In this document: positions 1 through 64,000 of the stretch, piece by piece
Position numbering within the stretch: the first letter of the stretch is position 1
Layout: each line of letters opens with the position of its first letter
Assembly (NCBI RefSeq): GCF_050320075.1
Contig: NZ_CP190022.1
Length of the DNA: 64,000 nt
Direction: 5' to 3' (one strand)
Source: Escherichia coli
GTDB taxonomy: Bacteria > Pseudomonadota > Gammaproteobacteria > Enterobacterales > Enterobacteriaceae
Made by a program: the position numbers and the translations under genes
The notes under the pieces: model-generated
Database searches by the model: none
The model's input: the letters and a program-made list of their open reading frames with translations, nothing else
What the model was told of the DNA's origin: nothing

Positions 1-380
1 GCCGTGCCCTTCACCAGGATGAAACCGATCCGGAACTGATGTTTCAGGATTATGAGGGATTCCCGGGGAATATGGCCTCTGAATGTCATATCAACTGGGC
101 CTGGGTTGAAGGCTTCCGCCGGGCACGGGATGAAGGCTGCGAAGAGGCTTATCGTCTCTGGGTGGATGATACCGGTGAGACGGATTTTGACAGCTTCCGC
201 GATGCCTGGTGGGGCGAGGCTGACAGTGAGGAGGCTTTTGCGGTTGAGTTCGTCAGTGATACCGGCCTGCTGGCTGACGTGCCGGAGACGGTGGCGCTCT
301 ATTTTGACTATGAGGCGTATGCGCGGGATTTATTCCTGGACTCCTTCACCTTTATTGACGGTCATGTGTTCCGTCGGTGA
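1..380 (+). CDS. ardA: Antirestriction protein ArdA, C-terminal part (5-prime end lies outside the window)
   Basis: Reading frame is open from position 3; acidic C-terminus ...ELMFQDYEGFP...YFDYEAYARDLFLDSFTFIDGHVFRR resembles ArdA family proteins as I recall them; position ~5 kb from oriT fits an IncI leading region. Confidence 0.7.
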   Translation, partial: RALHQDETDPELMFQDYEGFPGNMASECHINWAWVEGFRRARDEGCEEAYRLWVDDTGETDFDSFRDAWWGEADSEEAFAVEFVSDTGLLADVPETVALYFDYEAYARDLFLDSFTFIDGHVFRR

Positions 381-734
381 TTTACTCCCCCGCTCCGGCG
401 GGGGTATGGCCTGCCGGGCCGCCGGAAAACCCTGGCAGGCTTACGCCTGCCTGAAATACAGGAGGGCCGCGCCTGCGGCGCTGCCCTTCCTGCCCGTCAT
501 GGTGTGAGGCATTTTTCTGTTTTGTCGTTTCTGTTGTTCTGATGCCCGGAGGCGGGGACACCCTTCGGCTCCCGGCTGCCTGGCGGCATCCGGTCGTCGG
601 CCCGACTCCGACAGGCAGCTGCTGGCGCACCCGCCAGTCTCCGCCGAACCCGCTGGCGCGGTTTCGGGCTGCCGCTACGGTCCGATGTCTGAAAAACCAG
701 GCCTGCAGCGACCGTTCCGGTCGCGCCGCCCCTG

Positions 735-1085
735 TCGCGCCGGAAACGGCGCTCCCTGCACACCTGACGGTGTGTAAGGCCACTGCGCCTGATGGCGCAG
801 TTGTCTGCCCTTCCGCCGCCACCCCTGCGGCCTGTTTCCCGCTGTGGACTTTCCGGGGGCTGAAGCGGCCACAACACGTCTCAGCCGTCCAGGGGAAGAT
901 GTACCAGCCACAAAACTTTTTGCCGCAGGCGTCAAAAACTTTTGCGTCTGCCCCCGGACAACTGCCCCGTGCCGTGGCAGTCGCTGCCCCATCGGAAAGG
1001 TCCACTGCGGGGAGAAACCCCGAAGAAGTGGACGGCAGAAGGGGCTTTCGCCCCTCCGGGGAATAACCGGTCGGCCCGGCGACCT
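735..1085. promoter_or_regulatory. Frpo/ssi-like leading-region repeat, copy 1 (putative single-strand promoter)
   Basis: About 350 bp, roughly 85 percent identical to 3632-3990; GC-rich, many short inverted repeats (e.g. acacctgacggtgtg, ctgcgcctgatggcgcag); ends just before the start codon at 1110. Confidence 0.5.
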
Positions 1086-1109
1086 GATTCAGCAGAAGGA
1101 GACGTTTTC

Positions 1110-1544
1110 ATGACAGTCAGCAGCACGATTTCCGTTTTTTGCCGAGACGGGGTGTTCCGTACCGTTTACTGCCACCTGCACGGTGAGCCGACCTGGAACG
1201 GTCGCATCCTGCATACCCACTATGCCACCGGTCAGCTGGCCGAAGCCCTGGTTGAACACGGAGATATCCGTTGCCTCGGTCCCCGTTGCGACAAACCCGC
1301 CGGGCATACGCTTCAGAACCCGGTGGACGGTGTGACGGCTTATTACGGACGTGACAGTGGTTTCCGGATGGACAGTGAAGCGCGTGAGTACCGCTCTTTC
1401 AGGGAGGCTATTGCCACTGAAAGCACAGAAGAGGTGCGCTTCCATTATGTGTTCATCGACGGCTACTGGAAGGTGATGTACCGCACGCCGGAAGGCTGGA
1501 AGATGAAAGCGCTCGCGCTGGCACTGCGTCGCTGTCCGGAATGA
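1110..1544 (+). CDS. Hypothetical leading-region protein, 144 aa, Cys/His-rich
   Basis: ATG at 1110 preceded by aggagacg RBS; ORF track frame 942-1544 trimmed to the RBS-supported start; directly downstream of Frpo-like repeat 1. Confidence 0.55.
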   Translation: MTVSSTISVFCRDGVFRTVYCHLHGEPTWNGRILHTHYATGQLAEALVEHGDIRCLGPRCDKPAGHTLQNPVDGVTAYYGRDSGFRMDSEAREYRSFREAIATESTEEVRFHYVFIDGYWKVMYRTPEGWKMKALALALRRCPE

Positions 1545-1636
1545 AAAAAAGCAGGGCGATAAACCCTGCCTTTCTCCGCCGGCGCTTCCCCGTACGGAAG
1601 TCCGGCATCTCATTCACTAACTATGGAGATTATGCT

Positions 1637-1903
1637 ATGAGGCCATCAATTATCTTCGCAACCGCCGAGTATGTAAAGCGTCTGCGTGAAGAGTGCCGGC
1701 GGGAGAACAAACCCCTGCACCGCCATACCCGCTTCAGACGCCAGGAACTGGCACCGGATGAGATTAACCCGGACGTCCTGGCGATGGGCGGTCATATCGC
1801 CAGACGCTGCAGTGAGCGGAAGCGGGTGCGTATCCCCGCCATGAAAGTCAGCGAATGGGGCCACCTGCTCCGCGCGCTTGAAATTGAGCGGGTCTGCCAC
1901 TGA
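1637..1903 (+). CDS. Hypothetical basic protein, 88 aa
   Basis: Internal ATG of ORF 1541-1903 with ggag 8 nt upstream; Arg-rich. Confidence 0.4.
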   Translation: MRPSIIFATAEYVKRLREECRRENKPLHRHTRFRRQELAPDEINPDVLAMGGHIARRCSERKRVRIPAMKVSEWGHLLRALEIERVCH

Positions 1904-1967
1904 TTAACCCTTGCCGTCTGCCTGTGCAGGCGGCAGGATACGTTCAGACATCTCACCAGGAGGAACC

Positions 1968-2906
1968 GTGAGTAAGAAGAAAACCACCACGACGCCCACG
2001 CCGCATGATGCCGCGTTCCGGTCGTTCCTGGCGAACCCCGACGTCGCCAGAGATTTTCTGGAACTGCATCTTCCGGCGGAGTACCGGCAGTTGTGCGACC
2101 TGTCCACGCTGAAGCTGGAACCCGCCACCTTTGTTGAGCCGGACCTGCATCAGTACGCCAGCGATATCCTCTGGAGTGTGAAAACCACCGGGGGTGAAGA
2201 CGGCTATATTTATACGCTCATCGAGCACCAGAGCACCGAAAATCTGTACATGCCTTTCCGCATGTTACGTTACAGTGTGGCGGCGATGCAGAGACATCTG
2301 GAGCAGCACAAAACATTGCCACTGGTGATTCCGGTGCTGTTCTATCATGGTGAGCGCAGCCCGTACCCGTACAGCATGAACTGGCTGGACTGTTTTGAGG
2401 ATCCGGCGCTTGCGGCTAAAATATACACAAAGCCGTTTCCGCTGGTTGATATCACTGTCGTTGATGACAATGAAATCATGAACCATCGCCGGATGGCCGC
2501 ACTGACGCTGCTGATGAAGCATATCCGCCATCGTGACATGATGGAGCTGCTGGACAAACTCCCGCAGGTCATGGTGGAAATTTCAGACGAGCAGGTGCGT
2601 GTTCTGATTCATTACATCGTTAACGCAGGGGACTCTGTATCACCGGAATTTATGCGGGCGCTGGCTGAGCGTCTGCCGCAGCATGAGGATAAACTGATGA
2701 CTATTGCCGAACGTCTTGAGCAGCAAGGAATACAGAAAGGAATACAGCAGGGAATACAGCAGGGAATACAGCAGGGAATACAGAAAGGCCGCATGGAGGA
2801 GAAGCAGGATATTGCGCGTCAGCTTCAGAAAACGGGAATGCCATCTGCACAAATCTGTCAGATCACCGGACTTTCCGAAGCTGAACTGAAGAACATCACT
2901 CACTGA
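1968..2906 (+). CDS. Rpn-family recombination-promoting nuclease (YhgA-like, PD-(D/E)XK) with C-terminal GIQQ repeats
   Basis: GTG at 1968 after aggagg RBS; N-terminal PHDAAF(R)SFL...DFLE...HLP and central IEHQS motifs typical of the YhgA/Rpn family; C-terminal QGIQKGIQQGIQQGIQQGIQKG repeat. Confidence 0.7.
   Translation: MSKKKTTTTPTPHDAAFRSFLANPDVARDFLELHLPAEYRQLCDLSTLKLEPATFVEPDLHQYASDILWSVKTTGGEDGYIYTLIEHQSTENLYMPFRMLRYSVAAMQRHLEQHKTLPLVIPVLFYHGERSPYPYSMNWLDCFEDPALAAKIYTKPFPLVDITVVDDNEIMNHRRMAALTLLMKHIRHRDMMELLDKLPQVMVEISDEQVRVLIHYIVNAGDSVSPEFMRALAERLPQHEDKLMTIAERLEQQGIQKGIQQGIQQGIQQGIQKGRMEEKQDIARQLQKTGMPSAQICQITGLSEAELKNITH
2727..2786 (+). repeat. Five tandem 12-bp units (ggaatacagcag / ggaatacagaaa) inside the Rpn gene
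   Basis: Directly visible tandem repeat; encodes (GIQQ/GIQK)x5. Confidence 0.85.
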
Positions 2907-2920
2907 TGAGAACCACAAAG

Positions 2921-2944
2921 CCCGGCAAAATGCCGGGTTTTTTT
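2921..2944 (+). terminator. Rho-independent terminator after the Rpn gene
   Basis: cccggcaaaatgccggg hairpin followed by ttttttt. Confidence 0.6.
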
Positions 2945-2968
2945 GTCAGCAGGAGCAGAGCAAACAGC

Positions 2969-3151
2969 ATGACGATTGCAGAACGTCTTATACAGAAAGG
3001 TTTCGACGAAGGTTTTAAGAAAGGTGCGCTTGAAGTGGCGCGGGAAATAGCCTGCCGGCTTCGGGATATAGGCTGGTCGCCGGAACGGATTCAGGAGGTC
3101 ACGGGACTTTCCGGTGAAGAACTGAAAAAACTGTTTCCTGATGAGCTGTAG
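2969..3151 (+). CDS. Small protein (60 aa) resembling the Rpn C-terminal domain (YpaA-like)
   Basis: ATG at 2969 after aggag; MTIAERLIQKG...EVTGLSGEELKKL parallels the C-terminus of the upstream Rpn protein (MTIAERLEQQG...QITGLSEAELKNI); the longer track ORF from 2906 reads through the terminator and is rejected. Confidence 0.5.
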   Translation: MTIAERLIQKGFDEGFKKGALEVAREIACRLRDIGWSPERIQEVTGLSGEELKKLFPDEL

Positions 3152-3181
3152 CCTGGCATTCTGCCAGGCTGTGAATCACGC

Positions 3182-3433
3182 TCACACATCCTCTGCCGTT
3201 TCCCCCAGTTCATTTTCCAGTCGCCTGATGATATCTGCCTTACGCATCCCCTGCATGTGAGGCAGCAGGTCACGGACTGAAAGAGCCTGGGTGGTCCTCC
3301 AGACGGTGACGTCCACCTGTTCCGCATTTTCCCAGGCGTGCCATGTTCTCTGCGTCACGCCAAATTCTCTGGCCGCTTTTTCGCGTGACCAGAGCATGCT
3401 TTTTCGCCAGATTCGCAGTTCCCAGCCGGTCAT
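3182..3433 (-). CDS. Helix-turn-helix DNA-binding protein (83 aa)
   Basis: EKAAREFGVTQRTWHAWE looks like a helix-turn-helix segment; aaaggtg RBS before the ATG at 3433. Confidence 0.55.
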   Translation of the reverse strand: MTGWELRIWRKSMLWSREKAAREFGVTQRTWHAWENAEQVDVTVWRTTQALSVRDLLPHMQGMRKADIIRRLENELGETAEDV

Positions 3434-3450
3434 AAAACACCTTTGAAAAA

Positions 3451-3532
3451 GTGAAAAAACTTCACTTTATTTTATCATCATAATCATCAAATCAGCGCGA
3501 TAAATAAGTGTGAAAAAGTGAAGAAATTTCAC
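3451..3532. promoter_or_regulatory. Two GTGAA-N5-TTCAC palindromes in the AT-rich promoter region of the HTH gene (putative operators)
   Basis: gtgaaaaaacttcac at 3451-3465 and gtgaagaaatttcac at 3518-3532, both with aaag/cttt flanks. Confidence 0.4.
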
Positions 3533-3631
3533 TTTTTTTTGATTGTGGGTGTCGTGCTGTTTTCTCTGTTTTCACCTGTGCGGGAGTGGTGTGCCAGTGA
3601 CCACCACATGCCATTGTTGTGCCGTCGTTTT

Positions 3632-3990
3632 TCTTCAGTCGCGCCGGATGCGGCGCTCCCTGCACACCTGACGGTGTGTAAGGCCACTGCGCCTGATGGC
3701 GCAGCTGTCTCTGCCTGTCTGCCGCCGCACTGCGGCCCGTTTTCCGCAGACGGACTTTCCGGGGGTACATACACGACCACATCCCGTTTCAGTCGTCCAG
3801 GGGAGAGATGTACCAGCCACAAAACTTTTTGCCGCAGGCGTCAAAAACTTTTGCGTCTGCCCCCGGACAACTGCCCCGTGACGTGGTGAGCGTCCCCCGT
3901 CGGAAAGGTCCACTGCGGGGAAATCCCCGAAGACCCGGACGGCAGAAGGAGCTTCGCTCCTCCGGGAAATGACCTGGCTGACCCGGCAGT
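3632..3990. promoter_or_regulatory. Frpo/ssi-like leading-region repeat, copy 2
   Basis: Imperfect direct repeat of 735-1085, ending just before the start at 4011. Confidence 0.5.
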
Positions 3991-4010
3991 CGTGACGATG
4001 AGGAGACAAT

Positions 4011-4862
4011 GTGATGAATCAGACTTTACCCACTGCTGACCTGAATACTGCCGGCACGACAGATGTTATTCCGTCTGTGGCTATCGACCGCATCATCGCG
4101 CAGCGTAACGAAGGTATTGCACTGTTCATGCAGGCGATGGAATGCCTGGCGACAGCGCGCAGGATTCTGCTCGATGCTTCCGGTGACATTTTTCTCTACG
4201 GGTTTGAAGACTGCGTGACTGATTCCGTTCGTCGCATGGATAAACCGGAAGAAGCGAAAAGGAATATCACCCGTCTTGCCGACCGGAAAATCTGGGACCG
4301 CCTGATGACAGATACGGGCATGTACACCTTCATGAGTTCATGCCAGCGTGATGAGTGGAACAGCCAGCTGATGAGCGACACCTGTCCTGAAATCATCCTG
4401 GACAATGTACTGGCAACATTCCGCCATCTGAATGCCAGCAAAATGCAGACATTTGAACAGGGACTGATTGATGTCTACCGGAAATTGTCATGGGATTACA
4501 GAACCAATAATCCCTGCCGTCTGGGCAAGAGAATCATTATTGAAAACCTGCTGTACCGCTGGAGTAACGGGCGTGTGACGCTGGACTGCAGCGGGCGGGA
4601 GGCACTGGATGACCTGGTACGTCCGTTTTATCTGCTGGATGGGCGCAACATTCCTGACTTCCGGAGCAGCATCGGGGCGCAGTATGGTGAATTTCTCGGG
4701 AACGGCGACAATGTCGGTAAGCTGTTAGAAGGGGAATATTTTACGGTGCGTGGCTACCAGAAAGGGACCGTACACATTGTCTTTAAGCGTTCTGACCTTG
4801 TTGAAAAACTGAATGATATTATTGCACGGCATTATCCTGGTGCATTGCCGCCACGAGTCTGA
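4011..4862 (+). CDS. Hypothetical leading-region protein, 283 aa (family not recognised with confidence)
   Basis: aggag RBS at 4001-4005, GTG 4011 / ATG 4014; preceded by Frpo-like repeat 2; followed by a hairpin with a T-run at 4875-4903. Confidence 0.55.
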   Translation: MMNQTLPTADLNTAGTTDVIPSVAIDRIIAQRNEGIALFMQAMECLATARRILLDASGDIFLYGFEDCVTDSVRRMDKPEEAKRNITRLADRKIWDRLMTDTGMYTFMSSCQRDEWNSQLMSDTCPEIILDNVLATFRHLNASKMQTFEQGLIDVYRKLSWDYRTNNPCRLGKRIIIENLLYRWSNGRVTLDCSGREALDDLVRPFYLLDGRNIPDFRSSIGAQYGEFLGNGDNVGKLLEGEYFTVRGYQKGTVHIVFKRSDLVEKLNDIIARHYPGALPPRV

Positions 4863-4947
4863 TTAAAAAGAAAAGCCCTGGTATTTATGCCGGGGCTTTT
4901 TTTTCTGTAATCATCATAATCTCAGAACATGATGTGACATTGTCACA

Positions 4948-5283
4948 TCAATTGTTGTTCATATCGATGCCATCTTTTCTGCCTGAATCTGTCTTTTTAG
5001 GTGCTGTTTTAGAGGAAGAACGGCGGGATGGTTTTTTCGATTCTGCTTCCCGAATAATGTCACGAAGTGCCTTCTCTCCTACTTCATACCCTGCATTTTT
5101 GAGCGTGTCACGAACATCTGCCAGTGTATAACCCTTTGTCCTTACCAGGACAATGATGTCATCACGAATGGCATCAAGAAAATCACGCAATGTTTTCCGT
5201 TGAGCGGTGAGGTCCGGCAATTCCGATAAGGCAGATTTTGCCAGCTGGATGTCATCATCTGAGTAAAATTTTTTAGAAGCCAT
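4948..5283 (-). CDS. Hypothetical protein (111 aa) with Lys/Ser/Pro-rich C-terminal tail, divergent from nikA
   Basis: ATG at 5283 with ggagag RBS; tail SKKPSRRSSSKTAPKKTDSGRK suggests nucleic-acid binding. Confidence 0.45.
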   Translation of the reverse strand: MASKKFYSDDDIQLAKSALSELPDLTAQRKTLRDFLDAIRDDIIVLVRTKGYTLADVRDTLKNAGYEVGEKALRDIIREAESKKPSRRSSSKTAPKKTDSGRKDGIDMNNN

Positions 5284-5329
5284 TAGCACTTTCTCTCCGT
5301 TTCATGTTGAAGTCTGATTTTATCATCAA

Positions 5330-5515
5330 AAACTGACTCCTGGCAGGGCTGCGCCCTGCCTCTGCCGTCTGCATAAGACTATGATGCACAAAAATAACAG
5401 GCTATAATGGCCTGAAAAACGGGACAGGATGTGGGAATGTCGGACCGCGCACGCGCACTCAGACATTCCCCACCTGGTCAGGGCTTTGCCCCGACACCCC
5501 GGTAAGGAGCAGACC
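5330..5515. other. Origin of transfer (oriT) region, approximate
   Basis: Immediately upstream of nikA; inverted repeats ggcagggc-tgc-gccctgcc (5343-5361) and gggaatgtc...gacattccc (about 5433-5471); nick site not identified. Confidence 0.45.
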
Positions 5516-5848
5516 ATGAGTGAGAAGAAAACCCGAACGGGCAGTGAGAACAGGAAGAGAATTGTAAAATTCACGGCGAGATTCACGGAGGATGAGGCTG
5601 AAATCGTAAGAGAAAAAGCGGAGTCAAGTGGACAGACGGTTTCAACATTTATACGAAGCTCTTCACTGGATAAGGTGGTTAACTGCCGTACTGACGACCG
5701 TATGATTGATGAGATTATGCGTCTTGGCCGCCTTCAGAAGCATCTGTTTGTGGAGGGAAAACGCACTGGTGATAAGGAGTATGCAGAGGTTCTTGTTGCC
5801 ATTACTGAATATGTCAATGCTCTGCGAAGAGACTTAATGGGACGCTGA
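5516..5848 (+). CDS. nikA: NikA relaxosome accessory protein (ribbon-helix-helix)
   Basis: aaggag RBS; MSEKKTRTGSENRKRIVKFTARFTEDEAEIVREKAE matches my memory of R64 NikA; about 110 aa; directly followed by the relaxase. Confidence 0.85.
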   Translation: MSEKKTRTGSENRKRIVKFTARFTEDEAEIVREKAESSGQTVSTFIRSSSLDKVVNCRTDDRMIDEIMRLGRLQKHLFVEGKRTGDKEYAEVLVAITEYVNALRRDLMGR

Positions 5849-5859
5849 GATAACTGCTG

Positions 5860-8580
5860 ATGAATGCCATTATTCCGCACAAAAGACGTGACGGCAGGTC
5901 TTCCTTTGAAGACCTGATTGCGTACACGTCTGTGCGGGATGATGTGCAGGAAAATGAGCTCACAGAAGACAGCGAAATCAAGAGTGATGTCCCTCACCGC
6001 AACCGTTTCAGACGGCTTGTTGATTATGCAACACGCCTGCGTAACGAAAAATTTGTCTCCCTGATTGATGTGATGAAAGACGGCAGTCAGTGGGTAAATT
6101 TCTATGGCGTAACCTGTTTCCATAACTGCAATTCACTGGAAACAGCTGCTGAAGAGATGCAGTACAAGGCGGACAAAGCTGTTTTTTCCCGTAATGATAC
6201 AGACCCCGTTTTCCACTACATTCTTTCCTGGCCTGCGCATGAAAGCCCGCGTCCTGAGCAGCTTTTTGACTGTGTGCGTCACACACTGAAATCTCTTGAA
6301 CTCTCAAAACATCAGTACGTGGCTGCCGTTCATACGGACACGGATAATCTGCATGTGCATGTTGCCGTGAATCGTGTACATCCTGAAACTGGTTATATTA
6401 ACTGGCTTTCCTGGAGCCAGGAAAAACTCAGTCGTGCATGCCGTGAACTTGAACTTAAGCACGGATTTGCGCCGGATAATGGCTGCTTTGTGCATGCACC
6501 CGGCAACCGTATTGTGCGCAAAACAGCGCTGGTACGTGAGCGCCGTAATGCCTGGCGACGCGGGAAAAAGCAGACGTTCAGGGAATATATTGCGCAGATG
6601 TCGATTGCCGGGCTGCGTGAAGAGCCCGCACAGGACTGGTTATCTTTGCATAAACGGCTGGCCAGTGATGGTCTGTATATCACGATGCAGGAAGGGGAAC
6701 TGGTGGTGAAGGATGGCTGGGACAGAGCGCGGGAAGGTGTTGCACTCAGTTCGTTCGGACCGTCATGGACAGCTGAAAAACTGGGGCGGAAACTGGGGGA
6801 ATATCAGCCTGTACCGACAGATATTTTCAGTCAGGTGGGGACACCCGGTCGTTATGATCCGGAAGCCATAAACGTGGATATCCGGCCGGAAAAAGTGGCA
6901 GAAACGGAGAGTCTGAAACAGTACGCCTGTCGTCACTTTGCTGAACGCTTACCGGAAATGGCGCGAAATGGTGAACTGAAAAGTTGCCTGGCTGTACACC
7001 GTACTCTGGCAGAGGCGGGATTATGGATGGGGATTCAGCACGGGCATCTGGTACTGCATGATGGATTTGATAAACAACAGACACCAGTACGTGCAGACAG
7101 TGTGTGGCCGTTAATGACGCTGGATTATATGCAGGATCTGGATGGTGGATGGCACTCTGTACCGAAGGATATTTTTACTCAGGTTATACCCGAAGAACGA
7201 TTCCGGGGACACAGTATTGGCACTCAGGCTGTCAGCGATTACGAATGGTATCGCATGAGGATGGGCACTGGTCCACAGGGTGCCATAAAGCGTGAACTGT
7301 TTTCCGATAAGGAAAGTCTGTGGGGATACGCTCTTATTCAGTGCAGGAGCCAGATTGAAGAGATGATAGCTGGCGGGGATTTCAGCTGGCAGGCATGTCA
7401 TGAGATGTTTGCGCGTAAAGGGCTTATGCTGCAGAAACAGCATCATGGTCTCGTGATTGTGGATGCGTTTAATCATGAACTGACACCGGTGAAGGCCAGC
7501 AGTATCCACCCGGATTTGACGTTATCCCGGGCCGAGCCTCAGGCCGGGCCATTTGAAATTGCGGCTGCAGATATTTTCGAACGGGTGAAGCCTGAATGTC
7601 GCTACAATCCGGAACTTGCTGCCAGTGATGAAGTGGAGCCCGGCTTCCGGCGCGATCCTGAGCTGCGTCGTGAGCGCCGTGAAGCCCGTGCAGCTGCGCG
7701 GGAAGATTTGCGTGCGCGTTATCTTGCATGGAAGGAACACTGGCGTAAACCCGATTTACGTTACGGCGAACGGTTGCGGGAAATTCATGCTGCCTGCCGT
7801 CGTCGCAAGGCTCATATCCGCGTGCAGTTCCGGGATCCACAATTGCGTAAACTGCATTACCATATTGCAGAAGTGCAACGTATGCAGGCGCTGATCAGAC
7901 TGAAGGAAAATGTCAGGGAAGAGCGACTGGCGCTGATGGCGGAGGGTAAGTGGTATCCGTTGTCCTACCGGCAGTGGGTGGAACAACAGGCGGCGCAAGG
8001 CGACAGAGCTGCAGTGTCACAGCTCCGAGGCTGGGATTATCGCGATCGTCGCTCGCGTAATAAGGATAAAAGACGCACAACTAATGCTGATCGTTGTGTC
8101 GTTCTCTGCGAACCCGGAGGAACGCCACTTTTTAATAATGTTGCAAAACTTGAAGCTCGTCTTCAGAAAAATGGAAGTGTTCATTTCAGGGATACGCGGA
8201 CAGGAAAAAATGTCTGTACGGATTACGGAGATCGGGTTGTGTTCTACCATCACACGGACCGAAATGAACTGGCAGAGAAGCTTGATTTAATTGCGCCAGT
8301 TCTGTTCAGCCGCAACGGAAAGCTTGGTTTTGAGCCGGAAGGTTCATACCAGCAGTTTAATGATGTGTTTGCAGAAATGGTGGCCTGGCACAATGCAGCG
8401 GGAATAACCGGAAACGGACACTTCACCATTACTCGTCCGGACGTGGATTTGCACCGTCAACGCAGTGAGCAGTATTACCGGGAATATATCAGACAGCAGA
8501 CCCGTTTATCGGAGAGCCATGATGATAATTATACGTTACGGCAGGAGAAAACATGGGAGCCACCATCACCTGGAATGTAA
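5860..8580 (+). CDS. nikB: NikB relaxase (MOBP family)
   Basis: 906 aa, start MNAIIPHKRRDG; relaxase His motif region HTDTDNLHVHVAVNRV; size and position as in R64. Confidence 0.85.
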   Translation: MNAIIPHKRRDGRSSFEDLIAYTSVRDDVQENELTEDSEIKSDVPHRNRFRRLVDYATRLRNEKFVSLIDVMKDGSQWVNFYGVTCFHNCNSLETAAEEMQYKADKAVFSRNDTDPVFHYILSWPAHESPRPEQLFDCVRHTLKSLELSKHQYVAAVHTDTDNLHVHVAVNRVHPETGYINWLSWSQEKLSRACRELELKHGFAPDNGCFVHAPGNRIVRKTALVRERRNAWRRGKKQTFREYIAQMSIAGLREEPAQDWLSLHKRLASDGLYITMQEGELVVKDGWDRAREGVALSSFGPSWTAEKLGRKLGEYQPVPTDIFSQVGTPGRYDPEAINVDIRPEKVAETESLKQYACRHFAERLPEMARNGELKSCLAVHRTLAEAGLWMGIQHGHLVLHDGFDKQQTPVRADSVWPLMTLDYMQDLDGGWHSVPKDIFTQVIPEERFRGHSIGTQAVSDYEWYRMRMGTGPQGAIKRELFSDKESLWGYALIQCRSQIEEMIAGGDFSWQACHEMFARKGLMLQKQHHGLVIVDAFNHELTPVKASSIHPDLTLSRAEPQAGPFEIAAADIFERVKPECRYNPELAASDEVEPGFRRDPELRRERREARAAAREDLRARYLAWKEHWRKPDLRYGERLREIHAACRRRKAHIRVQFRDPQLRKLHYHIAEVQRMQALIRLKENVREERLALMAEGKWYPLSYRQWVEQQAAQGDRAAVSQLRGWDYRDRRSRNKDKRRTTNADRCVVLCEPGGTPLFNNVAKLEARLQKNGSVHFRDTRTGKNVCTDYGDRVVFYHHTDRNELAEKLDLIAPVLFSRNGKLGFEPEGSYQQFNDVFAEMVAWHNAAGITGNGHFTITRPDVDLHRQRSEQYYREYIRQQTRLSESHDDNYTLRQEKTWEPPSPGM

Positions 8581-8799
8581 GCCCGGATAAGTGATGGTGC
8601 AAAGATTCAGCCCAAAAACGGCAGGAACCTTCGTCAATAAGGGCGGGAGTAGTCACTGAATTGAGTTTATACCCGGTTAACTCTGAATTAAGGGCCGTGT
8701 CTGCGGCCCTTATCCAGTGCGCCGTAAACCCCGGACTTAGTGAACAGGGTTTTACAGTCTGATTGACAGATATGGTCACCAGAAAATATTTGTATTCCT

Positions 8800-11100
8800 T
8801 CAGTATTTTTCGTCAGTTGTTGGTTGTGCTCCACATGATTTCTGGGGATGATCATTATTTATTGTCTGCGATTTATTATTTTCAGCGACCGGTAACAGTA
8901 TCTCCAGGGGGAGCAGGGTATTCAGAATCGCCTTCACTGAAGGTATATCTTCAGGACCGGAGTGTTCCTCTTCCGGACGATTCAGTGTGATATAACATAC
9001 CCGGCGTTCTTCCCTGGTTGTGTTATTGATAGTGTGCACAGCCTTTTTCCACAGTTCGTTTGCCCGGGATTCGATATCTGTATCATATTGCGGAAGCAGA
9101 TCCAGTGATGTCTGCGCTGTTGCCAACCGGCGCTGGAATGTATCAATGATACGGTAAGGCTCTGTACGGTTTTTACGACGTTTACGGGATGGTTTTGCTG
9201 TCAGTACACCAATAATGCTGCTGACATGCTCCGGTGTGGGAAAACGGCGCTGCACTGTCCTGGGGACAAGACGGCGGAGACGTTCCAGTCGGGGGGCTTC
9301 AACAGAGATATAACGGTTGATGACCACTGGATCACTGTCGCAACTTTTTTCGCTGTCCGGAATATACACAGAGGCTGACGGCACCACATCCCCCTGGAAA
9401 ACGGTAAAGAATTCACCGGCATTCAGTTTGATTAAATCCTGCACGTTGATTTTGCTTTCCATCTGGATTGTGATCTGGTTACCGTCCACCCAGGACTCTC
9501 CCATCACACCATCGTGGCGCTGCAGGCTGCCCATTCTGGCGCGGGCCTCTTCACCGGCGGCATTTTTCACCGTCCTTGCTGTTTTGTCGTCACTGACAAT
9601 GCGTCCGGCGAATTTGGTGCCGGCGTTCTGCATCAGCGTGGCGGTGTTGGTGGCAGAAGTCTGCCCTTCGATTCGCTCCTGATCCTGCGCCGTCATTATC
9701 AGGGAGAACTCCAGTGAACGTACCTGGGTGGCCTCCACTGCAATGCGGTCCGTGTAGTAGGCACCGACTTCGTCAAGGATACAGATATAGGGGAAGCGGC
9801 CTTTGTATTTTTTGACTTCCAGGGTCTGTGCATCTGTGCCTTCCAGGCGGTAGCCCAGGTCACGGGCGAGGATCATGCTCTGCTGGGTGATGAACATACG
9901 ACCGAGTGCCGACGTGGTATGGGCTGATGTGTCCAGTGCGGGGATCATCACAATCAGAATTCGGTCGCTGTGGATACTGTCGCGAATATCGATGTCGCCG
10001 GCATCTGCCGCAAAGACGTCCCCGAAGGTTTCGGCAAAGGTTGTGAACGTTTCCGAGAACTGACCGGAGAGATAAGCATGCTGTTTACGGGGCTCCTCAG
10101 TCCAGGCTGACGGCGTTCTCACCAGTGACATATCGAATCCCGGGACATCCTGCAGGTAGTTTCGCAGTGGTGCGATAGCTTCTTCCGGCCACTGGTCATC
10201 AAGGCCACGGCAATAGAGTTTTGCCATCCCTTCCAGCGTCATATGTTCCCGTAACATATGCAGGGACATGGTTTTACCTTCCCGGACGCACCAGAATTTT
10301 GTGCCAAAGACCAGGGCCTTGTTCATGGCTATCGCCCGTGACTGCCATTCTCCCCCCTGAACGTTCTGGGGCAGCATGGACTGCATGGTTTCGGCGGTGA
10401 AGGCTTCGGTGCTGAATGCGAACGGGTTCCAGGTGTTTGACTGTGGGCGGGATTTATCGCCACTCTGAATGACTTCACTGCGGGATTTTCCGCCGTTCAT
10501 GAAGTTGATGACCTCGATATCATCCTCCCGGCCAAAACGTCGGGAGAGATACCAGATTGTCCTCGTGGTATCGTTCTGTGCCTTTCCGTCAACAAAGGTA
10601 AAGCCTCTTCCCCAGCAGAGCGGGTTGAGCAGCCAGGCAAAGGTGGTTTCTGTTTTACCGCCACCGGTGGTGGAAAAAAATATGATATGCCGGGTGAGGT
10701 CATCCATGCTCAGCCAGAGCTCACGACCGATATCGTTGATACGGCGGTAACCGACATAAAAAATCCCCCGTGCGGGGGATGTTTCATCTGCTTCATACTG
10801 AAACAGGGTAGGCCAGAAGCTGAAGAGGCTTCGCCTGACCTTTCTGTCCTGGGAGGGGTCATCAAGGCTGAGCGTCATGGGCATACGCAGGGGGCATCGC
10901 CAGCGTTGCAGCGTGAATATCACGGAGGTGACCAGGGTGAACAGCAGACAGACAGGAAGGGCCAGTGGCCATATCAGGGCCGTAATGATACTGCCAGCCA
11001 GACACAGACCAATGATGTTCAGGTTGTGCAGTGCATTCCACAGCGGGTTTCCCCAGGCCGTGCGGTGTATGAGGTCAGGATTAACGTGATGCTGGCTCAT
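8800..11100 (-). CDS. trbC: TrbC, DotL/IcmO-like type IV coupling protein
   Basis: 766 aa; N-terminal TM helices; Walker A FSTTGGGKTE and Walker B ICILDEVG. Confidence 0.8.
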   Translation of the reverse strand: MSQHHVNPDLIHRTAWGNPLWNALHNLNIIGLCLAGSIITALIWPLALPVCLLFTLVTSVIFTLQRWRCPLRMPMTLSLDDPSQDRKVRRSLFSFWPTLFQYEADETSPARGIFYVGYRRINDIGRELWLSMDDLTRHIIFFSTTGGGKTETTFAWLLNPLCWGRGFTFVDGKAQNDTTRTIWYLSRRFGREDDIEVINFMNGGKSRSEVIQSGDKSRPQSNTWNPFAFSTEAFTAETMQSMLPQNVQGGEWQSRAIAMNKALVFGTKFWCVREGKTMSLHMLREHMTLEGMAKLYCRGLDDQWPEEAIAPLRNYLQDVPGFDMSLVRTPSAWTEEPRKQHAYLSGQFSETFTTFAETFGDVFAADAGDIDIRDSIHSDRILIVMIPALDTSAHTTSALGRMFITQQSMILARDLGYRLEGTDAQTLEVKKYKGRFPYICILDEVGAYYTDRIAVEATQVRSLEFSLIMTAQDQERIEGQTSATNTATLMQNAGTKFAGRIVSDDKTARTVKNAAGEEARARMGSLQRHDGVMGESWVDGNQITIQMESKINVQDLIKLNAGEFFTVFQGDVVPSASVYIPDSEKSCDSDPVVINRYISVEAPRLERLRRLVPRTVQRRFPTPEHVSSIIGVLTAKPSRKRRKNRTEPYRIIDTFQRRLATAQTSLDLLPQYDTDIESRANELWKKAVHTINNTTREERRVCYITLNRPEEEHSGPEDIPSVKAILNTLLPLEILLPVAENNKSQTINNDHPQKSCGAQPTTDEKY

Positions 11101-12205
11101 TGTGATTATCCTCGGTATCTGTGGCTTTCAGGAACAGGCTGACGGTAGTGGCGTCTTTCAGGATGCCGGACGGCAGGTGCCAGCCGGTATCGGATAACAC
11201 CCATGGGGTACCGCCAAAACCGAACTGGCGGAAAGCCTGGTTATTGACATCGATGGCAGCACGAGCAGCGGTCAGACACTTTTCATCCGGTGCAGCCGGT
11301 GCATCGACGGTGGGTGCCATACCACCGTCTGCGGAATACAGCTGATGCCATCCGGTCGCCCGTTTTTGTGCGTCCGGTTCACACAGCAGTGGCGCAGTCC
11401 GGTTTGTGCTGGCCTCTCCGCCGATTACGGAGACCGGATAAATCACCACGCTGAATTCCCGGGCCAGTTGCTTAAGCGCGGGCTCCAGAAGACGGCAGTT
11501 GATGCATGCGGGGTCAAGGAAGGCGTAGAGTGTGCGTTCATGACCAGTGGAGAGATTAATGGTGAACATACCCCGGTCCGCGTTGCGTTTAAGTACTGTG
11601 GACAGATTACGGCGGGCCTCAGCGGCCTGAACGTGTTGTTCTTCCGTCACTGCCGTCGGGGCGGGGGCAGAAGAAGGTTCCTGCTGTGTGGGAGCCGGGC
11701 GGGCCGGGATGCTGTTAACATGATGTTCCGTATGTGGGCGTGGTGTCTCTGTGTCGGTTACTGGTTCAGCTCTCCATTCCTGAGATGTAGGGTAAGCCAG
11801 CGTGGAAGGGGGCTCTGCCTTCATCCAGTGGTAACCTGCAACTGTCGCCGGCAGAGCAATTCCGGCGATAAAGCCACACATCAGTGTCCGCCAGAAGCCA
11901 TATTTCCGGGAGGGATGTTTTCCTTTTCCGGCATATTCGGCATCCAGGCAGGCATCAATCGCTGAGAGCATTCTGCCGATGTGATGTCCGGGACGTTCTG
12001 CATCAACGGTATCAACAAGCACCGTTTCGGTTATTTCGCGAAAAGGGGAACTGAAGGACAGGTGCATCAGCCTGTTATTACGGTTAATCAGTGCGCCCAG
12101 TTCTGTTACCGGCAGGATGGCAATCACCTCCCGATTACCGTCAGGGTACAGGGCGGTCAGGGACAGGTGTTTATTATTCAGGGTTGCAGTGTAGCGGATG
12201 GTCAT
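11081..12205 (-). CDS. trbB: TrbB, thioredoxin-fold protein with CxxC motif
   Basis: 374 aa; one TM segment; FLDPACINCRLLEP motif; sits between trbC and trbA. Confidence 0.6.
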   Translation of the reverse strand: MTIRYTATLNNKHLSLTALYPDGNREVIAILPVTELGALINRNNRLMHLSFSSPFREITETVLVDTVDAERPGHHIGRMLSAIDACLDAEYAGKGKHPSRKYGFWRTLMCGFIAGIALPATVAGYHWMKAEPPSTLAYPTSQEWRAEPVTDTETPRPHTEHHVNSIPARPAPTQQEPSSAPAPTAVTEEQHVQAAEARRNLSTVLKRNADRGMFTINLSTGHERTLYAFLDPACINCRLLEPALKQLAREFSVVIYPVSVIGGEASTNRTAPLLCEPDAQKRATGWHQLYSADGGMAPTVDAPAAPDEKCLTAARAAIDVNNQAFRQFGFGGTPWVLSDTGWHLPSGILKDATTVSLFLKATDTEDNHNEPASR

Positions 12206-13464
12206 TGTGCTTTTTCCTTGTCTGCGGGATGCCGGGTTTCGGTGGTTTCACCAGTGTCAGTGTCTTCGTCGTTATCATGGCGGCGGGGTATCACGTCATC
12301 CGTGAGTGACCAGCGGGTCCTGATCTGACGTTTACGATCGCGATCTGGCTGAGGTTCGTCCCATATCAGGCCCAGCCCCAGCATGTCCCGTCGAAGCCCT
12401 TCAATGGCCTCTTCCACACAGGGTTCCGGGCAGGGGAGGCCGAGACGGCTGGCTTCATTTTCTGCCCGGGCAACGGCCACCACGCCGGCCCCTTCGATGA
12501 AGCCTTTTGTGGTGTTTGCCCGGTGAAGGGCATAGAAGAGCGTCCGGTCAACGCCCTTGAGCCACAGCCAGTTCGGAGGCGTCAGGCGCAAATCATGTGC
12601 GTAAAGCCAGACCAGACCGCTGCGAACGTAACGGTGCTGCCTGAGCCACTTTTGTGCGCCTTCTGTTTTGATGACCCGGATAAAGGCGTTTCTGGCCAGT
12701 GAATACACCGGCGTGCTGAAACGCCCCTGGTCCCGTTTACTTTTGAGCCTGCAGGAGAGATTGAGGTTGTTCATCAGGGCTACCGCTGCTTTCCGGTCAC
12801 CGAGGAAGAACTGCAGGCCAAAGATGGCAAAGAGCGCTTTTTCATGTGGGGCCATGTCTTTCCAGCTGGTCAGTGGTTGCCCCAGTTGCGCCATGAAGCA
12901 CTGGCGTGTGGACGCAACATCGAGCTGCATGTTGCGGATAAGGTTGTTCTGCTCCACAAAGGCTTCGGGGGTTAGTGCGACACGGCGCTCGGGACGTTTT
13001 TGTCCGTGGAAGAGTCTGTTGTTGTCTCCATCAGCCAGAACGGGGGCGATCGCCGGTGACAGAGCTGAAAAAATATGGGGCAGTGTGTGGATATTCAGTG
13101 GCCTGCGGGTAAAACGGGGCTGGGCCGGATGGTGAAACCACATCCACAGAAAGCCGAATGTCATGGGAAGCAGAATCAACCAGAGGATCCCCACTGTCCG
13201 GGACATAACATCCAGCCACTGGCTGAAAGTGATGGTTGCCGCGTTGTTAGCAGTGATGGCCAGCAGGTTGTAACGGGGGGCGGCAAAGTTGTGAAAGGGC
13301 CCCCAGTCAATCATGCCCCACAGTGTGTGCAGGATCAGGCAGGAGGCGAAGACGATTTCAGGTAAAAAGCGCCAGATGATAATCGCAAAGAGCAGGCATA
13401 TGGCACCGACGATATACCATATAGCCATTGGATCTTCGGCGGCAGACGTCTGTTGGTAAGACAC
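12202..13464 (-). CDS. trbA: TrbA, DotM/IcmP-like inner membrane protein
   Basis: 420 aa; N-terminal TM helices; ATGA overlap with trbB; synteny with R64 trbABC. Confidence 0.65.
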   Translation of the reverse strand: MSYQQTSAAEDPMAIWYIVGAICLLFAIIIWRFLPEIVFASCLILHTLWGMIDWGPFHNFAAPRYNLLAITANNAATITFSQWLDVMSRTVGILWLILLPMTFGFLWMWFHHPAQPRFTRRPLNIHTLPHIFSALSPAIAPVLADGDNNRLFHGQKRPERRVALTPEAFVEQNNLIRNMQLDVASTRQCFMAQLGQPLTSWKDMAPHEKALFAIFGLQFFLGDRKAAVALMNNLNLSCRLKSKRDQGRFSTPVYSLARNAFIRVIKTEGAQKWLRQHRYVRSGLVWLYAHDLRLTPPNWLWLKGVDRTLFYALHRANTTKGFIEGAGVVAVARAENEASRLGLPCPEPCVEEAIEGLRRDMLGLGLIWDEPQPDRDRKRQIRTRWSLTDDVIPRRHDNDEDTDTGETTETRHPADKEKAQ

Positions 13465-13993
13465 GGGGATTCCTCCATAGATGAATGGATAAATTTCGGG
13501 ATTAAGTCGGGTGGCATGAATGCGAATCAGCGCCGGTAATAACCGGACAGGAATGAGTTCAACAGGACATTTTCACAGAGAAGAGCGTGGGAGACAGGTA
13601 CAAAAAAACCGACTGGTGAGGCCGGTTTTTTTGCGATTCCGGGGTGGAGTTGGTGGCTCTGACCGGAGGAAGTCTCTTTTCAACTAACGTTACCAGAATA
13701 GCGTTATATTCACCTGATCGCAATCTGTCAGTTACAATCTATTATTCTGGGAGTAGCGATATCGCCTGAAACAAGTATAATCAGTAAGTTAGCCTTGTCT
13801 GGAGACTTACCTTCGCATCAATCCATCGGGACTATGGATCTGTGCTATTCAAAGACCTGGCCGGACAAACAGGTGGTGCTGTGTCTGGTGCTCTGGCCGG
13901 AGGAAGTCTCTTTTCAGCTAACAATGAGAGAGCTGTTGTGACAGGCAATGTAAGAGTAAGCAGCAGTGATTTCCTCCATTGACGGAGAAACGG

Positions 13994-14089
13994 ATGATTA
14001 ACCTGTTAATCATCGTTCTCAGGGCAGTTGTTGCTGTGGTCAATGCAGTGATAGCAATCCTGGAACTGATCCGGGAGCTTATTGACTGA
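13994..14089 (+). CDS. Small hydrophobic peptide (31 aa), candidate type I toxin-like ORF
   Basis: ggag RBS 6 nt before ATG; MINLLIIVLRAVVAVVNAVIAILELIRELID; followed by hairpin at 14108-14136; below the 60-aa track cutoff. Confidence 0.3.
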   Translation: MINLLIIVLRAVVAVVNAVIAILELIRELID

Positions 14090-14107
14090 TAATCCCGGAA
14101 ACGTACT

Positions 14108-14136
14108 TAAGGGCAGCGGGTAACCGCCCTCTGCCC
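14108..14136 (+). terminator. Hairpin after the small ORF
   Basis: gggcagcgggtaaccgccctctgccc then ttta. Confidence 0.35.
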
Positions 14137-14151
14137 TTTAACAAAATATGC

Positions 14152-14328
14152 TCAGGTTAAAAATCGAAAACCTTCCTGCACTTCCTGCGCCTGTTCCCGT
14201 GAGTCAAACATGAGCCGGCTTTTCCCCGGAACTCCCCAGGAAATATATTCTACATCCACCCACCATTTTCCGTATTCTTCATACGGTCCGGATATCACTT
14301 TAGTGACAAATGCATCAACCAGGTTCAT
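14152..14328 (-). CDS. Small ORF (58 aa) downstream of nuc
   Basis: Hand translation: MNLVDAFVTKVISGPYEEYGKWWVDVEYISWGVPGKSRLMFDSREQAQEVQEGFRFLT; aaaggtg RBS-like sequence before ATG. Confidence 0.2.
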   Translation of the reverse strand: MNLVDAFVTKVISGPYEEYGKWWVDVEYISWGVPGKSRLMFDSREQAQEVQEGFRFLT

Positions 14329-14478
14329 TTTTACACCTTTCTGTTATTCTGCTTATTACGGCCAGCAAACAGCAAATATTAAAAATAACGCGGCGGTAAA
14401 AATGGCAATTTTTTCCCATACTGTATTTTTTCCATTTATTTGCTTTGAAATGTTTTTTTGCTTCATATCAGTAAATGA

Positions 14479-14946
14479 TTATTTTTTATTCTGTTTCCTC
14501 CAGGCCCATGGTGGCACCGGATTTTCATCTGCCCATAATCCCCGTTTAAGGGCACGGGCATCGCGCTGGAGAGCCGGGAGAGTATAGTCCTTGTTGTAGT
14601 CCGGGTATACCCAGGCCGCTCCCTTCCTGATTTGCTCACGATTCGCTTCAGTGCCGTCAGCGGTATAGACTCTGCCGAGAATACGGTTATATCTGTCGGT
14701 CTGTAAGTATTGTACGGTTACAGGCTTACCGGCCACCAGGTCTTTTAACTGAGAGGCAGACCAGCGTCCAAAGGGCTGTTTCTTTTCCGGTGCATCAATA
14801 TTTGCCAGGCGGACCCTGACAGTTTTTTTATCCTGTAATATTTCCAGTGTATCACCATCAAGAACGCGGATAACGTTTCCCTGAATCTGTGCAGCGCAGA
14901 GGGAACCTGAAAAAATAATAGCGAGAGAGAATATATATTTTATCAT
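14479..14946 (-). CDS. nuc: Secreted thermonuclease (staphylococcal nuclease family)
   Basis: Signal peptide MIKYIFSLAIIFSGSLCAAQ; motifs VLDGDTLE, RLANIDAPE, RYNRILGRVY. Confidence 0.8.
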   Translation of the reverse strand: MIKYIFSLAIIFSGSLCAAQIQGNVIRVLDGDTLEILQDKKTVRVRLANIDAPEKKQPFGRWSASQLKDLVAGKPVTVQYLQTDRYNRILGRVYTADGTEANREQIRKGAAWVYPDYNKDYTLPALQRDARALKRGLWADENPVPPWAWRKQNKK

Positions 14947-15109
14947 TTTATTACATCCTTTTTATTCATGAAAAACAGGCGGCGTTTATATTATGGAATA
15001 ATATCGTTAAGTTGAGTTTATGTTTCCGGTAATGTAATGCTTCACGCAGCGCATGAATTCCAGTAGGCTAATATTCATGATGATATAGTAACAGATATCC
15101 GGTGACAGT

Positions 15110-15733
15110 ATGCAGGAACATATTGATTATCAGATTGAGAAATATCAGTTCAGGGCCAGGAATGAGTCTCCGCGACTGATGCGCCAGTGGGCAGATGTCA
15201 TGCGTGAATGCCGTGATACCGGAGCAGGAGCCAGGGAGCGGCTGCGGATTGCCTTACTTAATGTTGATTATGTGACCAGTTTTGAGCTGCCGTTTCGTCT
15301 GCTGTTAACCCGGACACCGCAGATGATTGACAGCATGCGGCGGGAATGGCAGCTCAGCCAGAAAAAAGTCGTCTTCAATGAGCGGCAGCGGGGATGTGTA
15401 TACAGTCTGCAGAATGACTTATCCGGCGTGCCGGATAGCTTCAGTTACAGTCTTGCGACGCGAATACGGCGGATGGACTGCTATGGCATGACGACGCGTT
15501 GTTTTACTGATATCGCCGGGCAGGTTAAAGCCCCGACGGCACGGCTGAAACTAGCGCTGGAAAGCGGGTTGCTGGTAACGGCACTGGATGGCCTGTTCTG
15601 GCTGGGAACTCAGCGAATTGCAGCTGATGTGCAGAGACTGCGTCAGTCAGGTATGGTTATAGTCACCCGGGAAGTTGAGGTATCAGACTCCCTGACCGGA
15701 ACCACCAGACTGGTTTCTGCCTACACACTTTAA
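15110..15733 (+). CDS. Hypothetical protein (207 aa)
   Basis: Divergent from nuc across an AT-rich promoter region; no family recognised. Confidence 0.5.
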   Translation: MQEHIDYQIEKYQFRARNESPRLMRQWADVMRECRDTGAGARERLRIALLNVDYVTSFELPFRLLLTRTPQMIDSMRREWQLSQKKVVFNERQRGCVYSLQNDLSGVPDSFSYSLATRIRRMDCYGMTTRCFTDIAGQVKAPTARLKLALESGLLVTALDGLFWLGTQRIAADVQRLRQSGMVIVTREVEVSDSLTGTTRLVSAYTL

Positions 15734-15820
15734 AGCACAGGAGGAATCTTTGTTACCGTATTCGCACTGATTCTGAAATTTACCATTGTTTACCGGGACA
15801 GATTACAGACAGGATATTTT

Positions 15821-16276
15821 ATGCGAGATAAATCAGAAGTATTAACCGGAGCGCAGAAAAACAGATTTGGTCTGATTCTTTATATTATACTATTATCAGT
15901 TGTTTATATATTGATAACAAGACTTAATCTCACAACCACATATTATTCGCTGTATTCATCTCTGGATGAGAATTCACAGGTGACGGAGTATTTTATAATA
16001 TCCATAGCTACCTTTCTTTTTCTGGCGGCTTTATGTTTGTTCTTCATTTATTCTTTCTTTAAACGGAAAAGAGTTGTCGGGAAATTACTTCTGTGTATTT
16101 ATATTCTTTATATATCACACTATGCTATCACTTTTGTTTATTGTCTTTATGTTGTCGGTGCTGAGTGTATGGCAACCGGAAAGATTGAGCATATTTTGAT
16201 TGATATTATTATAGCCATGCTTTCTCTTTCGTATGTTTGCCTTTCCGGGAGGGCAAGACATATTTTTGTTAACTAA
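15821..16276 (+). CDS. Hypothetical polytopic membrane protein (151 aa), low GC
   Basis: Several hydrophobic helices; AT-rich codon usage unlike the backbone. Confidence 0.45.
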   Translation: MRDKSEVLTGAQKNRFGLILYIILLSVVYILITRLNLTTTYYSLYSSLDENSQVTEYFIISIATFLFLAALCLFFIYSFFKRKRVVGKLLLCIYILYISHYAITFVYCLYVVGAECMATGKIEHILIDIIIAMLSLSYVCLSGRARHIFVN

Positions 16277-16454
16277 ATGTATTCTGAGTGTTTTATGGTT
16301 ATGAGGCCTTCATCGGGTTATGCGAATAATCTGGTTCGGGGAGCAGTTGCTGTAAGCACAGAACCTGATAATATGTAAATCCTGCTGGACAGGGTAGGGT
16401 ATTTTTGTGAACTGTTTCATATAAATATCCATGCGTTGAAATGATCGTCTGTGT

Positions 16455-18011
16455 TTGTACAGGAAAATGACTGGCGTGTCTTGTATTAAAGAAAAATCAA
16501 AATATACTTTTGAGAGAGCAAAACAGTTTTATTTTATGTTGTGGTGTAAAGAGTCACTGATTTATCTGTTGTTTTCTGTGCTTGTTACATGGTGTTGCGG
16601 ATATACAGTGAAAAACACCCTGGGGAATGTGCTTATATTGTTCCTGATGTTGTTGTTGGGGCGGCAGAATGTTATTTCAGCAACGTGTGTCTGTATCTTT
16701 CTTTTGTTAAGTGCATTCTATGCTCCGGTTGGGATGATTTACGGAAAAATAAACAACAGTTTTATTGCGTCTGTAATGCAGACAAATCTAAATGAGGCAG
16801 GTGAATTTATCACAGGCATACCTGTTCTTTATTTTATTGTTTCACTGATTATTGCTGCTTTTACATTCTGGTTCTGGCGTAAGCGTGATAAAAGCCACCA
16901 GGGATTTATCTTTCTGTTGTTCTTTATCGTATTGTCAGTAAATGCATGGCCAAAACGTATGGTTACGAATGTAATGACAGGGATAGCTGAAACCAGAGAA
17001 GAAATGATGCGATATGAATCGCTGAAACACAATCAGAAAGATTCATGGGATATTGTGAATGTGGAGAAGAAATATAAAACCATAATTATCGTAATTGGTG
17101 AAAGTGTCAGACGGGATTATCTTTCTGTTTATGGGTATCCTTTGCCGACAACACCATGGTTGAATTCTGCTCCGGGTATATTTATTAATGGGTATTTCTC
17201 CGCAGCTCCGAATACGATAGGTTCACTCAGCAGAACACTGACTCTTGATTACACTGAAACAGGTAATCCGGGTAATAATATTGTTACGCTTGCCAGAAAA
17301 GCCGGATATGAGACGTGGTGGATATCAAATCAGGGCTCTTTAGGGCGACATGATACGCTGATTTCTGTCATCGCCGCCAATGCGGATAAGAAATATTTTC
17401 TTAAGGAAGGGAGCTCTTCTTCCCGTCGCATTGATGATGAAGATATGCTTCAGTATGTCAGGGAAGCTGTTAATTCGTCTTCTCCAAAAGTGATTTTCAT
17501 TCATATGCTGGGGTCCCATCCTAATCCCTGTGACAGACTTTTTAATGATGCACAGCCGTTCAGGGAATTATTCGGAAATAAAGTATCCTGTTATTTATCA
17601 ACATTGCTTAAGCTGGATCGGTTTCTTCAGGCAATTTATAACATGACGACAGAGCATGGCGATGATTTTGCCATGCTGTATTTTTCTGATCATGGGCAAT
17701 CCGTCACTTCAGACAGCACCCCTGTGCATCATGCGCCAGGTTTGCGTTCGGGATACGATGTACCTCTCATGATGATGGCCAGTGATATTACTGAGCACCA
17801 CCTCAATCATGTGCATATCAGTGCACGTCGTTTTCCCGAGATTTTTCAATGGATCACAGGGATACAAACCAAAAATCTGCCGTTAAGTTTTTCTTTGTTA
17901 CAGAATGATTTCGCTGAAAGTGTTTCTGTATTCAATGGTGAACGTGACGTTCCGGTAATGTCTTTGCCAGAAGAGCCGATACTGACCGGAAATGCTGAAT
18001 CAGAAAAATAA
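16455..18011 (+). CDS. Phosphoethanolamine-transferase-family (sulfatase-fold) inner membrane protein
   Basis: N-terminal TM helices, then IIIVIGESVRRDYLSVYGY, FIHMLGSHPNP and FSDHGQS motifs resembling EptA/LptA-type enzymes; low GC; exact start uncertain. Confidence 0.6.
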   Translation: MYRKMTGVSCIKEKSKYTFERAKQFYFMLWCKESLIYLLFSVLVTWCCGYTVKNTLGNVLILFLMLLLGRQNVISATCVCIFLLLSAFYAPVGMIYGKINNSFIASVMQTNLNEAGEFITGIPVLYFIVSLIIAAFTFWFWRKRDKSHQGFIFLLFFIVLSVNAWPKRMVTNVMTGIAETREEMMRYESLKHNQKDSWDIVNVEKKYKTIIIVIGESVRRDYLSVYGYPLPTTPWLNSAPGIFINGYFSAAPNTIGSLSRTLTLDYTETGNPGNNIVTLARKAGYETWWISNQGSLGRHDTLISVIAANADKKYFLKEGSSSSRRIDDEDMLQYVREAVNSSSPKVIFIHMLGSHPNPCDRLFNDAQPFRELFGNKVSCYLSTLLKLDRFLQAIYNMTTEHGDDFAMLYFSDHGQSVTSDSTPVHHAPGLRSGYDVPLMMMASDITEHHLNHVHISARRFPEIFQWITGIQTKNLPLSFSLLQNDFAESVSVFNGERDVPVMSLPEEPILTGNAESEK

Positions 18012-18103
18012 TAAAGATTATTTATGACCGAGCTCAATGCCTCATGTGTATGAGGCATTGAGCGTTTATTTCAGGCTGACACTGTTTTCAGCCCATACCT
18101 GGA

Positions 18104-18466
18104 TCAGTGAATATGCTGACCTGTTTTTTCGCGAATATCAGCCCCCTGTAATTGTATCAATATACCCTCTCCGTTGAGCATCAGGCTGTCCAGTGAATGG
18201 ATCCCACTCCTCCTCATCAGTTCGTAGCAGAGTGTACTCAGCATGGCAAGTGCAGCTTCTGATGATTTACAGTGTGTATTCAGGAGGGTAAAAAATTGTT
18301 CAAAAACATCCGGGTTTATACTGGTGCTTTGATATTCGTTACTCATAGTATTTCCTTCCAGGTCATTATTACTTCCAGATTTAACATGATGTCTGTAACC
18401 ATAAAATAATGAACGTGTTCCGGGAATCCTTGCCGTGTAGTTTCCCGTAAAAATACTGTTGTGCAT
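18104..18466 (-). CDS. Hypothetical protein (80-120 aa depending on start)
   Basis: ORF in the low-GC block; internal Met (MSNEYQST) may be the true start. Confidence 0.3.
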   Translation of the reverse strand: MHNSIFTGNYTARIPGTRSLFYGYRHHVKSGSNNDLEGNTMSNEYQSTSINPDVFEQFFTLLNTHCKSSEAALAMLSTLCYELMRRSGIHSLDSLMLNGEGILIQLQGADIREKTGQHIH

Positions 18467-18559
18467 TACATGTCATTAGGTGGAAACCGATTGTGGCAGA
18501 CTGAAAATCGATTAGAATAGCGGCGGGCGCTTGAGGCTGTATGCTGAAAGCGTTTTGTG

Positions 18560-18626
18560 GACGGCATGCAGCAGAAAGCCCCAGGCGATTTTTTTATCAA
18601 TCAACCCAGGGCCCACTGTAATGCCT
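18560..18626 (-). ncRNA. Putative Sok-like antisense RNA of the pnd locus (approximate)
   Basis: Perfect TATAAT on the minus strand (plus-strand coordinates 18633-18638) with upstream TTGCCT; would be antisense to the pndC start region; extent inferred. Confidence 0.25.
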
Positions 18627-18824
18627 CAACAACATTATAGTAGCCCGATGACGGCCGAAAGGCAATGGAGGGGCTGCGATGCCACAACGAACGTTTTTAA
18701 TAATGTTAATCGTCGTCTGTGTGACGATACTGTGTTTTGTCTGGATGGTGAGGGATTCGCTTTGCGGATTTCGTATCGAGCAGGGAAATACAGTGCTTGT
18801 GGCAACGTTAGCCTACGAAGTTAA
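18621..18824 (+). CDS. pndC: PndC (Mok-like frame overlapping pndA)
   Basis: Reading frame overlapping pndA in a different frame, as in hok/mok loci; start chosen at an internal Met. Confidence 0.35.
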   Translation: MPQQHYSSPMTAERQWRGCDATTNVFNNVNRRLCDDTVFCLDGEGFALRISYRAGKYSACGNVSLRS

Positions 18825-18831
18825 ACGTTAA
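18679..18831 (+). CDS. pndA: PndA, Hok-family type I toxin (50 aa)
   Basis: Hand translation MPQRTFLIMLIVVCVTILCFVWMVRDSLCGFRIEQGNTVLVATLAYEVKR; Hok signature SLC...R...G...V.A.LAYE; hairpin ggcggcaggaaatctgccgcc follows. Confidence 0.85.
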   Translation: MPQRTFLIMLIVVCVTILCFVWMVRDSLCGFRIEQGNTVLVATLAYEVKR

Positions 18832-19087
18832 CGGGCAACATGGCGGCAGGAAATCTGCCGCCGGATTGTTGCGAAAGCAAACCTCAATGCGCCCTTTTTT
18901 ACCTGGATTTCTGCAGCGCGTTTCAGCATAGCATGCAGTTCTGTGCTGATCCTTGCTTCCAGTCGGGCAGTTTGTGTTGCTGATGGCATGATTTGTACTT
19001 CCTGAATACACTGAACGTCAAATTGCCGTATTGTGCTAATTACAGTCTGATACAGGGACGGCAGACAGGCATTCTGCCTGAAAAGAA

Positions 19088-19112
19088 AAAGCCGGTTCAG
19101 AGAAAACCGGCT
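19088..19112 (-). terminator. Rho-independent terminator after excA
   Basis: On the minus strand: gccggttttctctgaaccggc followed by tttttctttt. Confidence 0.45.
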
Positions 19113-19144
19113 GACGGATTATCGTCTAACAGTTGGTCGCTACC

Positions 19145-19795
19145 TTAAAATACTTCTGCAACAGGAACACCGGCAACTTTTTCCCACTCTTTAACCCGAT
19201 ACCGAATCATCTGCGGGAAACGTTCCTTGTACTCATATCCACGTGCAGCCATGGTGTGCATGGTGTTGGCCAGCGTCCTTGATGAGATGCCGGAGATTTC
19301 CAGTGGGATCATCGGCAGACTCACATATGTAGTGTGGATTTCCAGCTTGCCGTCTTCAGCAACCGTGCGGGTAAAGTTGTGAATATCCAGACCAATCACA
19401 TCCATCACATTGTTTGGGTAAATGCGCACATACAGCATGGTGCCGTTTTTAATGTCGATCCCGAAATAACAACTCTTCGAGAATGACAGTTGCTCGTAAT
19501 CGCTGGTCGGCGCAAAGAGACAGCTTTCTTTTATCTGCTTAACAACCTGCTGGATTTTCTTTTTCTTCGCTCTGGTTCTCAGATATAGCCAGAGTGGGGG
19601 AATAAAAAGAAGAAAATAACATCCATATGCCAGAATAAAAAGGCTTGTTGAATTCGTTAGTTTATCATCTAATAAATATGATGTATAAGCTGTTGCGTAT
19701 AAAGCTAAGCACGGAATGCCTAATAAAAAATAAGCGTTGCGGGCCAAGTGGTAATATGCCCACCAGGAAGGATATCTGCTTTTTGTTTTGTTCAT
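19145..19795 (-). CDS. excA: ExcA entry-exclusion inner membrane protein
   Basis: 216 aa with TM helices, immediately downstream of traY as in R64. Confidence 0.6.
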   Translation of the reverse strand: MNKTKSRYPSWWAYYHLARNAYFLLGIPCLALYATAYTSYLLDDKLTNSTSLFILAYGCYFLLFIPPLWLYLRTRAKKKKIQQVVKQIKESCLFAPTSDYEQLSFSKSCYFGIDIKNGTMLYVRIYPNNVMDVIGLDIHNFTRTVAEDGKLEIHTTYVSLPMIPLEISGISSRTLANTMHTMAARGYEYKERFPQMIRYRVKEWEKVAGVPVAEVF

Positions 19796-19883
19796 AATAA
19801 ACCTCCATATTCACCTGAATATATTTTAAACTCTTCAGGTGAATATGGCAATGCTGTTTTATTGGTTTTTCTATGTTTTCATT

Positions 19884-22049
19884 TTATTGTTTTATTCCGT
19901 CTTTATCATCTCTATTAATATTTTTCAGTTTTTCTTCACGAACGCCAGGTGTTCTGCGCATATTGGTATTACCTCCGGCAATAATATCTTTGACTGAAGA
20001 AACCATATTCCCCAGCATATTAACACCGTCACGCCCGCCCAGAAAATTAATTACATGGTCAGGCAGATAAGCCTGAAGTGCAAAAATGGCCGCAACCAGC
20101 GTGGTACAGGCTCGGGCATAAATCATCAAAAATCCCGCCATGCTGAACACGCCCGTCACAGAATTTATCTGGACATTCATCAGCGCAGCAGCAAACAGCG
20201 CATTCAGGATTGTGCCGCCGGCCACGATGGCGACCGATGCAAAAAAGAATCCGAACACCATCAGCAGCGGTCTGATCATGCTGTCTATCAGGTAGATGTA
20301 ACCGTAAGCGGCCCGGCTTCCCCGGTCCTGACTTGTTCCCAGATGGGTGGCGGCCCACAGGGGGCCAGCAGCACATCCAATCAGTACGCTGAGTATCCAG
20401 TTGCCGATGCCGGTCATCCAGAAGATAAACGGAATAAACGGCAGGTAAATGGATAACGAAAAACCGGCACAGAACAGCAAAAACAGCAGGAAGTAGAGCG
20501 GTGGTGCGGATGCTTCCAGAAAAGCCTTTGCGGCGTCAGATAAGCCGCTGACGGCATTGACCAGTCGGCCAAAAACGGAGTTGCTGCCGGCAGTTGAAAG
20601 CACCCTGACGGTGGTATAACCCGCCCAGATGGTTTCGGTTGTGACCATGGTGTAATCACCAATGTTTTTCATTTTTATTAGCGGATTTAGTTGGTCCGAG
20701 GTGGTTCCAGTTCCTGAATGTATGGTTGCAATTTGATTGGTAAATAACGTCAGGTCATTCCCTAGGAGTTTTAACAGGGCTGATTGAGGATTCTGTGTAT
20801 TAGATGCCTGGTATTCACTGGCTGAGGTGGCTGTTCCCAGTGCAGGTGTATATGGTGAGTTTTGCAACTGTGCCTGGTAAGCCCCCTTGACTTCCTTCAG
20901 GAACTCCGTATCCCCGGCTTCGCCCAGTGACGAGACGCCACTCACAGTAGGAGCGCGGTTGGCCAGGTCTTCCAGTCGCTGGTTGGCGGTGGCAAAGGTC
21001 TGGTACCAGGCGCCCAGGGCAACCCAGCCGTAGGTGGTCAGGTAGGATTTCAGCTGCTCCCTGCGCTCAGTTTCTGCGTTATCTGCCGGCAACGCCTTCT
21101 GCACCGTTTCTTCATACCGGTTGGCAGCCTTCTGAATACGGCTTTCAATATCCGGCAGGTTGCCGTTACCCGTGTCGCGTCGGGTCCGGTACGCTGACAC
21201 AAATTCCTGCGCCGCGCTGTCCAGGTCACGGAGCATGGTATCCATGGCGGAGCGCTGTGCCGTCAGAACCCCCTGATATTCCGTTTCAATGAAGGGATTG
21301 AAAAAATGGGCCAGCGCGGACTGCTTGTTACTGCCGTTTCCTTTCACGGAGAGACTCACACTCCCGCAGGTGGCGCTGCCATTTGAGACGGTGACGGTAT
21401 ATCTGCCATTCTCTGTCCGTGAGGATTCGCTCATGGGCGGCGTTGATGAACGTGCGGTACGGTTAAAGTCATCGAGGCCCGTATTCATGGCGTGTTTGCA
21501 CAGTTCCATCTCCAGTATTCCCCGTGCTGCCGTGCGGGTGGAGACATGTACTGGCTGTACGGTCATTGAATAGCCTTCAGCGATGTTTTCTGCCGCTGTC
21601 TGAACCATGATATTGGCGGAACCGATGCCCATGATGGATGCGCCCCACAGCATGACCAGTTGTGCCAGACTCCAGCCGGAAGCGGTGGGCACAATCATCA
21701 TAAAACCGCTCACAATACTGAGCATTCCGACGACGTCCCGTCCGTTGTTAAAGACATTGCCCTGGTGTCCCGTGCGGACAGCATGACGGATACCAATAAA
21801 CAGAAACCAGACTATCCCCATCGTGGCGATAATTGCGTTAAACACCATGAACAGGTTGCCAATGATGGTGTTGCTGCTGGCTGTCAGGGGATTTGTGACC
21901 ACATCACCAAAAATGGTGACCAGTGCCTGGCGCGACAGGTCATCCGGATTGGTGGCGGCACTCACAATGTCCTGATAGGTGACGAAAGCCTGTGCAGGTA
22001 CGGCAGCCAGCGCCAGACCTGCACTCAGTGCTCTGGGTATGATTTTCAC
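19884..22049 (-). CDS. traY: TraY, DotA-like polytopic membrane protein
   Basis: 721 aa; signal peptide and many TM helices; last gene of the tra operon. Confidence 0.7.
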   Translation of the reverse strand: MKIIPRALSAGLALAAVPAQAFVTYQDIVSAATNPDDLSRQALVTIFGDVVTNPLTASSNTIIGNLFMVFNAIIATMGIVWFLFIGIRHAVRTGHQGNVFNNGRDVVGMLSIVSGFMMIVPTASGWSLAQLVMLWGASIMGIGSANIMVQTAAENIAEGYSMTVQPVHVSTRTAARGILEMELCKHAMNTGLDDFNRTARSSTPPMSESSRTENGRYTVTVSNGSATCGSVSLSVKGNGSNKQSALAHFFNPFIETEYQGVLTAQRSAMDTMLRDLDSAAQEFVSAYRTRRDTGNGNLPDIESRIQKAANRYEETVQKALPADNAETERREQLKSYLTTYGWVALGAWYQTFATANQRLEDLANRAPTVSGVSSLGEAGDTEFLKEVKGAYQAQLQNSPYTPALGTATSASEYQASNTQNPQSALLKLLGNDLTLFTNQIATIHSGTGTTSDQLNPLIKMKNIGDYTMVTTETIWAGYTTVRVLSTAGSNSVFGRLVNAVSGLSDAAKAFLEASAPPLYFLLFLLFCAGFSLSIYLPFIPFIFWMTGIGNWILSVLIGCAAGPLWAATHLGTSQDRGSRAAYGYIYLIDSMIRPLLMVFGFFFASVAIVAGGTILNALFAAALMNVQINSVTGVFSMAGFLMIYARACTTLVAAIFALQAYLPDHVINFLGGRDGVNMLGNMVSSVKDIIAGGNTNMRRTPGVREEKLKNINRDDKDGIKQ

Positions 22050-22121
22050 GATAACTCCGGAACCGAAGGGATGCAGGGCATCAGCCTCCGGAATGAGGAA
22101 AAGAAATTGCAGACCGGACGG

Positions 22122-22691
22122 TCAGTACTGCCGGTGGGTAATGGCCAGCCATGTGGCCTGTTTCCAGCCGTGCCGGGCCTGCAGGTAATCGGGGAAGGTG
22201 CCCTGTTCGTCCTCGCTGACCCGCCGTTCATTCAGTTGCCAGAGGCGGTATGACACAATCAGGGTTTTTGAGGCACACAGTGCTGCAATGGCACTCATCA
22301 GTAACAGGCAGGCCAGTATACGTATCAGGGTGATGGCCGGAAGCGCTGTGGCAGCAAGGGCCATGCCGCACAGCAGAAGTACCGGTATCATCATCAGCCA
22401 GAATCCTGTCCGCCAGAACATCCTGCGACGTCGCAGACGCCGATCCAGTTCGTTGACCGTAAGGCCGCTGGCCCTGACGGCTTCTTCCCAGGTCATACAG
22501 ACCGGAATCTCCGGTTGCCGGTCGGGCATGAGGCGCTTCAGGCGCGTTTTATGCTGGCCCAGCATATGGCGGCAGCTGCGCAGCATCCACCGGGTTTCGG
22601 CCAGTGGTGCGAACAGGTTTATCCCGATGTCACCGATGCGGCGGAGACGGGGGGCCGGTTTTTTTTTGTCGGTGCTGTTGTCGTCTTTCAT
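22122..22691 (-). CDS. traX: TraX membrane protein
   Basis: 189 aa with TM segments; ATGA overlap with traW. Confidence 0.5.
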   Translation of the reverse strand: MKDDNSTDKKKPAPRLRRIGDIGINLFAPLAETRWMLRSCRHMLGQHKTRLKRLMPDRQPEIPVCMTWEEAVRASGLTVNELDRRLRRRRMFWRTGFWLMMIPVLLLCGMALAATALPAITLIRILACLLLMSAIAALCASKTLIVSYRLWQLNERRVSEDEQGTFPDYLQARHGWKQATWLAITHRQY

Positions 22692-23893
22692 CTTACGCTC
22701 CCCTGGCTCATGGCCTGTGACAGTTCACCGAGACGCTGTCCGTAATACTGTCGTGCCGCCAGTGCCAGCTGCTGCCCGGCGATAACATTACCCTGGCGTA
22801 TCTGCTCTTTCAGGTCGTTCATCTGCCAGTTCAGCAGGGCGGTAGTGCGCAGCAGTTCACGGAGAAGGTTATCGCCTTCCATGCCCTGCAGATCCTGCTG
22901 CCAGTCGGTGTTTGCATAGCGTCTGCCGGCTTCAAAGGCCTCAAACTCCCGCTGGCTCATGTGACCACGGGTGCGGGCCTCTGATGATGCGGTCCGGTCA
23001 AAATATGCCGCAGCGGATGGTGACTGCAGGGCTTCAGTCAGTGCTCCACGGGTGGCCTCATTAGGGGTACTGTCAGCTATCAGTGACAGTTGCGGATGAG
23101 AGGCGGCATCGATGATGCCGTTGTATTCATTCTGCAGGCCCACATACGTGCGCCCGGTCTGTGTTCCCACTTCACCTTTCCCCGGGGCACGACCCGCTGA
23201 CGGTCTGGCGGTGTTTTTCATGTAAGCCGTGGCAGCATCAATCTGTTTCTGATCCCAGGTGAGGGCGGCAGGGGTATCAGCTGTGCCTGCACCCTGATAG
23301 AGCGATCGCACCTGGCTGTCTCCGCCCGGCAGCTCGCCCACGGCAGGGCAGACATCGGTTCCGCCAAAGCGGGCATATTCAGCTTCCGTGCAGTAACCGG
23401 CATGAATGCCTGCACTGTCATATGCCTCGCGGGTTGGTGAGTCTGCTGCCCGGGAGAGACGTTCACGGATGGGTTTACTGCTGACGCCTCCTCCCTGACT
23501 CAGACGTGCAGCCGCAGACGCTGCTGCACGGCGACTTTCAGCTGCAACTCCGGAGGCGGATTCACTGCAGATGGAGTCCGGCACGCTGAAGCTTTTCCTG
23601 GCCTCCTCAAGCCGGCGGGTTTCATTACTGAATATCATCTGCTGACGGGTGGCCTGCCCGTCCTGTGCGATGACAGAGGCCAGCTTCTCTGAACTCTGGT
23701 TGATGGCTGTGCCGGTGGCTGTCTGCATACGGACCATCTCTGCCATCACGCCCTGAATGGCGGCCAGCTCCGGCATGATTTGTGTGGTGACAGGCTGGCT
23801 GGCCACTACGGTCACAGAATAGGCATGGGTGGCAGGAATAACCGCACAGCCTATCAGGAGTGCAAGCAGTGTGGTTGCAGATTGTCTTTGCAT
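22688..23893 (-). CDS. traW: TraW lipoprotein
   Basis: Start moved to MQRQSATTLLALLIGCAV (ggag RBS, lipobox LIGC), giving 401 aa. Confidence 0.6.
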   Translation of the reverse strand: MQRQSATTLLALLIGCAVIPATHAYSVTVVASQPVTTQIMPELAAIQGVMAEMVRMQTATGTAINQSSEKLASVIAQDGQATRQQMIFSNETRRLEEARKSFSVPDSICSESASGVAAESRRAAASAAARLSQGGGVSSKPIRERLSRAADSPTREAYDSAGIHAGYCTEAEYARFGGTDVCPAVGELPGGDSQVRSLYQGAGTADTPAALTWDQKQIDAATAYMKNTARPSAGRAPGKGEVGTQTGRTYVGLQNEYNGIIDAASHPQLSLIADSTPNEATRGALTEALQSPSAAAYFDRTASSEARTRGHMSQREFEAFEAGRRYANTDWQQDLQGMEGDNLLRELLRTTALLNWQMNDLKEQIRQGNVIAGQQLALAARQYYGQRLGELSQAMSQGSVR

Positions 23894-24471
23894 TCTTTTT
23901 TCTCCGTTTTCGGGGGATACAGGATGTCTGGTACGCGATGACTGAGTGATTCCGGCAGCGGAGCCAGCGGGAAACACTGGAAGCGGCGCGTGATCCATCC
24001 CTGACGGTTACGGTTATCGATGAGCGTGAAGGTACGACGCTTCACGCGTTTCAGTGTCGGGGTGTCGCTTTCCATGACCGGCCAGTCTCCGGCTGTGAGT
24101 GCCGGTGTGCCGGGGACATCCGGCCACAGCCAGGTGTTGTCAGACATCAGCGCCGTGAGAGGCGAGGGCAGAAGCCAGTGAATGACATGCTGTATATCAA
24201 AAGGCGGTCGCTCCGGCACGTTAACCTGCCAGGTGGCCGTTGTTATCAGCGTGCCTGTCTCTCCGGGCAGGGCCAGGCGAATACCACTCATCTCCCCGTC
24301 AGCCCGTCTGTCACTGGCAAAAATGACCCGGGGATTGGGGGACGGTCGCAGTGTGAAGCAGGCGGACGGCAGGGTGAAGCTGAAACTGTCACCGTCCACG
24401 CGCAGCGTTTTCAGGAAGACCTGTCCCCGTGCAGGACGCCGGCAGCGGGGAGTGATGTGTATGCTGTACAT
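23854..24471 (-). CDS. traV: TraV
   Basis: 205 aa between traW and traU; named by synteny. Confidence 0.5.
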   Translation of the reverse strand: MYSIHITPRCRRPARGQVFLKTLRVDGDSFSFTLPSACFTLRPSPNPRVIFASDRRADGEMSGIRLALPGETGTLITTATWQVNVPERPPFDIQHVIHWLLPSPLTALMSDNTWLWPDVPGTPALTAGDWPVMESDTPTLKRVKRRTFTLIDNRNRQGWITRRFQCFPLAPLPESLSHRVPDILYPPKTEKKECKDNLQPHCLHS

Positions 24472-27400
24472 CAGAGGTGATATCCCTGCTTACGGATGAG
24501 TTCCGCAGCCAGATCATGGATGACGTTTTCACTGTCATGTGTACGGGCGCGGTGTTCTATCAGTGAGGTGGCTGAACCACGGGGAAAGTTTTCTGCCAGG
24601 ATCTGGCGTGCCCGCAGTGACCCGAGCTCCTGCGTCAGCGCACGTCTCAGGGCGCTGTCTTTGGGTGAGGAATTCAGAGCCCACAGCTCCAGTGGACCGA
24701 GAGTGAATTTCAGGATCCGGGCCAGCGTACCGTTTTTTACACGGAACACAGCCAGTACCGGGACACCGCTGCCATCCGGTGCAGCCCCTTCCGGCATTTT
24801 CAGAAAGCGCCGCAGGGTGACTTCAGGGACACCAAAATTATCCCGCAGAAACGGAATTTCGTCAGGGCGGTAACGCAGCAACCAGAGGGTGTTGGCGGAT
24901 TTGAGAACTGCCGGTGGATAGTCCTGCAGTAGCTGGGTGCTCAGCACTGTGCGTATCCCGAACTTACGCTGCTCCAGCTCCTGGGTGTCCAGGGCTTCCC
25001 AGATGAAGTTGATCCCTTTTGCATTGTGCAGTTCGTCATAGACTTTGGTCTTGACCTCCTGATCAAGCTGTTCAATGCGGCGGAAAATCACCTCATGGTA
25101 GCGTGGGTCGAGATTTTTCCGTATTTCCTCCTGATACTGCGGCAGGACAAAATCCCCGCCGGCGATTTGTCCTGCCAGCAGGTACATGATGCCGGTGCGC
25201 AGACGCCCGGCAGGTGTCTTGTCACCGGCCACATTGTTCAGATCAACGGCCACAACGCGGGTGTCGGGGCTGAGCATAAACCGGGTACAGCCGGACATCA
25301 TCGGGTAGTCACTGTGTCCCTGATCGAGGGCACGGCGGATGTAGTCCAGTAACAATTCTGCTGAGTTATCGCGCTGAACTGTGCCGAACACATCCCGGAT
25401 GGATGGCTGTCCCAGCAGGGCGGACATTTCAGCCAGCAGGGGCATGGCCTGGTAGTGTGCCCGCTGGGCTGCGGGGATATTGCCAGCCATATGCAGCATG
25501 TCCCTGATTTCAAACCAGGTGGCAGCATTCCACCATCCAGCGTCATGTTGTTCTGCGATGCCACTCTCTTCCAGGGCGAGATCCACAAGGGGCTCTGTTC
25601 CTGCACGGTACAGTCTGGGGTTGTTTTCGCCATACTCCCTGAAGGCCAGATCCACCAGGTTGCTTATGATTTGCCGGGTGTCACCGGGATTACAGGGCTG
25701 ACCGGTGCCGGTATCCACGCACAGTGCGCAGAGTACAGATACCATGAAGTTCTTTTCCGGGGTGGCGGGTTTTTTAGCACCGTACATCACATCAAACAGG
25801 TTACGGGTGTGTTCCGGATCATTGCTCAGAATGATCCCCACGGCTTCGTCCTTTCTCTGCTCCGGCAGGCTGTCACGGATAAGCTGTACCAGTCCCTGTG
25901 CACTGAATCCCTTGTCGATATAGGCAATGAAAGGCAGGTTCTTCTGGGCTGAGGCTATCTGGATCTCCGACAGTGCGTTGATGAGTACCGATTTGCCCAG
26001 ACCGGGTGCGCCGGGCGTCAGTTCCGTGTGCTTGTTCTGTTGTGACGATGCCAGTGCGACCTCCCATGCAGAGCCGTCCTCGGTGTGCATCATCAGATTT
26101 CCCTGTCCCCGCCAGACAGAGCCTGCCCTGTTCAGGGGAAACAGGGAAAGGGCGTGTGAAAGGGGCGGGTAAAGGGGGACTGGACCGGAACCGTGGGAGG
26201 CTGCCAGAACCGTGTTCACCCAGGCACGTCTCGGATCACCGAAGGTGGTGGTGGTGCCGCATACCCCCCAGCCTTCCAGCGCAGATTTCAGGAGAGCCTG
26301 GTTACGGGTACAGACTTCCCGGCTGTTTCCCCATGTGGTGGCAACAATGGTCATGATACAGACCGGATCATGTTTGTTGATGTCATTCAGCATCATCACC
26401 GAGTCATACATGGGCCGGAGAGGGGAAATAAAGCTGCTGTAGGTCAGCAGGGTTTTCTTGACCCCAAGCGCCTTCATGCCGCCGGGCATCAGATCCATCC
26501 GGATACGCCAGGGGATTGCGCGGGGCACATCCCTGACCAGCTGGTTGAATGTCCGCAGATTCTGGGGGGGCAGGGTAATGGCGACCATACCGTGCCAGAG
26601 GTCACCGGCCTTTATCAGGCTGCCGTGTGTTTCAGGCTGTGTGGTGAATAACTGCAGATTCAGCGACGGTGCGTGGAATACAGAGGTATCCTCGCCCTGT
26701 CGCCAGCCGGCAGGACGGGCATCTTCAGGCAGATGAGGCTGCCATACTGCAGGTGTGCTGTTGCGCTCCAGTTGACGGCGGATTTCCCGTCCCACTTCAT
26801 GAATATCTATCAGGCGAACCAGCAGACCATCAGAATCATGTGTCAGGGCCTGCTCCAGCGTGTCCAGAAAGGCGTCATGCCGTATTTTGAGTGCGGAAAG
26901 TGTCCAGCGCCATGGATCCTGCGCAAATCGGGCTGGCGGAGCGTGTTCAGCGAGTTTCCTGATACGGGTCTGGTGGTCCTTGCGATCGGTCCGGCTCAGC
27001 AGTTCTTCAGAGCTCCAGACGGTCAGCCAGCAGCGTTCCCGGACAAGCCAGGGGGTGAGCGTGGTGACTTTTTCATCCAGAACGTCCTGAAGCAGGATCC
27101 CCGTGCGTGCGATGGATTTTCGCTGGGGTAAGAGCATGGCTTCGATTTCATCCCTTCCACGCTCCGGATCGCGTTCGAAAACAAAACTGATTTTGTGACC
27201 GATGTTTTTCCAGGCAGTGTTCATTCGCTCTGCCAGCGCTGTAATCAGTGATTCCAGTGTGCCGGGGGCTGTCAGGTCCGGGTTTTCATCCATTTCTTTC
27301 AGGGCACCGCTGATTTCAAAGACGGAAAGGTAATACCCCTGTTTGGTGGTGGCAATGTAGGGGGCTTTCAGCCAGGGGCGGCGTTCGCGGTCCTGCTGGT

Positions 27401-27527
27401 CCAGACCGATGACGGTGTGCAGATCACAGTAATCGGGGAAGAATGCGGAAACGGAATACCGTGACAGGGTACTGATACAGTCTTCAATGGCAAAAATAAT
27501 GCGGTTGATATTCATGGCATGGAGCAC
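24471..27527 (-). CDS. traU: TraU, DotO/IcmB-like ATPase
   Basis: 1018 aa; Walker A LTPGAPGLGKSVLIN. Confidence 0.8.
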   Translation of the reverse strand: MLHAMNINRIIFAIEDCISTLSRYSVSAFFPDYCDLHTVIGLDQQDRERRPWLKAPYIATTKQGYYLSVFEISGALKEMDENPDLTAPGTLESLITALAERMNTAWKNIGHKISFVFERDPERGRDEIEAMLLPQRKSIARTGILLQDVLDEKVTTLTPWLVRERCWLTVWSSEELLSRTDRKDHQTRIRKLAEHAPPARFAQDPWRWTLSALKIRHDAFLDTLEQALTHDSDGLLVRLIDIHEVGREIRRQLERNSTPAVWQPHLPEDARPAGWRQGEDTSVFHAPSLNLQLFTTQPETHGSLIKAGDLWHGMVAITLPPQNLRTFNQLVRDVPRAIPWRIRMDLMPGGMKALGVKKTLLTYSSFISPLRPMYDSVMMLNDINKHDPVCIMTIVATTWGNSREVCTRNQALLKSALEGWGVCGTTTTFGDPRRAWVNTVLAASHGSGPVPLYPPLSHALSLFPLNRAGSVWRGQGNLMMHTEDGSAWEVALASSQQNKHTELTPGAPGLGKSVLINALSEIQIASAQKNLPFIAYIDKGFSAQGLVQLIRDSLPEQRKDEAVGIILSNDPEHTRNLFDVMYGAKKPATPEKNFMVSVLCALCVDTGTGQPCNPGDTRQIISNLVDLAFREYGENNPRLYRAGTEPLVDLALEESGIAEQHDAGWWNAATWFEIRDMLHMAGNIPAAQRAHYQAMPLLAEMSALLGQPSIRDVFGTVQRDNSAELLLDYIRRALDQGHSDYPMMSGCTRFMLSPDTRVVAVDLNNVAGDKTPAGRLRTGIMYLLAGQIAGGDFVLPQYQEEIRKNLDPRYHEVIFRRIEQLDQEVKTKVYDELHNAKGINFIWEALDTQELEQRKFGIRTVLSTQLLQDYPPAVLKSANTLWLLRYRPDEIPFLRDNFGVPEVTLRRFLKMPEGAAPDGSGVPVLAVFRVKNGTLARILKFTLGPLELWALNSSPKDSALRRALTQELGSLRARQILAENFPRGSATSLIEHRARTHDSENVIHDLAAELIRKQGYHL

Positions 27528-27690
27528 TCCGGTAAGGATGAATCATCACGGTCTGATATTTTTTGATGCCACAGCAGGGGATGTGGCATGAAAAAACAGC
27601 AGAGAAAATAAATAATCTGTTGAGGGGCAGGTGCGTATTTCTGTGTGATTACAGTAAATAATAAAAATGTAATAAGGTGGAAACACGCTG

Positions 27691-28074
27691 TCAGCGTAGT
27701 GAATTTACTGGCGGATAAGTGATTTTATTAATATGTACAACAATAGATTTTCTTCTTTTATTTTGTATAAATACCGGTGGGACATAAAAGAAACGGAGAC
27801 TGCAGAGACAGAGATGCAGTTGTTTTCCCCGTTTCCTTAATGAAAATTCAGTCAGGGGTGTGGCCGGATAATTATGCCGGGCGCTTAATTCCCTGTTGAA
27901 CTGAAGTATTCCGGCAATATTCAGCAGTATGCCGGCCAGCCTGCCGTCATCATCCCGAAGGAACCGACGGAGTAGCCGGTGCTCTTCTTTGGCGGTACTG
28001 TCAGCTTTTCCGGCCAGGTGTGCGAGGATGAGTGTTATAAGCGTCTCCGGGGATATGCGGTGAATTTTCATCAT
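27691..28074 (-). CDS. Hypothetical protein (127 aa) between traT and traU
   Basis: ATGA start/stop overlap with the upstream ORF and aggagaag RBS; C-terminal 40 codons run into an AT-rich stretch. Confidence 0.4.
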   Translation of the reverse strand: MMKIHRISPETLITLILAHLAGKADSTAKEEHRLLRRFLRDDDGRLAGILLNIAGILQFNRELSARHNYPATPLTEFSLRKRGKQLHLCLCSLRFFYVPPVFIQNKRRKSIVVHINKITYPPVNSLR

Positions 28075-28430
28075 TCTTCTCCTGATTTTGTCGGGGGTAC
28101 ACCCGGATAAATAAACTGCTGGCGGCGAATGAAAAAATCACAGAAGGGCATATCCGGTAATTCCGGGAGACCGGATACGGCAATATCCATCCATGAGAGA
28201 TAGTTATCGACACTCACTGTGACGGTGATGCTGTTATGGGTACGGGATCTTTCATGAATTTCTGCAGCCAGAAAGAGCAGCCAGCCGCCGTTAAATGCCG
28301 GGTGGCGGAGAATGAACCGGGCAATTTCTTTTTCATCTCCGTCAGGCGGAATATTGTCAGTCAGCGTCCGTATAATAAAACGCCGGAATGAATCTGCAGT
28401 GAACTGATATCCGGCAGAGTGTGTATCCAT
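28071..28430 (-). CDS. Hypothetical protein (119 aa) between traT and traU
   Basis: Translationally coupled to the next ORF; no family recognised. Confidence 0.45.
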   Translation of the reverse strand: MDTHSAGYQFTADSFRRFIIRTLTDNIPPDGDEKEIARFILRHPAFNGGWLLFLAAEIHERSRTHNSITVTVSVDNYLSWMDIAVSGLPELPDMPFCDFFIRRQQFIYPGVPPTKSGEE

Positions 28431-28497
28431 TTTTGTTCCTCTGTAAGTTGAATGTGTGCCGGCAGAATGTCATCGGTACCGGTGTGGGAGGGCTGCA

Positions 28498-29316
28498 TCA
28501 CCAGACGAACTCCCTGTCAGGAAACGAATCCGGCAGCAGAATGAGCGCCACCCCGTCCATTTTCTCCCTCAACGTTTTACGCTGTGCCGGCGGCCAGCGG
28601 CGCAGTGCATCAGCAAAATCCGCCGGACGCCAGGTGCGAAATTTCTCCTCAACGGCCAGGCGGTTCTGTACCAGGGCATTCAGTACGGCCCGTCCCTGTC
28701 TGACTCGCTTACGCTCATCGCTGAAAATTTCCTTCAGTGCCCGTGCATTGAGAGCAACTACCGAGGCCGGATGCAAATCAGGGAGCCAGACCATCACCCC
28801 CTGTGCGGCAGCGTAGCCGTTCAGGCAGTGCCAGGCGTGGCAGAAGACACAGAGATGAAAGGGCGGGCCTTCCGGCTGCAGCAGTTCACTTTCATTTTCG
28901 CTGAGTGCATCTGTTGTGACGATTTGTGACTTTTCCACATGACGCAGGGCCAGTCGCCTGGCCGACAGGCGGGCCTGTGCCAGGGACCGCTCCGCATCCT
29001 GCAGGGTTCGGGTGTGTTTCTTTTTTTCGTCAGCGTTTTCCGGTACCGGATGTTTTTTCAGGCGCATCACCCGGGTGAGGTTTTTTTCCAGCAGGACGAC
29101 CGTATCCCGGCAGGTGTCAGCCATCTGCTGTAATGGCCATGAATCCTCCAGAATGAAGCGGTGAGTGACGGTCCTGCGACAGCAGGGACAGCGTCCGGGT
29201 GTTGAGAGCACGGGTGGTGGCAGCAGGGATTCACCGCTGAATACCGTGTCCGGTTGCGGGAGCGGGAAAAGCCAGCGTTCCCGGGCCGGGGCGATGAGTG
29301 GCGGTGTTTTGTTCAT
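28498..29316 (-). CDS. traT: TraT, Cys-rich DotN/IcmJ-like protein
   Basis: 272 aa; Cys clusters PGRCPCCRR and HLCVFCHAWHC; position before traU matches icmJ-icmB order. Confidence 0.55.
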   Translation of the reverse strand: MNKTPPLIAPARERWLFPLPQPDTVFSGESLLPPPVLSTPGRCPCCRRTVTHRFILEDSWPLQQMADTCRDTVVLLEKNLTRVMRLKKHPVPENADEKKKHTRTLQDAERSLAQARLSARRLALRHVEKSQIVTTDALSENESELLQPEGPPFHLCVFCHAWHCLNGYAAAQGVMVWLPDLHPASVVALNARALKEIFSDERKRVRQGRAVLNALVQNRLAVEEKFRTWRPADFADALRRWPPAQRKTLREKMDGVALILLPDSFPDREFVW

Positions 29317-29482
29317 ACGTTTTTCTCTCTGTATACAGGGTGACGGCAGCCAGAATCAGTGCTGCGATGGCGGTGGAATAACATTCTGCAAACACAAACT
29401 CCTGATTATCCCGGTTGTCGCGGGCAATCACGTTGCCGTGCTCTGTTCTGAGCAGGGTGAAAGGGGGCAGCTCACAGGACAT
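29231..29482 (-). CDS. TraS-like small protein (83 aa)
   Basis: Internal Met MSCELPPF with gaagagga RBS; overlaps the traT start by about 85 nt. Confidence 0.3.
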   Translation of the reverse strand: MSCELPPFTLLRTEHGNVIARDNRDNQEFVFAECYSTAIAALILAAVTLYTERKTYEQNTATHRPGPGTLAFPAPATGHGIQR

Positions 29483-29538
29483 GGTCTGGTCCTCTTCATT
29501 GTGTGAAGACGGCACCGGGAAACCGGTGCCGTTGTGGA

Positions 29539-29937
29539 TTAACTGATGGAGACCGGAGAAAGACCGAGCGTTTTCTGTCCACTGCTCATCATTTCCGGTA
29601 CGACGGCAAGACAGGCACCGACCACAATGGACAGTATGCAGGCCACCCCTGCTCCGGGTTTTTTACCGATTTGTTTGAGGCCAAGCAGGCCGGCAATAAA
29701 GAGCACCAGACCAATAACCTGAGCGATGGTCACAAATGAACTGCTGGAGCCTTTTGCACCATCGCCAACGGTTTTGATCATATCGAATAGGGTGTTTGCC
29801 ATCGCTGTGTGGGGCAGCAGTATCACGGGAAGCAGAAGTAACAGGCGTATCAGCCGATCACGGCAGGCCACCAGGCATAACTGAACATAAATAAATGCAG
29901 CGCACAGACGCGCCGCCATGGCACGGAATCGTGACAT
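29539..29937 (-). CDS. traR: TraR, IcmD/DotP-like small membrane protein
   Basis: 132 aa, hydrophobic; named by synteny. Confidence 0.55.
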   Translation of the reverse strand: MSRFRAMAARLCAAFIYVQLCLVACRDRLIRLLLLLPVILLPHTAMANTLFDMIKTVGDGAKGSSSSFVTIAQVIGLVLFIAGLLGLKQIGKKPGAGVACILSIVVGACLAVVPEMMSSGQKTLGLSPVSIS

Positions 29938-29983
29938 ATAGTCTCCTTAACTAACAGACTGAATTACTGAAAATGAATGTGGA

Positions 29984-30514
29984 TCAGAAGGCGAGACCAA
30001 GACTCGCCAGAGAGGCATCGATGACGCGATCGATAAAAACCAGCAGAACGCCGGCAACAAACTTGACGTTTCCTTTGCTGATGGACTCACTGCTGCTCAG
30101 GGCGGTATGCCCGTCCAGCAGGGATTTACGCCAGATGGAAATGCCGTTCATGGCAAACCCCACTCCGGCCAGTTTTACCAGTGAGAGCATGGCATTGGCG
30201 GCACCGGCAGCGGCACCAAAGGTGGTTGGTTGTACATAAGCGATAGGGCCGAAGGAATCTGCCCTGAATCCCATCTGGGTACCCCCGGCATTGATGAAGG
30301 ATGGCAGGGCGACCAGCATGCCGCAGATGACGATACCGGCGATAAATTTTCCCGGTCCCATACTGTGACGCCCTTCAGCCCGGGCACGCATCAGATGACC
30401 AATCAGGCCGATAATCCCCAGCAGCTCTCCCCAGGTGAAGAGAAACTCCATGCCTGCACTGAATATACCGCTGGCAAAGTTCTCTATGGCTGTCAGGGCA
30501 TCAATGCTCATCAT
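29984..30514 (-). CDS. traQ: TraQ, IcmC/DotE-like membrane protein
   Basis: 176 aa, TM helices; matches the R64 TraQ size as I recall it. Confidence 0.6.
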   Translation of the reverse strand: MMSIDALTAIENFASGIFSAGMEFLFTWGELLGIIGLIGHLMRARAEGRHSMGPGKFIAGIVICGMLVALPSFINAGGTQMGFRADSFGPIAYVQPTTFGAAAGAANAMLSLVKLAGVGFAMNGISIWRKSLLDGHTALSSSESISKGNVKFVAGVLLVFIDRVIDASLASLGLAF

Positions 30515-31224
30515 CGTAATGTACCGGCAGAGGTGATGACTGAGCGGCTGGACGGTTCAATCCGGGTGATGGTGATATTCCCCAGCCTGTCACCTTCCCG
30601 TACTGCCCAGGCGCTACCCTGCCAGCGGATCCAGGCCATTCCTTTTTCCACCGACATGATTTGCATGCCCTGCAGGCGGGAAGGCGGGGTTTTCGTTGAC
30701 TGGCCGTTATTCCCGGTCGGGATTTGCAGTGGTCCCTGCATCTGCAGGGCATGCACCTGCTTACGGGTTTCATCAAGCAACTGACGGGTTTCCTGTGCCC
30801 AGGCCTCATCTTTCCGTATGGTGTCGCCAAGGGTTGTGATGCTCTCTTTCAGCATGGTCAGGGTACGTCGGATTTCCTCATCCCGCCTGTCCAGCTCTGC
30901 TTTCAGGTCACGGGCAAGCTGCTGCATGTCTGCCTGTGGGGTGACAGGAGGCGCGGACATGGTGTTTCCGCTCCCGGTCTCCGTTATGGGCATGGGCTCT
31001 GCCCAGCTTTCGGCTGCGGGCGGTGTGACATCGAAGCCTGCATCTGCAGGGGGCTCTGAGGGTGTCCGCAGAAACTTGTACCAGATGGCGGCCAGGATGA
31101 TGAGGGCACAGCCGGCCCAGACCGGCAGGCTGTATCCCATATACTGGCGTTTCAGGAAGGATTTGCCGGATGCCGGTGCCGGCGTTTCGCCAAAGCTGCC
31201 GGGATCTTCATGTTCGTTTTTCAT
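30511..31224 (-). CDS. traP: TraP, DotF/IcmG-like bitopic protein
   Basis: 237 aa; one TM helix and a coiled-coil-like region; ATGA overlap with traQ. Confidence 0.55.
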   Translation of the reverse strand: MKNEHEDPGSFGETPAPASGKSFLKRQYMGYSLPVWAGCALIILAAIWYKFLRTPSEPPADAGFDVTPPAAESWAEPMPITETGSGNTMSAPPVTPQADMQQLARDLKAELDRRDEEIRRTLTMLKESITTLGDTIRKDEAWAQETRQLLDETRKQVHALQMQGPLQIPTGNNGQSTKTPPSRLQGMQIMSVEKGMAWIRWQGSAWAVREGDRLGNITITRIEPSSRSVITSAGTLR

Positions 31225-32552
31225 GGATAACTTTCCTGTTGTATGCCGTAGCGTTGCCGCATTTCATTCTGTTTACGGAGGACAGCTGCCTGGATTCTGT
31301 CAGAGGCCTGGTGCTCGGCCTCCGCCTGGGTGAGCGGACGTCCTGAGGATGGTGGCACTGAAGGGATACTCCCGGAGGAGGTGGGACTGATATCGTTGCT
31401 CATGACCGGCTCAACAAACAGAATTGAGACGACCTCGCCCCGTGATACTGTCACCTGACGGTAAGGTTCGCTCTCCGCCTGGCGGGTCAGCAGCTCGCTG
31501 CCCCGTTCGGCCATGCCGCCTGCCATGACGCCGGCCAGCGCCCTGCCATCAGGCATTCCCACCCTGCCGGTAAGACTGCCGTAGTTTCCCTGAAGGATCT
31601 GTGTGTTGGCGTCTTTGTAAAGACTCCCTCCCTTTCCCGCACCGCCAAGTATGGACGGCAGAACAATGTGCTTAAACCAGCGGTGGTTCACGTCGCTGGC
31701 CACGGTTGACATTCCTGTTCGTTCATTCAGGGCATATGCATTGACCTTCAGAAACATGCCCCGCCACATCATCCGGTCAAAGTGGATATCCATTCCCTTG
31801 CCGGCGAGTCTGGCGTCCTGGCTGTAGAGAACGGCTCCGGCCCATGGCCCGGCAGGTACGGAGGCCACCACGCGGGAGACAGCATTGTCAGAGTCCACTT
31901 CCGTATCAATGAAGGCAGGTACGCGGGTCAGTGCCGGTATCAGCTGGATCCCCTGACGTGTAGCCGGTGTTGCCAGACTCGTCTCCTGCAGACGGGGATG
32001 CTGTGATGTAACGGTACCGGACGGTGACGCATGAGGGGCTGTCCCGGGCGCGCCGGTGGTGCTCCACATGGCAGCTGCCACTACCGGTGGCCGGGCATCC
32101 TGATGCTGTGTGTTGATACGGGCAAGCAGTTTCTGTAATGCCTCACGCCGTTTTTCCCGGGCCGTCTGATCTTCCTGAGGAGGGGATGCGTTTTGCCCGG
32201 AAGTGCCTGACTGATCATCGGGGGGATTATCCCTTTTCTGATCGTTTCCGGTATCGGTATCCAGTCCCCGGGGCAGACTGGCGATAAACGTCTCGTTATT
32301 ACGTAACGCTTCTGCAGCACCACGTTCATTGTCAGCCCGCAGTAAATCCCGGTAGTGCTGTGTCTCCATCACGGTCCGCCCGCTGCCTGTTGTCGTGCTG
32401 TTGATATTGACTGACGAGAGCGATGCGCTGTTTTCGGGGGAAAGCCAGGTGAGCAGCAGGTATCCGCCCCCGATGATAATCACGCCCCCGAGAACCAGCA
32501 GGGCTGACAGTTTTTTGCCGGACTTTGCGGCTGTGTCCTGTTCTGCGCTCAT
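31221..32552 (-). CDS. traO: TraO, DotG/IcmE-like (VirB10-like) protein
   Basis: 443 aa; N-terminal TM helix and Pro/Gln-rich linker. Confidence 0.6.
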   Translation of the reverse strand: MSAEQDTAAKSGKKLSALLVLGGVIIIGGGYLLLTWLSPENSASLSSVNINSTTTGSGRTVMETQHYRDLLRADNERGAAEALRNNETFIASLPRGLDTDTGNDQKRDNPPDDQSGTSGQNASPPQEDQTAREKRREALQKLLARINTQHQDARPPVVAAAMWSTTGAPGTAPHASPSGTVTSQHPRLQETSLATPATRQGIQLIPALTRVPAFIDTEVDSDNAVSRVVASVPAGPWAGAVLYSQDARLAGKGMDIHFDRMMWRGMFLKVNAYALNERTGMSTVASDVNHRWFKHIVLPSILGGAGKGGSLYKDANTQILQGNYGSLTGRVGMPDGRALAGVMAGGMAERGSELLTRQAESEPYRQVTVSRGEVVSILFVEPVMSNDISPTSSGSIPSVPPSSGRPLTQAEAEHQASDRIQAAVLRKQNEMRQRYGIQQESYP

Positions 32553-32555
32553 GAT

Positions 32556-33530
32556 TTACTCCAGTTCAGGGGTGACGTGAATGGACTGACCATTCACGGA
32601 GAAGGTGAGTAAGGGAGTCACCGGCAGTTTCCACAGACGCGTACCGTCAGCAGATGCCAGCGTCTGTTCAAATTCATCCCGCAGCATGGCCCGCGATCGC
32701 ACGAGCAGATCATCGCCGTGCTGCCAGATGGTGGTGTCCGGAACATTTCCGGAGAATTTCAGCCGACGCACGGTGGGATCATCGGGAGGAACACCGTCCA
32801 GAAAGGCCTGCAGGGTGGCATCATGCAGGGCAATCTTCTCTGATGGTACGGCTACCACAGGACTGGCAGGTCCCTGACGGGGAATGCGCAGATCCAGACG
32901 GCTGTCGATCTCCTGACTCAGGGTATTGGTGTCGGTTTCACCACTGGTGATATTCAGAATGACCGGTACAGACAGTCCTTTGAGGTAGACCGTTACATTC
33001 CCTGCAGCCCAGGCGCGCAGGGGGGTGACGGAGACCATATTGCCGTTGAACTGCACATCAAAGTGACCGGGTGCCGCGTTATAAGGCGGATCCGACTGAG
33101 GCCACGGGGAGCCGTTGATGTCCGTGAACGTTACCACGCTGACGTTATGCAGTGCGGTTCGGACAAGCGGCAGACTGGCCCCGGGTGACAGATTTACCGT
33201 GAGGGAGCTGATACGGGGCACCACACTGGTGACAGGTGCGCTGATGGCCCGTTCGTTATCGGCCATTCGTCCCCGCAGTTCCCGAATTTCACCTGCATTC
33301 AGGGGGGAATCCAGTGATGCGGCTTCCTGAACAAGAGGAGAGGCAGGTGGCGGCAGGGGGCCTGTGAGTTGTGTGGCTGGCGGGGGGCCGCCTGCGGGGG
33401 CGCTCCCGGGAGTCTGTCCTGTCTTTCCGCCAGCCTGTGGGGTTCGTGCGTTCTGCCAGCCCGGGTTATCTGCAGCCGTGACAGTGCCGCACACAATAAG
33501 CAGTGCGCCAAGAAGATGATGTATTTGCAT
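32556..33530 (-). CDS. traN: TraN, DotH/IcmK-like outer-membrane-associated protein
   Basis: Start moved to MQIHHLLGALLIVCGTVTAA signal peptide (324 aa). Confidence 0.6.
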   Translation of the reverse strand: MQIHHLLGALLIVCGTVTAADNPGWQNARTPQAGGKTGQTPGSAPAGGPPPATQLTGPLPPPASPLVQEAASLDSPLNAGEIRELRGRMADNERAISAPVTSVVPRISSLTVNLSPGASLPLVRTALHNVSVVTFTDINGSPWPQSDPPYNAAPGHFDVQFNGNMVSVTPLRAWAAGNVTVYLKGLSVPVILNITSGETDTNTLSQEIDSRLDLRIPRQGPASPVVAVPSEKIALHDATLQAFLDGVPPDDPTVRRLKFSGNVPDTTIWQHGDDLLVRSRAMLRDEFEQTLASADGTRLWKLPVTPLLTFSVNGQSIHVTPELE

Positions 33531-33540
33531 GATATGAGTC

Positions 33541-34236
33541 TCAGATTCCTGCTGCGGCGTTACGGGAAACCATCTGGCTGATTTCCATGCCGCCGGGTTT
33601 GATTCGTGGGTCCACGCGCCGGACAGTGATTTCAAAGGTGAAGGCCTGCTCGGGGCGGGTGCTGGTCTGACCGACCAGACGCATCCTGACCGGATACTGG
33701 AATTTCCAGAACCAGATGCCGTTTTCCATCTGCCCCTGATTCACCAGCGTGCCGGCCCCGATAGTGGTTGTGAGGTTAAATTTCTCCTTTTTAATGGTGT
33801 CCAGAATGTTGGAGGCCTGAAGAGCATTCACATAGCCGGCAAAACCGGCTTCGGAAAAGCGTGGAGCCAGTGTCGTGATTTGTTTCCTGTAGTGGACAAA
33901 ATCCAGATTAAAAGCTTCGCTCAGCGTCATGCTGCCAAACGTCATGACGTCGCTCTGACTCCAGGCTGGCTGACTGGTGGGGGCCAGGCGGACCAGCCGG
34001 CCATTGTCGGTGGCAAAGTATTCGCGCGTCACGTCGGTGGCATGCCAGTACTGTATGATATTGCCGGTCAGACTGATGACGAGAGCTGCGCTGCTACACA
34101 GCAAGGCCCTGACCAGTCCGGGAACCAGTGCGGCCCGTTGTTCTGACTGTGCGATGGTTCTGAGCACGGGGTTATAAATATCTCCGCTGTTATCCGCTTC
34201 CGGTGAGACAGGGGAGGTGGGTTGTGCTTCGCTCAT
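33541..34236 (-). CDS. traM: TraM, Dot/Icm core membrane component
   Basis: 231 aa with one TM helix; named by synteny. Confidence 0.55.
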   Translation of the reverse strand: MSEAQPTSPVSPEADNSGDIYNPVLRTIAQSEQRAALVPGLVRALLCSSAALVISLTGNIIQYWHATDVTREYFATDNGRLVRLAPTSQPAWSQSDVMTFGSMTLSEAFNLDFVHYRKQITTLAPRFSEAGFAGYVNALQASNILDTIKKEKFNLTTTIGAGTLVNQGQMENGIWFWKFQYPVRMRLVGQTSTRPEQAFTFEITVRRVDPRIKPGGMEISQMVSRNAAAGI

Positions 34237-34247
34237 GGTGCTCCTGT

Positions 34248-34598
34248 TCAGAGGTTATAGTCTTTCCAGGGGTCGATATTCCCCGGCAGATGTTCATTCA
34301 CCCGATCCACGACGGCATCACAGACCTGGTTTTCCAGGTCGCGGAGGAGTTTGTCCAGGCTGGGGAACTGCGGAAGAGTGATGCTGACGTCCTTGATGCG
34401 GGACAGGCAGGACTGCAGGGAAGAGGCGACGTCATTCTCCCGCTGTGACCATGCCTGGCTGGCTGTGCGCGCCCGCTCCCAGGCGGCTCTGCTGCCGGCT
34501 TCGGCAGCGGCCCCCGCCCGGCAGGTGGCGGCACCTGCCACCGGTGATGCCAGGGTGATGCCGGTCAGTATGACCAGCAGCGTTTTTTTCATGTTCAT
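34248..34598 (-). CDS. traL: TraL, secreted/periplasmic small protein
   Basis: Start moved to MNMKKTLLVILTGITLASPVAGAA signal peptide (116 aa); aggacgacc RBS right after the sog stop. Confidence 0.6.
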   Translation of the reverse strand: MNMKKTLLVILTGITLASPVAGAATCRAGAAAEAGSRAAWERARTASQAWSQRENDVASSLQSCLSRIKDVSITLPQFPSLDKLLRDLENQVCDAVVDRVNEHLPGNIDPWKDYNL

Positions 34599-34614
34599 GG
34601 TCGTCCTTACCGGC

Positions 34615-37600
34615 TCATCGGCCGGGGCTGTGAGATTGTGCCTGTTGCAGAGTTTTTTCCTGCCTGTCCTCCGCCTTTTGGCTGTCAGACCACTCTTTCC
34701 AGGTCTGCTCAAAACCCAGAGAGCGGAAAAGCTTGTCCGGCTGCTCTTCCGGTTTATGGATGGCGGCAAACAACGGCGTATCCTGTTGCTTCAGGTGAAA
34801 CTGCATCATTTGTGGGGCCGGACGCTGATGAGTATTCTCATCGTGGTTGACAGCTTCACCGTAGCCGGCAAACTGCAGACCGTTATCCGTCAGTGCATTG
34901 ATGACCAGCTGACGGTTGTTTGTTGTCGGGGTGGCCAGTGCCGGGTAGAGGGTGCCGTTCAGACGGACCACTCCCTGCAGATGCTCATCTGCGCTGTGGA
35001 CCAGCAGAAGATTCAACTGACGATTGTCCTTATCGGCGGAGGCGACGGCAGGAATCAGTTCATCGGGGGCTTTACCAGCGAGGGGGAGTCGCATTGATTG
35101 ATCCTGAGGTTCTGATGCCGGTTGTCTGTCCTCACCAATGTACAGATTATTGGGAGGATTTTTGGGGGAACGAACTTCCTGCATTATCTGTGGCCAGTGT
35201 TGCTGCATTTGTGACATTACCTGACTGAATGTTTTCATCGGAAATTCCAGGATATGCTGACCAGCATGAGGAAGGTCATTATCGACGGTAATGCCGTTAC
35301 TGACAGGAGTCATGGCCCAGATATTTCGCACCCATTCCGGTTTGCCCGGTGATGAAGGTAATCTCTCCCGGGCCTGCAATGTCAGCGTGACGGGGTCGCC
35401 TTTCTGGTGGTTTTTGACCAGTTCTTCCAGGCCTTTTCCCCAGTATTCCCGTTTGCCACTGCGGTTGGTGAGCTCCACAAAAAAGCAGCGCCCTTTTCCG
35501 GGCGCATACTCTTTTTCTCCGTAGTTTGTCAGGACGGCAGTCACACTTTCACCGGGGCTGAGCTTGCCGGGCGGCTCTTCCTCCGGTGTGTCGGGTTGCT
35601 GCGGCTGTGCACTGACAGGGGCTTTTTCTGGCGCTGACGACGGGGCGGCTGGTTGTTCCGGTCTGTCGGCCCGGGGGGCTTCAGCTTTTGCCGTGACCGG
35701 CGCTTCCGGATGCGGTGTTTCAGCCGTACTGCCTGCTGTTTGTTCAGCCTCTGCCTTCGGTGACACAGGGGGTTCCGGTTGTGCCATTGTTGTTTCTTCC
35801 GGTGACTGGCGGTTGAGTTCCGGCGTGGGTCTGTGGGTGACAATGGCATCATGCACCATCTCTTTTTCCTTGCGGAGTTTTTCCAGTGCTGCCCTCTGGG
35901 CCGGGAGTTTCATGCGAACCTTGATGTCGTATTCGACAATCAGCTGCATGGCTTTTTGTTTAAAGGCATCACTGCCGGTCAGCTCGATAACGCCGCCATA
36001 GAAGTTGGTGGCCACAGCAAGGGCAGCCAGAACCTTTTTGTCATCCGCGCTGGCACCATCCACCATTTCGAGACAATAGAGTCTGTCCAGGAAGGCTGGT
36101 TCGCCGTCAACACGGAAGAGCGCTGTCCTGTCGGGAAACTCTTCGTGCTCAAGATTTTTAATAATCTCGTCCAGGTTGTGCCGCTGCGGACTGTCGGGAC
36201 GGCGGGGCGCAAAGATAATCGTGTCCGGTTCCGCTGACGATGTGTCTTCCGGGCTGTTTTCCGGTGGTGATGGTGGTGCGACCTCCTCTGTTGCTGTTTC
36301 AGCCTCCGTGGGCTTTTTCTCCTGAATAACGGAAGGTTCTGAGGTACGTGATTTCCCACCGGTCAGAAAACGGCGCAGACGGCTGAAAAGCGATGGCGTT
36401 TCAGGGTGGGCTGCTTCATTCGCTGTGCTGGTCTCAGTGGCAGACACAGGACGCTCTTCCTGCAGTTTATCTTCAGCCGTCGGTTCAGCGGTGGCCTGCC
36501 GGACTGGCTGAGTTTCTGCAGGTTCAGAAGGTGAGGCTGTTTCTGCTGTGCCGGTGTTGTGAACAGCAACCGTGGCATCGGCATTGAGCTCCTCAGCGGG
36601 TGCGTTCCTGTTGTCATCGGTGATGTCAGAGGAGTTCTCTGCGCCGGTCTCAGCGGCAGACGCAACGCTCTTTTCCTGTGCTTTATCTTCTGCCGTCAGT
36701 TCAGTGGTCACCTGCTGAACTGGCCGCATCCCGGCCGGTTCAGAAACTGTGTTTGTCTCCGCGTTGTCGGTGTTGTGAACAGTGGGGGCCCCCGGAGTGT
36801 CAGCGTTGAGATCTTCCGCAAATGCGCTCCAGTCGTCAGCGGTGGCCATGGAGACCTGCACTTGTTCTTCAGACTGCGTTGTGGTGGAGTGCTGTATCCC
36901 GGCCGCGTCGGAGAGGGAGGTTTCCGGTGTGTCTTCACTCCGGGGATGTTCTTCTGCCTGCGTGCTCTGGTTGTCAGCGGTGGTGGCAGAGGCTTTTTCT
37001 TCACCGGTATCAGCGGTAGCCACAGAGGCATTTTCTTCCCTGGTATCGGCAGCGGAAACAACGTTCTCGTGTGGTTTATCTTCTGCGGTCGGTTCAGTGG
37101 TTGCCTGCTGCACGGACTGCATCCCGGCAGGTTCAGGAAGCGTTCCTGTTTCTGCTGTGTTGGTGTTGTGAGCGGTGTCTGTACCTGTGGCGTCTGTATT
37201 GAGGTCTTCCTGGTCGCCAGCGGTAGCCGCAGAGGTATTCTCTGTGCCGGTATCAGCGGCAGACGCAATATTCTCCAGTGGTTTATCCGGGGATAACGTC
37301 TCCGTAGTTACTGACTGCAGGGATGCATAGGCGGCATAGTCATCTTCATATGCCTGGTTTTCTGTCTCTTCAGTGTGGATGTCATAAGGCGTATCCGGTG
37401 TCGCCAGCACCGTTTCCGGGGCTGTGCTCTGTTTGTTTTCAGGGGACATTTGTGGCTTCTCATCTTTTACCGGTGTGAATATCAGGTTGCCGATCACGAC
37501 AGCTTCACGGTGGTCGGCAGTGTCACTGTTGGGTGTGGGGATACCGATATGTTTTAACTGTGCGTTCATGACATGCTGAAAGTCGTCCCGTCCCCGGCTG

Positions 37601-38676
37601 GCGTCCAGGTCATTGAAATCGGTCAGTCCCTGTGCTTTTTCCTCCTCCGTAAAGGCCGGAATAATGACTTCGCCATTCGTGACTTCTGCGGCTTTTGTTG
37701 CACTAAAAACCCCCTTGTTAATTTCCCGTTGATGATCGTTGTCGGCACAGAAGACAAAGGGGCTGTCAGTCCAGATTTGGCGGGCATTTTCTGCCACGGC
37801 AATCATATTGCCGGCATCAACTGTCATCAGAACCGGAAGGCCGGTGGCTTCGTGCAGGGAGGCGGCAGTAGCGTAACCTTCCGCAAATAACAGGGGACGG
37901 CCATTTTCCGGGGTTCCGAAGGTGAACCAGTTGCCGGTTTTCTCGGAGTCTTTCAGAATGCGGGCATCCTTCCCGCCGGTGACCGGAATACGCTGGTACG
38001 AACGTATTTCCCCCCGGCCGTTGCTGAAGGGAATAACCAGCTCATTTTTATTGTTCAGCCGCACGCCAGGCGCGGCCCGGATGCCCTTGCGCGTCAGGTA
38101 TTCATGTGCTGTTGCCTGTGGCAACCCGTTAATATAGGAGCGGGCATACCGGGCCTGTTTGTTGTACTGTTGCTGCAGTTTACGTGCGTTATCATCGCGC
38201 TGTTGCTGAGCGAATGCCCGCAGATGCAGTCTGGCCAGAGGATCGTGTTGTTCTCCGCCGGAAAATACCCAGTTTGTGGGACTGTCATCGGCGCTCCGGT
38301 AGTCGCGGTACCAGCCAGCGGGGCGCCCATCAAGATAGGCTTTGTATGCGCCACTTTTGGCCCCTTTTTTGTCATCCCGGGTGGCGACTCTGTGTATGGC
38401 GCCATCCATCTGTGGCAATCCCTGAATAACCAGCCCGGCGTTTTCCAGGACCTGAGCAAATTCGGTGACCGGATCGCCGGCATCCATCGACAGTTCCTGC
38501 GGCCGGGGTAACCAGCGCTCCAGCAGAGAAAGTTCGGTACCTGCCCGGGCATACCAGAGTTTTTTTTCTGGATCCCATGCGACAGCTTTGCGGCCATTTA
38601 ACGGGGGTACTGCATTTTTTACGGCTTCTGTCTCCTCAGGCGGGACAGCAAGCCAGGTACGATATCTGGACTTCAT
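34615..38676 (-). CDS. sogL: Sog DNA primase (SogL; SogS would arise from an internal in-frame start)
   Basis: 1353 aa; N-terminal DnaG-type TOPRIM motifs FAEGYATAASL and FCADNDHQ; long acidic repetitive middle region. Confidence 0.8.
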   Translation of the reverse strand: MKSRYRTWLAVPPEETEAVKNAVPPLNGRKAVAWDPEKKLWYARAGTELSLLERWLPRPQELSMDAGDPVTEFAQVLENAGLVIQGLPQMDGAIHRVATRDDKKGAKSGAYKAYLDGRPAGWYRDYRSADDSPTNWVFSGGEQHDPLARLHLRAFAQQQRDDNARKLQQQYNKQARYARSYINGLPQATAHEYLTRKGIRAAPGVRLNNKNELVIPFSNGRGEIRSYQRIPVTGGKDARILKDSEKTGNWFTFGTPENGRPLLFAEGYATAASLHEATGLPVLMTVDAGNMIAVAENARQIWTDSPFVFCADNDHQREINKGVFSATKAAEVTNGEVIIPAFTEEEKAQGLTDFNDLDASRGRDDFQHVMNAQLKHIGIPTPNSDTADHREAVVIGNLIFTPVKDEKPQMSPENKQSTAPETVLATPDTPYDIHTEETENQAYEDDYAAYASLQSVTTETLSPDKPLENIASAADTGTENTSAATAGDQEDLNTDATGTDTAHNTNTAETGTLPEPAGMQSVQQATTEPTAEDKPHENVVSAADTREENASVATADTGEEKASATTADNQSTQAEEHPRSEDTPETSLSDAAGIQHSTTTQSEEQVQVSMATADDWSAFAEDLNADTPGAPTVHNTDNAETNTVSEPAGMRPVQQVTTELTAEDKAQEKSVASAAETGAENSSDITDDNRNAPAEELNADATVAVHNTGTAETASPSEPAETQPVRQATAEPTAEDKLQEERPVSATETSTANEAAHPETPSLFSRLRRFLTGGKSRTSEPSVIQEKKPTEAETATEEVAPPSPPENSPEDTSSAEPDTIIFAPRRPDSPQRHNLDEIIKNLEHEEFPDRTALFRVDGEPAFLDRLYCLEMVDGASADDKKVLAALAVATNFYGGVIELTGSDAFKQKAMQLIVEYDIKVRMKLPAQRAALEKLRKEKEMVHDAIVTHRPTPELNRQSPEETTMAQPEPPVSPKAEAEQTAGSTAETPHPEAPVTAKAEAPRADRPEQPAAPSSAPEKAPVSAQPQQPDTPEEEPPGKLSPGESVTAVLTNYGEKEYAPGKGRCFFVELTNRSGKREYWGKGLEELVKNHQKGDPVTLTLQARERLPSSPGKPEWVRNIWAMTPVSNGITVDNDLPHAGQHILEFPMKTFSQVMSQMQQHWPQIMQEVRSPKNPPNNLYIGEDRQPASEPQDQSMRLPLAGKAPDELIPAVASADKDNRQLNLLLVHSADEHLQGVVRLNGTLYPALATPTTNNRQLVINALTDNGLQFAGYGEAVNHDENTHQRPAPQMMQFHLKQQDTPLFAAIHKPEEQPDKLFRSLGFEQTWKEWSDSQKAEDRQEKTLQQAQSHSPGR
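36400..37330. repeat. Three to four imperfect ~250-330 bp direct repeats inside sog
   Basis: Repeated DNA blocks (e.g. ...gcagacgcaacgctcttttcctgtgctttatcttctgccgtcagttcagtgg...) encoding ...EPAGM(Q/R)(S/P)VQQ(A/V)TTE(P/L)TAEDK... several times; coordinates approximate. Confidence 0.7.
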
Positions 38677-38739
38677 GTCGTTCTCCGGGGATTAAAGATG
38701 AGGGCGTTGTGATACGCCGGGATGATGGACAAAAGAGGG

Positions 38740-39030
38740 CTATTCTGGTCCGTGCCATTCACGGGGTAATTCTGTGCGGTGTCGGTACCACCAGGGACGT
38801 CCTGATGCCTGCTTACCCTGAAGCAGGCTGTACAGACGTATACAGAGGGTGCGGACTGTCCAGCCGGAATATCCCAGGAGCATAAAAAACAGCAGAATGC
38901 CGCTGCACACCCAGAATGTCGTTTTTGACGGATACGGAAACAACAGCAGGTAAATCATGGTAAACGGCAGGGGGACACCATAAATGTTGAGCGGTGGAGT
39001 TACATCCCGCCAGAAGCCTTCGCGTTTCAT
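38740..39030 (-). CDS. traK: TraK, IcmT-like small membrane protein
   Basis: 96 aa, two hydrophobic segments; ATGA overlap with traJ. Confidence 0.55.
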   Translation of the reverse strand: MKREGFWRDVTPPLNIYGVPLPFTMIYLLLFPYPSKTTFWVCSGILLFFMLLGYSGWTVRTLCIRLYSLLQGKQASGRPWWYRHRTELPREWHGPE

Positions 39031-40175
39031 CGGGGGAACTCTCCGGCCGGGATGAAGAGCGCTGCTTCTGATTTCTCAATGCGGTCGTTCTGATACATGG
39101 TCAGAACCTGATCCCTTATCCGCCGTTTTTCCTGACGAATGATTTCGTCAATGTAATGTCCCCATGTTGCATGGGATTGTCCGGAGAGCGTATTGCGCAG
39201 TTCGTCAGTCATGACGATGTATTCCCGGACAGCCTGCCTGCCGCCGTCATTTGTTCTGACCAGTACCTGCACCAGAATGAACTGTACGAGGGAAAGCGTG
39301 GCTGCAGCCATCGAATCCCTGATTTCAGGAGGAAACAATCCCAGCAGGCGGGCAAAGGTTTCTCCGGGTGATTTTGTGTGCATGGTGCCGATACAAAAGT
39401 GTCCGGTATTACCCGCCTGGACTGCGGCATCTGCTGTTTCATAATCCCTGATTTCACCGATACCAATGATGTCCGGATTACGGCGAACGGCAGAGCGAAG
39501 TCCTGCAGCAAAACTTTCCACATCGCGCCCGATTTCGGCCTGATGGGGAGGCAGAAGGTCATTCTCTCCGCCCAGAATGTATTCCACCGGATCTTCATAG
39601 GTCACTATTTTGCGATCGTGGAAATTTTTCAGAATGTGGCGATACAGTGCCGCCGCCAGTGTGGATTTCCCGGAGCCGGTTTCTCCGCAGATGAATCCCA
39701 GGCCGGTTTTTCTGAGCATGGCATCCAGCAGATCCGGTTCAATATTCATAGTGAGGATGTCCGGAATATCTGACGGGATCACCCGCATGGTGACGGAAAT
39801 GGCTTTTTCTTCTGTTGCCGATGTTCCCTGTATCAGGTGGCAGCGCAGGCGAACACGCTGACCTCGTTGCAGGCCATAGCGACCGGAGGCATCTCCGCTG
39901 ACCTGAATGGTACGATCCACGGGATGACCTGACAGAACCCGGGGAAGAACCTCCCGCCCAAACAGCTCATCACTCAGTGCCATCATGATGGAGGACGGAA
40001 GGGGATTTACGGATGAGCGAACCCGCCGTCCAAAGCGACTGACGGATACCGGTGAACCGCCGGTCAGATCAATATCACTGACGCGGTGGCGGGCACACCA
40101 GGCAAAAAAATGGCGAAACTCTTCTGCCGTAAAACGGGAGAAGGGGAAGGTACCGAAGTCATCTGGTGATATCAT
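39027..40175 (-). CDS. traJ: TraJ, DotB-like secretion ATPase
   Basis: Start moved to MISPDDFG (aaggag RBS), 382 aa; Walker A GETGSGKST. Confidence 0.8.
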   Translation of the reverse strand: MISPDDFGTFPFSRFTAEEFRHFFAWCARHRVSDIDLTGGSPVSVSRFGRRVRSSVNPLPSSIMMALSDELFGREVLPRVLSGHPVDRTIQVSGDASGRYGLQRGQRVRLRCHLIQGTSATEEKAISVTMRVIPSDIPDILTMNIEPDLLDAMLRKTGLGFICGETGSGKSTLAAALYRHILKNFHDRKIVTYEDPVEYILGGENDLLPPHQAEIGRDVESFAAGLRSAVRRNPDIIGIGEIRDYETADAAVQAGNTGHFCIGTMHTKSPGETFARLLGLFPPEIRDSMAAATLSLVQFILVQVLVRTNDGGRQAVREYIVMTDELRNTLSGQSHATWGHYIDEIIRQEKRRIRDQVLTMYQNDRIEKSEAALFIPAGEFPR

Positions 40176-40995
40176 TTTTCTCTCCTTCGGTGCTGACAAG
40201 AGGGCGCCAGCGCGATTTCTGCAGCGTAAATTCAGCATGTGTTTTCAGGCGGCGGACGCGATCGCCAGTGATGAGTTTTTGCCCGTTGCCGGTAACCGTC
40301 TGCATCTGCTCTGTGACATCTGGACGTGTGATCATGCCCTGACGCCACAGAAGGGCGTAAAGCATCATGCCCCGGTAATCACGGGTCAGGCGCTTCTGAT
40401 TAGCTTCCAGTGTGAGATCTGCGTTGAGGCGCCCTTCCTGCCATCCCTGACGTAAGGCGTTTTCCCATAGTCTGCGTTGTGCCCGGTCTTCCGGCACAAC
40501 CCGGCCTTCAGTGCCTGGTGTGGCGGTGGTTGAGAGTCCTTTCAGCAGCCAGTCACGCCATCCAGGAGGATTACTGACAAAGCGTTCCGGGCGGAGGATA
40601 GTCCAGACACGGGAGGCTGTTCTTATCTGGTCCGGTCTGATGTGTGCAACATCCTGCGCTTCATCGATAACAGGAGGCAGCCAGCCTTCCTTGCTGATGA
40701 GAGGCCGGAAATCATACAGGGCATTCAGGGTACTTTCCCGGGCATTCAGTGCCTGAATCAGTTCCCATGAGCGCTGTGCTTTTCCACCACGGAATCCCAG
40801 CGTTCTGCCGGCATCCGTGAGCATCTGACGACGGGTATCTGAAATACCATCATCCTGGTTGCCGGAGGGCGTCAGCCATGCACGGATATCCGGGGGCGGT
40901 GCGTTTTCTGTCATGACGGCAGAAGAACGGTGATGCTGTCCGGCACAGCCTGTAAGCAGGAGAGCAGACAGCAGGAGACACAGGTGTGTTTTCAT
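40159..40995 (-). CDS. traI: TraI lipoprotein (DotC-like)
   Basis: 278 aa; lipobox LLTGC. Confidence 0.6.
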   Translation of the reverse strand: MKTHLCLLLSALLLTGCAGQHHRSSAVMTENAPPPDIRAWLTPSGNQDDGISDTRRQMLTDAGRTLGFRGGKAQRSWELIQALNARESTLNALYDFRPLISKEGWLPPVIDEAQDVAHIRPDQIRTASRVWTILRPERFVSNPPGWRDWLLKGLSTTATPGTEGRVVPEDRAQRRLWENALRQGWQEGRLNADLTLEANQKRLTRDYRGMMLYALLWRQGMITRPDVTEQMQTVTGNGQKLITGDRVRRLKTHAEFTLQKSRWRPLVSTEGEKNDITR

Positions 40996-41444
40996 TTTTT
41001 CTCCGGCGTCATAAAAGACAGATGTAAACGCCCGGCTGACTGCGAGAGTGTTGCCCGCCAGGCAGTCTGGGCTTCAGTGAGACGAAGGACATCAGCAAAG
41101 GTCATGTCGCGGACGTGCAGTGAGACGGGTAAGGGGAGACGGACGCCGCTGTAGCTGAACTGCTGGCCGCGCAGACGGGCCAGTTCGTTGAGCAATTCCA
41201 GGGCATCGCCTTCCCAGTCAAAGGAAACACGGTCGCTGTGAGCCTTCAGACTGCCGCCGGACTGACGCTCCGGAAGGGCTGCAGAGTAAATTCCCTGCCC
41301 CCATAGCTGATACTGCGCATGCCGGGCGACGGCGACATCAGAGGCAGCACCATACTTTCTGGTCGGAGCTGTATTATCCGGGGGGAGATGGCAGCCGTTC
41401 AGGCAGAGTACGGCGAGACATCCCGCAGGTATCATACGGTTCAT
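40992..41444 (-). CDS. traH: TraH lipoprotein (DotD-like)
   Basis: 150 aa; lipobox CLNGC; lipoprotein-lipoprotein-ATPase order mirrors dotD-dotC-dotB. Confidence 0.55.
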   Translation of the reverse strand: MNRMIPAGCLAVLCLNGCHLPPDNTAPTRKYGAASDVAVARHAQYQLWGQGIYSAALPERQSGGSLKAHSDRVSFDWEGDALELLNELARLRGQQFSYSGVRLPLPVSLHVRDMTFADVLRLTEAQTAWRATLSQSAGRLHLSFMTPEKK

Positions 41445-41492
41445 GGTGTATTTTTCCTGAGCAGTGAAAGAAGAAAGCGTTGTGGGGAGGAT

Positions 41493-41663
41493 TTACTGGT
41501 TCGTGTTTTTGCTGAATGGCTGGAACACCTCAGAGGGTGACAGTGCTACCCGGATACAAATATCGTTTGCTATCACGATATTACATTCGTTAGCTGTCGG
41601 ATCCCGGAACGGTTCCACCATAAAGGCTTTGTTTTCGATATGCGTTTTATTTTTGTTAAACAT
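41493..41663 (-). CDS. Small hypothetical protein (about 56 aa)
   Basis: Short ORF between the FadL-like gene and traH. Confidence 0.25.
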   Translation of the reverse strand: MFNKNKTHIENKAFMVEPFRDPTANECNIVIANDICIRVALSPSEVFQPFSKNTNQ

Positions 41664-41802
41664 GCATTTCCTCATGCGAAAATGATATGTCAGATAACAG
41701 CCAGATCAGAGGCAGCACTACAGGTCTGGCTGTGTCGTTTGATGGTCGGAAAACGCGAGGATGCAGGTCTGGATACCCCGGTCAGTACCGGGGCAGAGAT
41801 GA

Positions 41803-43005
41803 TCAGAATGTGAACTGCAGTTGTGCAACGGCACCGTAGTTGTTGTCTGTGCCTGCTATACCCGCCACATCAATATGGACGACATCAAATGGTGAGATAC
41901 CCAGCCCGGCGGTGAACGCACTGTCATCATTGCTGGCCAGATTCTGGCGGTAGCCTGCACGTAACTGTGCCCATTTCCAGGCATTAAATTCAGCACCAAT
42001 GGCAGCAAACTGACGTTTACTGTCTGATGTGAAGCCACTGGCCGGGGTCAGGTCAACATCCAGTGCTGTAGTGAACATGTCGTTGTGCCAGGAGACACCG
42101 GCAGTCACCTGCGGGCGGATCCTGAAAGTTTCAGTGACACCATGTACCTCTTTGGTCTCAATGCTGCGTGGGATCAGGTTCTGTGCGACCAGACCCAGCG
42201 TCCAGTTGTCATCCAGGTCCATGCTGGCACCGATATCAGCGTTAATACCGTTTTGGGTGTTGTGGTAACGGTTACCTTTGAATGCGCTGCTGTCATAGTT
42301 TTTGATCAGCGTATTGTAGTTAAACAGGTCAACACGCTGGAATTTTGGTGTGAAGCCCAGTGACCATTTTTGTCCGGCCGTTTCCAGTTCAGTGGCCAGC
42401 GCAACGCCCACATCGGTGATCAGTGCGGCACGGGCAAAAGCCTGTGAGGTCAGTCTGTTTTTATCCACATCCTGGCTGCCACTGTCTGCAATGCTTTCCA
42501 GATAGTTCAGGTCGGCATCGCTGACTTTACCGTCGACGCTGACAGTCCCGAACGTTTTCAGCATCAGTGCAGCAGCGAGGGTATCACCGGGAAGGGCCGC
42601 CACAGCAGATGTTCCCACCTGTGCGTCAGCATGCGTGTGACGGAAGTCCTGAAGTCGCGTCTTCAGACGTGCAGCAGTCTGCGACACGTTGCTCTGACTG
42701 TCGATGGCACGATCAAAGGCTTTCCAGTCATCGCTGATTTTGTCGGCGTTGTCGGCGATATTACCCGGATCGGACAGCTGCGCACCCACGGACGGAAGCA
42801 GAAGACTGAAGTCATCTTTTGCACCGGATTTTGTCAGCAGTGCCGGGTTTGCCAGTGGGGCCACACCATAGTGAGAGGAGGCTACCCCGGTTCCCCCCAT
42901 TGCATCATTGCGGGCTTCAAAATATGAAGTTGCGGCTGTTGAATTAAAGGAAAATAAAACAGCAGATGCGATGAGAGTTCGGGTAATGTGCATATTCATC
43001 ATCAT
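41803..43005 (-). CDS. FadL/OmpP1-family outer membrane beta-barrel protein
   Basis: Signal peptide MMMNMHITRTLIASAVLFSFNSTAA; N-terminal NPALL motif; C-terminal ...AVAQLQFTF ending in Phe. Confidence 0.55.
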   Translation of the reverse strand: MMMNMHITRTLIASAVLFSFNSTAATSYFEARNDAMGGTGVASSHYGVAPLANPALLTKSGAKDDFSLLLPSVGAQLSDPGNIADNADKISDDWKAFDRAIDSQSNVSQTAARLKTRLQDFRHTHADAQVGTSAVAALPGDTLAAALMLKTFGTVSVDGKVSDADLNYLESIADSGSQDVDKNRLTSQAFARAALITDVGVALATELETAGQKWSLGFTPKFQRVDLFNYNTLIKNYDSSAFKGNRYHNTQNGINADIGASMDLDDNWTLGLVAQNLIPRSIETKEVHGVTETFRIRPQVTAGVSWHNDMFTTALDVDLTPASGFTSDSKRQFAAIGAEFNAWKWAQLRAGYRQNLASNDDSAFTAGLGISPFDVVHIDVAGIAGTDNNYGAVAQLQFTF

Positions 43006-43094
43006 TTCAGTTTCCTGGTTTGAGGTGTTTTGGGTACAGCAACGGTATGACACGACTGTGCCATTAAAAATTTACTGGTTTTTTCTCTGCGTTA

Positions 43095-43916
43095 TTACCA
43101 GGGTAATAACGGTATACTGAATAACTCAGCAGGTAATATTTTTCCTGTCATCAGATATTCTGCCTGTGCCGGACGAAGCGTTACGGTCCGGACGGATGTC
43201 TTTGCATATAAATTGCGGGCAGTGTGAAACCAGTTTTCTTTTTCCTTATTCATTCTTACAGGTGATAAAGAAAGTACAGGATAAATGATGGCTTTATTAA
43301 TTTCTTTTTTCTTGCGGAACAGTACACCGCAATATTCCTGTGAATGAACACCGGCAAAAGGAAAACTGTGCCAGATAATAATATCCACATTATCGCTGGC
43401 TGAAATAAGCTGGCAGAACGCATCCTGTGTTGCTGGCCACTCACCGGCACGGCTTAAAGGATAACGTACCCTGCCGTTCAGCCATTCCGGGTTGAGATAA
43501 AACCAGTCAGCCAGAGCAGTCAGAATCTCTCCTGTCAGATAATCTGCGAGTTTGTCCGGGTCACGGAAAACGGCAGGACGGATATTCCAGGGAGCCAGTA
43601 ACGTTGTCATCGTTGTTACGCAGACATCATGTGCCTGCATGATGTGTTCTGTCCGGCAGATAAGACGGTGAACGATGTTTTCAGCCGGGAGAAACATTTC
43701 AGTTAATGCATCTTCGACCAGGATACGCGTCAGGTCGGATACAGAAAGGGAGAGTTGCTCGCTCATTATTCCGAGTGCTTCTCTGACGCCCTGCGGATAA
43801 CGGATCTGCAGGGGAGTGGACTGCAACTGGCGGTTATTGAGCAGAGCTTCGCTAATCCGGGCCCTGTCAATGGAGAGCATCATGCGGGCAGCAATGCCTG
43901 TGCTGTTTGGTTTCAT
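43095..43916 (-). CDS. Hypothetical protein (273 aa), tra region
   Basis: ORF in the traE-traG position; no family recognised. Confidence 0.45.
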   Translation of the reverse strand: MKPNSTGIAARMMLSIDRARISEALLNNRQLQSTPLQIRYPQGVREALGIMSEQLSLSVSDLTRILVEDALTEMFLPAENIVHRLICRTEHIMQAHDVCVTTMTTLLAPWNIRPAVFRDPDKLADYLTGEILTALADWFYLNPEWLNGRVRYPLSRAGEWPATQDAFCQLISASDNVDIIIWHSFPFAGVHSQEYCGVLFRKKKEINKAIIYPVLSLSPVRMNKEKENWFHTARNLYAKTSVRTVTLRPAQAEYLMTGKILPAELFSIPLLPW

Positions 43917-44166
43917 TTCACCTCCGTGCGGTTCATATGTTAAGTCTAAAGAGCGTGTTTACTGAACGGAAACGAGTTATTTCGATCGTTATGATCGAGT
44001 GTGTTTCAAGAGTGCTTTTAACTCTGTTTTAAGCGTGAATGAAAAGGATTCGGACAGGACGTGATTTAGCATGCCGCTGGTCTGGCATTATGCTGCAGAG
44101 CAGACGGAGTCAGGAGATTGAAGGGCGGTACAGTCTGCGAAGACTGGACACGGGGTGTGTCGGGAA

Positions 44167-44712
44167 TTAACGCACGTGAGGCGTAATGAGAACGACGCGT
44201 TTTTCGCTAGCTCCACCTCCGGCGAATCCATTCATGACAAGGGACTGTTCCGGTCTGAGAGAAATGCTCTGCTCAACAGTCTGGTTTCGTTTCTGGTCTG
44301 TGGTCGAGAGTCGCAGAGTGATATTGCCCCCCTTAATATCCGGCGATATCTGCATTCTGACATCGGGGGATACATCAGCAGTAAAGGCATCCGGACCTAC
44401 GGATGTTACCTGTGATTCAACACAGGACGTATTCTGCATCATCCCGTGGAGCGTTTCAGGTGTCAGCGTCAGGCTGTCATTAAAAAAAGCACTGTGTGAA
44501 ATGACCCCCTGAGCATCGGCAAACAGGTCCGGATGGCGCTCATTAAGAAGGCTTCCGTATTTTTCCGCCAGGCAGATTGGGTTGCTGGCCGTTGTGTCTG
44601 TTCGCACGGTATCGACCGTGAATGTCACCTGCGGGTGATGTTCCCTGTGGCCTGTGCAGCCGGACAGCAGTGCGGCGGCTATCGTCATCCAGAGTAGTGG
44701 TTGTTTTTTCAT
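44167..44712 (-). CDS. Lipoprotein (181 aa)
   Basis: MKKQPLLWMTIAAALLSGCTGH signal peptide with lipobox LSGC. Confidence 0.5.
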   Translation of the reverse strand: MKKQPLLWMTIAAALLSGCTGHREHHPQVTFTVDTVRTDTTASNPICLAEKYGSLLNERHPDLFADAQGVISHSAFFNDSLTLTPETLHGMMQNTSCVESQVTSVGPDAFTADVSPDVRMQISPDIKGGNITLRLSTTDQKRNQTVEQSISLRPEQSLVMNGFAGGGASEKRVVLITPHVR

Positions 44713-44830
44713 GCTGTTAATTTCCTCTCAGGGTAAAAAGAAAGACTCGCACCGTCATGTCAATGGTAAGCGTACAGCCTGAACCGTCTGGTCAGAATCT
44801 GACGAATTAGACATAGGGGCAAATCCATGT

Positions 44831-45142
44831 TTATTTTGCATCCATCATCTCGCCCATCAGCAGTCGGATACGCTGCCAGGTGTCATGATCCAGTACAGGT
44901 GATGGTATTACCATGCAAGCACTGTGCCCGGTAGCGGCGGCAGAAAGCATGGCTTTAACTTCGTAGGCATTGCCAGTAAGGATAACCCTCCCCGTCAACC
45001 CCAACACTGAGTTGGCGTGAATTGGTGGTGTGAATTCGATTTCGTTAATGTCCCGGCCAGTTAGGATGCGATTATTATCCGCATTGGCAGCACGGGAGGA
45101 TACGTGTTTCATAAAGAACCTCATTGCGTTAATTTTGAACAA
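44831..45142 (-). CDS. Hypothetical protein (about 100 aa) downstream of rci
   Basis: ORF only; start ambiguous. Confidence 0.3.
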   Translation of the reverse strand: MFKINAMRFFMKHVSSRAANADNNRILTGRDINEIEFTPPIHANSVLGLTGRVILTGNAYEVKAMLSAAATGHSACMVIPSPVLDHDTWQRIRLLMGEMMDAK

Positions 45143-45152
45143 AATTGTTTGC

Positions 45153-46322
45153 TCAGCAAGGGGATGTGAGAATAGTGGTTGATTTTGTCATAAGCTGGTC
45201 GTTTGTTAACGGACAAATCATTACCCGTTCATCAATGTTTGTAGGAAGTTCGCCAGGAGTTGGGACACGCTCTCCTCGCTGGGCGGCTTGTGCCAGTGTT
45301 CGTAGCAGCAACACGCTGGCATGAAATATGGCCTGTTCTTTTGTGGCTGCGCTTGTTTCCAGGTCGAAATCACTCAGAGTCACAACGACTTGCCCGTTTC
45401 TGTTCTCGACCGTTGCCGGGTAGGGAACAAAATAGGGAGCGATTTTGCTGGTTTGCTTGCGTCGGGCATCGAGTTTACTGACAAGTTGATAAGCCCGAAG
45501 GTGTGTGTATCGTTTCAACATGTTCAGGGAGCGATGGCCTGAAATAGCGGCAACTTCAATGACGTTCAATGTACCAAGTTCGAAAAATCGGCTGATAGCC
45601 TCATGACGGAGGTCATGAAAATGCAAGTTTTCTATATTCAGTTCCTGAAGTGCTGTTCGCCAGGCACTTTTGAATCCCGAAGATGTATAAGAAAAAATAT
45701 TACCGTTAAGCTGTATTGGCAGCATTTGCAGGTAACTACGGGCTTTCCTGGATAGCGGAACATCGCGTGGAGCACCATTTTTGGTTGTTGGAAGATGAGC
45801 TACCCCATGTTGCAGATCGACGTGTTCCCAACGCAATGACAAGATTTCACCTTGTCGCATTGCTGTTTCCAGCGCCAGATGAAAAATGACGTAAAGAGCC
45901 TGATTTTTTTCTTTGAAATACCGCGAAAGTCGGCGTTCTTCTCCTGAAGTCAGGCGACGATCGCGCCCGCTACTGATTTTGGGTTTTCTGACCAGTTCGA
46001 CAGGATTCATACGGCATGTTCCCCATTCCACACGGGCGATATTGAATAATGATGATAAAAGGGCAAGTTCAAGACGGACGGTATTTCCGGTGATTTGACG
46101 CCCTGTTCGTGGGTTAATTTGAGCTAAACGCTGATCCCGGTAACCGGCGATATCAATGGTAGTGATTTCATCCATATAGCGCTCGGCCATAGGGTGACGT
46201 TTAATCACATTGACGCGATAAAACTCCTGCAGATGACCTTTTTTATGGACGGAAACGGTTTTCAGGTATTTGTCCAGCGCCCGGTTGAGAGTCATTTTGC
46301 GAATTTTGATTTTTCGAAACAT
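45153..46322 (-). CDS. rci: Rci shufflon-specific tyrosine recombinase
   Basis: Start chosen at [12 protein letters not shown] (389 aa); integrase-family motifs including HDLRHE; adjacent to 19-bp sfx repeats. Confidence 0.8.
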
Positions 46323-46384
46323 ATCTGCCTTCCACGATAAAAACGGGGAAGGTAGGAATAGTGAAACGGAAATGCAATATCGCC

Positions 46385-48758
46385 GTGCCAATCCGGTATC
46401 TGGACAACGACAAAAATGAACTTCACTACCAGTACATACAATATCGGGAAAAATACCGTAATCTGAGCATTGGCGTACATGCGTACTGCTCGTGGACATA
46501 CCTTAATGGCTCGCCTTTTGGTGGTTTTCAGCAGATATACGCCGACCAAAACAAGGTTTGGTATGTGAATAATTATGCGTGGGGAAATTATGAGTCCGGT
46601 GGCACAATTACAGTGACATGCCTCAACCTTCCTGGTGCCGGAATCTAACCAAAAGGGCAACAGTAAGCATCGACGTGCTCTTCATCAACACCATCTCCGA
46701 TGCCGTACATTCTTGTACCTGTCATGACGTACCCGGCAGGGCACTGAATCGGCTTGTAATAAATAGAACCTCCACTTCTGCCACCGATAAAATGTGCGGA
46801 GGTCGCTTCATACCATTTACAGGCAGAATAGTTCACTTTATTGCCTCCAAGCCACAAACCGGATTGGCACTGGCCTCCGTGCCAATCCGGTTCGTGGACA
46901 AGTAGCCAAAAGAAAGAACGTTTCACGGTATACGGAATAAGTGGATGTGGGCATACACCGTCCTATGCGGTATGTCCTGATGGCAGTGATTTAGTTTCTG
47001 GTGGGTATCAGTTAACGGCTTGGTCCCAGGATAACCGGAACCCGTTTAACTCACCAGACTCAAGTTACCCAGACTGGAATAATAAACGTTGGGTTGTCGG
47101 AGGTACCGGAACTATCACGAGCTGTTTCCGCTCAGTAGCTGTATGTGCCAGATAATGTGCGACAGAGCTTTCAACGGAAACAGTGAACAGTGATGTAATA
47201 GCTGCTATACAATGTGCCATTGTACGCACTCCAATTCATCTCGCCGTTTACATCTGGATTATCTGTCGGCCAGACTCTTGTCATTGCAGTTTCCTTTCCG
47301 TCTATACGATATGTATTAACGCAAAGTTTGAATTTTCCCAGAGCCTTCGTTGTGGTTGGGTACAAGGTGAAGGATGTTACTGATGTCCACGGCGCAGCAG
47401 AACCGATTGATTTCCACGAACCGGATTGGCACTGGCCTCCGTGCCAATCCGGTTCGTGGAAAAATGCAGGAAAAGGCGATATTGAAATCGTCAAAGTAAC
47501 AGCATCAAAACTCCGCTGGCCTGGTGCTACTGCCACCTGCCCAATGGGTAAGAAGGTGATCGGGGGTGGTGCAGAATGCAGCTCTGGAATTGGCTTTATC
47601 TGGCTTGTCCGTTCAATACCTGTAAACAATAATGCCTGGTATGGCTATTGCGATACGACAGAACACATCATTGGAAAAATAACTGTACATGCCATTTGCC
47701 AATGACAAAGTGATTTACTGGCAAACCACAATGTAACTACATTTCCCCGTCAGGTCGTTCCTGTTTGTACCGCCGTGAAAATTGTATTCATCGTAGTAAC
47801 CACACTTCACAATCCTGTTCGAATCATATGTCGCAACAGAACCTGCGAAGTAATTTGGCTTCCAGCCATGCGGGTTTTCAGCATTGCTGACGCTCCAGGT
47901 ACACTGGCTGGCAGAAAAACCAGACGGCAAAGGTAGTCGTTCTCCATTTGCGATTTTTCCTGTCAGAACAGTGCTACCTGATACCCTAATCCACGAACCG
48001 GATTGGCACTGGCCTCCGTGCCAATCCGGTGTGTGGGTTGGCTTTGAATCGGACCCTGTGGGAAGCCCTATCCCGTGGCCATCTGCCACTCCTCCACAAG
48101 GCTATCTGTTGATGAACGGCCAGTCGTTTTCCTGTTCCCGGTATCCTCAGCTTGCCCGTGCTTATCCTGGCTGTAAATTGCCCGATCTGCGCGGTGTTTT
48201 TATCCGTGGCTGGGATAACGGGAAGGGACTTGCATGGTGATCCACAGACAACTCCTGGTTATCAGGCCGATCAATCAGGCGTCTATCACGAACGTGGCGG
48301 ATGGCTGAAAGGGCATCATAGTTATGCCATACTGGGCACAGGGGAGTACCACATGTGAAATGCGTCCCAAAAATATTGCATTCAACTACATTGTTAAAGC
48401 CAGCTAGGGACTCACATCTGATAGGCATACACAGATAACACCGTTACCACAGGCGTAAATTTTGTGTTGGTCTGGAGATGATTTGATATGACGCTCCCAC
48501 TGGCACGGCAAATGAAATAAATGCTGTCTTTCCGTAGGAGGGGTTATTGCTGGCATTCATACCAATGAAAGCGCCGTTCACATAGCCCTGAAGATTTGAT
48601 GTGTTGGCGCAATCACCGCCACCGGCACCATTTCCACCGGAAGCGTACACAAACAAAGCCTGCCGTTATTTCTCCCGTTAAATGTTCCCCGGTGAGAACC
48701 CAGATTGCTGTAACTTCCGTCAGGTGCACCAATCGTTCGCCACACACCGGATTGGCAC
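46385..48758. mobile_element. Shufflon: four invertible segments bounded by 19-bp sfx repeats, carrying alternative PilV C-terminal ends on both strands
   Basis: sfx copies gtgccaatccgg(t/g)(a/t/g)(t/c)(c/g)tgg at about 46385, 46879, 47441, 48018 and inverted copies at about 46851, 47414, 47991, 48740; track ORFs on both strands begin with the repeat-encoded HEPDWHWPPCQSG / PDWHGGQCQSG. Confidence 0.8.
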
Positions 48759-49741
48759 GAAAGTATTGCCCCTTTACTGTCGCGGCCTACAAGTCCGTCC
48801 GGTGAGCAGGAAGTACCTGCGGTGGCTGTTTTTTCCAGCTGTAAATACTCACCTGTGGAAAGACGACCGTCAGACCGGACAGTTCCACCACTGACTTTTC
48901 CTCCTTTGAGCTCTCCTTCGGTTGTGATCCCTTTGTTGTTAACAGCACGTATCCATTCGCTGTCCGTCATGGTGAAACCGCCTCCGTGCGTCGTGTTCAT
49001 CCACCCCTTGTTGTTTCTGGTGATAAACCAGCCGTCTTCGCTGGTTATATCGCCTTTCACCGTGGCTTTCTGACCATTGAGGTTACCGGCGTTATTGATG
49101 TCATTTCCGCCCATGTTGATAGCTGTGTGCATCTGGTTCAGCTCTGGTCTCTCCGGGACCTGGAAACGATACAACCTGTCGCTTTCCTGCAGATCATCAC
49201 CCGTCATGACGACGGCAATGTGACCTGCCGAACAGGTGAGTCCGTAATCCCCCGGTTTGTCTGTCCAGGCGCCGAATGCGCCGGTTGCTGTTCCGTTTTT
49301 ACCAATATAACCACCCAGCCCGGGAAGCTGTCCTGCCACACTGCGCAGACCATCTTCTTTGATATTCTGCCCCCCTGTTGAGCAGGTCAGGGCTTCAAGA
49401 CGTCCTGTAGTCTGGTTACGGCGGATACCCGTGATATAACTCTGCCCAAACGGAGAATGATTAAATCCCTGTTTCAGGTATCCCTTGCGAATCAAATCAT
49501 CGGCTGTAAAGTTTGCCGGAAGGCTGCCGTTGTGCAGAGTGGCATTGTTATCGGCAATGTAATTTCTGGCTGCGGTATTGTAGGCATCTGCATGAGAAGC
49601 AGCACTCTGGTAAAGCTGTTCATTCAGCCAGTTTTCTATTTCGGAATAAATCAGCGGCGTGGCGATACCAATCACTATCAGTCCCGCCAGTATTTCAAGC
49701 AGAATAAAACCTTTGTCGTCATCGTGTCTGAACTTTTTCAC
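48578..49741 (-). CDS. pilV: PilV thin-pilus tip adhesin (prepilin-like) in its current shufflon configuration
   Basis: Prepilin-type N-terminus KGFILLEILAGLIVIGIA; constant region ends at the sfx at 48740 and continues into the adjacent segment; GTGA overlap with pilU. Confidence 0.75.
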   Translation of the reverse strand: MKKFRHDDDKGFILLEILAGLIVIGIATPLIYSEIENWLNEQLYQSAASHADAYNTAARNYIADNNATLHNGSLPANFTADDLIRKGYLKQGFNHSPFGQSYITGIRRNQTTGRLEALTCSTGGQNIKEDGLRSVAGQLPGLGGYIGKNGTATGAFGAWTDKPGDYGLTCSAGHIAVVMTGDDLQESDRLYRFQVPERPELNQMHTAINMGGNDINNAGNLNGQKATVKGDITSEDGWFITRNNKGWMNTTHGGGFTMTDSEWIRAVNNKGITTEGELKGGKVSGGTVRSDGRLSTGEYLQLEKTATAGTSCSPDGLVGRDSKGAILSCQSGVWRTIGAPDGSYSNLGSHRGTFNGRNNGRLCLCTLPVEMVPVAVIAPTHQIFRAM

Positions 49742-50445
49742 GTGAATATCTCCGAAGTGCGGAAAACGGAATCAGGGAGGAGGGTTAGTGCATACAGTGA
49801 TGCGCAGAGAAACGGGGCGAACGGCAGTGCCTGCTGATGTCTGTGACGGCAGAAGAGGAGGATAAACAGAAATGCCCCGGAAGCTGCGGCGGTGATTAGC
49901 AGCGGCGTGTGTTGTGGCTGTGTCCACATTGCAATTCCTGCTATCAGGAATACATCACCAAGGCCGAGTGCTTCTGTTCCTTTTGCCGTTATGAAAAACT
50001 GCCGTAGCAGGTATGTCATGCCGAACCAGAGTGATGCGTTGAGGAGGCTGTATGTGAGCTCCTCCAGGCTGTACCTGAACGCTGCCCCCAGAACAATCAG
50101 TGAAAGCGTGAATATCCGGGGAAGCCGACAGACGGCGATGTCCGTCAGCGTCATTACAGTTAATAATCCCGTCAGAATGGAAAGGAATAACAGCCCCGTG
50201 GCTTCAACACCATATGCGCCGTTGAGGCTGACACTCACTATGGCCAGAAGGCAACACACGTACACCACCGGCCTGGGCGGCCGGGTGTCGTGTACTGCTG
50301 ACAGGTAGAGAGCGGCGGTGATGTATGCAAGATAAAGAATAACCGCCAGGATGATGATTATTATTGTCATGCTCAGTAATGCGCTCACCGTCACCTCGTA
50401 TTTATTAATATTGTCTGAAATACCGGTTGTGGATTTTTCGGGCAT
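49738..50445 (-). CDS. pilU: PilU prepilin peptidase
   Basis: Polytopic membrane protein with ALGLGDVFLIAGIAMW motif. Confidence 0.65.
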   Translation of the reverse strand: MPEKSTTGISDNINKYEVTVSALLSMTIIIIILAVILYLAYITAALYLSAVHDTRPPRPVVYVCCLLAIVSVSLNGAYGVEATGLLFLSILTGLLTVMTLTDIAVCRLPRIFTLSLIVLGAAFRYSLEELTYSLLNASLWFGMTYLLRQFFITAKGTEALGLGDVFLIAGIAMWTQPQHTPLLITAAASGAFLFILLFCRHRHQQALPFAPFLCASLYALTLLPDSVFRTSEIFT

Positions 50446-50881
50446 ATATCATGCGCCGGGCTGTGTTATTTTTGCTGAAACCGGCGTTATAGCTGCCCAG
50501 GCATTCCCAGTTAACGCCGCAGCGTTGAAAATGGCGGGCCAGTATCCAGGCACCGGTATGAATATTCAGGCAGGGCTTTTTAAGCAGTTCATCCTTGTTT
50601 TTAATGACGCCCAGTTTTTTCAGTTCAGGAATATGCACTGAATTAATCTGCATTATTCCGTAATCCGTACTGATGATTTTTCCGGATTTGTTTTTATTGT
50701 GATTTATCGCAGTGGCGACCAGGCCGCTTTCCTGCTGTGCAATGGTTTTCAGAAGCTCAGGGGCAATCAGGTAACGTTTTCCGGCCTGAATAAAACAGGA
50801 ATCGAGATGATTATTATTCATCACAGATGCGATTGATGTGTTACTGAATAAAAGCAGGACAGAGAGATATAACCATTTCAT
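50405..50881 (-). CDS. pilT: PilT lytic transglycosylase
   Basis: Signal peptide; SLT-domain motifs AQQESGL and DYGIMQIN. Confidence 0.65.
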   Translation of the reverse strand: MKWLYLSVLLLFSNTSIASVMNNNHLDSCFIQAGKRYLIAPELLKTIAQQESGLVATAINHNKNKSGKIISTDYGIMQINSVHIPELKKLGVIKNKDELLKKPCLNIHTGAWILARHFQRCGVNWECLGSYNAGFSKNNTARRMIYARKIHNRYFRQY

Positions 50882-50939
50882 TATGATAATCCCGGCAGTG
50901 ACAGCATCCTCTGGTATTTAAGGATGCTGTCCGGAAACA

Positions 50940-51476
50940 TTAGCTGTTTGTTTCAAGGGTGATGTTATTTTTGTCGTTACTACATACTGTTACGGGATCC
51001 ACAGTAGCCGGGGCGGTATTCATGATTTTGGTAAACATGGATGAACTGCGCAGGCTGTTAATGAGTTCCACGCAATTTTCTTTCGGTACATTATTGCTGG
51101 TAATCGTATAACCATACTTGTCTGCCGTTGCCTTAATGGTGACATCACCGCCCCAGGCATTTTTGGCCTTGTTACCACCGGCGATCATATCAGCCGGCAG
51201 GGAACCACTCTGCGTCAGCGTTTTGATATAATCACTGCTGGTATATTGTCCCTGGAACTTGTACTGCTTCATTTTGGTTGCAATGGTCTGCAGGTTTTTC
51301 ACTTCGCGCTGGTTATCACTGGATGACATGGTACTGGACATCTGACTCATTGCGAGAACAACCACAATACCGATAATAATCAGTGCGCCGGCAACTTCCA
51401 GTAAGGTTAAACCTTTATCCTCCTCTTTCTCTTTTTTTAAAGCAAAATAAGAATAAAGACATGATCTGAAGTTCAT
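50940..51476 (-). CDS. pilS: PilS type IVb prepilin
   Basis: Long leader, then GLTLLEVAGALIIIGIVVVLAM prepilin motif. Confidence 0.7.
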   Translation of the reverse strand: MNFRSCLYSYFALKKEKEEDKGLTLLEVAGALIIIGIVVVLAMSQMSSTMSSSDNQREVKNLQTIATKMKQYKFQGQYTSSDYIKTLTQSGSLPADMIAGGNKAKNAWGGDVTIKATADKYGYTITSNNVPKENCVELINSLRSSSMFTKIMNTAPATVDPVTVCSNDKNNITLETNS

Positions 51477-51525
51477 ATATCACTCCTGGTTTATGGGATG
51501 TTTCAGAAATATTCTGTATGCGGGA

Positions 51526-52626
51526 TTATTGTTTCAGCATGTCGCTGATACTGTAGATGGCAGATATCATGTTAAGAATAAAAAAGAAGACAAAAACTCC
51601 TGATATACCGGTAATAATTAATCCAATTCGTTTTACCCGTTTTTTTGCTTCCTCCAGCCACTGATCGGCATAGAGTGCCATGGTTGCCACACTGTCCTCC
51701 CTTTCGGAGTTCAGGAGCAGTTTATTGATGCATATTCTGGACGGAAAATCGTAACCGGAATTTCGCATTGCTGTGGCCAGATTCTGACCGGATAATACAT
51801 GTTTTCGTATTGCCTGAATTCTCTCCTTTAACCATTTATTCTTTTCTGCACCTTTTTCCATTCGGAGCAGCGCCTGCGAAAGAGGAATATTAATCTGCAG
51901 CATGGATGAAATACTGAACAGATAATTCACCCCGTGTAAGGTCTGATACAGTGACCAGGGGGGAGCCTTGTCCAGCATCCTCCGGCCGGGGCCGGTATAC
52001 CGGCTGAATGAAAAACGGATCAGAAGCGTCAGGGCGAAAATGGTCCCACAGAGCCAGAATCCGTACCCGATGAAAAATTCCGACATGCCGGCAAGCAATT
52101 TCATCTGGAATGACCATTTATCTTCTGAAGCAAACGCACTGACGATGGGGATGATACGGGTATGGGCGTTGTACATATTCACCACACAGAGCGAAAGCAG
52201 CAGAAGGGGGTAGAGGCAGACGGCAATGAGGCTGGATGTCATTTCCCGCCGGGCTTTAACGGTTCTGGCCACCTGGAAAAGGGCGTCGGCAATATTCCCG
52301 CGCTCTTCCCCGTTTCTGATTAACGTGGCTTCCTCCGGTGGCACCCAGGTGAACAGGGCACCGGATAACATGCCGCTGGCTTTGATGGACGCGATGCATT
52401 CTTTTGCCAGAAAATACATGCCGGATGTGCCTTTCTTTTCACCAAAATCGGTTTCGATCTCGCAGAGAAATTCGAGGGCACGCAGGGACGGCGTTCCGTC
52501 ACGTATCATGCCGCCCAGGGCTTCGTAGAACTCCACCCGGTTCAGGGCAAAGGTTTTTCTGGCCATCCAGATGGTCAGCGCTGTCAGCTCAATGTCGGTG
52601 CTGTTGAGTTTTTCCAGAAATTTCAT
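51526..52626 (-). CDS. pilR: PilR inner-membrane platform protein (GspF/PilC-like)
   Basis: Start moved to MKFLEKL, 1 nt after the pilQ stop (366 aa); polytopic. Confidence 0.65.
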   Translation of the reverse strand: MKFLEKLNSTDIELTALTIWMARKTFALNRVEFYEALGGMIRDGTPSLRALEFLCEIETDFGEKKGTSGMYFLAKECIASIKASGMLSGALFTWVPPEEATLIRNGEERGNIADALFQVARTVKARREMTSSLIAVCLYPLLLLSLCVVNMYNAHTRIIPIVSAFASEDKWSFQMKLLAGMSEFFIGYGFWLCGTIFALTLLIRFSFSRYTGPGRRMLDKAPPWSLYQTLHGVNYLFSISSMLQINIPLSQALLRMEKGAEKNKWLKERIQAIRKHVLSGQNLATAMRNSGYDFPSRICINKLLLNSEREDSVATMALYADQWLEEAKKRVKRIGLIITGISGVFVFFFILNMISAIYSISDMLKQ

Positions 52627-52627
52627 A

Positions 52628-54136
52628 TCAGTGCAGCAGCGTATAGCTGTCCTCATCGACGGGAGAGATGTAATGGGCCGCCAGCGGATCAACCTGTCCG
52701 CTGTTGATTTTTCCCAGCAGATGCTGATTACGGGTCATTCCGCCCAGTTCCCGGTGCCAGTAGGTTCTGGCCTCGATACGCCCCTTTTCCCGGTACAACT
52801 GGAAAAAACGCGCATCCGGGGAGATAACTTCTGCGATCACCGTTCGCCCCGTCACGCCACGCCAGCAGTGCGGGCAGCCGTCATGGTTTCGCAGATATAC
52901 CTGGTCCGGGTTACAGACGCTTTCCACCAGGCGCCGTTCATCATCCGTGCGCTCGGTAGCCACCTCATGCCAGGGGCGACGGCAGTGCGGACATATCAGC
53001 TGAACCAGACGCTGGCTCAGCAGGCCAATGAACAGTTGCGGGTCGGCAATCATCCTGGCCTGTACCCCCTCCATCTCAAGACGTTCGAGGATGTTAATCG
53101 GGTCGTTCGCATGAATGGTGGTCAGCATCAGATGGCCGGTCATGGCGGCTTTTATTGCCGTAATGGCGGAATCGTGGTCGCGGATTTCACCGTTCAGGAT
53201 CCCGTCGGGGTCAAGACGCAGTGCCGATTTGATGGAGTCCACCCAGCCCTGCGCGGTATCCATGACGGCGGTCTGAATGGCACCGGGTATACGGCCCTCT
53301 GGCGGGGATTCAATGGTGAACAGCCTGCGACGGGGCAGAAGAATACCGCCGGTATTGTTGAAGCCGTACTGTTCAAGGTACGCCGCAGAGGCGGTTCTCA
53401 GCGTGGTGGATTTTCCTGAGCCGGTGGGGCCTGAGAGCGTGATAATGCCTTCAGGGCGCTGCAGAATGCGGCGAAGAGTGCGCTCCTGGTCAGGGTGATA
53501 GCCCAGCATACTGAAGGTCGGGATTTGCTGACTGTCATCCTTGATCAGACGGAGCACAGCATAGAGGCCGCCCACACAGGGGTAGTGGGAGTAGCGTGCA
53601 CCAAACAGACCGGCCAGTTTCAGATACTGCTCTGAAAGACGTGCATCCTGAGGCACCCCGGGATCAAACTGTGTGCCCTTGATAACATCGGTCATGCCGG
53701 AATAGGTGGCCCCCAGTAATTCGAGGCCTTCTTCTTTCCGGAGGATATCGAGCACTTCCAGTTCGCCGTGAACCCGGGCTTCCACATAGGTGAAGTCCGT
53801 GTTGTCTCGTCCCGGGGTCATATGAAGGTCTGAGGCACCAAGAGAGGCAGAATGGCGGATATAGCCGAGCATTTTTTGCTGTACCGGGTTAATGACGCTT
53901 TCATCACCGGCGGTTGTGGTGTCCTGTCTGAGGCGGGCTATCACATCCAGGGTGGTGAATTCAAAGTCTCCCACACGCCCCTGATGACGTGCGCGCAGGC
54001 GGGTCAGATATTCCTGGACGGCACGCAGATGTTTTTTTCCCTCCACGACCCTGACCCGCAGATGACCGGTTTTATCTGTGTCGATAGCCACATAATCCAG
54101 AATGTCATCCGGTGGCAGGTCTGCAGGATCCAACAT
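52628..54136 (-). CDS. pilQ: PilQ pilus assembly ATPase (GspE/PilB family)
   Basis: aaggagg RBS; Walker A SGPTGSGKSTTL; Cys tetrad CPHC...CPHC. Confidence 0.85.
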   Translation of the reverse strand: MLDPADLPPDDILDYVAIDTDKTGHLRVRVVEGKKHLRAVQEYLTRLRARHQGRVGDFEFTTLDVIARLRQDTTTAGDESVINPVQQKMLGYIRHSASLGASDLHMTPGRDNTDFTYVEARVHGELEVLDILRKEEGLELLGATYSGMTDVIKGTQFDPGVPQDARLSEQYLKLAGLFGARYSHYPCVGGLYAVLRLIKDDSQQIPTFSMLGYHPDQERTLRRILQRPEGIITLSGPTGSGKSTTLRTASAAYLEQYGFNNTGGILLPRRRLFTIESPPEGRIPGAIQTAVMDTAQGWVDSIKSALRLDPDGILNGEIRDHDSAITAIKAAMTGHLMLTTIHANDPINILERLEMEGVQARMIADPQLFIGLLSQRLVQLICPHCRRPWHEVATERTDDERRLVESVCNPDQVYLRNHDGCPHCWRGVTGRTVIAEVISPDARFFQLYREKGRIEARTYWHRELGGMTRNQHLLGKINSGQVDPLAAHYISPVDEDSYTLLH

Positions 54137-54232
54137 AAGGCCTCCTTACGGGCAGCGGCGCCCGGAAAATATGTTTTCTGTTATTAAGCGAGGGAAATAA
54201 TCAGTTCTTCTGCGGAGAGAATCTGGACATTT

Positions 54233-54907
54233 TCAGCACAGGCTTAACAGTGTAAAAATGATTACGCCTCCAAAAGCGAATAACAGGGGAATGTTTTTCT
54301 CCGGCTGTGTTGATCTCAGCGTTAATACCGGTGTGGCGAGAGCGTAAAAAATAATACCTGCGGTATAAATAAAATAAGGTGTGATGCCGGACAGATTACA
54401 TACACTGGCGAATATCATAAGCATGACGGCAACTACCGATAAAATAATGGAAGTATTCTTCCATTCACCAGATGGTGTAAGTGAAATGATATCGCCATCC
54501 TGTTTATAGTTCGTGTTCAGCTTCAGGAAATGACGGATATCTTTCAGCGTGTTCAGTTTCTGCTGGATCTCTTCCACAAGTTCCTGTCTGTCGGTTTTTT
54601 CACGGAGCAGCTGGAATTTTGTCTCCCTCAGTACAGATATAATACGGTCCACCTGGCCGGGGGAGGGATAGTAATGATGTTCGAGCATCCACCGGATATC
54701 GGCGATTAACCGGTCAGTTACCGGTGTATTACCGTTGTTAATGAGAGGTGTTTCGTGCATCCACTGAAATATGCGGTAGATATGTTGCTTAACAAAAATA
54801 AAATCATCGGTGGTTTTATTCTCCAGCATGAGATATATCCCGTCGAGTGTTAATAATAAAACGTCCCGGGTGTGAGGTGATTTGTGATGTATTGTACGGA
54901 ATATCAT
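54233..54907 (-). CDS. Hypothetical membrane protein (224 aa) between pilP and pilQ
   Basis: Soluble N-terminal ~140 aa then three hydrophobic helices; lower GC than flanking pil genes. Confidence 0.45.
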   Translation of the reverse strand: MIFRTIHHKSPHTRDVLLLTLDGIYLMLENKTTDDFIFVKQHIYRIFQWMHETPLINNGNTPVTDRLIADIRWMLEHHYYPSPGQVDRIISVLRETKFQLLREKTDRQELVEEIQQKLNTLKDIRHFLKLNTNYKQDGDIISLTPSGEWKNTSIILSVVAVMLMIFASVCNLSGITPYFIYTAGIIFYALATPVLTLRSTQPEKNIPLLFAFGGVIIFTLLSLC

Positions 54908-54924
54908 TTCTGCACTGTAATCGT

Positions 54925-55479
54925 TTACGCAGGTGATATATCACACCAGAGTAAATACAGCGGAATGAAGCTGTAGAGTGACCAGAAAAGCCCGACGGGA
55001 TCTTTTGCCCACAGGCATAAGAATGTCAGTCCGGTGCACCATGCGCCGGCAAGTGCCGCGCATAATTCAGCGCCTCCGGAATTGCCGCTCTTCATCATAT
55101 AACAGAGCGCGATCAGCAGTGGGATAATGAAGACGAGCGGCAGGACAAAGGATTCGGCTGCGGATATCCATTCCCGGTAACGCCAGCGGTCGTTTAATCT
55201 GTCGGCATCATATTTCAGACAGTTGCTCAGGAACGCCAGATCGTTCATGAGGGGGGCGTCCTGGCCATACTGCGCCGCGAGGCGCATTCTGGCACCCCAC
55301 AACCGGGCACTCAGGGCACGGAGTTGTGCCGGGGTGACCTGTTTTCCCCGACAAAGTTGTACCTGTAATTGTGTTGCCTCGTGGACAATATCTGTGTGGT
55401 TCACCCCATATTCTGCAGCGGCTGTTTCCAGGTCACGGATGATCAGGCTGAGCCAGGATATCAGTTCACTGATGTTCAT
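54925..55479 (-). CDS. Hypothetical membrane protein (184 aa) between pilP and pilQ
   Basis: Soluble N-terminal ~100 aa then hydrophobic helices; same architecture as its neighbour. Confidence 0.45.
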   Translation of the reverse strand: MNISELISWLSLIIRDLETAAAEYGVNHTDIVHEATQLQVQLCRGKQVTPAQLRALSARLWGARMRLAAQYGQDAPLMNDLAFLSNCLKYDADRLNDRWRYREWISAAESFVLPLVFIIPLLIALCYMMKSGNSGGAELCAALAGAWCTGLTFLCLWAKDPVGLFWSLYSFIPLYLLWCDISPA

Positions 55480-55527
55480 TGTCGTTCATCCTTTTGTACG
55501 GACAGCCGCCTGTACTGGCGGCCGGTT

Positions 55528-55980
55528 TCATGGTCGCAGGGTTTTTCTGATGCCGGACTGCTCCAGTACCACACTGTCCGGTGTGATTTTCTCCACGAGA
55601 TAAGGGGTTCCGGGGATGTTCTGGCCCGTCTTCACATCGGTGATGTGTCCACCCGAAAGTTCTATCCGGGCGCTCAGCTGAGGCTGTACACCAAATATTT
55701 CTGTCAGACGGGGGGATGTCGCCGTCGACGGGGCAGTCGGGATGGCGGACGTGCTTTCCTGCGGACGACCGGGCTCTGCGGGAATACCCTGCTCCAGCAT
55801 GCGCAGTTCATGACGGATTTTCTCTCTCGCCAGCATGGCTTCATACAGGGCTGTTTCGTCCTGTATCCGCTCAATCTGCAGTTGCCGGGGACTCTGTTCC
55901 TCTGCGTTTCCGGTTGTGGCCATTGCCGTTGCCGGTAACAGCAGCGCTGAAACCAGAAGGGCTTTTGTTTTAGCGTGCAT
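55528..55980 (-). CDS. pilP: PilP periplasmic pilus biogenesis protein
   Basis: 150 aa with signal peptide MHAKTKALLVSALLLPATAMA. Confidence 0.55.
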   Translation of the reverse strand: MHAKTKALLVSALLLPATAMATTGNAEEQSPRQLQIERIQDETALYEAMLAREKIRHELRMLEQGIPAEPGRPQESTSAIPTAPSTATSPRLTEIFGVQPQLSARIELSGGHITDVKTGQNIPGTPYLVEKITPDSVVLEQSGIRKTLRP

Positions 55981-57265
55981 AATATTTACCTGTAAATTGA
56001 TAGTGGAAACGACCGTTCTCCAGTTGTCGTGTGACAGAGATAAAACGGACAGAAGGCGCCTTCAGACGTTCAACCAGCTGGTATGCCGGGAGTAGCGTCT
56101 GTATCTGAAGGTCATACTCTTTCCACGGAGGCTGGATAATATTTCCGTTTTCATCGGTGACGCTGTTACTGACCTCCTGCCAGTCCAGCGTCAGTGGCAT
56201 TGACTGAGCAAGCGTGGTCAGTTGTTCTTGCAGGACAGAGCTTTCCGGCAGAGCATCAACGTCGACGGGATGTTCAGGCAGGCGGAAGCTGACTGGCAGG
56301 CCAATGCCGCCGGTCTTTCCTTCCGGCATCACAATAAAGGGGCGGGTGCCCGTCATATCACTGATGCGCCGGATGAAGTCAGTCACTGTCGCGCCAGCTG
56401 TATTAGTGTACGAGGCGCGAAGATTGCCGTTGCCGCCGTCAGTTGAACATTCAGCCAGCGAATAACGCCATCCGGCGGCAGACAATGGCAGTGACGTCCA
56501 TATGTCAGCACATCCCTGGATAAAGGCGTCGGTTTCGGGGAGTCCGGGCCAGGGGGGACTGATTCGTTCCTCTGTGGCCTGTCGGGCAACCGCTGCCTGC
56601 GCGGCTTGTTCAGTCTTCCACCGTTCATAATACTGCCAGCCGTACCATGCAGCGCCGAGAAGGGCGATGATCAGCGAGACAGTGATGAACTGCGCTCCCC
56701 GGGATACCGGATTCAGGCGCGCGGCAGCCGGATGTTTACCAGAGCCGGTCAGGGTGGACAGCGGCAGGGCCTGATTCTGAGCGCCTGCTGAAAATGCCAC
56801 CGGTTCATAGCGTGTCCAGCCCTGCTCCGGTTCGGTGTTGATGGAAAGAAAGGTATCCCGGGCTTCACGGACCTCTTCCCCGCTTCCCACCAGGTCACTG
56901 ACGAGAACACCGTCGACAACGGAAACAAAGCTGTAGCGCGGTGTTTCTCCGGGTAACGTCAGTTCCGTGATGGCATAGCCGCCATGTTCAAGTAGTGGCA
57001 GGATCAGCAGGGCGAGGGAGAAGCACTGACGGGGTTTTCCGGGCAGTATGCGGCGACTGACAGTGGCCACCATGGTGTGGGTATCGGCATCTTCATTACT
57101 GAGATACTGACAGGCCAGGAAAAGGTCGGCTTTCTGTGCCCGGGCAAAGTCGCGGGCATGCCGGTACTGTGAGGGCAGTGTTTTCCATTCCAGACCGGCC
57201 AGAAACATATTCCGTCCTGCCGTCAGCGGAAATACCTGCCGCTCTGTCGGTGAAATATCCGTCAC
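55970..57265 (-). CDS. pilO: PilO pilus biogenesis protein
   Basis: 431 aa with central TM helix; synteny. Confidence 0.6.
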   Translation of the reverse strand: MTDISPTERQVFPLTAGRNMFLAGLEWKTLPSQYRHARDFARAQKADLFLACQYLSNEDADTHTMVATVSRRILPGKPRQCFSLALLILPLLEHGGYAITELTLPGETPRYSFVSVVDGVLVSDLVGSGEEVREARDTFLSINTEPEQGWTRYEPVAFSAGAQNQALPLSTLTGSGKHPAAARLNPVSRGAQFITVSLIIALLGAAWYGWQYYERWKTEQAAQAAVARQATEERISPPWPGLPETDAFIQGCADIWTSLPLSAAGWRYSLAECSTDGGNGNLRASYTNTAGATVTDFIRRISDMTGTRPFIVMPEGKTGGIGLPVSFRLPEHPVDVDALPESSVLQEQLTTLAQSMPLTLDWQEVSNSVTDENGNIIQPPWKEYDLQIQTLLPAYQLVERLKAPSVRFISVTRQLENGRFHYQFTGKYYAR

Positions 57266-57285
57266 GATCGTCCTCCTTGTGAAAA

Positions 57286-58905
57286 TCAGATGATATTGGG
57301 CGTGATCAGCACCACGAGAATGGTGTCGTGGTTTTCACTGTTGATCCCACCGCCAAGACCGAAGAATCCCGGCGTGCCTACACCCTGTTTTCCGCTGCGA
57401 CGTCCTGACTGCTGGAAGCCACTGATAATGACCGTCTGCCCGGATTTCAGATCCACGGTCTGATTGATGGTTTTCAGATCCACATTCGGCAGCTGGGCTT
57501 TACTTCCACCGCTTTCATAATTCTCAATAACCGGTTTGTCGGAGAGACTCATGGAATAGAGCAACTGCAGTGTCTGTGAGTCCGGGAGAATGAACGGCAG
57601 AAGGGTCATGTTAAAACCGGTGGTGATGGTGGCCGCATTCAGGGAGGTGGATGAGCCGACATTGGCAGTGGTATCCGTCGTCACACTCTCGATGTAACTC
57701 TGCTGATTGGCGATCTGCATTGGCACCGGCGTCAGGTTTTTGGTGACGGCAGAGTTCTGGGTCACCACACTGACATACCCCTGGGAAGACAATGCTTTCA
57801 GGAAGGCTTTTGAACCGGTGAGTTTACCGTCCACAATGGAAACACCACCTGTGATGGCATCACTGGCTGCTCTGGTGAATGTGCTGCCGAGACTCAGTCC
57901 CAGCGTTCTGTCGCTGAAGACTGCGTTCCAGTCGATACCGGCCTGCTCATTGCGGGTTTTCCGGATACTCAGAATTTCCACATTCAGCACCACCTGACGT
58001 TTCATCTCTTCATTGCGTTTTTCAATGAATGCCCGGACCGTTTCCAGAACCTGTGGATTATCTGTGACGGTGATAAAGCCCGTGGACATGAACATGCGTC
58101 CGATACCCGGGGTCAGCATTGATGTGACCGCATTTTTCACATCCTGATACAGCGCAGACTTCATATCCACGGTGGTGGTCTGGGTATTGCTGGCATCACC
58201 GGAAATGGCATCTGATGCACTGCCTCCTGATGAGCCGTTTGAGGACATGGTGCCGCTGACCACAGTGGCGTTATAGGTCACCTGACTGTCCATATAGGTG
58301 ATGGGGAAGGTCTGTGTCTCGAGATAATAGAAGATGATATGCGAGCCGTCATAGCGCCAGGATATACCGAGACGGGAGGAGACCGCATTCAGCAGGGTCG
58401 TCAGGCCGGAGGCATTCAGTTCAGACAGTGCTGCGGTATTTCCCGGCAGACGGGATGCTGGCGTGTCAGATGCGCCAATGGCGGCAAGGGGAACCATGCC
58501 GCTTGCATCCGGTGGGGGTAACGCGCCCTGGATTTGTTGTGTGCTGCCGGTTGTGGATGTATTCAGGAATGTCAGTACATCAGGTGTGATCCGTACAGGA
58601 ATATGGCAGCTTTCCGTGATCCGCTGAACCACCTGCTGAAGGGTGATGCTCTGACGGGTATGAATGACAATGGGACAACCGGGAACGGTTTTGCCGGTGT
58701 TTTTATCCATGACCGGACGGGGATTGATCCATTGTCGTGATGATTCCTTAACAACCGGCGTCCGGGTTCGCAGATCAGACATCATTTCCCGTGCCCGTTG
58801 TTGTTCCGCAACGGCTTCCTTTCTTGTGCTCTCAAGCTCTCTGTAACTGGCACAGCCCTGTAACAGAGCGGCGGCAATCATAATGGCAAGAATTTTTTTA
58901 TTCAT
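57286..58905 (-). CDS. pilN: PilN secretin-family outer membrane lipoprotein
   Basis: 539 aa; lipobox LLQGC; C-terminal secretin-like region. Confidence 0.75.
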   Translation of the reverse strand: MNKKILAIMIAAALLQGCASYRELESTRKEAVAEQQRAREMMSDLRTRTPVVKESSRQWINPRPVMDKNTGKTVPGCPIVIHTRQSITLQQVVQRITESCHIPVRITPDVLTFLNTSTTGSTQQIQGALPPPDASGMVPLAAIGASDTPASRLPGNTAALSELNASGLTTLLNAVSSRLGISWRYDGSHIIFYYLETQTFPITYMDSQVTYNATVVSGTMSSNGSSGGSASDAISGDASNTQTTTVDMKSALYQDVKNAVTSMLTPGIGRMFMSTGFITVTDNPQVLETVRAFIEKRNEEMKRQVVLNVEILSIRKTRNEQAGIDWNAVFSDRTLGLSLGSTFTRAASDAITGGVSIVDGKLTGSKAFLKALSSQGYVSVVTQNSAVTKNLTPVPMQIANQQSYIESVTTDTTANVGSSTSLNAATITTGFNMTLLPFILPDSQTLQLLYSMSLSDKPVIENYESGGSKAQLPNVDLKTINQTVDLKSGQTVIISGFQQSGRRSGKQGVGTPGFFGLGGGINSENHDTILVVLITPNII

Positions 58906-58935
58906 GGGAGATCCGTGATTTATTCAGATTCGTGA

Positions 58936-59373
58936 CTAATTCATCCAGAGGATGACGTGATCGGGGATCACTGACGGAAGTGTGATGGAAAGCGCTCTGC
59001 CGGCAGTGTCCAGCAGTCGGCCGTTTTCCACCCTGCCGAGCAGAGCAGAGTCATTACTCTGTTCCCTGAGCGCGGCCATCAGGCCCGGGGTTTCTGTGGC
59101 CCAGACAAAAACATGTTGCTGGCTGATGATATGACTGACGGTATCCGTCCCGGGAAGCCCGAGCTGAGCGGATGTCAGCCGACCGCCGGCAGTCCGTCGT
59201 TCCGGATGCAGGTACAGGTAATCATTGATGGCATTCATATAACGAATGAACGTTGCAGCCTGTTGTGAGGTTTCTGCTGCCTGATGACGGTGTTCGCTGC
59301 GGGAGAGCTGACTGGTGAACCAGAAATTGCCTGTGGTCGTGATGACCATGATGAACACGATGAACCAGCCCAT
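58936..59373 (-). CDS. pilM: PilM
   Basis: 145 aa with N-terminal TM helix; synteny. Confidence 0.55.
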   Translation of the reverse strand: MGWFIVFIMVITTTGNFWFTSQLSRSEHRHQAAETSQQAATFIRYMNAINDYLYLHPERRTAGGRLTSAQLGLPGTDTVSHIISQQHVFVWATETPGLMAALREQSNDSALLGRVENGRLLDTAGRALSITLPSVIPDHVILWMN

Positions 59374-59377
59374 AAGG

Positions 59378-60448
59378 TTATTCCTGCGGACGGTCTGTCA
59401 CCCGCAGCAGACATTGTGCTGTACTGGTCCGGGCATACAGCGGTTTTTCTGCCGGGGTGTAGAGTGCGAAGAGCTGCTCCAGCGCCTGGCGGAAACTGCC
59501 GGTGAAAACCAGAGGAGCATCGATGCTGTAGTTGACAGGTGTTTCCCAGCGCAGTGTCCATGTGCCGTGCGGGCATTTTTCGGATGATGTCCAGCGGGCC
59601 AGTCCGTCTTTCAGGGTGGTCCCCTTTTCCATTTTCCATTGCCGTGGCGGTATGACCTTCTGCGGTGGTGGCACTACCGGTTTCGTGGCCACCGGGGCTG
59701 GCGTGGTTGTTCTGCTCTCTGGTGTTCCGGATGCCCCGGTGGTGGTCTGAGCCCGGGATACGCTGACGGCAGGTGTCACTGGTGTCGGGCCTGCCGGCGT
59801 TGCGGTGCTGCCCCTGAACGGATTACGCGGTGTATCAGCAGCTTTCTGTGAACCCTGCGGTGCCGTGACGTCGACCGGCGGTGTTGCAGAGGTCGTGACA
59901 GTCAGTATTTTCCTGTTCCAGTCCATATGTCCGTAAAGCTGCTGGCCGGCCAGCAGCGCATTCAGTGCCCGGTGCCACTGGTCATTAACGGACCAGGAAG
60001 GGAGGCGTTTGTTCAGTGCCGGTGTGGCGGCATTCTGCTGGCGGAACTGCCAGCCGGTTGGCAGCAGCTGGCGTATCCAGTCACTGACGGTGCGCTGACG
60101 TGCTTCACGTAAATAAACGACGGATGAGGGACCGGGCTTACCGGTCATAACCAGTGCAGACAGCGGTGTGGCCTGAAGAAGCGGGCGGGGAGGCAGTGCG
60201 GTACTCTGGCTGCTGACAGTGGTTGAGGGTGTCGCCGTTGTTGTCGGACGGGGCGGTGTCACAGGGCGGGTCACCGGTGGCGGAAGCAGACGTTTTTGCG
60301 TATGGGTGATAATGGCAGCACTTTCGCGAATTTGTCCGTCGACGAACACCAGAGCCGGAGGCGTGGTGTCAGGAACAGGCGTGGCATTAAATGCCGTACA
60401 GCCGCTGAGTAATGACGGCAGAAGGAGTGTCAGTGATTTCTTTTGCAT
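59378..60448 (-). CDS. pilL: PilL lipoprotein
   Basis: 356 aa; lipobox LLSGC; Pro/Thr-rich linkers. Confidence 0.6.
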   Translation of the reverse strand: MQKKSLTLLLPSLLSGCTAFNATPVPDTTPPALVFVDGQIRESAAIITHTQKRLLPPPVTRPVTPPRPTTTATPSTTVSSQSTALPPRPLLQATPLSALVMTGKPGPSSVVYLREARQRTVSDWIRQLLPTGWQFRQQNAATPALNKRLPSWSVNDQWHRALNALLAGQQLYGHMDWNRKILTVTTSATPPVDVTAPQGSQKAADTPRNPFRGSTATPAGPTPVTPAVSVSRAQTTTGASGTPESRTTTPAPVATKPVVPPPQKVIPPRQWKMEKGTTLKDGLARWTSSEKCPHGTWTLRWETPVNYSIDAPLVFTGSFRQALEQLFALYTPAEKPLYARTSTAQCLLRVTDRPQE

Positions 60449-60510
60449 AGAATATAATCCGGTATATTACGGGTTACGGTATAAGACAGGTGGCGGGTAA
60501 CTGGCCTTAA

Positions 60511-60828
60511 GTGGAACTGCTCAGGAAAATGATGACAGATTCATTATTAGGGTGCTCAGTAGGATATGTGTTTTCGAAAATACTGAAGATATCCTTTCTG
60601 CGTTTTATTCAGTCTGAGGGGGGATGGGATATTATTACTTACTTTTTGTGGATGCTGGGAATGCTTATTGTCATGGCCGTGCTGTTTATCTGGATGTGCG
60701 CCGCTGTATGCTATGAGCTTCGGATGTATAAAATAAAAACAGGAAGGGAGAACGATATATTATTCTGGGTGTGGATTCTTCTTTTTGATGTCGCGGTTGT
60801 ATTTTCGCTGGGTAATGTTATCTGGTGA
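60511..60828 (+). CDS. Hypothetical small membrane protein (105 aa), low GC
   Basis: Two hydrophobic helices; stop codon directly abuts the stop of the convergent minus-strand ORF. Confidence 0.35.
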   Translation: MELLRKMMTDSLLGCSVGYVFSKILKISFLRFIQSEGGWDIITYFLWMLGMLIVMAVLFIWMCAAVCYELRMYKIKTGRENDILFWVWILLFDVAVVFSLGNVIW

Positions 60829-61260
60829 TTATGGGTTCAGTGACATATGGAAAAAGATAAGTGCGAACATTGATACTGAAGAATAATATATCCACGAATA
60901 GAAAAACATGAATTTCGGAGATGGTTTCTTCTGTCTCCTGTTTTTCAGGGGAGTCTGTGGGTCAAATGTTATCAGCGTCATTAAAGGATACCCTTTCATA
61001 AGAATAAAAATATAGACGCATAAATGAACGTAAAGAGGTAACCTGTCCTGCCAGAACAGAATCATCATGATGACGGCAAGATGAAATGTCGTTACATTGA
61101 TATAATAAAACCAGCTGTATTTACGCAGATACTGTTGGATATTCACGCTGTCAGCATGCGGTTCTGGTGAACAATTTATGCAAAAACAGAAGAAAGAAAT
61201 GATGATGAACACGGTCAGAGTGACCGGTAATACAGTCACAAGCAGAAAGAGTATGGACAT
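60829..61260 (-). CDS. Hypothetical polytopic membrane protein (143 aa), low GC
   Basis: Four hydrophobic segments; occupies the position upstream of pilL. Confidence 0.4.
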   Translation of the reverse strand: MSILFLLVTVLPVTLTVFIIISFFCFCINCSPEPHADSVNIQQYLRKYSWFYYINVTTFHLAVIMMILFWQDRLPLYVHLCVYIFILMKGYPLMTLITFDPQTPLKNRRQKKPSPKFMFFYSWIYYSSVSMFALIFFHMSLNP

Positions 61261-61332
61261 AAAAATATCTCCGTCAGGATAGTGTGATTATTCCTTTATG
61301 GTTCCATAACCCGGCGTAGCTCCGTCGACTGG

Positions 61333-61713
61333 TTATAATTTTATCCGGGACCTGGCTTTAAGGGGTAATGCCACCTCTTTCCATTCACTACAGCTTCCGG
61401 GAATACGTTCTGTGCGTCGTATTATTCGTGTGTTCTGGCATACAATAATCAGGGCATTGTCTGCCGTCTGAAAAGGCATAATCGCAATGTTAATATCTTC
61501 TGTTGCCGGGATACAGATGACTTTCTTTTCACATGTATTGGTGTATATGACAACTCTGAATTTTTCTGCGGACATTTTCAATCCTCTTTTAAACCAGAAT
61601 ATCCCGTGAGGGCATTCTTTGTGAAAAAGTTCTGTGGACTTCTCTATGACGGCAGGTAATGCATCCAGCAGGGCAAGACGGAAGCGGAGGCTGGTCTGCT
61701 CATCCGAAAGCAC
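61333..61713 (-). CDS. Hypothetical protein (126 aa)
   Basis: ORF between the regulator genes and the pil operon. Confidence 0.35.
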   Translation of the reverse strand: MLSDEQTSLRFRLALLDALPAVIEKSTELFHKECPHGIFWFKRGLKMSAEKFRVVIYTNTCEKKVICIPATEDINIAIMPFQTADNALIIVCQNTRIIRRTERIPGSCSEWKEVALPLKARSRIKL

Positions 61714-61851
61714 GTTAATGGCATCGTTCAGTGCGCGCTGTGCTTCTGCTTCTGCCAGACCTTTCTGACGGGTGGCCTCCGCCAGTTCAATAATTGCTGC
61801 TGCCTGGAGAAGTCAGCGGAGAGTGGCTGCTGTTGTGGCTGTCCCGGTATT

Positions 61852-62517
61852 TCAGTGTAACAGGTGATTGCTGTGATCTATGCCCCATTCGGCTTTCGGT
61901 AAACCTGAATGCCCCACATGAAGAATGCGTGACAGCATGTTTCTGCCGCTGCCGTTCAGGCTGCATTCGCGTCCGTGCGCGAGTATAAAACCTTCATCCC
62001 GGAATATCTCTTCCACTTCTGAAGATTCGAGGGATGCCGGATGAATTAATGAAAATGCCACCGGTCTGAGCATTCTGCCCGTGGTGGAAAAGGTGTCTCT
62101 GGTACTGTTCAGCTGCAGGATATGACGTTTACCTGTTTGCGCACGGGAAAGTGTCTCACTCAGCAGCTGGTCGTTCCATGCGCACGTGCCAATCTGCCAT
62201 CCCAGACTTCGGCACGCGGAAAGAGCCGAGCGGAAGCGGTACAGGTCGTATAATGCTGCGTTATTGCCACTTTCCAGCAGTGATTTCAGCGTATTTGCTA
62301 CCGGTATGTCCGTATTAGTGGCCAGCAGTTTTCGCAGAGTCGTAAACTCTTCTGCCATTCCTCTGAACTCGCGCATCTGACGGGCAGTGTCAAGCCAGTT
62401 CAGCAGGTAACGCCGGCGACGCCGTTCGTTGTTTATGTTGTCCGGGGCGGTGGAGAGTGCTTCGAGCATATTCTCCAGTAACAGAATGACAGGGTTTTCC
62501 TGGGATAGAATGGTCAT
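61852..62517 (-). CDS. Hypothetical protein (221 aa), possible transfer regulator (TraC position)
   Basis: ORF downstream of the NusG-like gene; named by position only. Confidence 0.45.
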   Translation of the reverse strand: MTILSQENPVILLLENMLEALSTAPDNINNERRRRRYLLNWLDTARQMREFRGMAEEFTTLRKLLATNTDIPVANTLKSLLESGNNAALYDLYRFRSALSACRSLGWQIGTCAWNDQLLSETLSRAQTGKRHILQLNSTRDTFSTTGRMLRPVAFSLIHPASLESSEVEEIFRDEGFILAHGRECSLNGSGRNMLSRILHVGHSGLPKAEWGIDHSNHLLH

Positions 62518-62657
62518 AAAGGCGTCCTGAAAAAATGCCCGACAGCCGCTCTCCGTACACCCTCAGGTGTCACCGGTGCCGGGCATTGTGGAAACAGAAG
62601 GGAAAAAAATCCCGGCCATAAAGGCCGGGAAAAGTCGTCAAATTAAGACAGCAATTT

Positions 62658-63299
62658 TCATGTCAACGCTCCGTCATCAGATACCAGGTGCAGGAGCAGG
62701 GCGATCCTCGACTCCGGCAGAGGCTGTGCATCAAGCCGGAGGAGGTACTGGTAACGCGCTTTTGTCAGCCAGAGGGTGGAGGCAGCATCCAGCTCCTCCC
62801 TGGCTGCCGGATTGAGCGCAGGATCCGGGTACACTTTCATTAAAGACTGAACGATATCCTCCCTGACGGTTTTGATTTCACCGGCCATTTTCACGAAGCC
62901 CAGAAAGGCACTGTGACGGCGCAGGTGAGTGAAAGCGTGGCGTTCGGGGTCTGCTTTCAGGAAGAAGTAACCGGGAAACACGGCGTGTATATGTCGACGG
63001 TAACCACAGACTTTATCCGTGCGGCGGACTTTTTTCAGTATCAGGGGTGTCCAGGGAAGGACGTGTTGTTCGGAAAGCCAGGAAAAGAGATGTTCGCGGT
63101 TTTTGCCGGCAGGGATGTACTGAGCCAGATACCAGTTGCGTTGATGTAATTCACTGATATTCAAAATCCGGAACGCTCCGCGAAAATCGATCCCCGCAGG
63201 GGGGCTTCGATGTTGTTGTGAACGGCGAATACATAAAGCATGTGTCGGAAACAGCGGCTGACCCACGTTCAGCCCGGCCTGCAGTTCTGACAGGCACAT
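62658..63299 (-). CDS. traB: NusG/RfaH-like transcription antiterminator (TraB-like)
   Basis: NWYLAQYIPAGKNREHLFSWL...HAVFPGYFFLKAD resembles the NusG N-terminal domain; true start probably internal. Confidence 0.55.
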   Translation of the reverse strand: MCLSELQAGLNVGQPLFPTHALCIRRSQQHRSPPAGIDFRGAFRILNISELHQRNWYLAQYIPAGKNREHLFSWLSEQHVLPWTPLILKKVRRTDKVCGYRRHIHAVFPGYFFLKADPERHAFTHLRRHSAFLGFVKMAGEIKTVREDIVQSLMKVYPDPALNPAAREELDAASTLWLTKARYQYLLRLDAQPLPESRIALLLHLVSDDGALT

Positions 63300-63846
63300 G
63301 ATTTACGCACTCTTGTAAGCCTTGTGGACGGTTTCGAGGCGGGCGAAAACCGACAACTCCTGCAAACAGGATTAATGGCTGGAAAATATATTACATAAGG
63401 ATGTATCTGTGGCAAGAGTTAATATAAGTAGTTGAATAGATCGTTATATTTGATAAATCAGCATATCATGCTGATTTGTGTGCAGTGTCTGGAGGATTAG
63501 ATCGTTTAAAAATTTTAGGCGATCTCTTCTACTAAAAATGATGAAAAATACAGCATAAAAGATCGTTTGTGAAATTGTTCATTTTTTGACACAGTTCAAA
63601 AAAACGACGCTTTTTCGGGGAGTTAAAGAGGGCCACTGTAACCCTGAGAAATCATGTCGGCTTTTCAAAGCGGTGGAAAAGGGGTATATTGCGGATCGTT
63701 ATGCAGTGGCTTTTGGGATCGTCAGGATCCGGGAAGTCAGAAAACGGCAGGATGCGCCATAAGGCATTCAGGACGTATGGCAGAAACGACGGCAGTTTGC
63801 CGGTGCCGGAAGGCTGAAAAAAGTTTCAGAAGGCCATAAAGGAAAA

Positions 63847-63897
63847 CCCCCACTATCTTTCGTCGAACTTTGGCGGGATCGTGAAAGATAGTGGGGG
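63847..63897. promoter_or_regulatory. Stem-loop with TTGGCG loop motif: candidate structure I / Inc RNA control element of an I-complex replicon
   Basis: Perfect 15-bp stem cccccactatctttc / gaaagatagtggggg around a 21-nt loop containing ttggcg. Confidence 0.5.
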
Positions 63898-64000
63898 CCT
63901 CACAGAATACGGGATAAGTATATATGAAACCGTGTCAGAGATTCAACCCTTTGCAGTGCATTAACGCACGGCAATTTGTTCCCGCCATAAGCGACAGCTT

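Follow-up and report, generated by a model that had tools for sequence, protein, structure and literature searches.

A pair of predicted ssi/Frpo-type single-stranded DNA promoters in the leading region of an IncK2/Z-like conjugative plasmid of Escherichia coli

Promoters that act as folded hairpins in the single-stranded DNA (ssDNA) of conjugative plasmids are an element type that has already been described (Masai & Arai 1997; Bates 1999; Nasim 2004; Venturini 2013; Couturier 2023; Samuel 2024; NAR 2025). In the IncI-complex they are represented by ssi1-3 of ColIb-P9, R64 and pESBL, class-1 ssDNA promoters that appear as 'Frpo1-3' in Samuel 2024 and as R1-R3 in pO26-CRL125; the I-complex plasmids carry three such Frpo-homologous repeats, R1-R3 (PMC3817090), whereas F has two, Frpo (ssiD, also Frpo1 or ssp1a) and Frpo2 (ssp1b). 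Both Frpo1 and Frpo2 are needed in vivo for early expression of the leading genes (PMC9849209), the starts at ssi1-3 of the IncI1 plasmid pESBL have been mapped by 5' RACE in transconjugants (PMC12672017), and early induction of the downstream genes in transconjugants is known for F and pESBL alike. The same principle of a hairpin promoter on the transferred (T) strand recurs in the same plasmids in the class-2 and class-3 ssDNA promoters (ssp2 and ssp3, upstream of klcA/ardA and M.EcoGIX), which according to their authors have no sequence homology to ssi/Frpo. The sso of rolling-circle plasmids and the complementary-strand origins of ssDNA phages also combine folded ssDNA with the host RNA polymerase to yield a primer RNA. 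A review treats sso-type origins as functionally comparable to ssi/Frpo (PMC7690428), but there is no sequence relationship between them, and sso serves replication only whereas ssi/Frpo also yields a translated mRNA.

Here we describe two repeats, copies A and B, in a 64-kb stretch of DNA from E. coli (the window; 64,000 nucleotides of contig NZ_CP190022.1), which represents the leading region of a conjugative plasmid of the I-complex (IncK2/Z-like). The window begins inside ardA, with the class-2 element upstream of ardA lying beyond it, and the gene order is ardA, copy A, ORFs, copy B, DUF4942, oriT, nikA and nikB, so that both copies are found between ardA and oriT, with the relaxase lying beyond oriT on the other side. 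The minus strand carries the motif ATCCTG/T, which we take to be the nick site on the basis of the MOBP nick consensus; hence the T strand is the minus strand and the leading region lies at lower coordinates. For the plus-strand genes downstream of both copies the T strand is the template. A blastn and core search of the 64-kb window recovered no third copy; in a sister plasmid the third copy is situated before ssb. The genes were delineated from ORFs, sister-plasmid annotation and, for those downstream of the two copies, Pfam:

734..1080, minus strand: copy A, middle ssi/Frpo-type repeat, 4.3-4.7 kb from nic
1110-1544, plus strand: ORF downstream of copy A
1637-1903, plus strand: ORF downstream of copy A
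1968-2906, plus strand: Rpn/YhgA-like gene downstream of copy A
2906-3151, plus strand: ORF downstream of copy A
3638..3987, minus strand: copy B, oriT-proximal ssi/Frpo-type repeat, 1.4-1.8 kb from nic
4014..4862, plus strand: gene for a DUF4942 protein, downstream of copy B
about 4872-4905: terminator-like hairpin after the DUF4942 gene
5424..5430, minus strand: oriT nick motif ATCCTG/T
5517-8580: nikA/nikB

Copies A and B are direct repeats in the same orientation, spaced 2.9 kb apart, that align over 354 nt with 85.9% identity (734-1080 versus 3638-3987; blastn E = 9e-109); the best-matching blocks are 892-977/3801-3886 (97%) and 734-806/3638-3710 (96%). This is in accord with the initial annotation of this DNA, which had reported that 735-1085 recurs at 3632-3990 with about 85 percent identity and had described the copies as GC-rich and dense in internal inverted repeats: their GC content is 0.61-0.66 in 300-nt windows, both are densely self-complementary, and the 54-nt core quoted there occurs exactly 2 times against 0 expected. 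Its claim that the repeats end right at a start codon has to be corrected, as the similarity stops 27-30 nt upstream of the start codons, with a Shine-Dalgarno sequence in the gap (AGGAGA before ATG 1110 after copy A; GAGGAGA before ATG 4014, or GTG 4011, after copy B). It had also found the overlapping ORFs unconvincing, with good reason. Long ORFs do run across the repeats (382-1005 minus, 542-1066 plus, 3518-3889 plus and 3635-4009 minus), and some sister plasmids annotate them as hypothetical proteins in PGAP style, but the chance that the repeats encode protein appears negligible: indels of 1 and 2 nt separate the copies, none of the frames stays open through all five copies compared, substitutions fall evenly over the three codon positions, and sequence of 65% GC gives rise to long open frames by chance.

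Copy B corresponds to the oriT-proximal ssi/Frpo repeat of ColIb-P9 (AJ238399.1:1459-1787; 98.8% over 329 nt), which is practically the same sequence at an equal distance from nic, and copy A is orthologous by position to the ColIb-P9 middle repeat (AJ238399.1:4353-4678; 88.8% over 329 nt). The distances from nic, 1461-1789 for copy B and about 4367 for copy A, match the coordinates 1459-1787 and 4353 of the ColIb-P9 record. Also common to the two plasmids are the layout of about 330 nt with one long and three small hairpins, the orientation, the flanking genes and the third copy before ssb; the host plasmid here types as IncK2/Z, unlike the IncI1 of the ColIb-P9 group. Both copies further align with the F ssiD/Frpo core at 74% identity (E 8e-15 and 1.5e-11), and the Frpo/ssi-like character proposed in the initial annotation is thus borne out by clear similarity to both systems. 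With the F Frpo elements they share the leading-region location, T-strand function, a long imperfect hairpin and an A/T-rich palindromic apex, as well as the invariant GTCCGGGGG/CCCCTGGAC helix, a TTG(T/C)GG box and a GTnCATyT bulge, whereas the outer arms are unalignable by sequence and the hairpins of IncF reach a greater length, about 300 nt, with two of the three small 3' hairpins missing. Relatives of the repeats are present in more than 5000 plasmid records, typically at three places per record. Judged by sequence, copies A and B are very probably two of the three ssi/Frpo hairpin promoters of an IncI-type plasmid.

Direct repeats at this spacing might instead be taken for a MITE/REP-like mobile or recombinogenic repeat, or for the boundaries of mobile leading-region modules, with no promoter role. 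Recombination between such repeats deletes leading-region segments, as illustrated by a hybrid R1/R3 in pO111-CRL115 (PMC3817090), and copy A is itself a mosaic of two repeat types. Nevertheless, this reading is very unlikely, given that the repeats occupy fixed, syntenic positions across thousands of plasmids, in constant orientation relative to oriT and the genes, with no transposase association and with no terminal inverted repeats or target-site duplications at the ends of their MAFFT alignment; a MITE/REP-like mobile repeat was rejected on these grounds and on the count of two copies, in one orientation, in 64 kb. Recombination is a consequence of the repeated sequence and leaves the conserved hairpin and the strand bias unexplained. 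As to the mosaic, the apex of copy A (909-968, about 60-90 nt) is identical to the oriT-proximal type and not to the middle repeat of ColIb-P9, a sign that copies have exchanged sequence, and the copy-A variant is found in about 520 database plasmids at 95% identity or more. The exchange could reflect concerted evolution that keeps promoter cores matched; since this apex is unlike that of the ColIb-P9 orthologue, the activity of copy A could also differ. Abutting copy A, outside the A/B repeat, is a further conserved segment:

562..736: near-invariant GC-rich module of 175 bp

Together with a small terminal hairpin this module keeps 95-96% identity from I-complex to IncF plasmids, against about 74-78% for the adjacent promoter hairpins. 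It is found next to the middle and ssb-proximal repeats as well as the Frpo elements of IncF, and is absent at the oriT-proximal repeat. The entering strand could thus carry here a cis element in its own right, as yet uncharacterised, that serves for example in priming or as a primosome site, as a barrier to polymerase or transcription, or as an insulator; that the promoter hairpins are only part of a larger conserved ssDNA unit including the module seems rather doubtful.

Examination of the predicted ssDNA structures reveals a strong strand bias. In silico, without SSB, the minus strand of copy A folds with -116 kcal/mol (z -8.8) and its plus strand with -100 kcal/mol (z -6.3), and the corresponding values for copy B are -105.9 (z -8.5) and -87.5 kcal/mol (z -4.5); the minus strand is thus the more stable by 16-18 kcal/mol in both copies, and 0 of 100 shuffles reached its stability. 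Within positions 1-6400 of the window, copies A and B are the only T-strand zones below the published threshold of -75 kcal/mol. The long, stable hairpin of the transferred strand that had been envisaged at the outset is therefore predicted, as an imperfect main hairpin of about 235 nt in each repeat within a whole ssi unit of about 328-330 nt:

808..1043, minus strand: main imperfect hairpin of copy A, with 5' arm 1043 to 930, apex loop 926-929 and 3' arm 925 to 808 (MFE helix map and consensus structure)
782-801, 755-779 and 737-752, minus strand: three short GC-rich hairpins of copy A, flanking the main hairpin on its 3' side in the T strand and belonging to the ssi unit
3718..3946, minus strand: main hairpin of copy B, with apex loop 3835-3838 (MFE helix map)
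3686-3705, 3659-3683 and 3641-3656, minus strand: three short hairpins of copy B, from folding

One long hairpin with a common A/T-rich apex was obtained for all the relatives folded (16/16), and the three short hairpins are nearly invariant across five I-complex copies. The consensus structure of these five copies has 111 pairs, with 97.3% of cells paired, and 10 pairs show compensatory changes as against 1-3 in slid controls, values that 0 of 500 shuffles reached; the set comprises five sequences, of which two are 98.8% identical, and is also the one that yielded the structure. These compensatory changes among the I-complex copies support the predicted hairpin structure.

By itself, Watson-Crick covariation does not tell whether the pairing is in DNA or in RNA, nor in which strand, and the plus strand also beats its shuffles (z -4.5 to -6.3); both points are compatible with a structure that acts as RNA, either in the 5' leader of the sense mRNA or in an antisense RNA, and not as ssDNA. 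The pairing itself makes this highly improbable: each copy has 8-9 G:T wobbles on the T strand that would be A:C mismatches on the opposite strand and hence in a sense RNA, while just 2 cells out of about 550 are C:A on the minus strand, and the sense strand folds less well by the margin given above. Moreover, a sense transcript started within the hairpin would hold one arm only, the repeats match no Rfam family, and there is no duplex promoter for an antisense RNA. The great stability of the hairpins could also be read as that of roadblocks whose chief role is to delay complementary-strand synthesis and prolong the ssDNA state, as for F ssp2, the hairpin of which stalls conversion until it is resolved by UvrD (2026 preprint). 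This is unlikely here, as the roadblock of that preprint concerns class-2 ssp2 only, not the ssp1/Frpo class to which these repeats belong, and class-1 elements were reported there to speed up conversion via priming.

Turning to the reading of the repeats as promoters that function in the folded T strand, candidate boxes can be recognised on the 3' arm of the hairpin:

908..913, minus strand: candidate -35 TTGTGG of copy A, base-paired and preceded by the A/T tract AAAAAGTT, which resembles an UP element
897..904, minus strand: bulge GTACATCT of copy A, unpaired in the 3' arm of the MFE structure and providing a 16-nt spacer
886..891, minus strand: candidate -10 TGGACG of copy A, within the invariant CCCCTGGAC/GTCCGGGGG helix, with G:T wobbles at both sides (alignment columns 107/174 and 102/179)
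3822 to 3817, 3813 to 3806 and 3799 to 3794, minus strand: candidate -35 TTGTGG, bulge and candidate -10 TGGACG of copy B (MFE helix map)

The succession of an A-tract, TTG(T/C)GG, 15-17 nt and TGGACN is seen in 13 of the 15 family members scanned, with TTGCGA in the Serratia copy; the spacer of copies A and B is 16-17 nt including the unpaired bulge, whose motif GTnCATyT is kept from the I-complex to the IncF copies. The candidate -10 is weak in that it has no consensus A at position 2, and TACATC in the bulge is an alternative; we infer the exact box assignment and the start site. No conventional duplex sigma-70 promoter was found in or after either repeat.

In light of these observations, we propose that the repeats are very probably class-1 ssDNA promoters and primer-RNA sites that would switch on the ORF1110-Rpn cluster and the DUF4942 gene soon after transfer and would be off once the DNA is duplex. 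The present analysis contributes to this proposal the homology, the position and strand, the predicted fold with its covariation, and the conservation of the motifs; RNA polymerase recognition, ssDNA dependence, priming and shut-off are drawn from the literature on F, ColIb-P9 and pESBL. NikB would nick oriT near 5424/5425 and the minus strand would enter the recipient 5' first; after about 1.4 kb (copy B) and about 4.3 kb (copy A) of entry each repeat would fold on itself, the stem re-creating a duplex A/T tract and the -35-like TTGTGG, and the 3'-arm bulge setting the spacing to the -10-like TGGACG amid G:T wobbles. The host sigma-70 RNA polymerase could then initiate in the stem, at predicted positions of about 950-970 in copy A and 3859-3880 in copy B, copy the 5' arm and continue into the downstream genes on the T-strand template, from copy A into ORF1110 through the Rpn cluster and from copy B into the DUF4942 gene. 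Duplex formation would remove the hairpin and, since only 7 nt separate the box equivalents on the sense strand, expression would end.

The same transcript could also prime complementary-strand synthesis, and it is possible, if less probable, that the repeats are mainly such priming (ssi) signals with gene expression as a by-product. It was as ssi sequences that the elements were originally defined, Frpo RNA serves as a primer for DNA synthesis in vitro (review PMC7690428), a 2026 preprint reports that early conversion downstream of the ssp1/Frpo promoters is rifampicin-sensitive in vivo, and no promoter role has been assigned to the three small conserved hairpins. At primosome-type ssi (phiX174 n'-pas or G4 primase-dependent), priming takes place on a short hairpin cluster, depends on PriA or DnaG and is rifampicin-resistant; the short conserved hairpins at 737-801 and 3641-3705 may be compared with such a cluster. 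However, priming is compatible with a promoter role and does not exclude it; each repeat stands 27-30 nt from the Shine-Dalgarno sequence and start codon of a T-strand-templated gene, and the ssi1-3 start sites feed operons that are induced in transconjugants (PMC12672017).

We claim no new biology for this element type. To the initial annotation the present analysis adds the minus strand, the exact positional orthology, the hairpin anatomy and the prior description in the literature. For the window it establishes which strand is transferred and where the oriT nick and the leading region lie, accounts for two unannotated GC-rich gaps and marks the overlapping 'hypothetical protein' ORFs as spurious. 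It also predicts zygotic induction of the ORF1110-Rpn cluster and the DUF4942 gene, so that these become candidates for a role in establishment or anti-defence. Hairpin promoters of this kind turn on anti-restriction, SOS-inhibition and other establishment genes in the first minutes after entry, while the second strand has yet to be made, and are thereby central to how resistance plasmids overcome host defences.

The window is part of an I-complex conjugative plasmid, whose best database match is typed as IncK2/Z, MOBP and MPF_I. Its two direct repeats, copies A and B, are interspersed with genes preceding oriT, with a minus-strand ORF, oriT, nikA and nikB following the DUF4942 gene in this order. 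The features concerned, along with three RNA elements recovered at the Rfam gathering level, are:

ends at 380, plus strand: ardA, first in the gene order, followed by copy A
1110-1544, plus strand: ORF, after copy A
1637-1903, plus strand: ORF
1968-2906, plus strand: Rpn/YhgA-like gene
2906-3151, plus strand: ORF
3182-3433, minus strand: HTH gene, before copy B
4014-4862, plus strand: DUF4942 gene, after copy B
5400-5500: oriT core, with an inverted repeat GGAATGTC...GACATTCC at about 5436-5470 and a GGGGTGTCGGGGCAAAGCCCTGACC repeat at about 5474-5500, just upstream of nikA
5430->5425, minus strand: MOBP-type oriT nick motif ATCCTG|T
5860-8580, plus strand: nikB relaxase
13600-13687, minus strand: AgrB antisense RNA, adjoined in a sister plasmid by a DinQ-like type I toxin
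18525-18681, plus strand: sok-type antitoxin RNA of the pnd/hok locus
63839-63988, plus strand: repZ regulatory pseudoknot

The Rpn/YhgA-like gene contains 5 copies of a 12-nt tandem repeat (encoding GIQQ/GIQK-like units; 2721-2800), and a small ORF from ATG 2969 (to 3151) repeats its C-terminal part (2697-2728 resembling 2969-3000 and 2860-2893 resembling 3096-3129), with a terminator-like hairpin at about 2919-2945 between the two. Between the HTH gene and copy B (3435-3540) are two copies of the palindromic motif AAAAAGTGAA-N-TTCACTTT, arranged as an inverted repeat (3446-3468/3515-3537), which probably constitute the operator/promoter of the HTH regulator.

Copies A (734-1080) and B (3638-3987) show 85.9% identity over 354 aligned positions (blastn, E = 9e-109), in agreement with the direct repeat of about 85% identity described in the initial annotation, and include two nearly identical blocks, namely 892-977/3801-3886 (97%) and 734-806/3638-3710 (96%). 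The 54-nt core cited in the initial annotation occurs exactly twice in the window, with 0 occurrences expected by chance. Neither a pattern search nor blastn found a third copy in the 64-kb window; in a sister plasmid the third copy is situated just upstream of ssb, a position that falls outside the window. The repeats were said to end right at a start codon, which holds only roughly: a gap of 27-30 nt, holding a Shine-Dalgarno sequence, separates the end of the similarity from each start codon (ATG 1110; ATG 4014 or GTG 4011). The earlier doubt regarding the ORFs overlapping the repeats was well founded: the copies are separated by frame-breaking indels of 1 and 2 nt, there are stops, no frame stays open in every copy, substitutions fall evenly over the codon positions and there is no codon periodicity, such that protein coding is excluded. 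Automated annotation of several sister plasmids places "hypothetical protein" ORFs across the repeats (e.g. 5653-6273 of the related plasmid L009, equivalent to about 382-1005 of the window, minus strand). As the frames are not shared between the copies, GC-rich non-coding DNA has probably been miscalled in these cases. No Rfam family was found for the repeats at gathering or permissive thresholds.

Supplementary file 4 of Samuel et al. 2024 (PMC11541004) provides reference sequences for five "known Frpo/ssi" elements, and comparisons with these support the likeness to such elements originally proposed. Compared on the minus strand, copy B shares 98.8% identity with the oriT-proximal repeat of ColIb-P9 and copy A 88.8% with its middle repeat (each over 329 nt), and the core of F ssiD (Frpo) matches both copies at 74% (E 8e-15 and 1.5e-11). 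Relatives are present in more than 5000 plasmid records, mainly from Escherichia, Salmonella, Klebsiella and Shigella, usually at three places per record, and their distribution has been published before. The ssi/Frpo element itself is already known, and because published work covers related elements, the finding is the correct recognition of a known element.

The nick motif ATCCTG|T, which we take to be the MOBP-type consensus as in the oriT of RP4 and R64, lies on the minus strand; therefore, the minus strand is the transferred (T) strand and lower coordinates enter first. Measured from the nick on the T strand, copy B extends from 1461 to 1789, with copy A beginning at about 4367; in the leading-region record AJ238399, their ColIb-P9 homologues occupy 1459-1787 and 4353-4678. 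At the level of sequence coordinates, this comparison is an independent check on the assignment of nick and strand. Given that the HTH regulator is encoded on the T strand, it would be expressible only after conversion to duplex.

Folding of the repeats as ssDNA recovers the long hairpin anticipated on the transferred strand, with -116 kcal/mol (z = -8.8) for the minus strand of copy A versus -100 (z -6.3) for the plus strand, and -105.9 kcal/mol (z = -8.5) versus -87.5 (z -4.5) for copy B. In a 300-nt sliding fold of window 1-6400, using the threshold of -75 kcal/mol from the pESBL study, only 341-1140 and 3581-4020 fell under this value, and strand bias was confined to the repeats themselves. 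The predicted hairpins are:

808-1043, T strand: main imperfect hairpin of copy A, apex 926-929
782-801, 755-779 and 737-752, T strand: three short hairpins of copy A, after the main hairpin
3718-3946: main hairpin of copy B, apex 3835-3838
3641-3705: small hairpins of copy B

RNAalifold, applied to the two window copies and the three ColIb-P9 repeats (n = 5, two nearly identical, with the structure derived from the same set), gave 111 pairs with standard pairing in 97.3% of cells. Compensatory double changes are seen in 10 pairs, versus 1-3 with slid partners, and 0 of 500 shuffles reached the observed values. Each copy has 8-9 G:T wobbles on the T strand and C:A cells are almost absent, which is the pattern that selection for pairing on the T strand, rather than on the sense strand, would predict. 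The wobbles and the strand asymmetry disfavour the alternative that the structure acts as RNA, as does the consideration that a sense transcript would include only one arm. The ssDNA hairpin recurs in all 16 relatives considered (including those from IncF, Klebsiella, Salmonella and Serratia), each forming one long hairpin with a common A/T-rich palindromic apex and outer arms that are not alignable by sequence. When I-complex, IncF, Serratia and Salmonella copies were combined, MAFFT aligned nothing beyond the apex and the GTCCGGGGG/CCCCTGGAC helix, so that RNAalifold recovered only 23 pairs; the outer arms need structure-aware alignment.

Proceeding from apex to base, the 3' arm shows an A-tract, a TTG(T/C)GG box (TTGCGA in the Serratia copy), 15-17 nt and TGGACN in 13 of the 15 family members scanned. 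In copy A the putative promoter elements are:

913->908, minus strand: candidate -35, TTGTGG
904->897, minus strand: unpaired bulge GTACATCT, part of the spacer
891->886, minus strand: candidate -10, TGGACG, with G:T wobbles on either side, within the invariant CCCCTGGAC/GTCCGGGGG helix

As the bulge is on one arm only, just 7 nt separate the equivalent boxes on the duplex sense strand (TTGCGT-CTGCCCC-CGGACA, 942-960), which may offer a simple reason for a promoter working only as a hairpin. The candidate -10 is weak because it does not have an A at position 2; an alternative candidate is the conserved bulge, which reads TACATC in copy A and TATATC, TGCATT or TTCATT in relatives. With either -10, the predicted start lies in the 5' arm (about 950-970 for copy A, 3859-3880 for copy B), from which transcription would run to higher coordinates into the genes. 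A scan for conventional sigma-70 promoters of duplex DNA detected none within the repeats or downstream of them. A promoter with the 5' arm as the non-template strand (TTGTCC-N17-TTTTTG) was rejected because its -10 is poor and it is not conserved in F, which has CTGTCC.

The ssDNA-promoter mechanism proposed here is supported by analogy with published work. Frpo of F is described as a stem-loop whose -35 and -10 boxes are used by RNA polymerase on ssDNA, and the RNA made from it can prime DNA synthesis (Masai & Arai 1997, as cited in PMC7690428 and PMC9849209). For the IncI1 plasmid pESBL, 5' RACE in transconjugants located the starts of ssi1-3, which belong to the "class 1" ssDNA promoters (PMC12672017), and a catalogue from 2024 lists 13,089 Frpo homologues (PMC11541004). 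A 2026 preprint provides in vivo evidence for priming of conversion by ssp1/Frpo transcripts; a role in priming alone is consistent with the promoter role and not an alternative to it. Roadblock activity has been shown solely for the unrelated class-2 element.

Copy A is mosaic in its make-up: the outer stem (1058-999, 848-819) matches the ColIb-P9 middle repeat at 100% identity, and the apex (968-909) matches copy B and the oriT-proximal type at 100% but the middle repeat at only 77-90%. These sequence identities suggest gene conversion or recombination between dispersed repeats; a 2013 study described three imperfect repeats in the leading regions of I-complex plasmids, together with recombination between them (PMC3817090). 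The variant is common to about 520 database plasmids, and of two plasmids inspected for A-B deletions, copy A is truncated in one and the layout is normal in the other. The explanation that the repeats are mobile fails in light of their synteny, fixed orientation and absence of TIR/TSD. Directly adjoining copy A is a 175-bp GC-rich module (562-736), absent beside copy B, which is found at 95-96% identity beside the ssb-proximal repeat of a sister plasmid (L001 10211-10384) and beside Frpo-like elements of IncF plasmids (NR1 and, after hok, pFORC82_2; L007 2501-2677 and, after hok, L010 901-1077). In those plasmids the neighbouring hairpins share only about 74-78% identity with the window copies, and the module varies too little to allow covariation analysis. 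Immediately following the ardA stop, 381-560 is GC-rich and strongly self-complementary on both strands with little strand bias; the T-strand fold of 381-736 has -105 kcal/mol (z -6.0), and the sister plasmid has an 83% match to 409-485 (L001 10031-10107), upstream of its ssb-proximal repeat. The mosaic and the 562-736 module are small points beyond the literature consulted.

Together, the repeats are confirmed and their Frpo/ssi interpretation is supported, the main value being that the strand, nick site, leading region and spurious ORFs can be annotated correctly. The ORF1110-Rpn cluster downstream of copy A and the DUF4942 gene downstream of copy B are predicted to be early-expressed establishment genes.

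Follow-up and report, generated by a model that had tools for sequence, protein, structure and literature searches.

Which functions are encoded by the genes between ardA and oriT of this plasmid, and can they be expressed from the incoming single strand? The first 5.5 kb (positions 1-5500) of the window, the whole 64,000-nucleotide stretch that was analysed, is very probably the oriT-proximal leading region of an I-complex conjugative plasmid (IncK2/Z-type, IncI1-like) with ssi1, ssi2, and early cargo operons. In a sequence comparison, the leading region of pESBL-EA11 matches all of it with 94-95% identity. The features discussed below are as follows:

39-380, plus strand: 3' portion of ardA (antirestriction), truncated where the window begins (PHROG anti-restriction match; ArdA annotation in near-identical plasmids)
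732-1080, minus strand: ssi2-type class-1 single-strand promoter/initiation element, a Frpo homologue (homology to ColIb-P9 ssi2, minus-strand fold)
1110-1544, plus strand: 144-aa ORF of an uncharacterised phage/plasmid family, first gene of the ssi2 operon
1637-1903, plus strand: 88-aa ORF, a CDS in RefSeq relatives
1968-2906, plus strand: RpnL, an Rpn-family PD-(D/E)XK nuclease (TIGR01784, RpnA/RpnB-like models)
2906-3151, plus strand: RpnSs, a free-standing RpnS-like small protein (TIGR01784 positions 215-273, E 4.8e-7)
3182-3433, minus strand: 83-aa helix-turn-helix (HTH) regulator (HTH annotation; phrog_6962 and a weak repressor match)
3446-3537, no strand: a pair of AT-rich palindromes, AAAGTGAA-N5/6-TTCACTTT, in the stretch from the HTH gene to ssi1 (inverted repeat I1, direct repeat D7)
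3636-3987, minus strand: ssi1-type class-1 single-strand promoter/initiation element, the oriT-proximal copy (homology to ColIb-P9 ssi1, fold)
4011-4862, plus strand: 283-aa stand-alone DUF4942 protein (Pfam PF13708; called YdiA/YgfB in earlier annotations of plasmids), the only gene in the ssi1 operon
4871-4905, plus strand: intrinsic terminator after the DUF4942 gene (GC stem AGCCCTGG/CCGGGGCT, then 8 T)
4948-5289, minus strand: 113-aa ORF adjoining oriT, termed MobC in relatives (ORF list, RefSeq annotation)
5421-5470, minus strand: oriT core, a nick-region motif and, behind it, an 18-nt inverted repeat (5433-5470; sequence and inverted repeat)
18679-18828, plus strand: the real Hok-family (pndA) toxin gene of the plasmid (tblastn with pESBL Hok/Gef, 92% over 50 aa)

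The motif CATCCTG|T at approximately 5421-5432 on the minus strand adjoins the inverted repeat just upstream of nikA; we take it to be the nick region by its likeness to IncP/IncI nick motifs, and the nick position is that of the motif. The transferred strand is the minus strand, and the location of the motif implies that lower coordinates enter the recipient first. The original prediction, that the genes between ardA and oriT are the first to enter, is therefore right about their position relative to oriT. All putative cargo genes in the ORF list lie on the plus strand and point to oriT. The MobC ORF has the opposite orientation; it is 99% identical to its pESBL counterpart and had no family match in profile searches.

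Two direct repeats of approximately 330-350 bp are located 24-50 nt upstream of the 144-aa and 283-aa ORFs, respectively. That such repeats stand directly ahead of both ORFs is real: positions 734-1080 and 3638-3987 share 86% identity over a 354-bp alignment, far beyond chance. Against the ColIb-P9 references in Suppl. file 4 of Samuel et al. 2024, minus-strand 3636-3964 agrees with ssi1 at 325 of 329 positions (98.8%), and minus-strand 732-1058 has 89% identity to ssi2. F Frpo1 and Frpo2 match both repeats as well, and upstream of ssb in a near-identical plasmid there is a third copy. What had been described as Frpo/ssi-like repeats are thus genuine Frpo/ssi single-strand promoters, whose strand and orientation are suited to driving both ORFs from the incoming T-strand; they are two of the three class-1 elements of this leading region. 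Linear scanning found no convincing -35/-10 hexamers in either window copy, so the promoter assignment rests on homology rather than on a verified motif.

ColIb-P9 ssi1/2/3 and F Frpo1/2 are class-1 single-strand promoters (Masai & Arai 1997, Bates et al. 1999, Couturier et al. 2023, Wen et al. 2025). The window shares with ColIb-P9 the position of the elements between ardA and oriT, an ssi1-ssi2 spacing of approximately 2.9 kb, and the folding strand; there is no substantial difference between the two, the window ssi2 copy being 11% diverged. In pESBL, the elements are followed by the same genes as in the window, whereas the homologous promoter nearest oriT in F has YgeA/YgeB (DUF932) as its cargo and the one in the window has the unrelated DUF4942 protein.

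The minus strand of each element is predicted to fold as single-stranded DNA into a long imperfect hairpin (ssi2, -116 kcal/mol, z -8.5; ssi1, -105 kcal/mol, z -10), and none of 100 shuffled sequences folded as well. These hairpins and those of known ssi/Frpo elements have in common an unpaired bulge in the 3' arm, with the conserved sequence GTnCATnT. The minus-strand folds are more stable than those of the plus strand by approximately 17 kcal/mol (ssi2) and 17.7 kcal/mol (ssi1) and contain 7-9 G.T pairs versus 1-2. Among IncI/K and F copies, 32 of 120 consensus pairs retain pairing despite changes on both sides.

Transcription start sites and early induction in the pESBL-EA11 leading region were mapped experimentally in 2025 (PMC12672017). 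RNA-seq at 15 min showed induction of six leading-region operons, up to approximately 500-fold; the ssi1-3 operons were strongly induced within 15 min of transfer, and start sites determined by 5' RACE match ssi1-3 (PMC12672017). The repeat-plus-gene arrangement is thus already published. Promoter activity, start sites, and early induction are taken here from experiments on 95-99% identical DNA; element identity, strand, fold, and gene order come from the present analysis, and the protein functions are those that we infer. Early expression of ardA had also been attributed to a Frpo/ssi-like element; however, pESBL ardA is reported to have a non-Frpo single-strand promoter of class 2 (PMC12672017). 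The window ardA product has 96% amino acid identity to residues 42-166 of pESBL ArdA.

The course of events would be as follows. In the donor, the minus strand would be nicked at oriT (at approximately 5425) and led into the recipient 5' end first, with ssi1 arriving within approximately 1.5 kb and ssi2 within approximately 4.5 kb. While single-stranded, each element would form an imperfect hairpin of approximately 250 nt that mimics duplex promoter DNA, on which host RNA polymerase would start and transcribe toward oriT with the incoming strand as template. Two transient mRNAs would result: one from ssi1, encoding the DUF4942 protein and stopping at the terminator (weak Rfam terminator-like matches coincide with it), and one from ssi2, encoding the 144-aa ORF, the 88-aa ORF, RpnL/RpnS, and RpnSs. 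Both transcripts could also prime complementary-strand synthesis. Conversion to duplex would remove the hairpins and switch the operons off. The 144-aa and DUF4942 proteins would work during establishment, either on the recipient or on the incoming DNA, and most probably to counter host defences.

Given its orientation, the 83-aa HTH gene, whose product is 100% identical to the pESBL protein, is not transcribable from the incoming single strand and would be expressed only after conversion. The two palindromes at 3446-3537 are candidate operators, through which the regulator would then probably repress what duplex-promoter activity remains. Samuel et al. place the Aca6-like HTH family 22 at position 2 on strand -1, and judged by position and strand the regulator probably corresponds to it.

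The original prediction treated all genes of the interval as uncharacterised. This is not so: in addition to the opposite-strand regulator, the interval holds Rpn nuclease and RpnS antitoxin, a characterised system whose role is defence or toxin-antitoxin and not anti-defence (PMC10400941). RpnL scores 186 bits against TIGR01784 (cutoff 52), and an in-frame internal ATG at 2697 is likely the start of the RpnS antitoxin. The gene contains five tandem 12-nt (QxGI) repeats at 2721-2800 (repeat family D1), and the number of C-terminal repeats differs from that in pESBL. RpnSs is 81% identical to an annotated pESBL small protein; its true start is likely ATG 2969, which gives 60 aa, and DNA repeats D12 and D13 are common to its gene and the Rpn 3' end. 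The RpnL/RpnS/RpnSs systems of Zhong et al. 2023 (PNAS) and the window are alike in that the Rpn nuclease is full-length, an in-frame Met inside it precedes the C-terminal helical domain, the four-residue repeats vary, and an RpnS-like gene follows separately downstream; unlike those systems, the window Rpn lies inside an ssDNA-promoter operon of a leading region. The RpnSs repeats are of the xxGF type, whereas the adjacent RpnL tail has QxGI x5, and the repeat number differs too; by the published rule, these differences suggest that RpnSs might not neutralise the adjacent RpnL. The 88-aa ORF, with 94% amino acid identity to pESBL, had no family matches in profile searches and no similarity to F YgeA.

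The 144-aa ORF starts, as predicted, at ATG 1110, with a Shine-Dalgarno sequence (AAGGAG) just upstream. Its family comprises 1,836 clusters, with near-invariant polar residues Y20, H22, H66, Y79, R81, and D82 (95-100%) and D24 (90%). By count (5 Cys and 7 His), its description as Cys/His-rich holds, but not as a metal-finger signature: across 79 members, only H22 and H66 (99-100%) and C21 (81%) are conserved. The window protein departs from the consensus at four of the approximately 24 most conserved positions (T3V, D24H, S54R, and R83S), and its clade may have a changed or lost activity if these residues are catalytic. The AlphaFold2 (AF2) model is very confident (pLDDT 96.6), and a search of solved structures found no known fold relative. 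Distant members occur among runs of small ORFs on one strand, both in metagenomic contigs and in annotated phage genomes, and another lies beside ArdC on an apparent plasmid contig. Our best guess is that this protein is an early effector, small and enzyme-like, whose family is also found in phage early-gene arrays. The database name PndC is wrong, as the ORF is not part of a pnd locus; according to the reference cited in PMC10286972, pnd of R64 lies in the trbABC region. From that name, Samuel et al. 2024 binned the family as Hok/Sok-related. The window evidence contradicts this label: the real hok lies 17 kb from the ORF, and none overlaps it.

The other ORF starts at GTG 4011, as had been given, or at ATG 4014 per RefSeq (282 aa). 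PF13708 matches its residues 91-276 (E 1.8e-50), and the protein is 98% identical to the pESBL counterpart. A search with its AF2 model (pLDDT 82) found no solved-structure relative. In phages, DUF4942 is the N-terminal half of fusions whose other half is a weakly recognisable class-I/N6 methyltransferase, whereas the window protein is DUF4942 alone. Marinomonas phage P12026 gp32 and Salmonella phage SSU5_095 (PF13708 E 8e-25 and 6.5e-19, respectively) align over most of the DUF4942 length; P12026 has 27% identity to the window protein over 98% of the query (tblastn). F has homologous promoters and a homologous orphan methylase without DUF4942, so an obligatory pairing of DUF4942 with a methylase is less likely. 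Our best guess for this protein is a module associated with DNA or with methyltransferases.

An anti-defence role is plausible for both proteins. Leading regions are documented anti-defence hotspots, as the original prediction stated, and both families are significantly enriched there, with median gene positions 7 and 1 from oriT (PMC11541004). They are already listed as families 23 (PndC) and 24 (DUF4942) in Suppl. Table 1 of Samuel et al. 2024 (PMC11541004), so the idea that they are candidate establishment genes is not new. With Rpn (families 18/20), the top-100 list of that study covers three families of the interval, and its anti-defence islands resemble the window in gene order, T-strand-template orientation, and Frpo-type promoters. 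Remote homology and structure prediction, the check proposed for both ORFs, returned no anti-restriction, anti-SOS, or anti-CRISPR relative and no other functional family (Pfam beyond DUF4942, solved structures); PADLOC gave one marginal match (E 0.0018).

It is improbable that the repeats serve mainly as priming sites, with incidental expression of ORFs that add little to plasmid fitness. On the one hand, the elements were originally described as ssi sequences able to prime the synthesis of DNA (reference 89, as cited in PMC11541004), Frpo transcripts prime strand conversion in vivo, and each element has three small conserved hairpins at its 3' end with no obvious promoter role. Furthermore, neither ORF is listed among the genes needed for K-12 to K-12 conjugation in the TraDIS screen of the I-complex plasmid pMS7163B (PMC10286972); however, this screen is blind to functions against any defence systems that its recipient lacked. 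On the other hand, the ORFs are tightly coupled to the elements, their ribosome-binding sites are good, they show 98% conservation in plasmids that differ by 5% in their DNA, and their leading-region enrichment in T-strand-templated orientation and the strong induction of the pESBL ssi operons point to expression, which can coexist with priming.

Somewhat less remote, though still doubtful, is that both proteins are establishment factors without an immune target, which reprogramme host physiology, protect or process the incoming strand, or regulate transfer. Such roles have been proposed for other leading-region proteins (e.g., YfjB, YfhA, and PsiB), and SOS, host transcription, or transfer rate, rather than immunity, are the targets of some of them (PMC13370423, PMC10104558). 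The lack of similarity to known anti-defence proteins fits this reading, and the fusion of phage DUF4942 to DNA-modifying enzymes suggests a DNA-directed role. However, a role confined to T-strand processing is unlikely for the 144-aa family, which is common in phages, and phage DNA arrives as a duplex with no conjugative T-strand; furthermore, the ArdA neighbour here and the ArdC neighbour in a relative fit counter-defence. Counter-defence by both proteins, the reading that we prefer, also has to be set against the unlikely case that part of the cargo is itself defence or addiction, with the unknown ORFs as accessory parts of the Rpn modules against phages or competing elements. The Rpn nuclease with its internal RpnS start, hypervariable four-residue repeats, and downstream RpnSs does lie between the two ORFs, a plasmid-borne Rpn acts in phage defence and behaves as a toxin-antitoxin pair (PMC10400941), and Rpn families are enriched in leading regions (PMC11541004). 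Yet both ORF families are common without Rpn, one or the other is missing from F and many other relatives, the phage homologues have no adjoining Rpn, and the DUF4942 gene forms a separate operon with its own promoter and terminator.

The window opens with 5.5 kb from the leading region of an I-complex conjugative plasmid, namely its oriT-proximal end, with the following features.

39-380, plus strand: ardA, 3' part
734-1080, between ardA and the 144-aa ORF: repeat 1 (ssi2)
1110-1544, plus strand: 144-aa ORF
1637-1903, plus strand: 88-aa ORF
1968-2906, plus strand: Rpn nuclease
2906/2969-3151, plus strand: small ORF resembling the Rpn tail (RpnSs)
3182-3433, minus strand: HTH regulator, 83 aa
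3638-3987, between the HTH gene and the DUF4942 gene: repeat 2 (ssi1)
4011-4862, plus strand: DUF4942 protein (283 aa)
Between the DUF4942 gene and the 113-aa ORF: terminator
4948-5289, minus strand: 113-aa ORF, annotated 'MobC'
Past the 113-aa 'MobC' ORF: oriT, then nikA, nikB and trbC

The minus strand carries CATCCTG|T at about 5421-5432, with an 18-nt inverted repeat next to it at 5433-5470; we take this motif to resemble the IncP/IncI nick motif. If the nick is here, the transferred strand is the minus strand, and lower coordinates enter the recipient first. The order of entry assumed in the original prediction, with the genes between ardA and oriT leading, agrees with a nick placed from this motif. 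The cargo genes of the leading region lie on the plus strand and are directed toward oriT, and the transferred minus strand is their template. Segments of this kind are common: in a megablast search of PLSDB, at least 5,000 plasmid records matched the 5.5-kb segment, and at least 1,907 of them covered 80% or more of it. The best match among those listed was 98.7% identical and belonged to an IncK2/Z, MOBP, MPF_I plasmid.

The two repeats share 86% identity across 354 bp (734-1080 versus 3638-3987), and comparison with known elements bears out their description as Frpo/ssi-like repeats of about 350 bp. On the minus strand, 325 of 329 positions at 3636-3964 are identical to ssi1 of plasmid ColIb-P9, and 732-1058 is 89% identical to ColIb-P9 ssi2 (reference sequences from Samuel et al. 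2024, Supplementary file 4). Their 2.9-kb spacing is the same as that of the ColIb-P9 elements, and both copies match Frpo1 and Frpo2 of plasmid F by BLAST. The closest relative plasmid has a third copy, upstream of ssb, and together the three fit the three-element layout published by Benz & Hall 2023 (PMC10104558). Judged by sequence, the window elements are ssi1 and ssi2, class-1 single-strand DNA promoters of the Frpo/ssi type. The GC-rich repeats also give rise to many spurious long ORFs on both strands, at 382-1126 and 3492-4009; one of them extends the 144-aa ORF to 200 aa from a TTG start. Such extensions account for the database entries of 171-251 aa that bear the name 'PndC'.

As single-stranded DNA, the minus strand of each element forms a long imperfect hairpin (-116.3 kcal/mol, z = -8.5, and -105.3 kcal/mol, z = -10.0). 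The complement is about 17 kcal/mol less stable, and G.T pairs number seven to nine on the minus strand versus one or two on the plus strand. When the copies in the window were aligned with the ssb copy and both F copies, pairing was kept through changes on both sides in 32 of 120 consensus pairs. A bulge of 9-10 nt with the motif GTnCATnT was unpaired in each of the five copies from IncI/K and F; it lies in the 3' arm on the minus strand (window 880-900 and 3788-3810), and an A/T-rich, nearly palindromic apex sits directly above it. The double changes, the strand asymmetry and the conserved bulge thus argue for selection for structure on the minus strand. We suspect that the bulge is a pre-melted -10 region. 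Neither a linear sigma-70 scan nor a relaxed, alignment-aware hexamer scan gave a convincing -35/-10 pair in either window copy, and weak matches of the GGGACA-N18-CAAAAT type were confined to the ssb and F copies. The main hairpin is flanked by three small GC-rich hairpins that are strongly conserved, e.g., CTGCGCCATCAGGCGCAG, CACACCGTCAGGTGTG and GCGCCGnnnCCGGCGC; they lie at 734-810 and 3638-3715, where each element has its minus-strand 3' end, and their possible roles include priming and protein binding. An Rfam search over 1-6000 returned sub-threshold hits only, on the terminator.

Experimental evidence for early expression comes from near-identical DNA. The leading region in the window is 94-95% identical to that of pESBL-EA11, and the encoded proteins are 94-100% identical except for Rpn (87.5%) and RpnSs (81%). 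The content of the ssi2 operon varies among close relatives: pESBL-EA11 has an extra 129-aa ORF (16518-16907) between the 88-aa ORF and Rpn, and the corresponding window segment, 1903-1968, lacks it. For pESBL, Wen et al. 2025 (PMC12672017) reported induction of six leading-region operons, reaching about 500-fold at 15 min. The strongest promoters are ssi1-3 (class 1, Frpo-like), which drive three of these operons; ardA and klcA use a different hairpin class, and 5' RACE confirmed the start sites of all six. RNA-polymerase-dependent initiation from single-stranded DNA has been reported from 5' RACE and RNA-seq for pESBL ssi1-3 and from Frpo deletions for F, and priming of complementary-strand synthesis by Frpo-type transcripts in vivo is described in a 2026 preprint. 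These published experiments establish, for the ssi/Frpo sequence family, the mechanism of early expression that had been proposed for the two ORFs behind the repeats. The feature is therefore real and was correctly described, and it was already known: published work covers how the operons are built, their early induction and the anti-defence idea for the cargo. The arrangement of genes and promoters itself adds nothing new; what our analysis gains is the assignment of the elements to ssi1 and ssi2 and the removal of a misleading annotation, 'PndC'.

That annotation concerns the 144-aa ORF, which is named 'post-segregation killing protein PndC' in UniRef, NCBI and one published table; via this name, Samuel et al. 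filed the family as Hok/Sok-related. A Mok-type role in a hok/sok system was rejected, because the ORF overlaps no hok gene and the product is globular. No hok-like ORF was found at 1100-2000, and the Hok homologue of the plasmid is at 18679-18828, 17 kb away. The pnd locus of R64 has been described in the trb-proximal region, which is also where the Hok homologue of the window sits. The predicted model of the 144-aa protein is well folded and globular, and its relatives include phage proteins. The name 'PndC' is a propagated misannotation. The original description of the protein as Cys/His-rich likewise does not amount to a metal-finger signature. Only H22, H66 and, in part, C21 are conserved across 79 family members, and C11, C55, C60 and C142 each occur in no more than 33% of them. 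A zinc-finger or other Cys/His zinc-binding reading fails because it would need three or four conserved ligands, and with the cysteines so poorly conserved the label carries no structural meaning.

What the family does conserve is a polar set. Y20, H22, H66, Y79, R81 and D82 each occur in 95-100% of members, D24 occurs in 90%, and the N-terminus shows an M-x-T-R-S pattern; this Tyr/His/Asp/Arg constellation looks like an active site more than a binding surface. The clade that includes the window protein departs from the family consensus at four highly conserved positions, by T3V, D24H, S54R and R83S, and keeps Y20, H22, H66, Y79, R81 and D82; its activity may be changed or lost if the four positions are catalytic. 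The family is large, with homologues in 1,836 clusters at E <= 0.001 in an exhaustive search, and its hits in annotated phage genomes are to enterobacterial jumbo phages, T4-like cyanophages and vibriophages. In the phage genomes and metagenomic contigs inspected, the homologous gene lies within long arrays of small ORFs on the same strand, and ArdC genes occur near one plasmid-like relative. The protein matches two PHROGs of unknown function and no Pfam or NCBIfam family; the long homologues have heterogeneous C-terminal tails, with no consistent fusion domain found. A Foldseek search of the model against AFDB50 returned uncharacterised relatives only. The family has a confident predicted fold, for which no solved relative was found.

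The 283-aa protein, called YdiA or YgfB in older plasmid annotations, matches DUF4942 (Pfam PF13708; E = 1.8e-50) over model positions 5-189 of 190, and a helical N-terminal region precedes this stand-alone domain. Many DUF4942 proteins are labeled DNA methyltransferases, as are most of the homologous phage coding regions. In both phage proteins checked, Marinomonas phage P12026 gp32 and Salmonella phage SSU5_095, DUF4942 is N-terminal and the C-terminal half is a weakly recognisable class-I/N6 methyltransferase. The plasmid protein lacks the Rossmann-fold AdoMet-binding catalytic domain of a methyltransferase; it is the non-catalytic module alone, and this suggests a DNA- or methyltransferase-linked role. 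An obligatory partnership with a methylase is unlikely, because plasmid F lacks DUF4942 although it has a homologous orphan methylase as well as the homologous promoters. At the homologous promoters nearest oriT (F 15571-17260 compared with window 3636-4862), F carries YgeA and YgeB (DUF932), whereas IncI/K plasmids carry DUF4942, and homology between the IncI cargo and the F Frpo1 cargo was rejected on this comparison. In a published survey, both cargo families, DUF932 in F and DUF4942 in IncI/K, have a median position of 1 from oriT.

Do these proteins counter host defences, as had been proposed? An anti-defence function of the cargo proteins is plausible. The published top 100 of leading-region-enriched families includes all three protein families found here, with median positions of 7 for 'PndC', 1 for DUF4942 and 3-4 for Rpn (Samuel et al. 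2024, PMC11541004). Remote homology and structure prediction, which might have revealed a characterised anti-defence relative of either ORF, did not: searches of PDB sequence profiles with the 144-aa and DUF4942 families gave nothing credible, and no similarity in sequence or fold to ArdA, ArdB/KlcA, ArdC, PsiB, Acr or the like was found. Scans of all ORFs against Pfam, NCBIfam, PHROGs and PADLOC yielded only DUF4942, Rpn and PHROGs of unknown function. A TraDIS study of an I-complex plasmid did not list these genes among those required for transfer from K-12 to K-12, a screen that is blind to functions against defence systems absent from the recipient (PMC10286972). The 'ydfA' of the IbfA phage-defence paper (PMC12111858) is a case of a shared name; we judged it unrelated because it maps to the repA-parA variable region, elsewhere on the plasmid.

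We consider it possible, but on the whole unlikely, that one or both of the 144-aa and DUF4942 proteins are new counter-defence factors. Similarly doubtful is the joint proposal that the 144-aa protein founds a new enzyme-like family for counter-defence or host takeover and that DUF4942 is a second, anti-restriction factor. If true, a counter-defence family would be common to phage early-gene arrays and plasmid leading regions, and the first gene to enter would encode an anti-restriction factor descended from the non-catalytic half of phage methyltransferases. The cargo of ssi1 and ssi2 belongs to the earliest-expressed genes of an IncI/K-type resistance plasmid arriving in a new bacterium; knowing the roles of these two proteins could expose a blockable step in plasmid establishment and in the spread of ESBL and other resistance. 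With confident models and no known fold relatives, both are reasonable experimental targets.

Between the two promoters lies a defence-related module. The Rpn gene scores 186 bits against TIGR01784 (cutoff 52). An internal Met codon (ATG) in the same frame, at 2697, immediately precedes five QxGI repeats, which correspond to 12-nt tandem DNA repeats at 2721-2800. Downstream of the gene comes a free-standing paralogue of its tail. The gene organization reads as an RpnL/RpnS/RpnSs layout: full nuclease, putative internal-start antitoxin and free-standing small RpnS-like protein. Zhong et al. 2023 (PMC10400941) characterised this layout as a toxic nuclease with an intragenic antitoxin, and a plasmid-borne example in their work defends against phages. 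RpnSs differs from the adjacent RpnL tail in repeat type and number, and pESBL differs from the window in the same features of RpnL and RpnSs. Because its repeats do not match those of its neighbour, RpnSs might act as a decoy, an antitoxin that disarms the recipient's own Rpn nucleases. The 83-aa HTH protein is 100% identical to its pESBL counterpart; its gene has the opposite orientation and so cannot be read from the incoming single strand. Two near-identical, AT-rich palindromes, AAAGTGAA-N5/6-TTCACTTT, are situated between this gene and ssi1 (3446-3468 and 3515-3537). They are candidate operators, through which expression might be shut off after establishment and conversion to double-stranded DNA. 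A short GC hairpin, CCTGGCA...TGCCAGG (3152-3168), separates the RpnSs gene from the convergent HTH gene; it lacks a plus-strand T-run and is possibly a bidirectional terminator.

Follow-up and report, generated by a model that had tools for sequence, protein, structure and literature searches.

A 64,000-nucleotide stretch of Escherichia coli DNA (the window) carries an rpn gene with in-frame tandem repeats, closely followed by a mini-gene whose product resembles the Rpn C terminus, and raises the question of what such a pair does on a plasmid and what the smaller gene contributes. Our reading is that the locus is probably a plasmid RpnL/RpnS gene-within-gene toxin–antitoxin (defence) module, accompanied by a free-standing RpnS-type gene. 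In known Rpn systems, RpnL is a toxic nuclease whose C-terminal domain sets toxin–antitoxin specificity; an internal start allows this domain to be translated by itself, as the antitoxin RpnS (PMC10400941). Toxicity and neutralisation have been documented, as have plasmid-borne rpnSs genes and the protection against phage given by plasmid RpnP2, with the binding and blocking of RpnL by RpnS and phage defence known only for RpnA, RpnB, RpnC and RpnP2 (PMC10400941). The locus is a common plasmid copy of the Rpn system, largely explained by Zhong et al. 2023, and because the general mechanism is already published, the gain here lies in context and a few testable details, not in a new principle. 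Three points go beyond the literature consulted: the position in a conjugative leading region, the independent repeat count of the mini-gene, and the finding of no full-length Rpn protein with a tail matching that of the mini-protein.

The full-length gene encodes a predicted nuclease

1968–2906, plus strand: rpnL, full-length Rpn (YhgA-like) PD-(D/E)XK nuclease of 312 aa, predicted toxin

The rpnL gene starts with GTG at 1968, preceded by AGGAGG at 1958–1963, and stops at 2904–2906. Membership of the Rpn family, as proposed in an earlier note on this DNA, is borne out by matches of the product to Pfam PF04754 (Transposase_31/YhgA-like; E=1e-78, residues 11–207 aligned with profile positions 1–197 of 203) and to NCBIfam TIGR01784 'Rpn family' (E=8e-55; 186.6 bits, cut-off 52.1). 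The match to the RpnA equivalog NF007361 (E=8e-97) reaches 324 bits, below the cut-off of 583, which argues against an RpnA orthologue; the product, 54% identical to E. coli RpnA and 50% to RpnE, is a paralogue or a plasmid lineage and not RpnA itself. The four residues D11, D63, E82 and Q84, shown by experiment to be essential in RpnA (PMC5350276), correspond to D14, D66, E86 and Q88 in invariant alignment columns. All four RpnA catalytic residues tested are therefore kept and the PD-(D/E)XK core, the absence of which the earlier note had named as grounds for doubt, is intact in rpnL.

Other profile matches were set aside. Those to Pfam Yae1_N, HTH_7 and RepB_primase_C and to NCBIfam FliH and Wmk all fell under their cut-offs, and are attributed to the repetitive helix and a generic helix-turn-helix. 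PADLOC (2023) holds no Rpn model, and its single match was a 90-aa 'putative invertase' candidate profile at residues 234–291. A pN/pS of 0.57 for the N-domain was likewise not used, since a one-codon indel in four sequences makes the figure unreliable.

An internal start would release the C-terminal domain

2685–2699, plus strand: predicted RpnS internal translation start (GAGGA at 2685–2689, a 7-nt spacer and the in-frame ATG at 2697–2699)
[quoted passage not shown]

ATG 2697 is the predicted internal start for RpnS. It aligns with M244 of RpnA, and the internal start of RpnA at the corresponding Met has been proven by experiment (PMC10400941). The GAGGA-N7-ATG arrangement is kept in 20 of 20 relatives, the divergent N-domain type included, and the LMTIAERL box is invariant across RpnA, RpnE and the rpnL product. 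The one candidate for an internal promoter of a short rpnS transcript is a consensus match at 2395–2422 (9 of 12 consensus positions), of a kind whose frequency here is near chance level; the region holds three promoter-like sites, compared with 1.5±1.2 expected by chance.

The RpnS tail matches the C-terminal part of TIGR01784 (E=1.9e-10), and its AlphaFold2 model comprises three helices (residues 3–45, 50–57 and 61–68; pLDDT 76). The best fold match of this model in the PDB is 7TH0, E. coli RpnA-S (prob 1.00, TM 0.51/0.75), a result to be read in light of the moderate confidence of the RpnS and mini-protein models (pLDDT 74–76) and of the presence of RpnA-S in their input alignments. A PDB profile search with an alignment also gave 7TH0 (E=1.5e-15), a match not counted as independent because RpnA-S sits in that alignment, and its PPR and DotG matches are repeat artefacts. 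Of the profiles that had been suggested as a check, Transposase_31 matched, as described above, and DUF4351 (PF14261), which Zhong et al. also bring up for some species, found neither the RpnS tail nor the mini-protein nor E. coli YpaA, even at E<=10; since even YpaA goes unmatched, DUF4351 is not diagnostic for the enterobacterial branch.

Tetrad repeats change the length of the first helix

2727–2786, plus strand: tetrad-repeat array in rpn (GGAATACAGAAA, three GGAATACAGCAG, GGAATACAGAAA, encoding GIQK-(GIQQ)3-GIQK)

An array of period 12 was picked out by Tandem Repeats Finder at 2721–2788 (5.7 copies, 91% matches, score 101). In codon register this resolves into three perfect GGAATACAGCAG units between two variant GGAATACAGAAA units, and not into the five perfect 12-bp units, (GIQQ)5, originally described. 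The array begins at residue 11 of RpnS and lies within one continuous helix, residues 3–45 of the model; it therefore belongs to the long first helix of the C-terminal domain, and its description as a C-terminal 'linker' is abandoned. Zhong et al. 2023 place the onset of such repeats 8–20 residues after the internal Met, and repeat number sets L–S specificity in Rpn systems (PMC10400941).

Plasmids with the same tail allele carry the perfect unit 2, 3, 4 or 6 times (4, 5, 6 or 8 units in total), and within this allele only the perfect unit differs in number; other tail alleles have 1–5 units. Because copy number changes within one allele, and in the perfect unit only, the GIQQ array is a slippage hotspot, as the earlier note had proposed; the constant repeat number among relatives that the note gave as counter-evidence is not seen.

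A free-standing mini-gene lies behind a conserved hairpin

2917–2944, plus strand: intrinsic-terminator-like hairpin with a T7 run between rpn and the mini-gene, called from fold and conservation
2969–3151, plus strand: free-standing RpnS-type small gene (rpnSs-like, ypaA-like), 60 aa, MTIAERLIQKGFDEGFKKGALEV...PDEL
2999–3022, plus strand: tetrad repeats of the mini-gene (GGTTTCGACGAA and GGTTTTAAGAAA, encoding GFDE and GFKK)

The strong terminator previously noted after rpn is well founded: the hairpin (2917–2941; core stem CCCGGCA/TGCCGGG at 2921–2937), with its T7 run at 2938–2944, has a centroid energy of −17.6 kcal/mol, a z-score of −2.9 for the 76-nt fold, and is kept in 20 of the 20 relatives examined. 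Public annotation places an 81-aa ORF here, starting from ATG 2906 and running through the hairpin. The relatives have a gap of 61 or 62 nt between rpn and the mini-gene and TGAGTA in place of TGATGA; because neither the ATG 2906 start nor the frame of the 81-aa ORF is kept in them, the 60-aa ORF is the better call.

A tblastn search of the whole 64-kb window with the Rpn tail retrieved the mini-ORF (E=5e-9) and revealed no second rpn or RpnS gene beyond it. The mini-protein aligns with TIGR01784 positions 219–273 of 273 (E=1.6e-6), its homologues carry the precomputed Pfam assignment PF27070 HTH_Rpn_C, and its AlphaFold2 model again has three helices (pLDDT 74) and 7TH0 RpnA-S as best PDB match (prob 0.98). 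The likeness to the Rpn C terminus thus stands; the notion of a 'copy' of the neighbour's domain does not, as the mini-protein is 44% identical to the adjoining rpn tail, similar to its identity to E. coli RpnA-S or YpaA, and 58% identical to the common IncI1 tail allele of other I-complex plasmids. By this comparison, the mini-gene encodes a paralogue that has diverged from the Rpn C-terminal domain.

The tetrads of the mini-gene begin at residue 11 of its product and number 0, 1, 2, 3, 4, 5 or 6 in relatives. The RpnS helix 1 spans 43 residues, that of the mini-protein 31, a gap equal to the three-tetrad difference. An identical RpnL protein (WP_000038334.1) adjoins mini-genes with 2, 5 and 0 tetrads, so the repeat count of the mini-gene varies independently of that of its neighbour.

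The mini-gene is an independent, selectively maintained member of the RpnS small-protein family. Its core has a pN/pS of 0.31, its start and an SD-like AGGAG are intact in all relatives, and length changes amount to whole tetrads in nearly all homologues, which form 334 clusters, the best 120 of these 334 being all short. Of 14 plasmids sampled, 13 have the ORF intact; in one plasmid an IS66-family insertion cuts it off. Expression is nevertheless in doubt, because a strong terminator lies upstream, the AGGAG stands 13 nt from the ATG, and no convincing promoter was seen in the consensus promoter search. No full-length Rpn with a tail more than ~60% identical to the mini-protein was found among 1.84 billion representative proteins, and none with a mini-type tail occurs in the best 120 of the 334 clusters or in 89 representative matches; among the matches listed, the closest full-length proteins are 34–44% identical.

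The locus is mosaic

Nucleotide identity is 98–100% in the N-domain, 64–76% in the tail and 85–100% across the intergenic region and mini-gene, a pattern suggesting that the rpn tail is a swapped cassette, mosaic with respect to the N-domain. The mini-gene and the tail share 19 of 21 nt exactly from the ATG onward, and the likeness is absent upstream. A metagenome contig has the order rpn, mini-gene with the common IncI1 tail, then standard mini-gene, with both mini-genes preceded by the same hairpin spacer, and one rpn allele (L007) joins the body of one tail type to the C-terminal end of another. The probable origin of the mini-gene is recombination at the conserved MTIAERL box, by which a new cassette of tail plus intergenic region came in and pushed an older tail downstream.

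Position in a conjugative leading region

734–1020, minus strand: GC-rich element copy 1, upstream of the block orf145-orf94-rpn-mini, a direct repeat of 3638–3928
3638–3928, minus strand: GC-rich element copy 2, the same element as copy 1, upstream of a DUF4942 gene (4011–4862)

On this I-complex plasmid the rpn locus falls between ardA and oriT/nikAB, within the conjugative leading region, which confirms the placement given earlier (ArdA, 39–380; NikA, 5516–5848; NikB relaxase, 5860–8580); ardA, psiB and the mini-gene share one strand. As single-stranded DNA, the minus strand of 700–1040 folds into a hairpin of ~225 nt (−116 kcal/mol, z=−11), and copy 2 of the GC-rich element folds with −100 kcal/mol (z=−8); the element is a candidate single-strand (Frpo/ssi-type) promoter, a function suggested by these folds. 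Of 5426 complete E. coli genomes, 1378 (~25%) carry the locus, at up to 5 places per genome. The text of Zhong et al. 2023 contains neither 'leading' nor 'conjugati' (PMC10400941), the text of an IncI1 pESBL early-transfer expression study does not name the rpn block, and published IncI1 data show that not every leading-region gene is induced on entry.

Proposed mechanism and alternatives

For RpnL toxicity, translation from ATG 2697, neutralisation and defence, the model draws on homologues 54% (RpnA) and 50% (RpnE) identical. By homology, RpnL would be a Mg-dependent PD-(D/E)XK DNA endonuclease, toxic when unopposed, and ribosomes would also start at ATG 2697 to yield the 69-aa RpnS alone. 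RpnS would form a three-helix bundle that dimerises via its long first helix, and may dock on the identical domain of RpnL, blocking the nuclease. Comparison of alleles shows that slippage of the perfect 12-mer resizes the first helix in toxin and antitoxin alike; as both helices change together, each plasmid keeps a matched pair, and cross-neutralisation between pairs that differ in repeat number is not expected. Within this scheme the mini-protein most likely acts in trans as an RpnS-type binder, serving as orphan antitoxin or modulator and not as extra cognate antitoxin, because its sequence and repeat number are unmatched to the neighbour.

The foremost alternative, possible though rather unlikely, casts the mini-protein as an orphan antitoxin or decoy, expressed early, that shields the entering plasmid from Rpn nucleases of the recipient (of resident I-complex plasmids or of the chromosome), with tetrad number tracking the targets. 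Its location between ardA and oriT on the ardA/psiB strand, the ssDNA-hairpin element ahead of the block, and a repeat number independent of the neighbouring toxin are all consistent with this role. Orphan antitoxins are reported to be enriched in leading regions and have been proposed to act against host or competitor toxin–antitoxin systems (PMC11541004), and the abundance of the locus across genomes, at up to 5 places in one genome, makes encounters between alleles plausible. However, the mini-gene sits behind a terminator, induction on entry does not extend to every IncI1 leading-region gene in published data, and no full-length Rpn with a closely matching tail, a would-be target, appears among the listed and representative matches. 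More speculative still, and in our estimate improbable, is the wider proposal that the mini-gene, far from being a spare copy of the neighbouring antitoxin gene, is a leading-region 'immunity' gene, switched on at entry to neutralise Rpn toxins of resident or competing elements, or a donor cassette that switches toxin–antitoxin specificity, such that independently slipping tetrads define plasmid-versus-plasmid compatibility groups within the I-complex.

A silent reserve is a further, distinctly doubtful option: recombination at MTIAERL would fuse the mini-gene to the nuclease domain and switch tail specificity, the protein itself being incidental. The 19/21-nt identity beginning exactly at both ATGs, the tails mosaic with respect to N-domains, the L007 hybrid tail, and the contig with two tandem mini-genes, one bearing a tail otherwise fused to Rpn, all speak for such exchange, and fusions between N-domains and rpnSs regions have been reported by Zhong et al. 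(PMC10400941). Yet the predicted fusion is unobserved for the mini lineage, because no full-length Rpn with a mini-type tail appears in the best 120 matches or the representatives, and the pN/pS of 0.31, together with the start and AGGAG intact in all relatives, indicates that the protein itself is selected.

Less probable again, the mini-gene would be no more than the degenerating leftover of an Rpn tail that was displaced. In the K-12 record ypaA carries a pseudogene flag, and the mini-gene lies after a terminator, lacks a clear promoter and is truncated by an IS66-family element in one plasmid; against decay stand the ORF intact in 13 of 14 plasmids, hundreds of protein clusters, length changes by whole tetrads in nearly all homologues, the low pN/pS, and the experimental detection of YpaA protein (PMC10400941). 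Finally, it is very unlikely that Rpn serves as a recombination-promoting or transposase-like enzyme stimulating RecA-independent recombination of the incoming plasmid: overexpressed RpnA–D do raise such recombination (PMC5350276) and the locus is itself mosaic by recombination, but RpnS was unknowingly co-expressed in those experiments, stimulation is compatible with a side effect of DNA breakage, and there are no terminal repeats or target duplications, nor is any PD-(D/E)XK autonomous transposase known (PMC10400941). The toxin–antitoxin and anti-phage-defence reading supersedes the recombination framing of the earlier note.

Implications for I-complex plasmids

Plasmids of the I-complex (IncI1/K/B/O/Z) rank as main vehicles of ESBL and AmpC resistance genes, and the rpn locus is one of the earliest parts of the plasmid to arrive in a recipient cell. 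Such a position could have consequences for plasmid establishment, for competition between plasmids and for the phage resistance of transconjugants. In addition, natural alleles that differ only by 2, 3, 4 or 6 perfect 12-mers provide a ready test set for the repeat-number rule.

Comparison with known Rpn systems

With RpnA–E and with RpnP2 of ECOR13 (PMC10400941), the locus shares a PF04754 PD-(D/E)XK nuclease with catalytic residues kept, an in-frame internal start at LMTIAERL and a three-helix C-terminal domain. The likeness to RpnP2 extends to a plasmid location, a comparison by location and not by sequence, as the text of the paper and preprint gives neither the sequence of RpnP2 nor its plasmid type. 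Shared with this group, too, are 12-bp tetrads ~10 residues after the internal Met, in strain-polymorphic number, although the motif differs (e.g. KGIE, against GIQ[QK] here), and the leading-region position on I-complex plasmids is not discussed by Zhong et al. (PMC10400941).

The small gene on the same strand immediately 3′ of rpn recalls rpnE-ypaA (rpnESs) and rpnC-rpnCSs; free-standing rpnSs genes such as ypaA are established, and YpaA has been seen at the protein level (PMC10400941). The parallel with yfaD-ypaA drawn in the earlier note holds, in that the first residue of YpaA, like that of the mini-ORF product, is the Met corresponding to the internal start; each has its own tetrad count, YpaA being RpnE-S plus one unit. 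However, ypaA follows rpnE after 12 nt without a terminator, whereas here a 62-nt spacer contains the strong hairpin and T-run. Moreover, the reported clustering groups RpnESs and RpnCSs each with the tail of its own upstream gene; the same test came out negative for the mini-protein (44% to its own tail, 58% to the common IncI1 tail), which, unlike RpnESs and RpnCSs, belongs to a lineage of its own with >300 clusters.

The RpnA-S crystal structure 7TH0 heads the structural matches of both predicted small proteins, and the RpnA-S sequence is alignable from the first Met (E=8e-6); RpnA-S lacks tetrad repeats, and helix 1 is predicted to be 12–24 residues longer here. A more distant parallel, drawn by Zhong et al., is with the TAEL repeats of EcoR124I/EcoR124II HsdS, in which four-residue gain or loss in a helix likewise alters specificity; in HsdS the spacing of DNA-target recognition changes, whereas at the present locus the proposed change is in protein–protein pairing.

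Genomic setting of the rpn locus

An earlier note, made from the sequence alone, had placed an Rpn-family nuclease gene in a plasmid leading region. Both parts of this reading were borne out, and the relevant features are listed below.

39-380, ardA (Pfam ArdA, E=4e-16); the window begins inside this gene
734-1020, GC-rich element of ~290 nt, copy 1, ahead of the orf145-orf94-rpn-mini-gene block
1107-1544, orf145 (145 aa), conserved small ORF between the hairpin element and rpn
1619-1903, orf94 (94 aa), a second conserved small ORF in the same interval
1968-2906, + strand, rpn (312 aa), GTG start preceded by AGGAGG
2917-2944, hairpin and T7 run 3' of the rpn stop codon, followed by AGGAG and the ATG at 2969
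2969-3151, + strand, mini-gene (60 aa)
3182-3433, - strand, divergent HTH gene
3638-3928, GC-rich element of ~290 nt, copy 2, ahead of a DUF4942 gene
5516-5848, nikA (NikA-like, E=3e-19), ~5.5 kb beyond ardA
5860-8580, relaxase (906 aa)

The rpn product (RpnL) matches Pfam Transposase_31 (YhgA-like; E=1e-78) as well as the NCBIfam model of the Rpn family, and aligns with 54% identity to E. coli K-12 RpnA and 50% to RpnE. Mutation of RpnA D11, D63, E82 and Q84 abolishes all RpnA phenotypes (PMC5350276); these residues correspond to D14, D66, E86 and Q88 of the window RpnL, in invariant columns of the alignment. The PD-(D/E)XK core is thus retained, and the Rpn assignment stands. PADLOC-DB v2 holds no Rpn model. 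Among its candidate profiles from defence islands, however, the 90-aa PDLC01084 ('C3a178, putative invertase') hits rpn residues 234-291, in the region of the C-terminal (RpnS) domain (E=1.2e-8), so that small RpnS-type proteins may be present among such candidates without having been recognised.

A plasmid typed as IncK2/Z, MOBP and MPF_I is 99.9% identical to the window over the queried rpn region (1900-3200), and the gene order of the window is that of the IncK2/Z plasmid: parB, psiB, psiA, ardA, two small ORFs, rpn, a small ORF, an opposite-strand HTH gene, DUF4942, nikA and nikB. This shared order places the rpn locus, which shares its strand with ardA and psiB, in the conjugative leading region of an I-complex plasmid. 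Leading regions have been reported to be enriched for toxin–antitoxin genes and orphan antitoxins (PMC11541004).

The two GC-rich copies are direct repeats (84-97% identical, ~2908 bp apart) that bracket orf145, orf94, rpn and the mini-gene. As single-stranded DNA, the - strand of each is predicted to form a long imperfect hairpin (-116 kcal/mol, z=-11 for copy 1; -100 kcal/mol, z=-8 for copy 2) with TTGACG near its apex. Frpo/ssi single-strand promoters drive early leading-region operons on F and IncI1 plasmids (PMC12672017), and the GC-rich copies, with their long ssDNA hairpins, look like candidate promoters of this type. Neither orf145 nor orf94 has a Pfam or PADLOC match; co-transcription of the two with rpn is probable. 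An AT-rich direct repeat at 3435-3473 and 3502-3540 (AAA..GTGAAAAA..TTCACTTT; 82% identical, 67 bp apart), immediately upstream of the divergent HTH gene, is probably the promoter or operator region of this regulator.

A variable repeat within a predicted specificity helix

In characterized Rpn systems, the C-terminal domain alone (RpnS) is made from its own start within rpn, and its binding to full-length RpnL blocks nuclease activity and toxicity (Zhong et al., PNAS 2023, PMC10400941). RpnA-S is a dimeric three-helix bundle whose first helix carries four-residue repeats that differ in number among strains, and a given RpnL is neutralized only by an RpnS with an equal repeat number (PMC10400941). 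In the window, an in-frame ATG at 2697 lies inside an invariant LMTIAERL box, with GAGGA upstream at a 7-nt spacing; this arrangement is kept in 20/20 relatives, even in a lineage with just ~91% N-domain identity. The model of the nested 69-aa product (pLDDT 76) has helices at 3-45, 50-57 and 61-68, with the repeats inside the continuous first helix, and its best PDB match is RpnA-S (7TH0). Because of the conserved internal start, the helical placement and this structural match, the GIQ[QK] region, which had been taken for a C-terminal linker, is more aptly called the specificity helix of a predicted intragenic antitoxin. For this locus, we infer RpnS translation, RpnL binding and toxicity.

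The repeat had also been described as five perfect 12-bp units, (GIQQ)5. Tandem Repeats Finder confirms a period-12 array at 2721-2788, but in codon register it reads GGAATACAGAAA, three copies of GGAATACAGCAG and GGAATACAGAAA again, that is, GIQK-(GIQQ)3-GIQK, with three perfect units rather than five. Among five plasmids that share the window's tail allele (the RpnL C-terminal domain), three differ from it in the number of central perfect 12-mers (four in pMB8093_2, six in pCh101 and two in the mip270_05 plasmid) and two carry three, as in the window; both flanking variant units and the remaining tail are unchanged in all. Variation confined to the number of central units is characteristic of slippage or unequal exchange at the perfect 12-mer, and the proposed slippage hotspot, for which a constant repeat number was the counter-expectation, therefore holds. 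On related plasmids with other tail alleles, the array has 1-5 units of the GRQE/GRME or GIQQ/GVQQ kind.

The tail varies as a block

Against most of the relatives sampled, the window has 98-100% nucleotide identity in the N-terminal domain and only 64-76% in the non-repeat tail, with identity returning to 85-100% across the intergenic spacer and the mini-gene. There are at least three tail types, and on one plasmid the body of one type is joined to the end of another. The combination in the window is uncommon (>=99% identity in just 2/2022 PLSDB records and 9/1462 RefSeq E. coli records), and the exact RpnL protein is absent from a collection of 15 billion proteins.

The mini-gene is independent of its neighbor

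The mini-protein begins with MTIAERL, identical to the starts of RpnS and E. coli YpaA, and aligns to the final 55 positions of the Rpn family model (E=1.6e-6); its model has three helices with 7TH0 as top match. PF27070 (HTH_Rpn_C), which is not in the Pfam copy searched, is a precomputed domain on its homologues. The claim that it repeats the Rpn C-terminal domain therefore stands as homology, but not as a copy of the adjacent tail, to which it is 44% identical; its identity is 58% with the common IncI1 tail and 43% with RpnA-S. Its core has a pN/pS of ~0.31.

The mini-gene has its own tetrads (GFDE, GFKK), numbering 0 to 6 among relatives. Their number does not follow the repeat count of the toxin next to it, as an identical RpnL (WP_000038334.1) precedes mini-genes with 2, 5 and 0 tetrads; counts are equal in just 1/14 pairs (the window and 13 relatives with an intact mini-gene). 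The 64-kb window contains no second rpn or RpnS-like gene. Of 334 clusters of homologues, the best 120 consist of short proteins only, and among 1.84 billion representatives no full-length Rpn has a tail more than ~60% identical to the mini-protein, the 58-60% matches being fragments with the common IncI1 tail. By these searches, the mini-gene forms a free-standing lineage of its own, with no cognate toxin found in the window or the representatives.

Public annotation (PGAP; related loci L001-L015) often calls instead an ORF of 81-93 aa (81 aa in the window, from 2906), whose ATG overlaps the rpn stop (TGATGA) and which runs through the terminator hairpin. Because neither its start nor its frame is conserved in relatives, this is probably a mis-called start. 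On the Salmonella Heidelberg plasmid p1CFSAN000318 (L014, 1669-1742), an IS66-family element truncates the mini-gene after its first seven codons, providing a natural knockout usable for phenotypic comparison.

DNA similarity between tail and mini-gene starts exactly at the ATG (19/21 nt identical). An ENA metagenome contig (L018, 1249-1705; one contig at low coverage, ~1.9) carries rpn with one tail type and then two mini-genes, each behind the same hairpin spacer: the first has the common IncI1 tail, the type usually fused to IncI1 Rpn, and the second is a standard mini-gene. Both observations fit an origin of the mini-gene in which a new tail-plus-spacer cassette would insert at the MTIAERL box and displace the older tail downstream.

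Prevalence and comparison with known Rpn systems

PLSDB has the locus in 2022 plasmid records, and 1378/5426 complete E. coli genomes carry it, with 1467/1531 places plasmid-borne and 64/1531 chromosomal; it is usually annotated as an Rpn-family nuclease and a hypothetical protein. Some genomes hold up to five copies, and such co-resident alleles in one cell could show whether repeat number prevents cross-neutralization. The gene-within-gene antitoxin, the polymorphism in tetrad-repeat number, examples on plasmids and free-standing copies located downstream have already been published, as have the independent origins of free-standing RpnS genes (rpnSs) and their fusion with N-domains (Zhong et al., PMC10400941). 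What goes beyond the accessible literature is that no matching toxin was found for the mini-gene, that the mini-gene is independent of its neighbor, and that the locus occupies a leading-region position.
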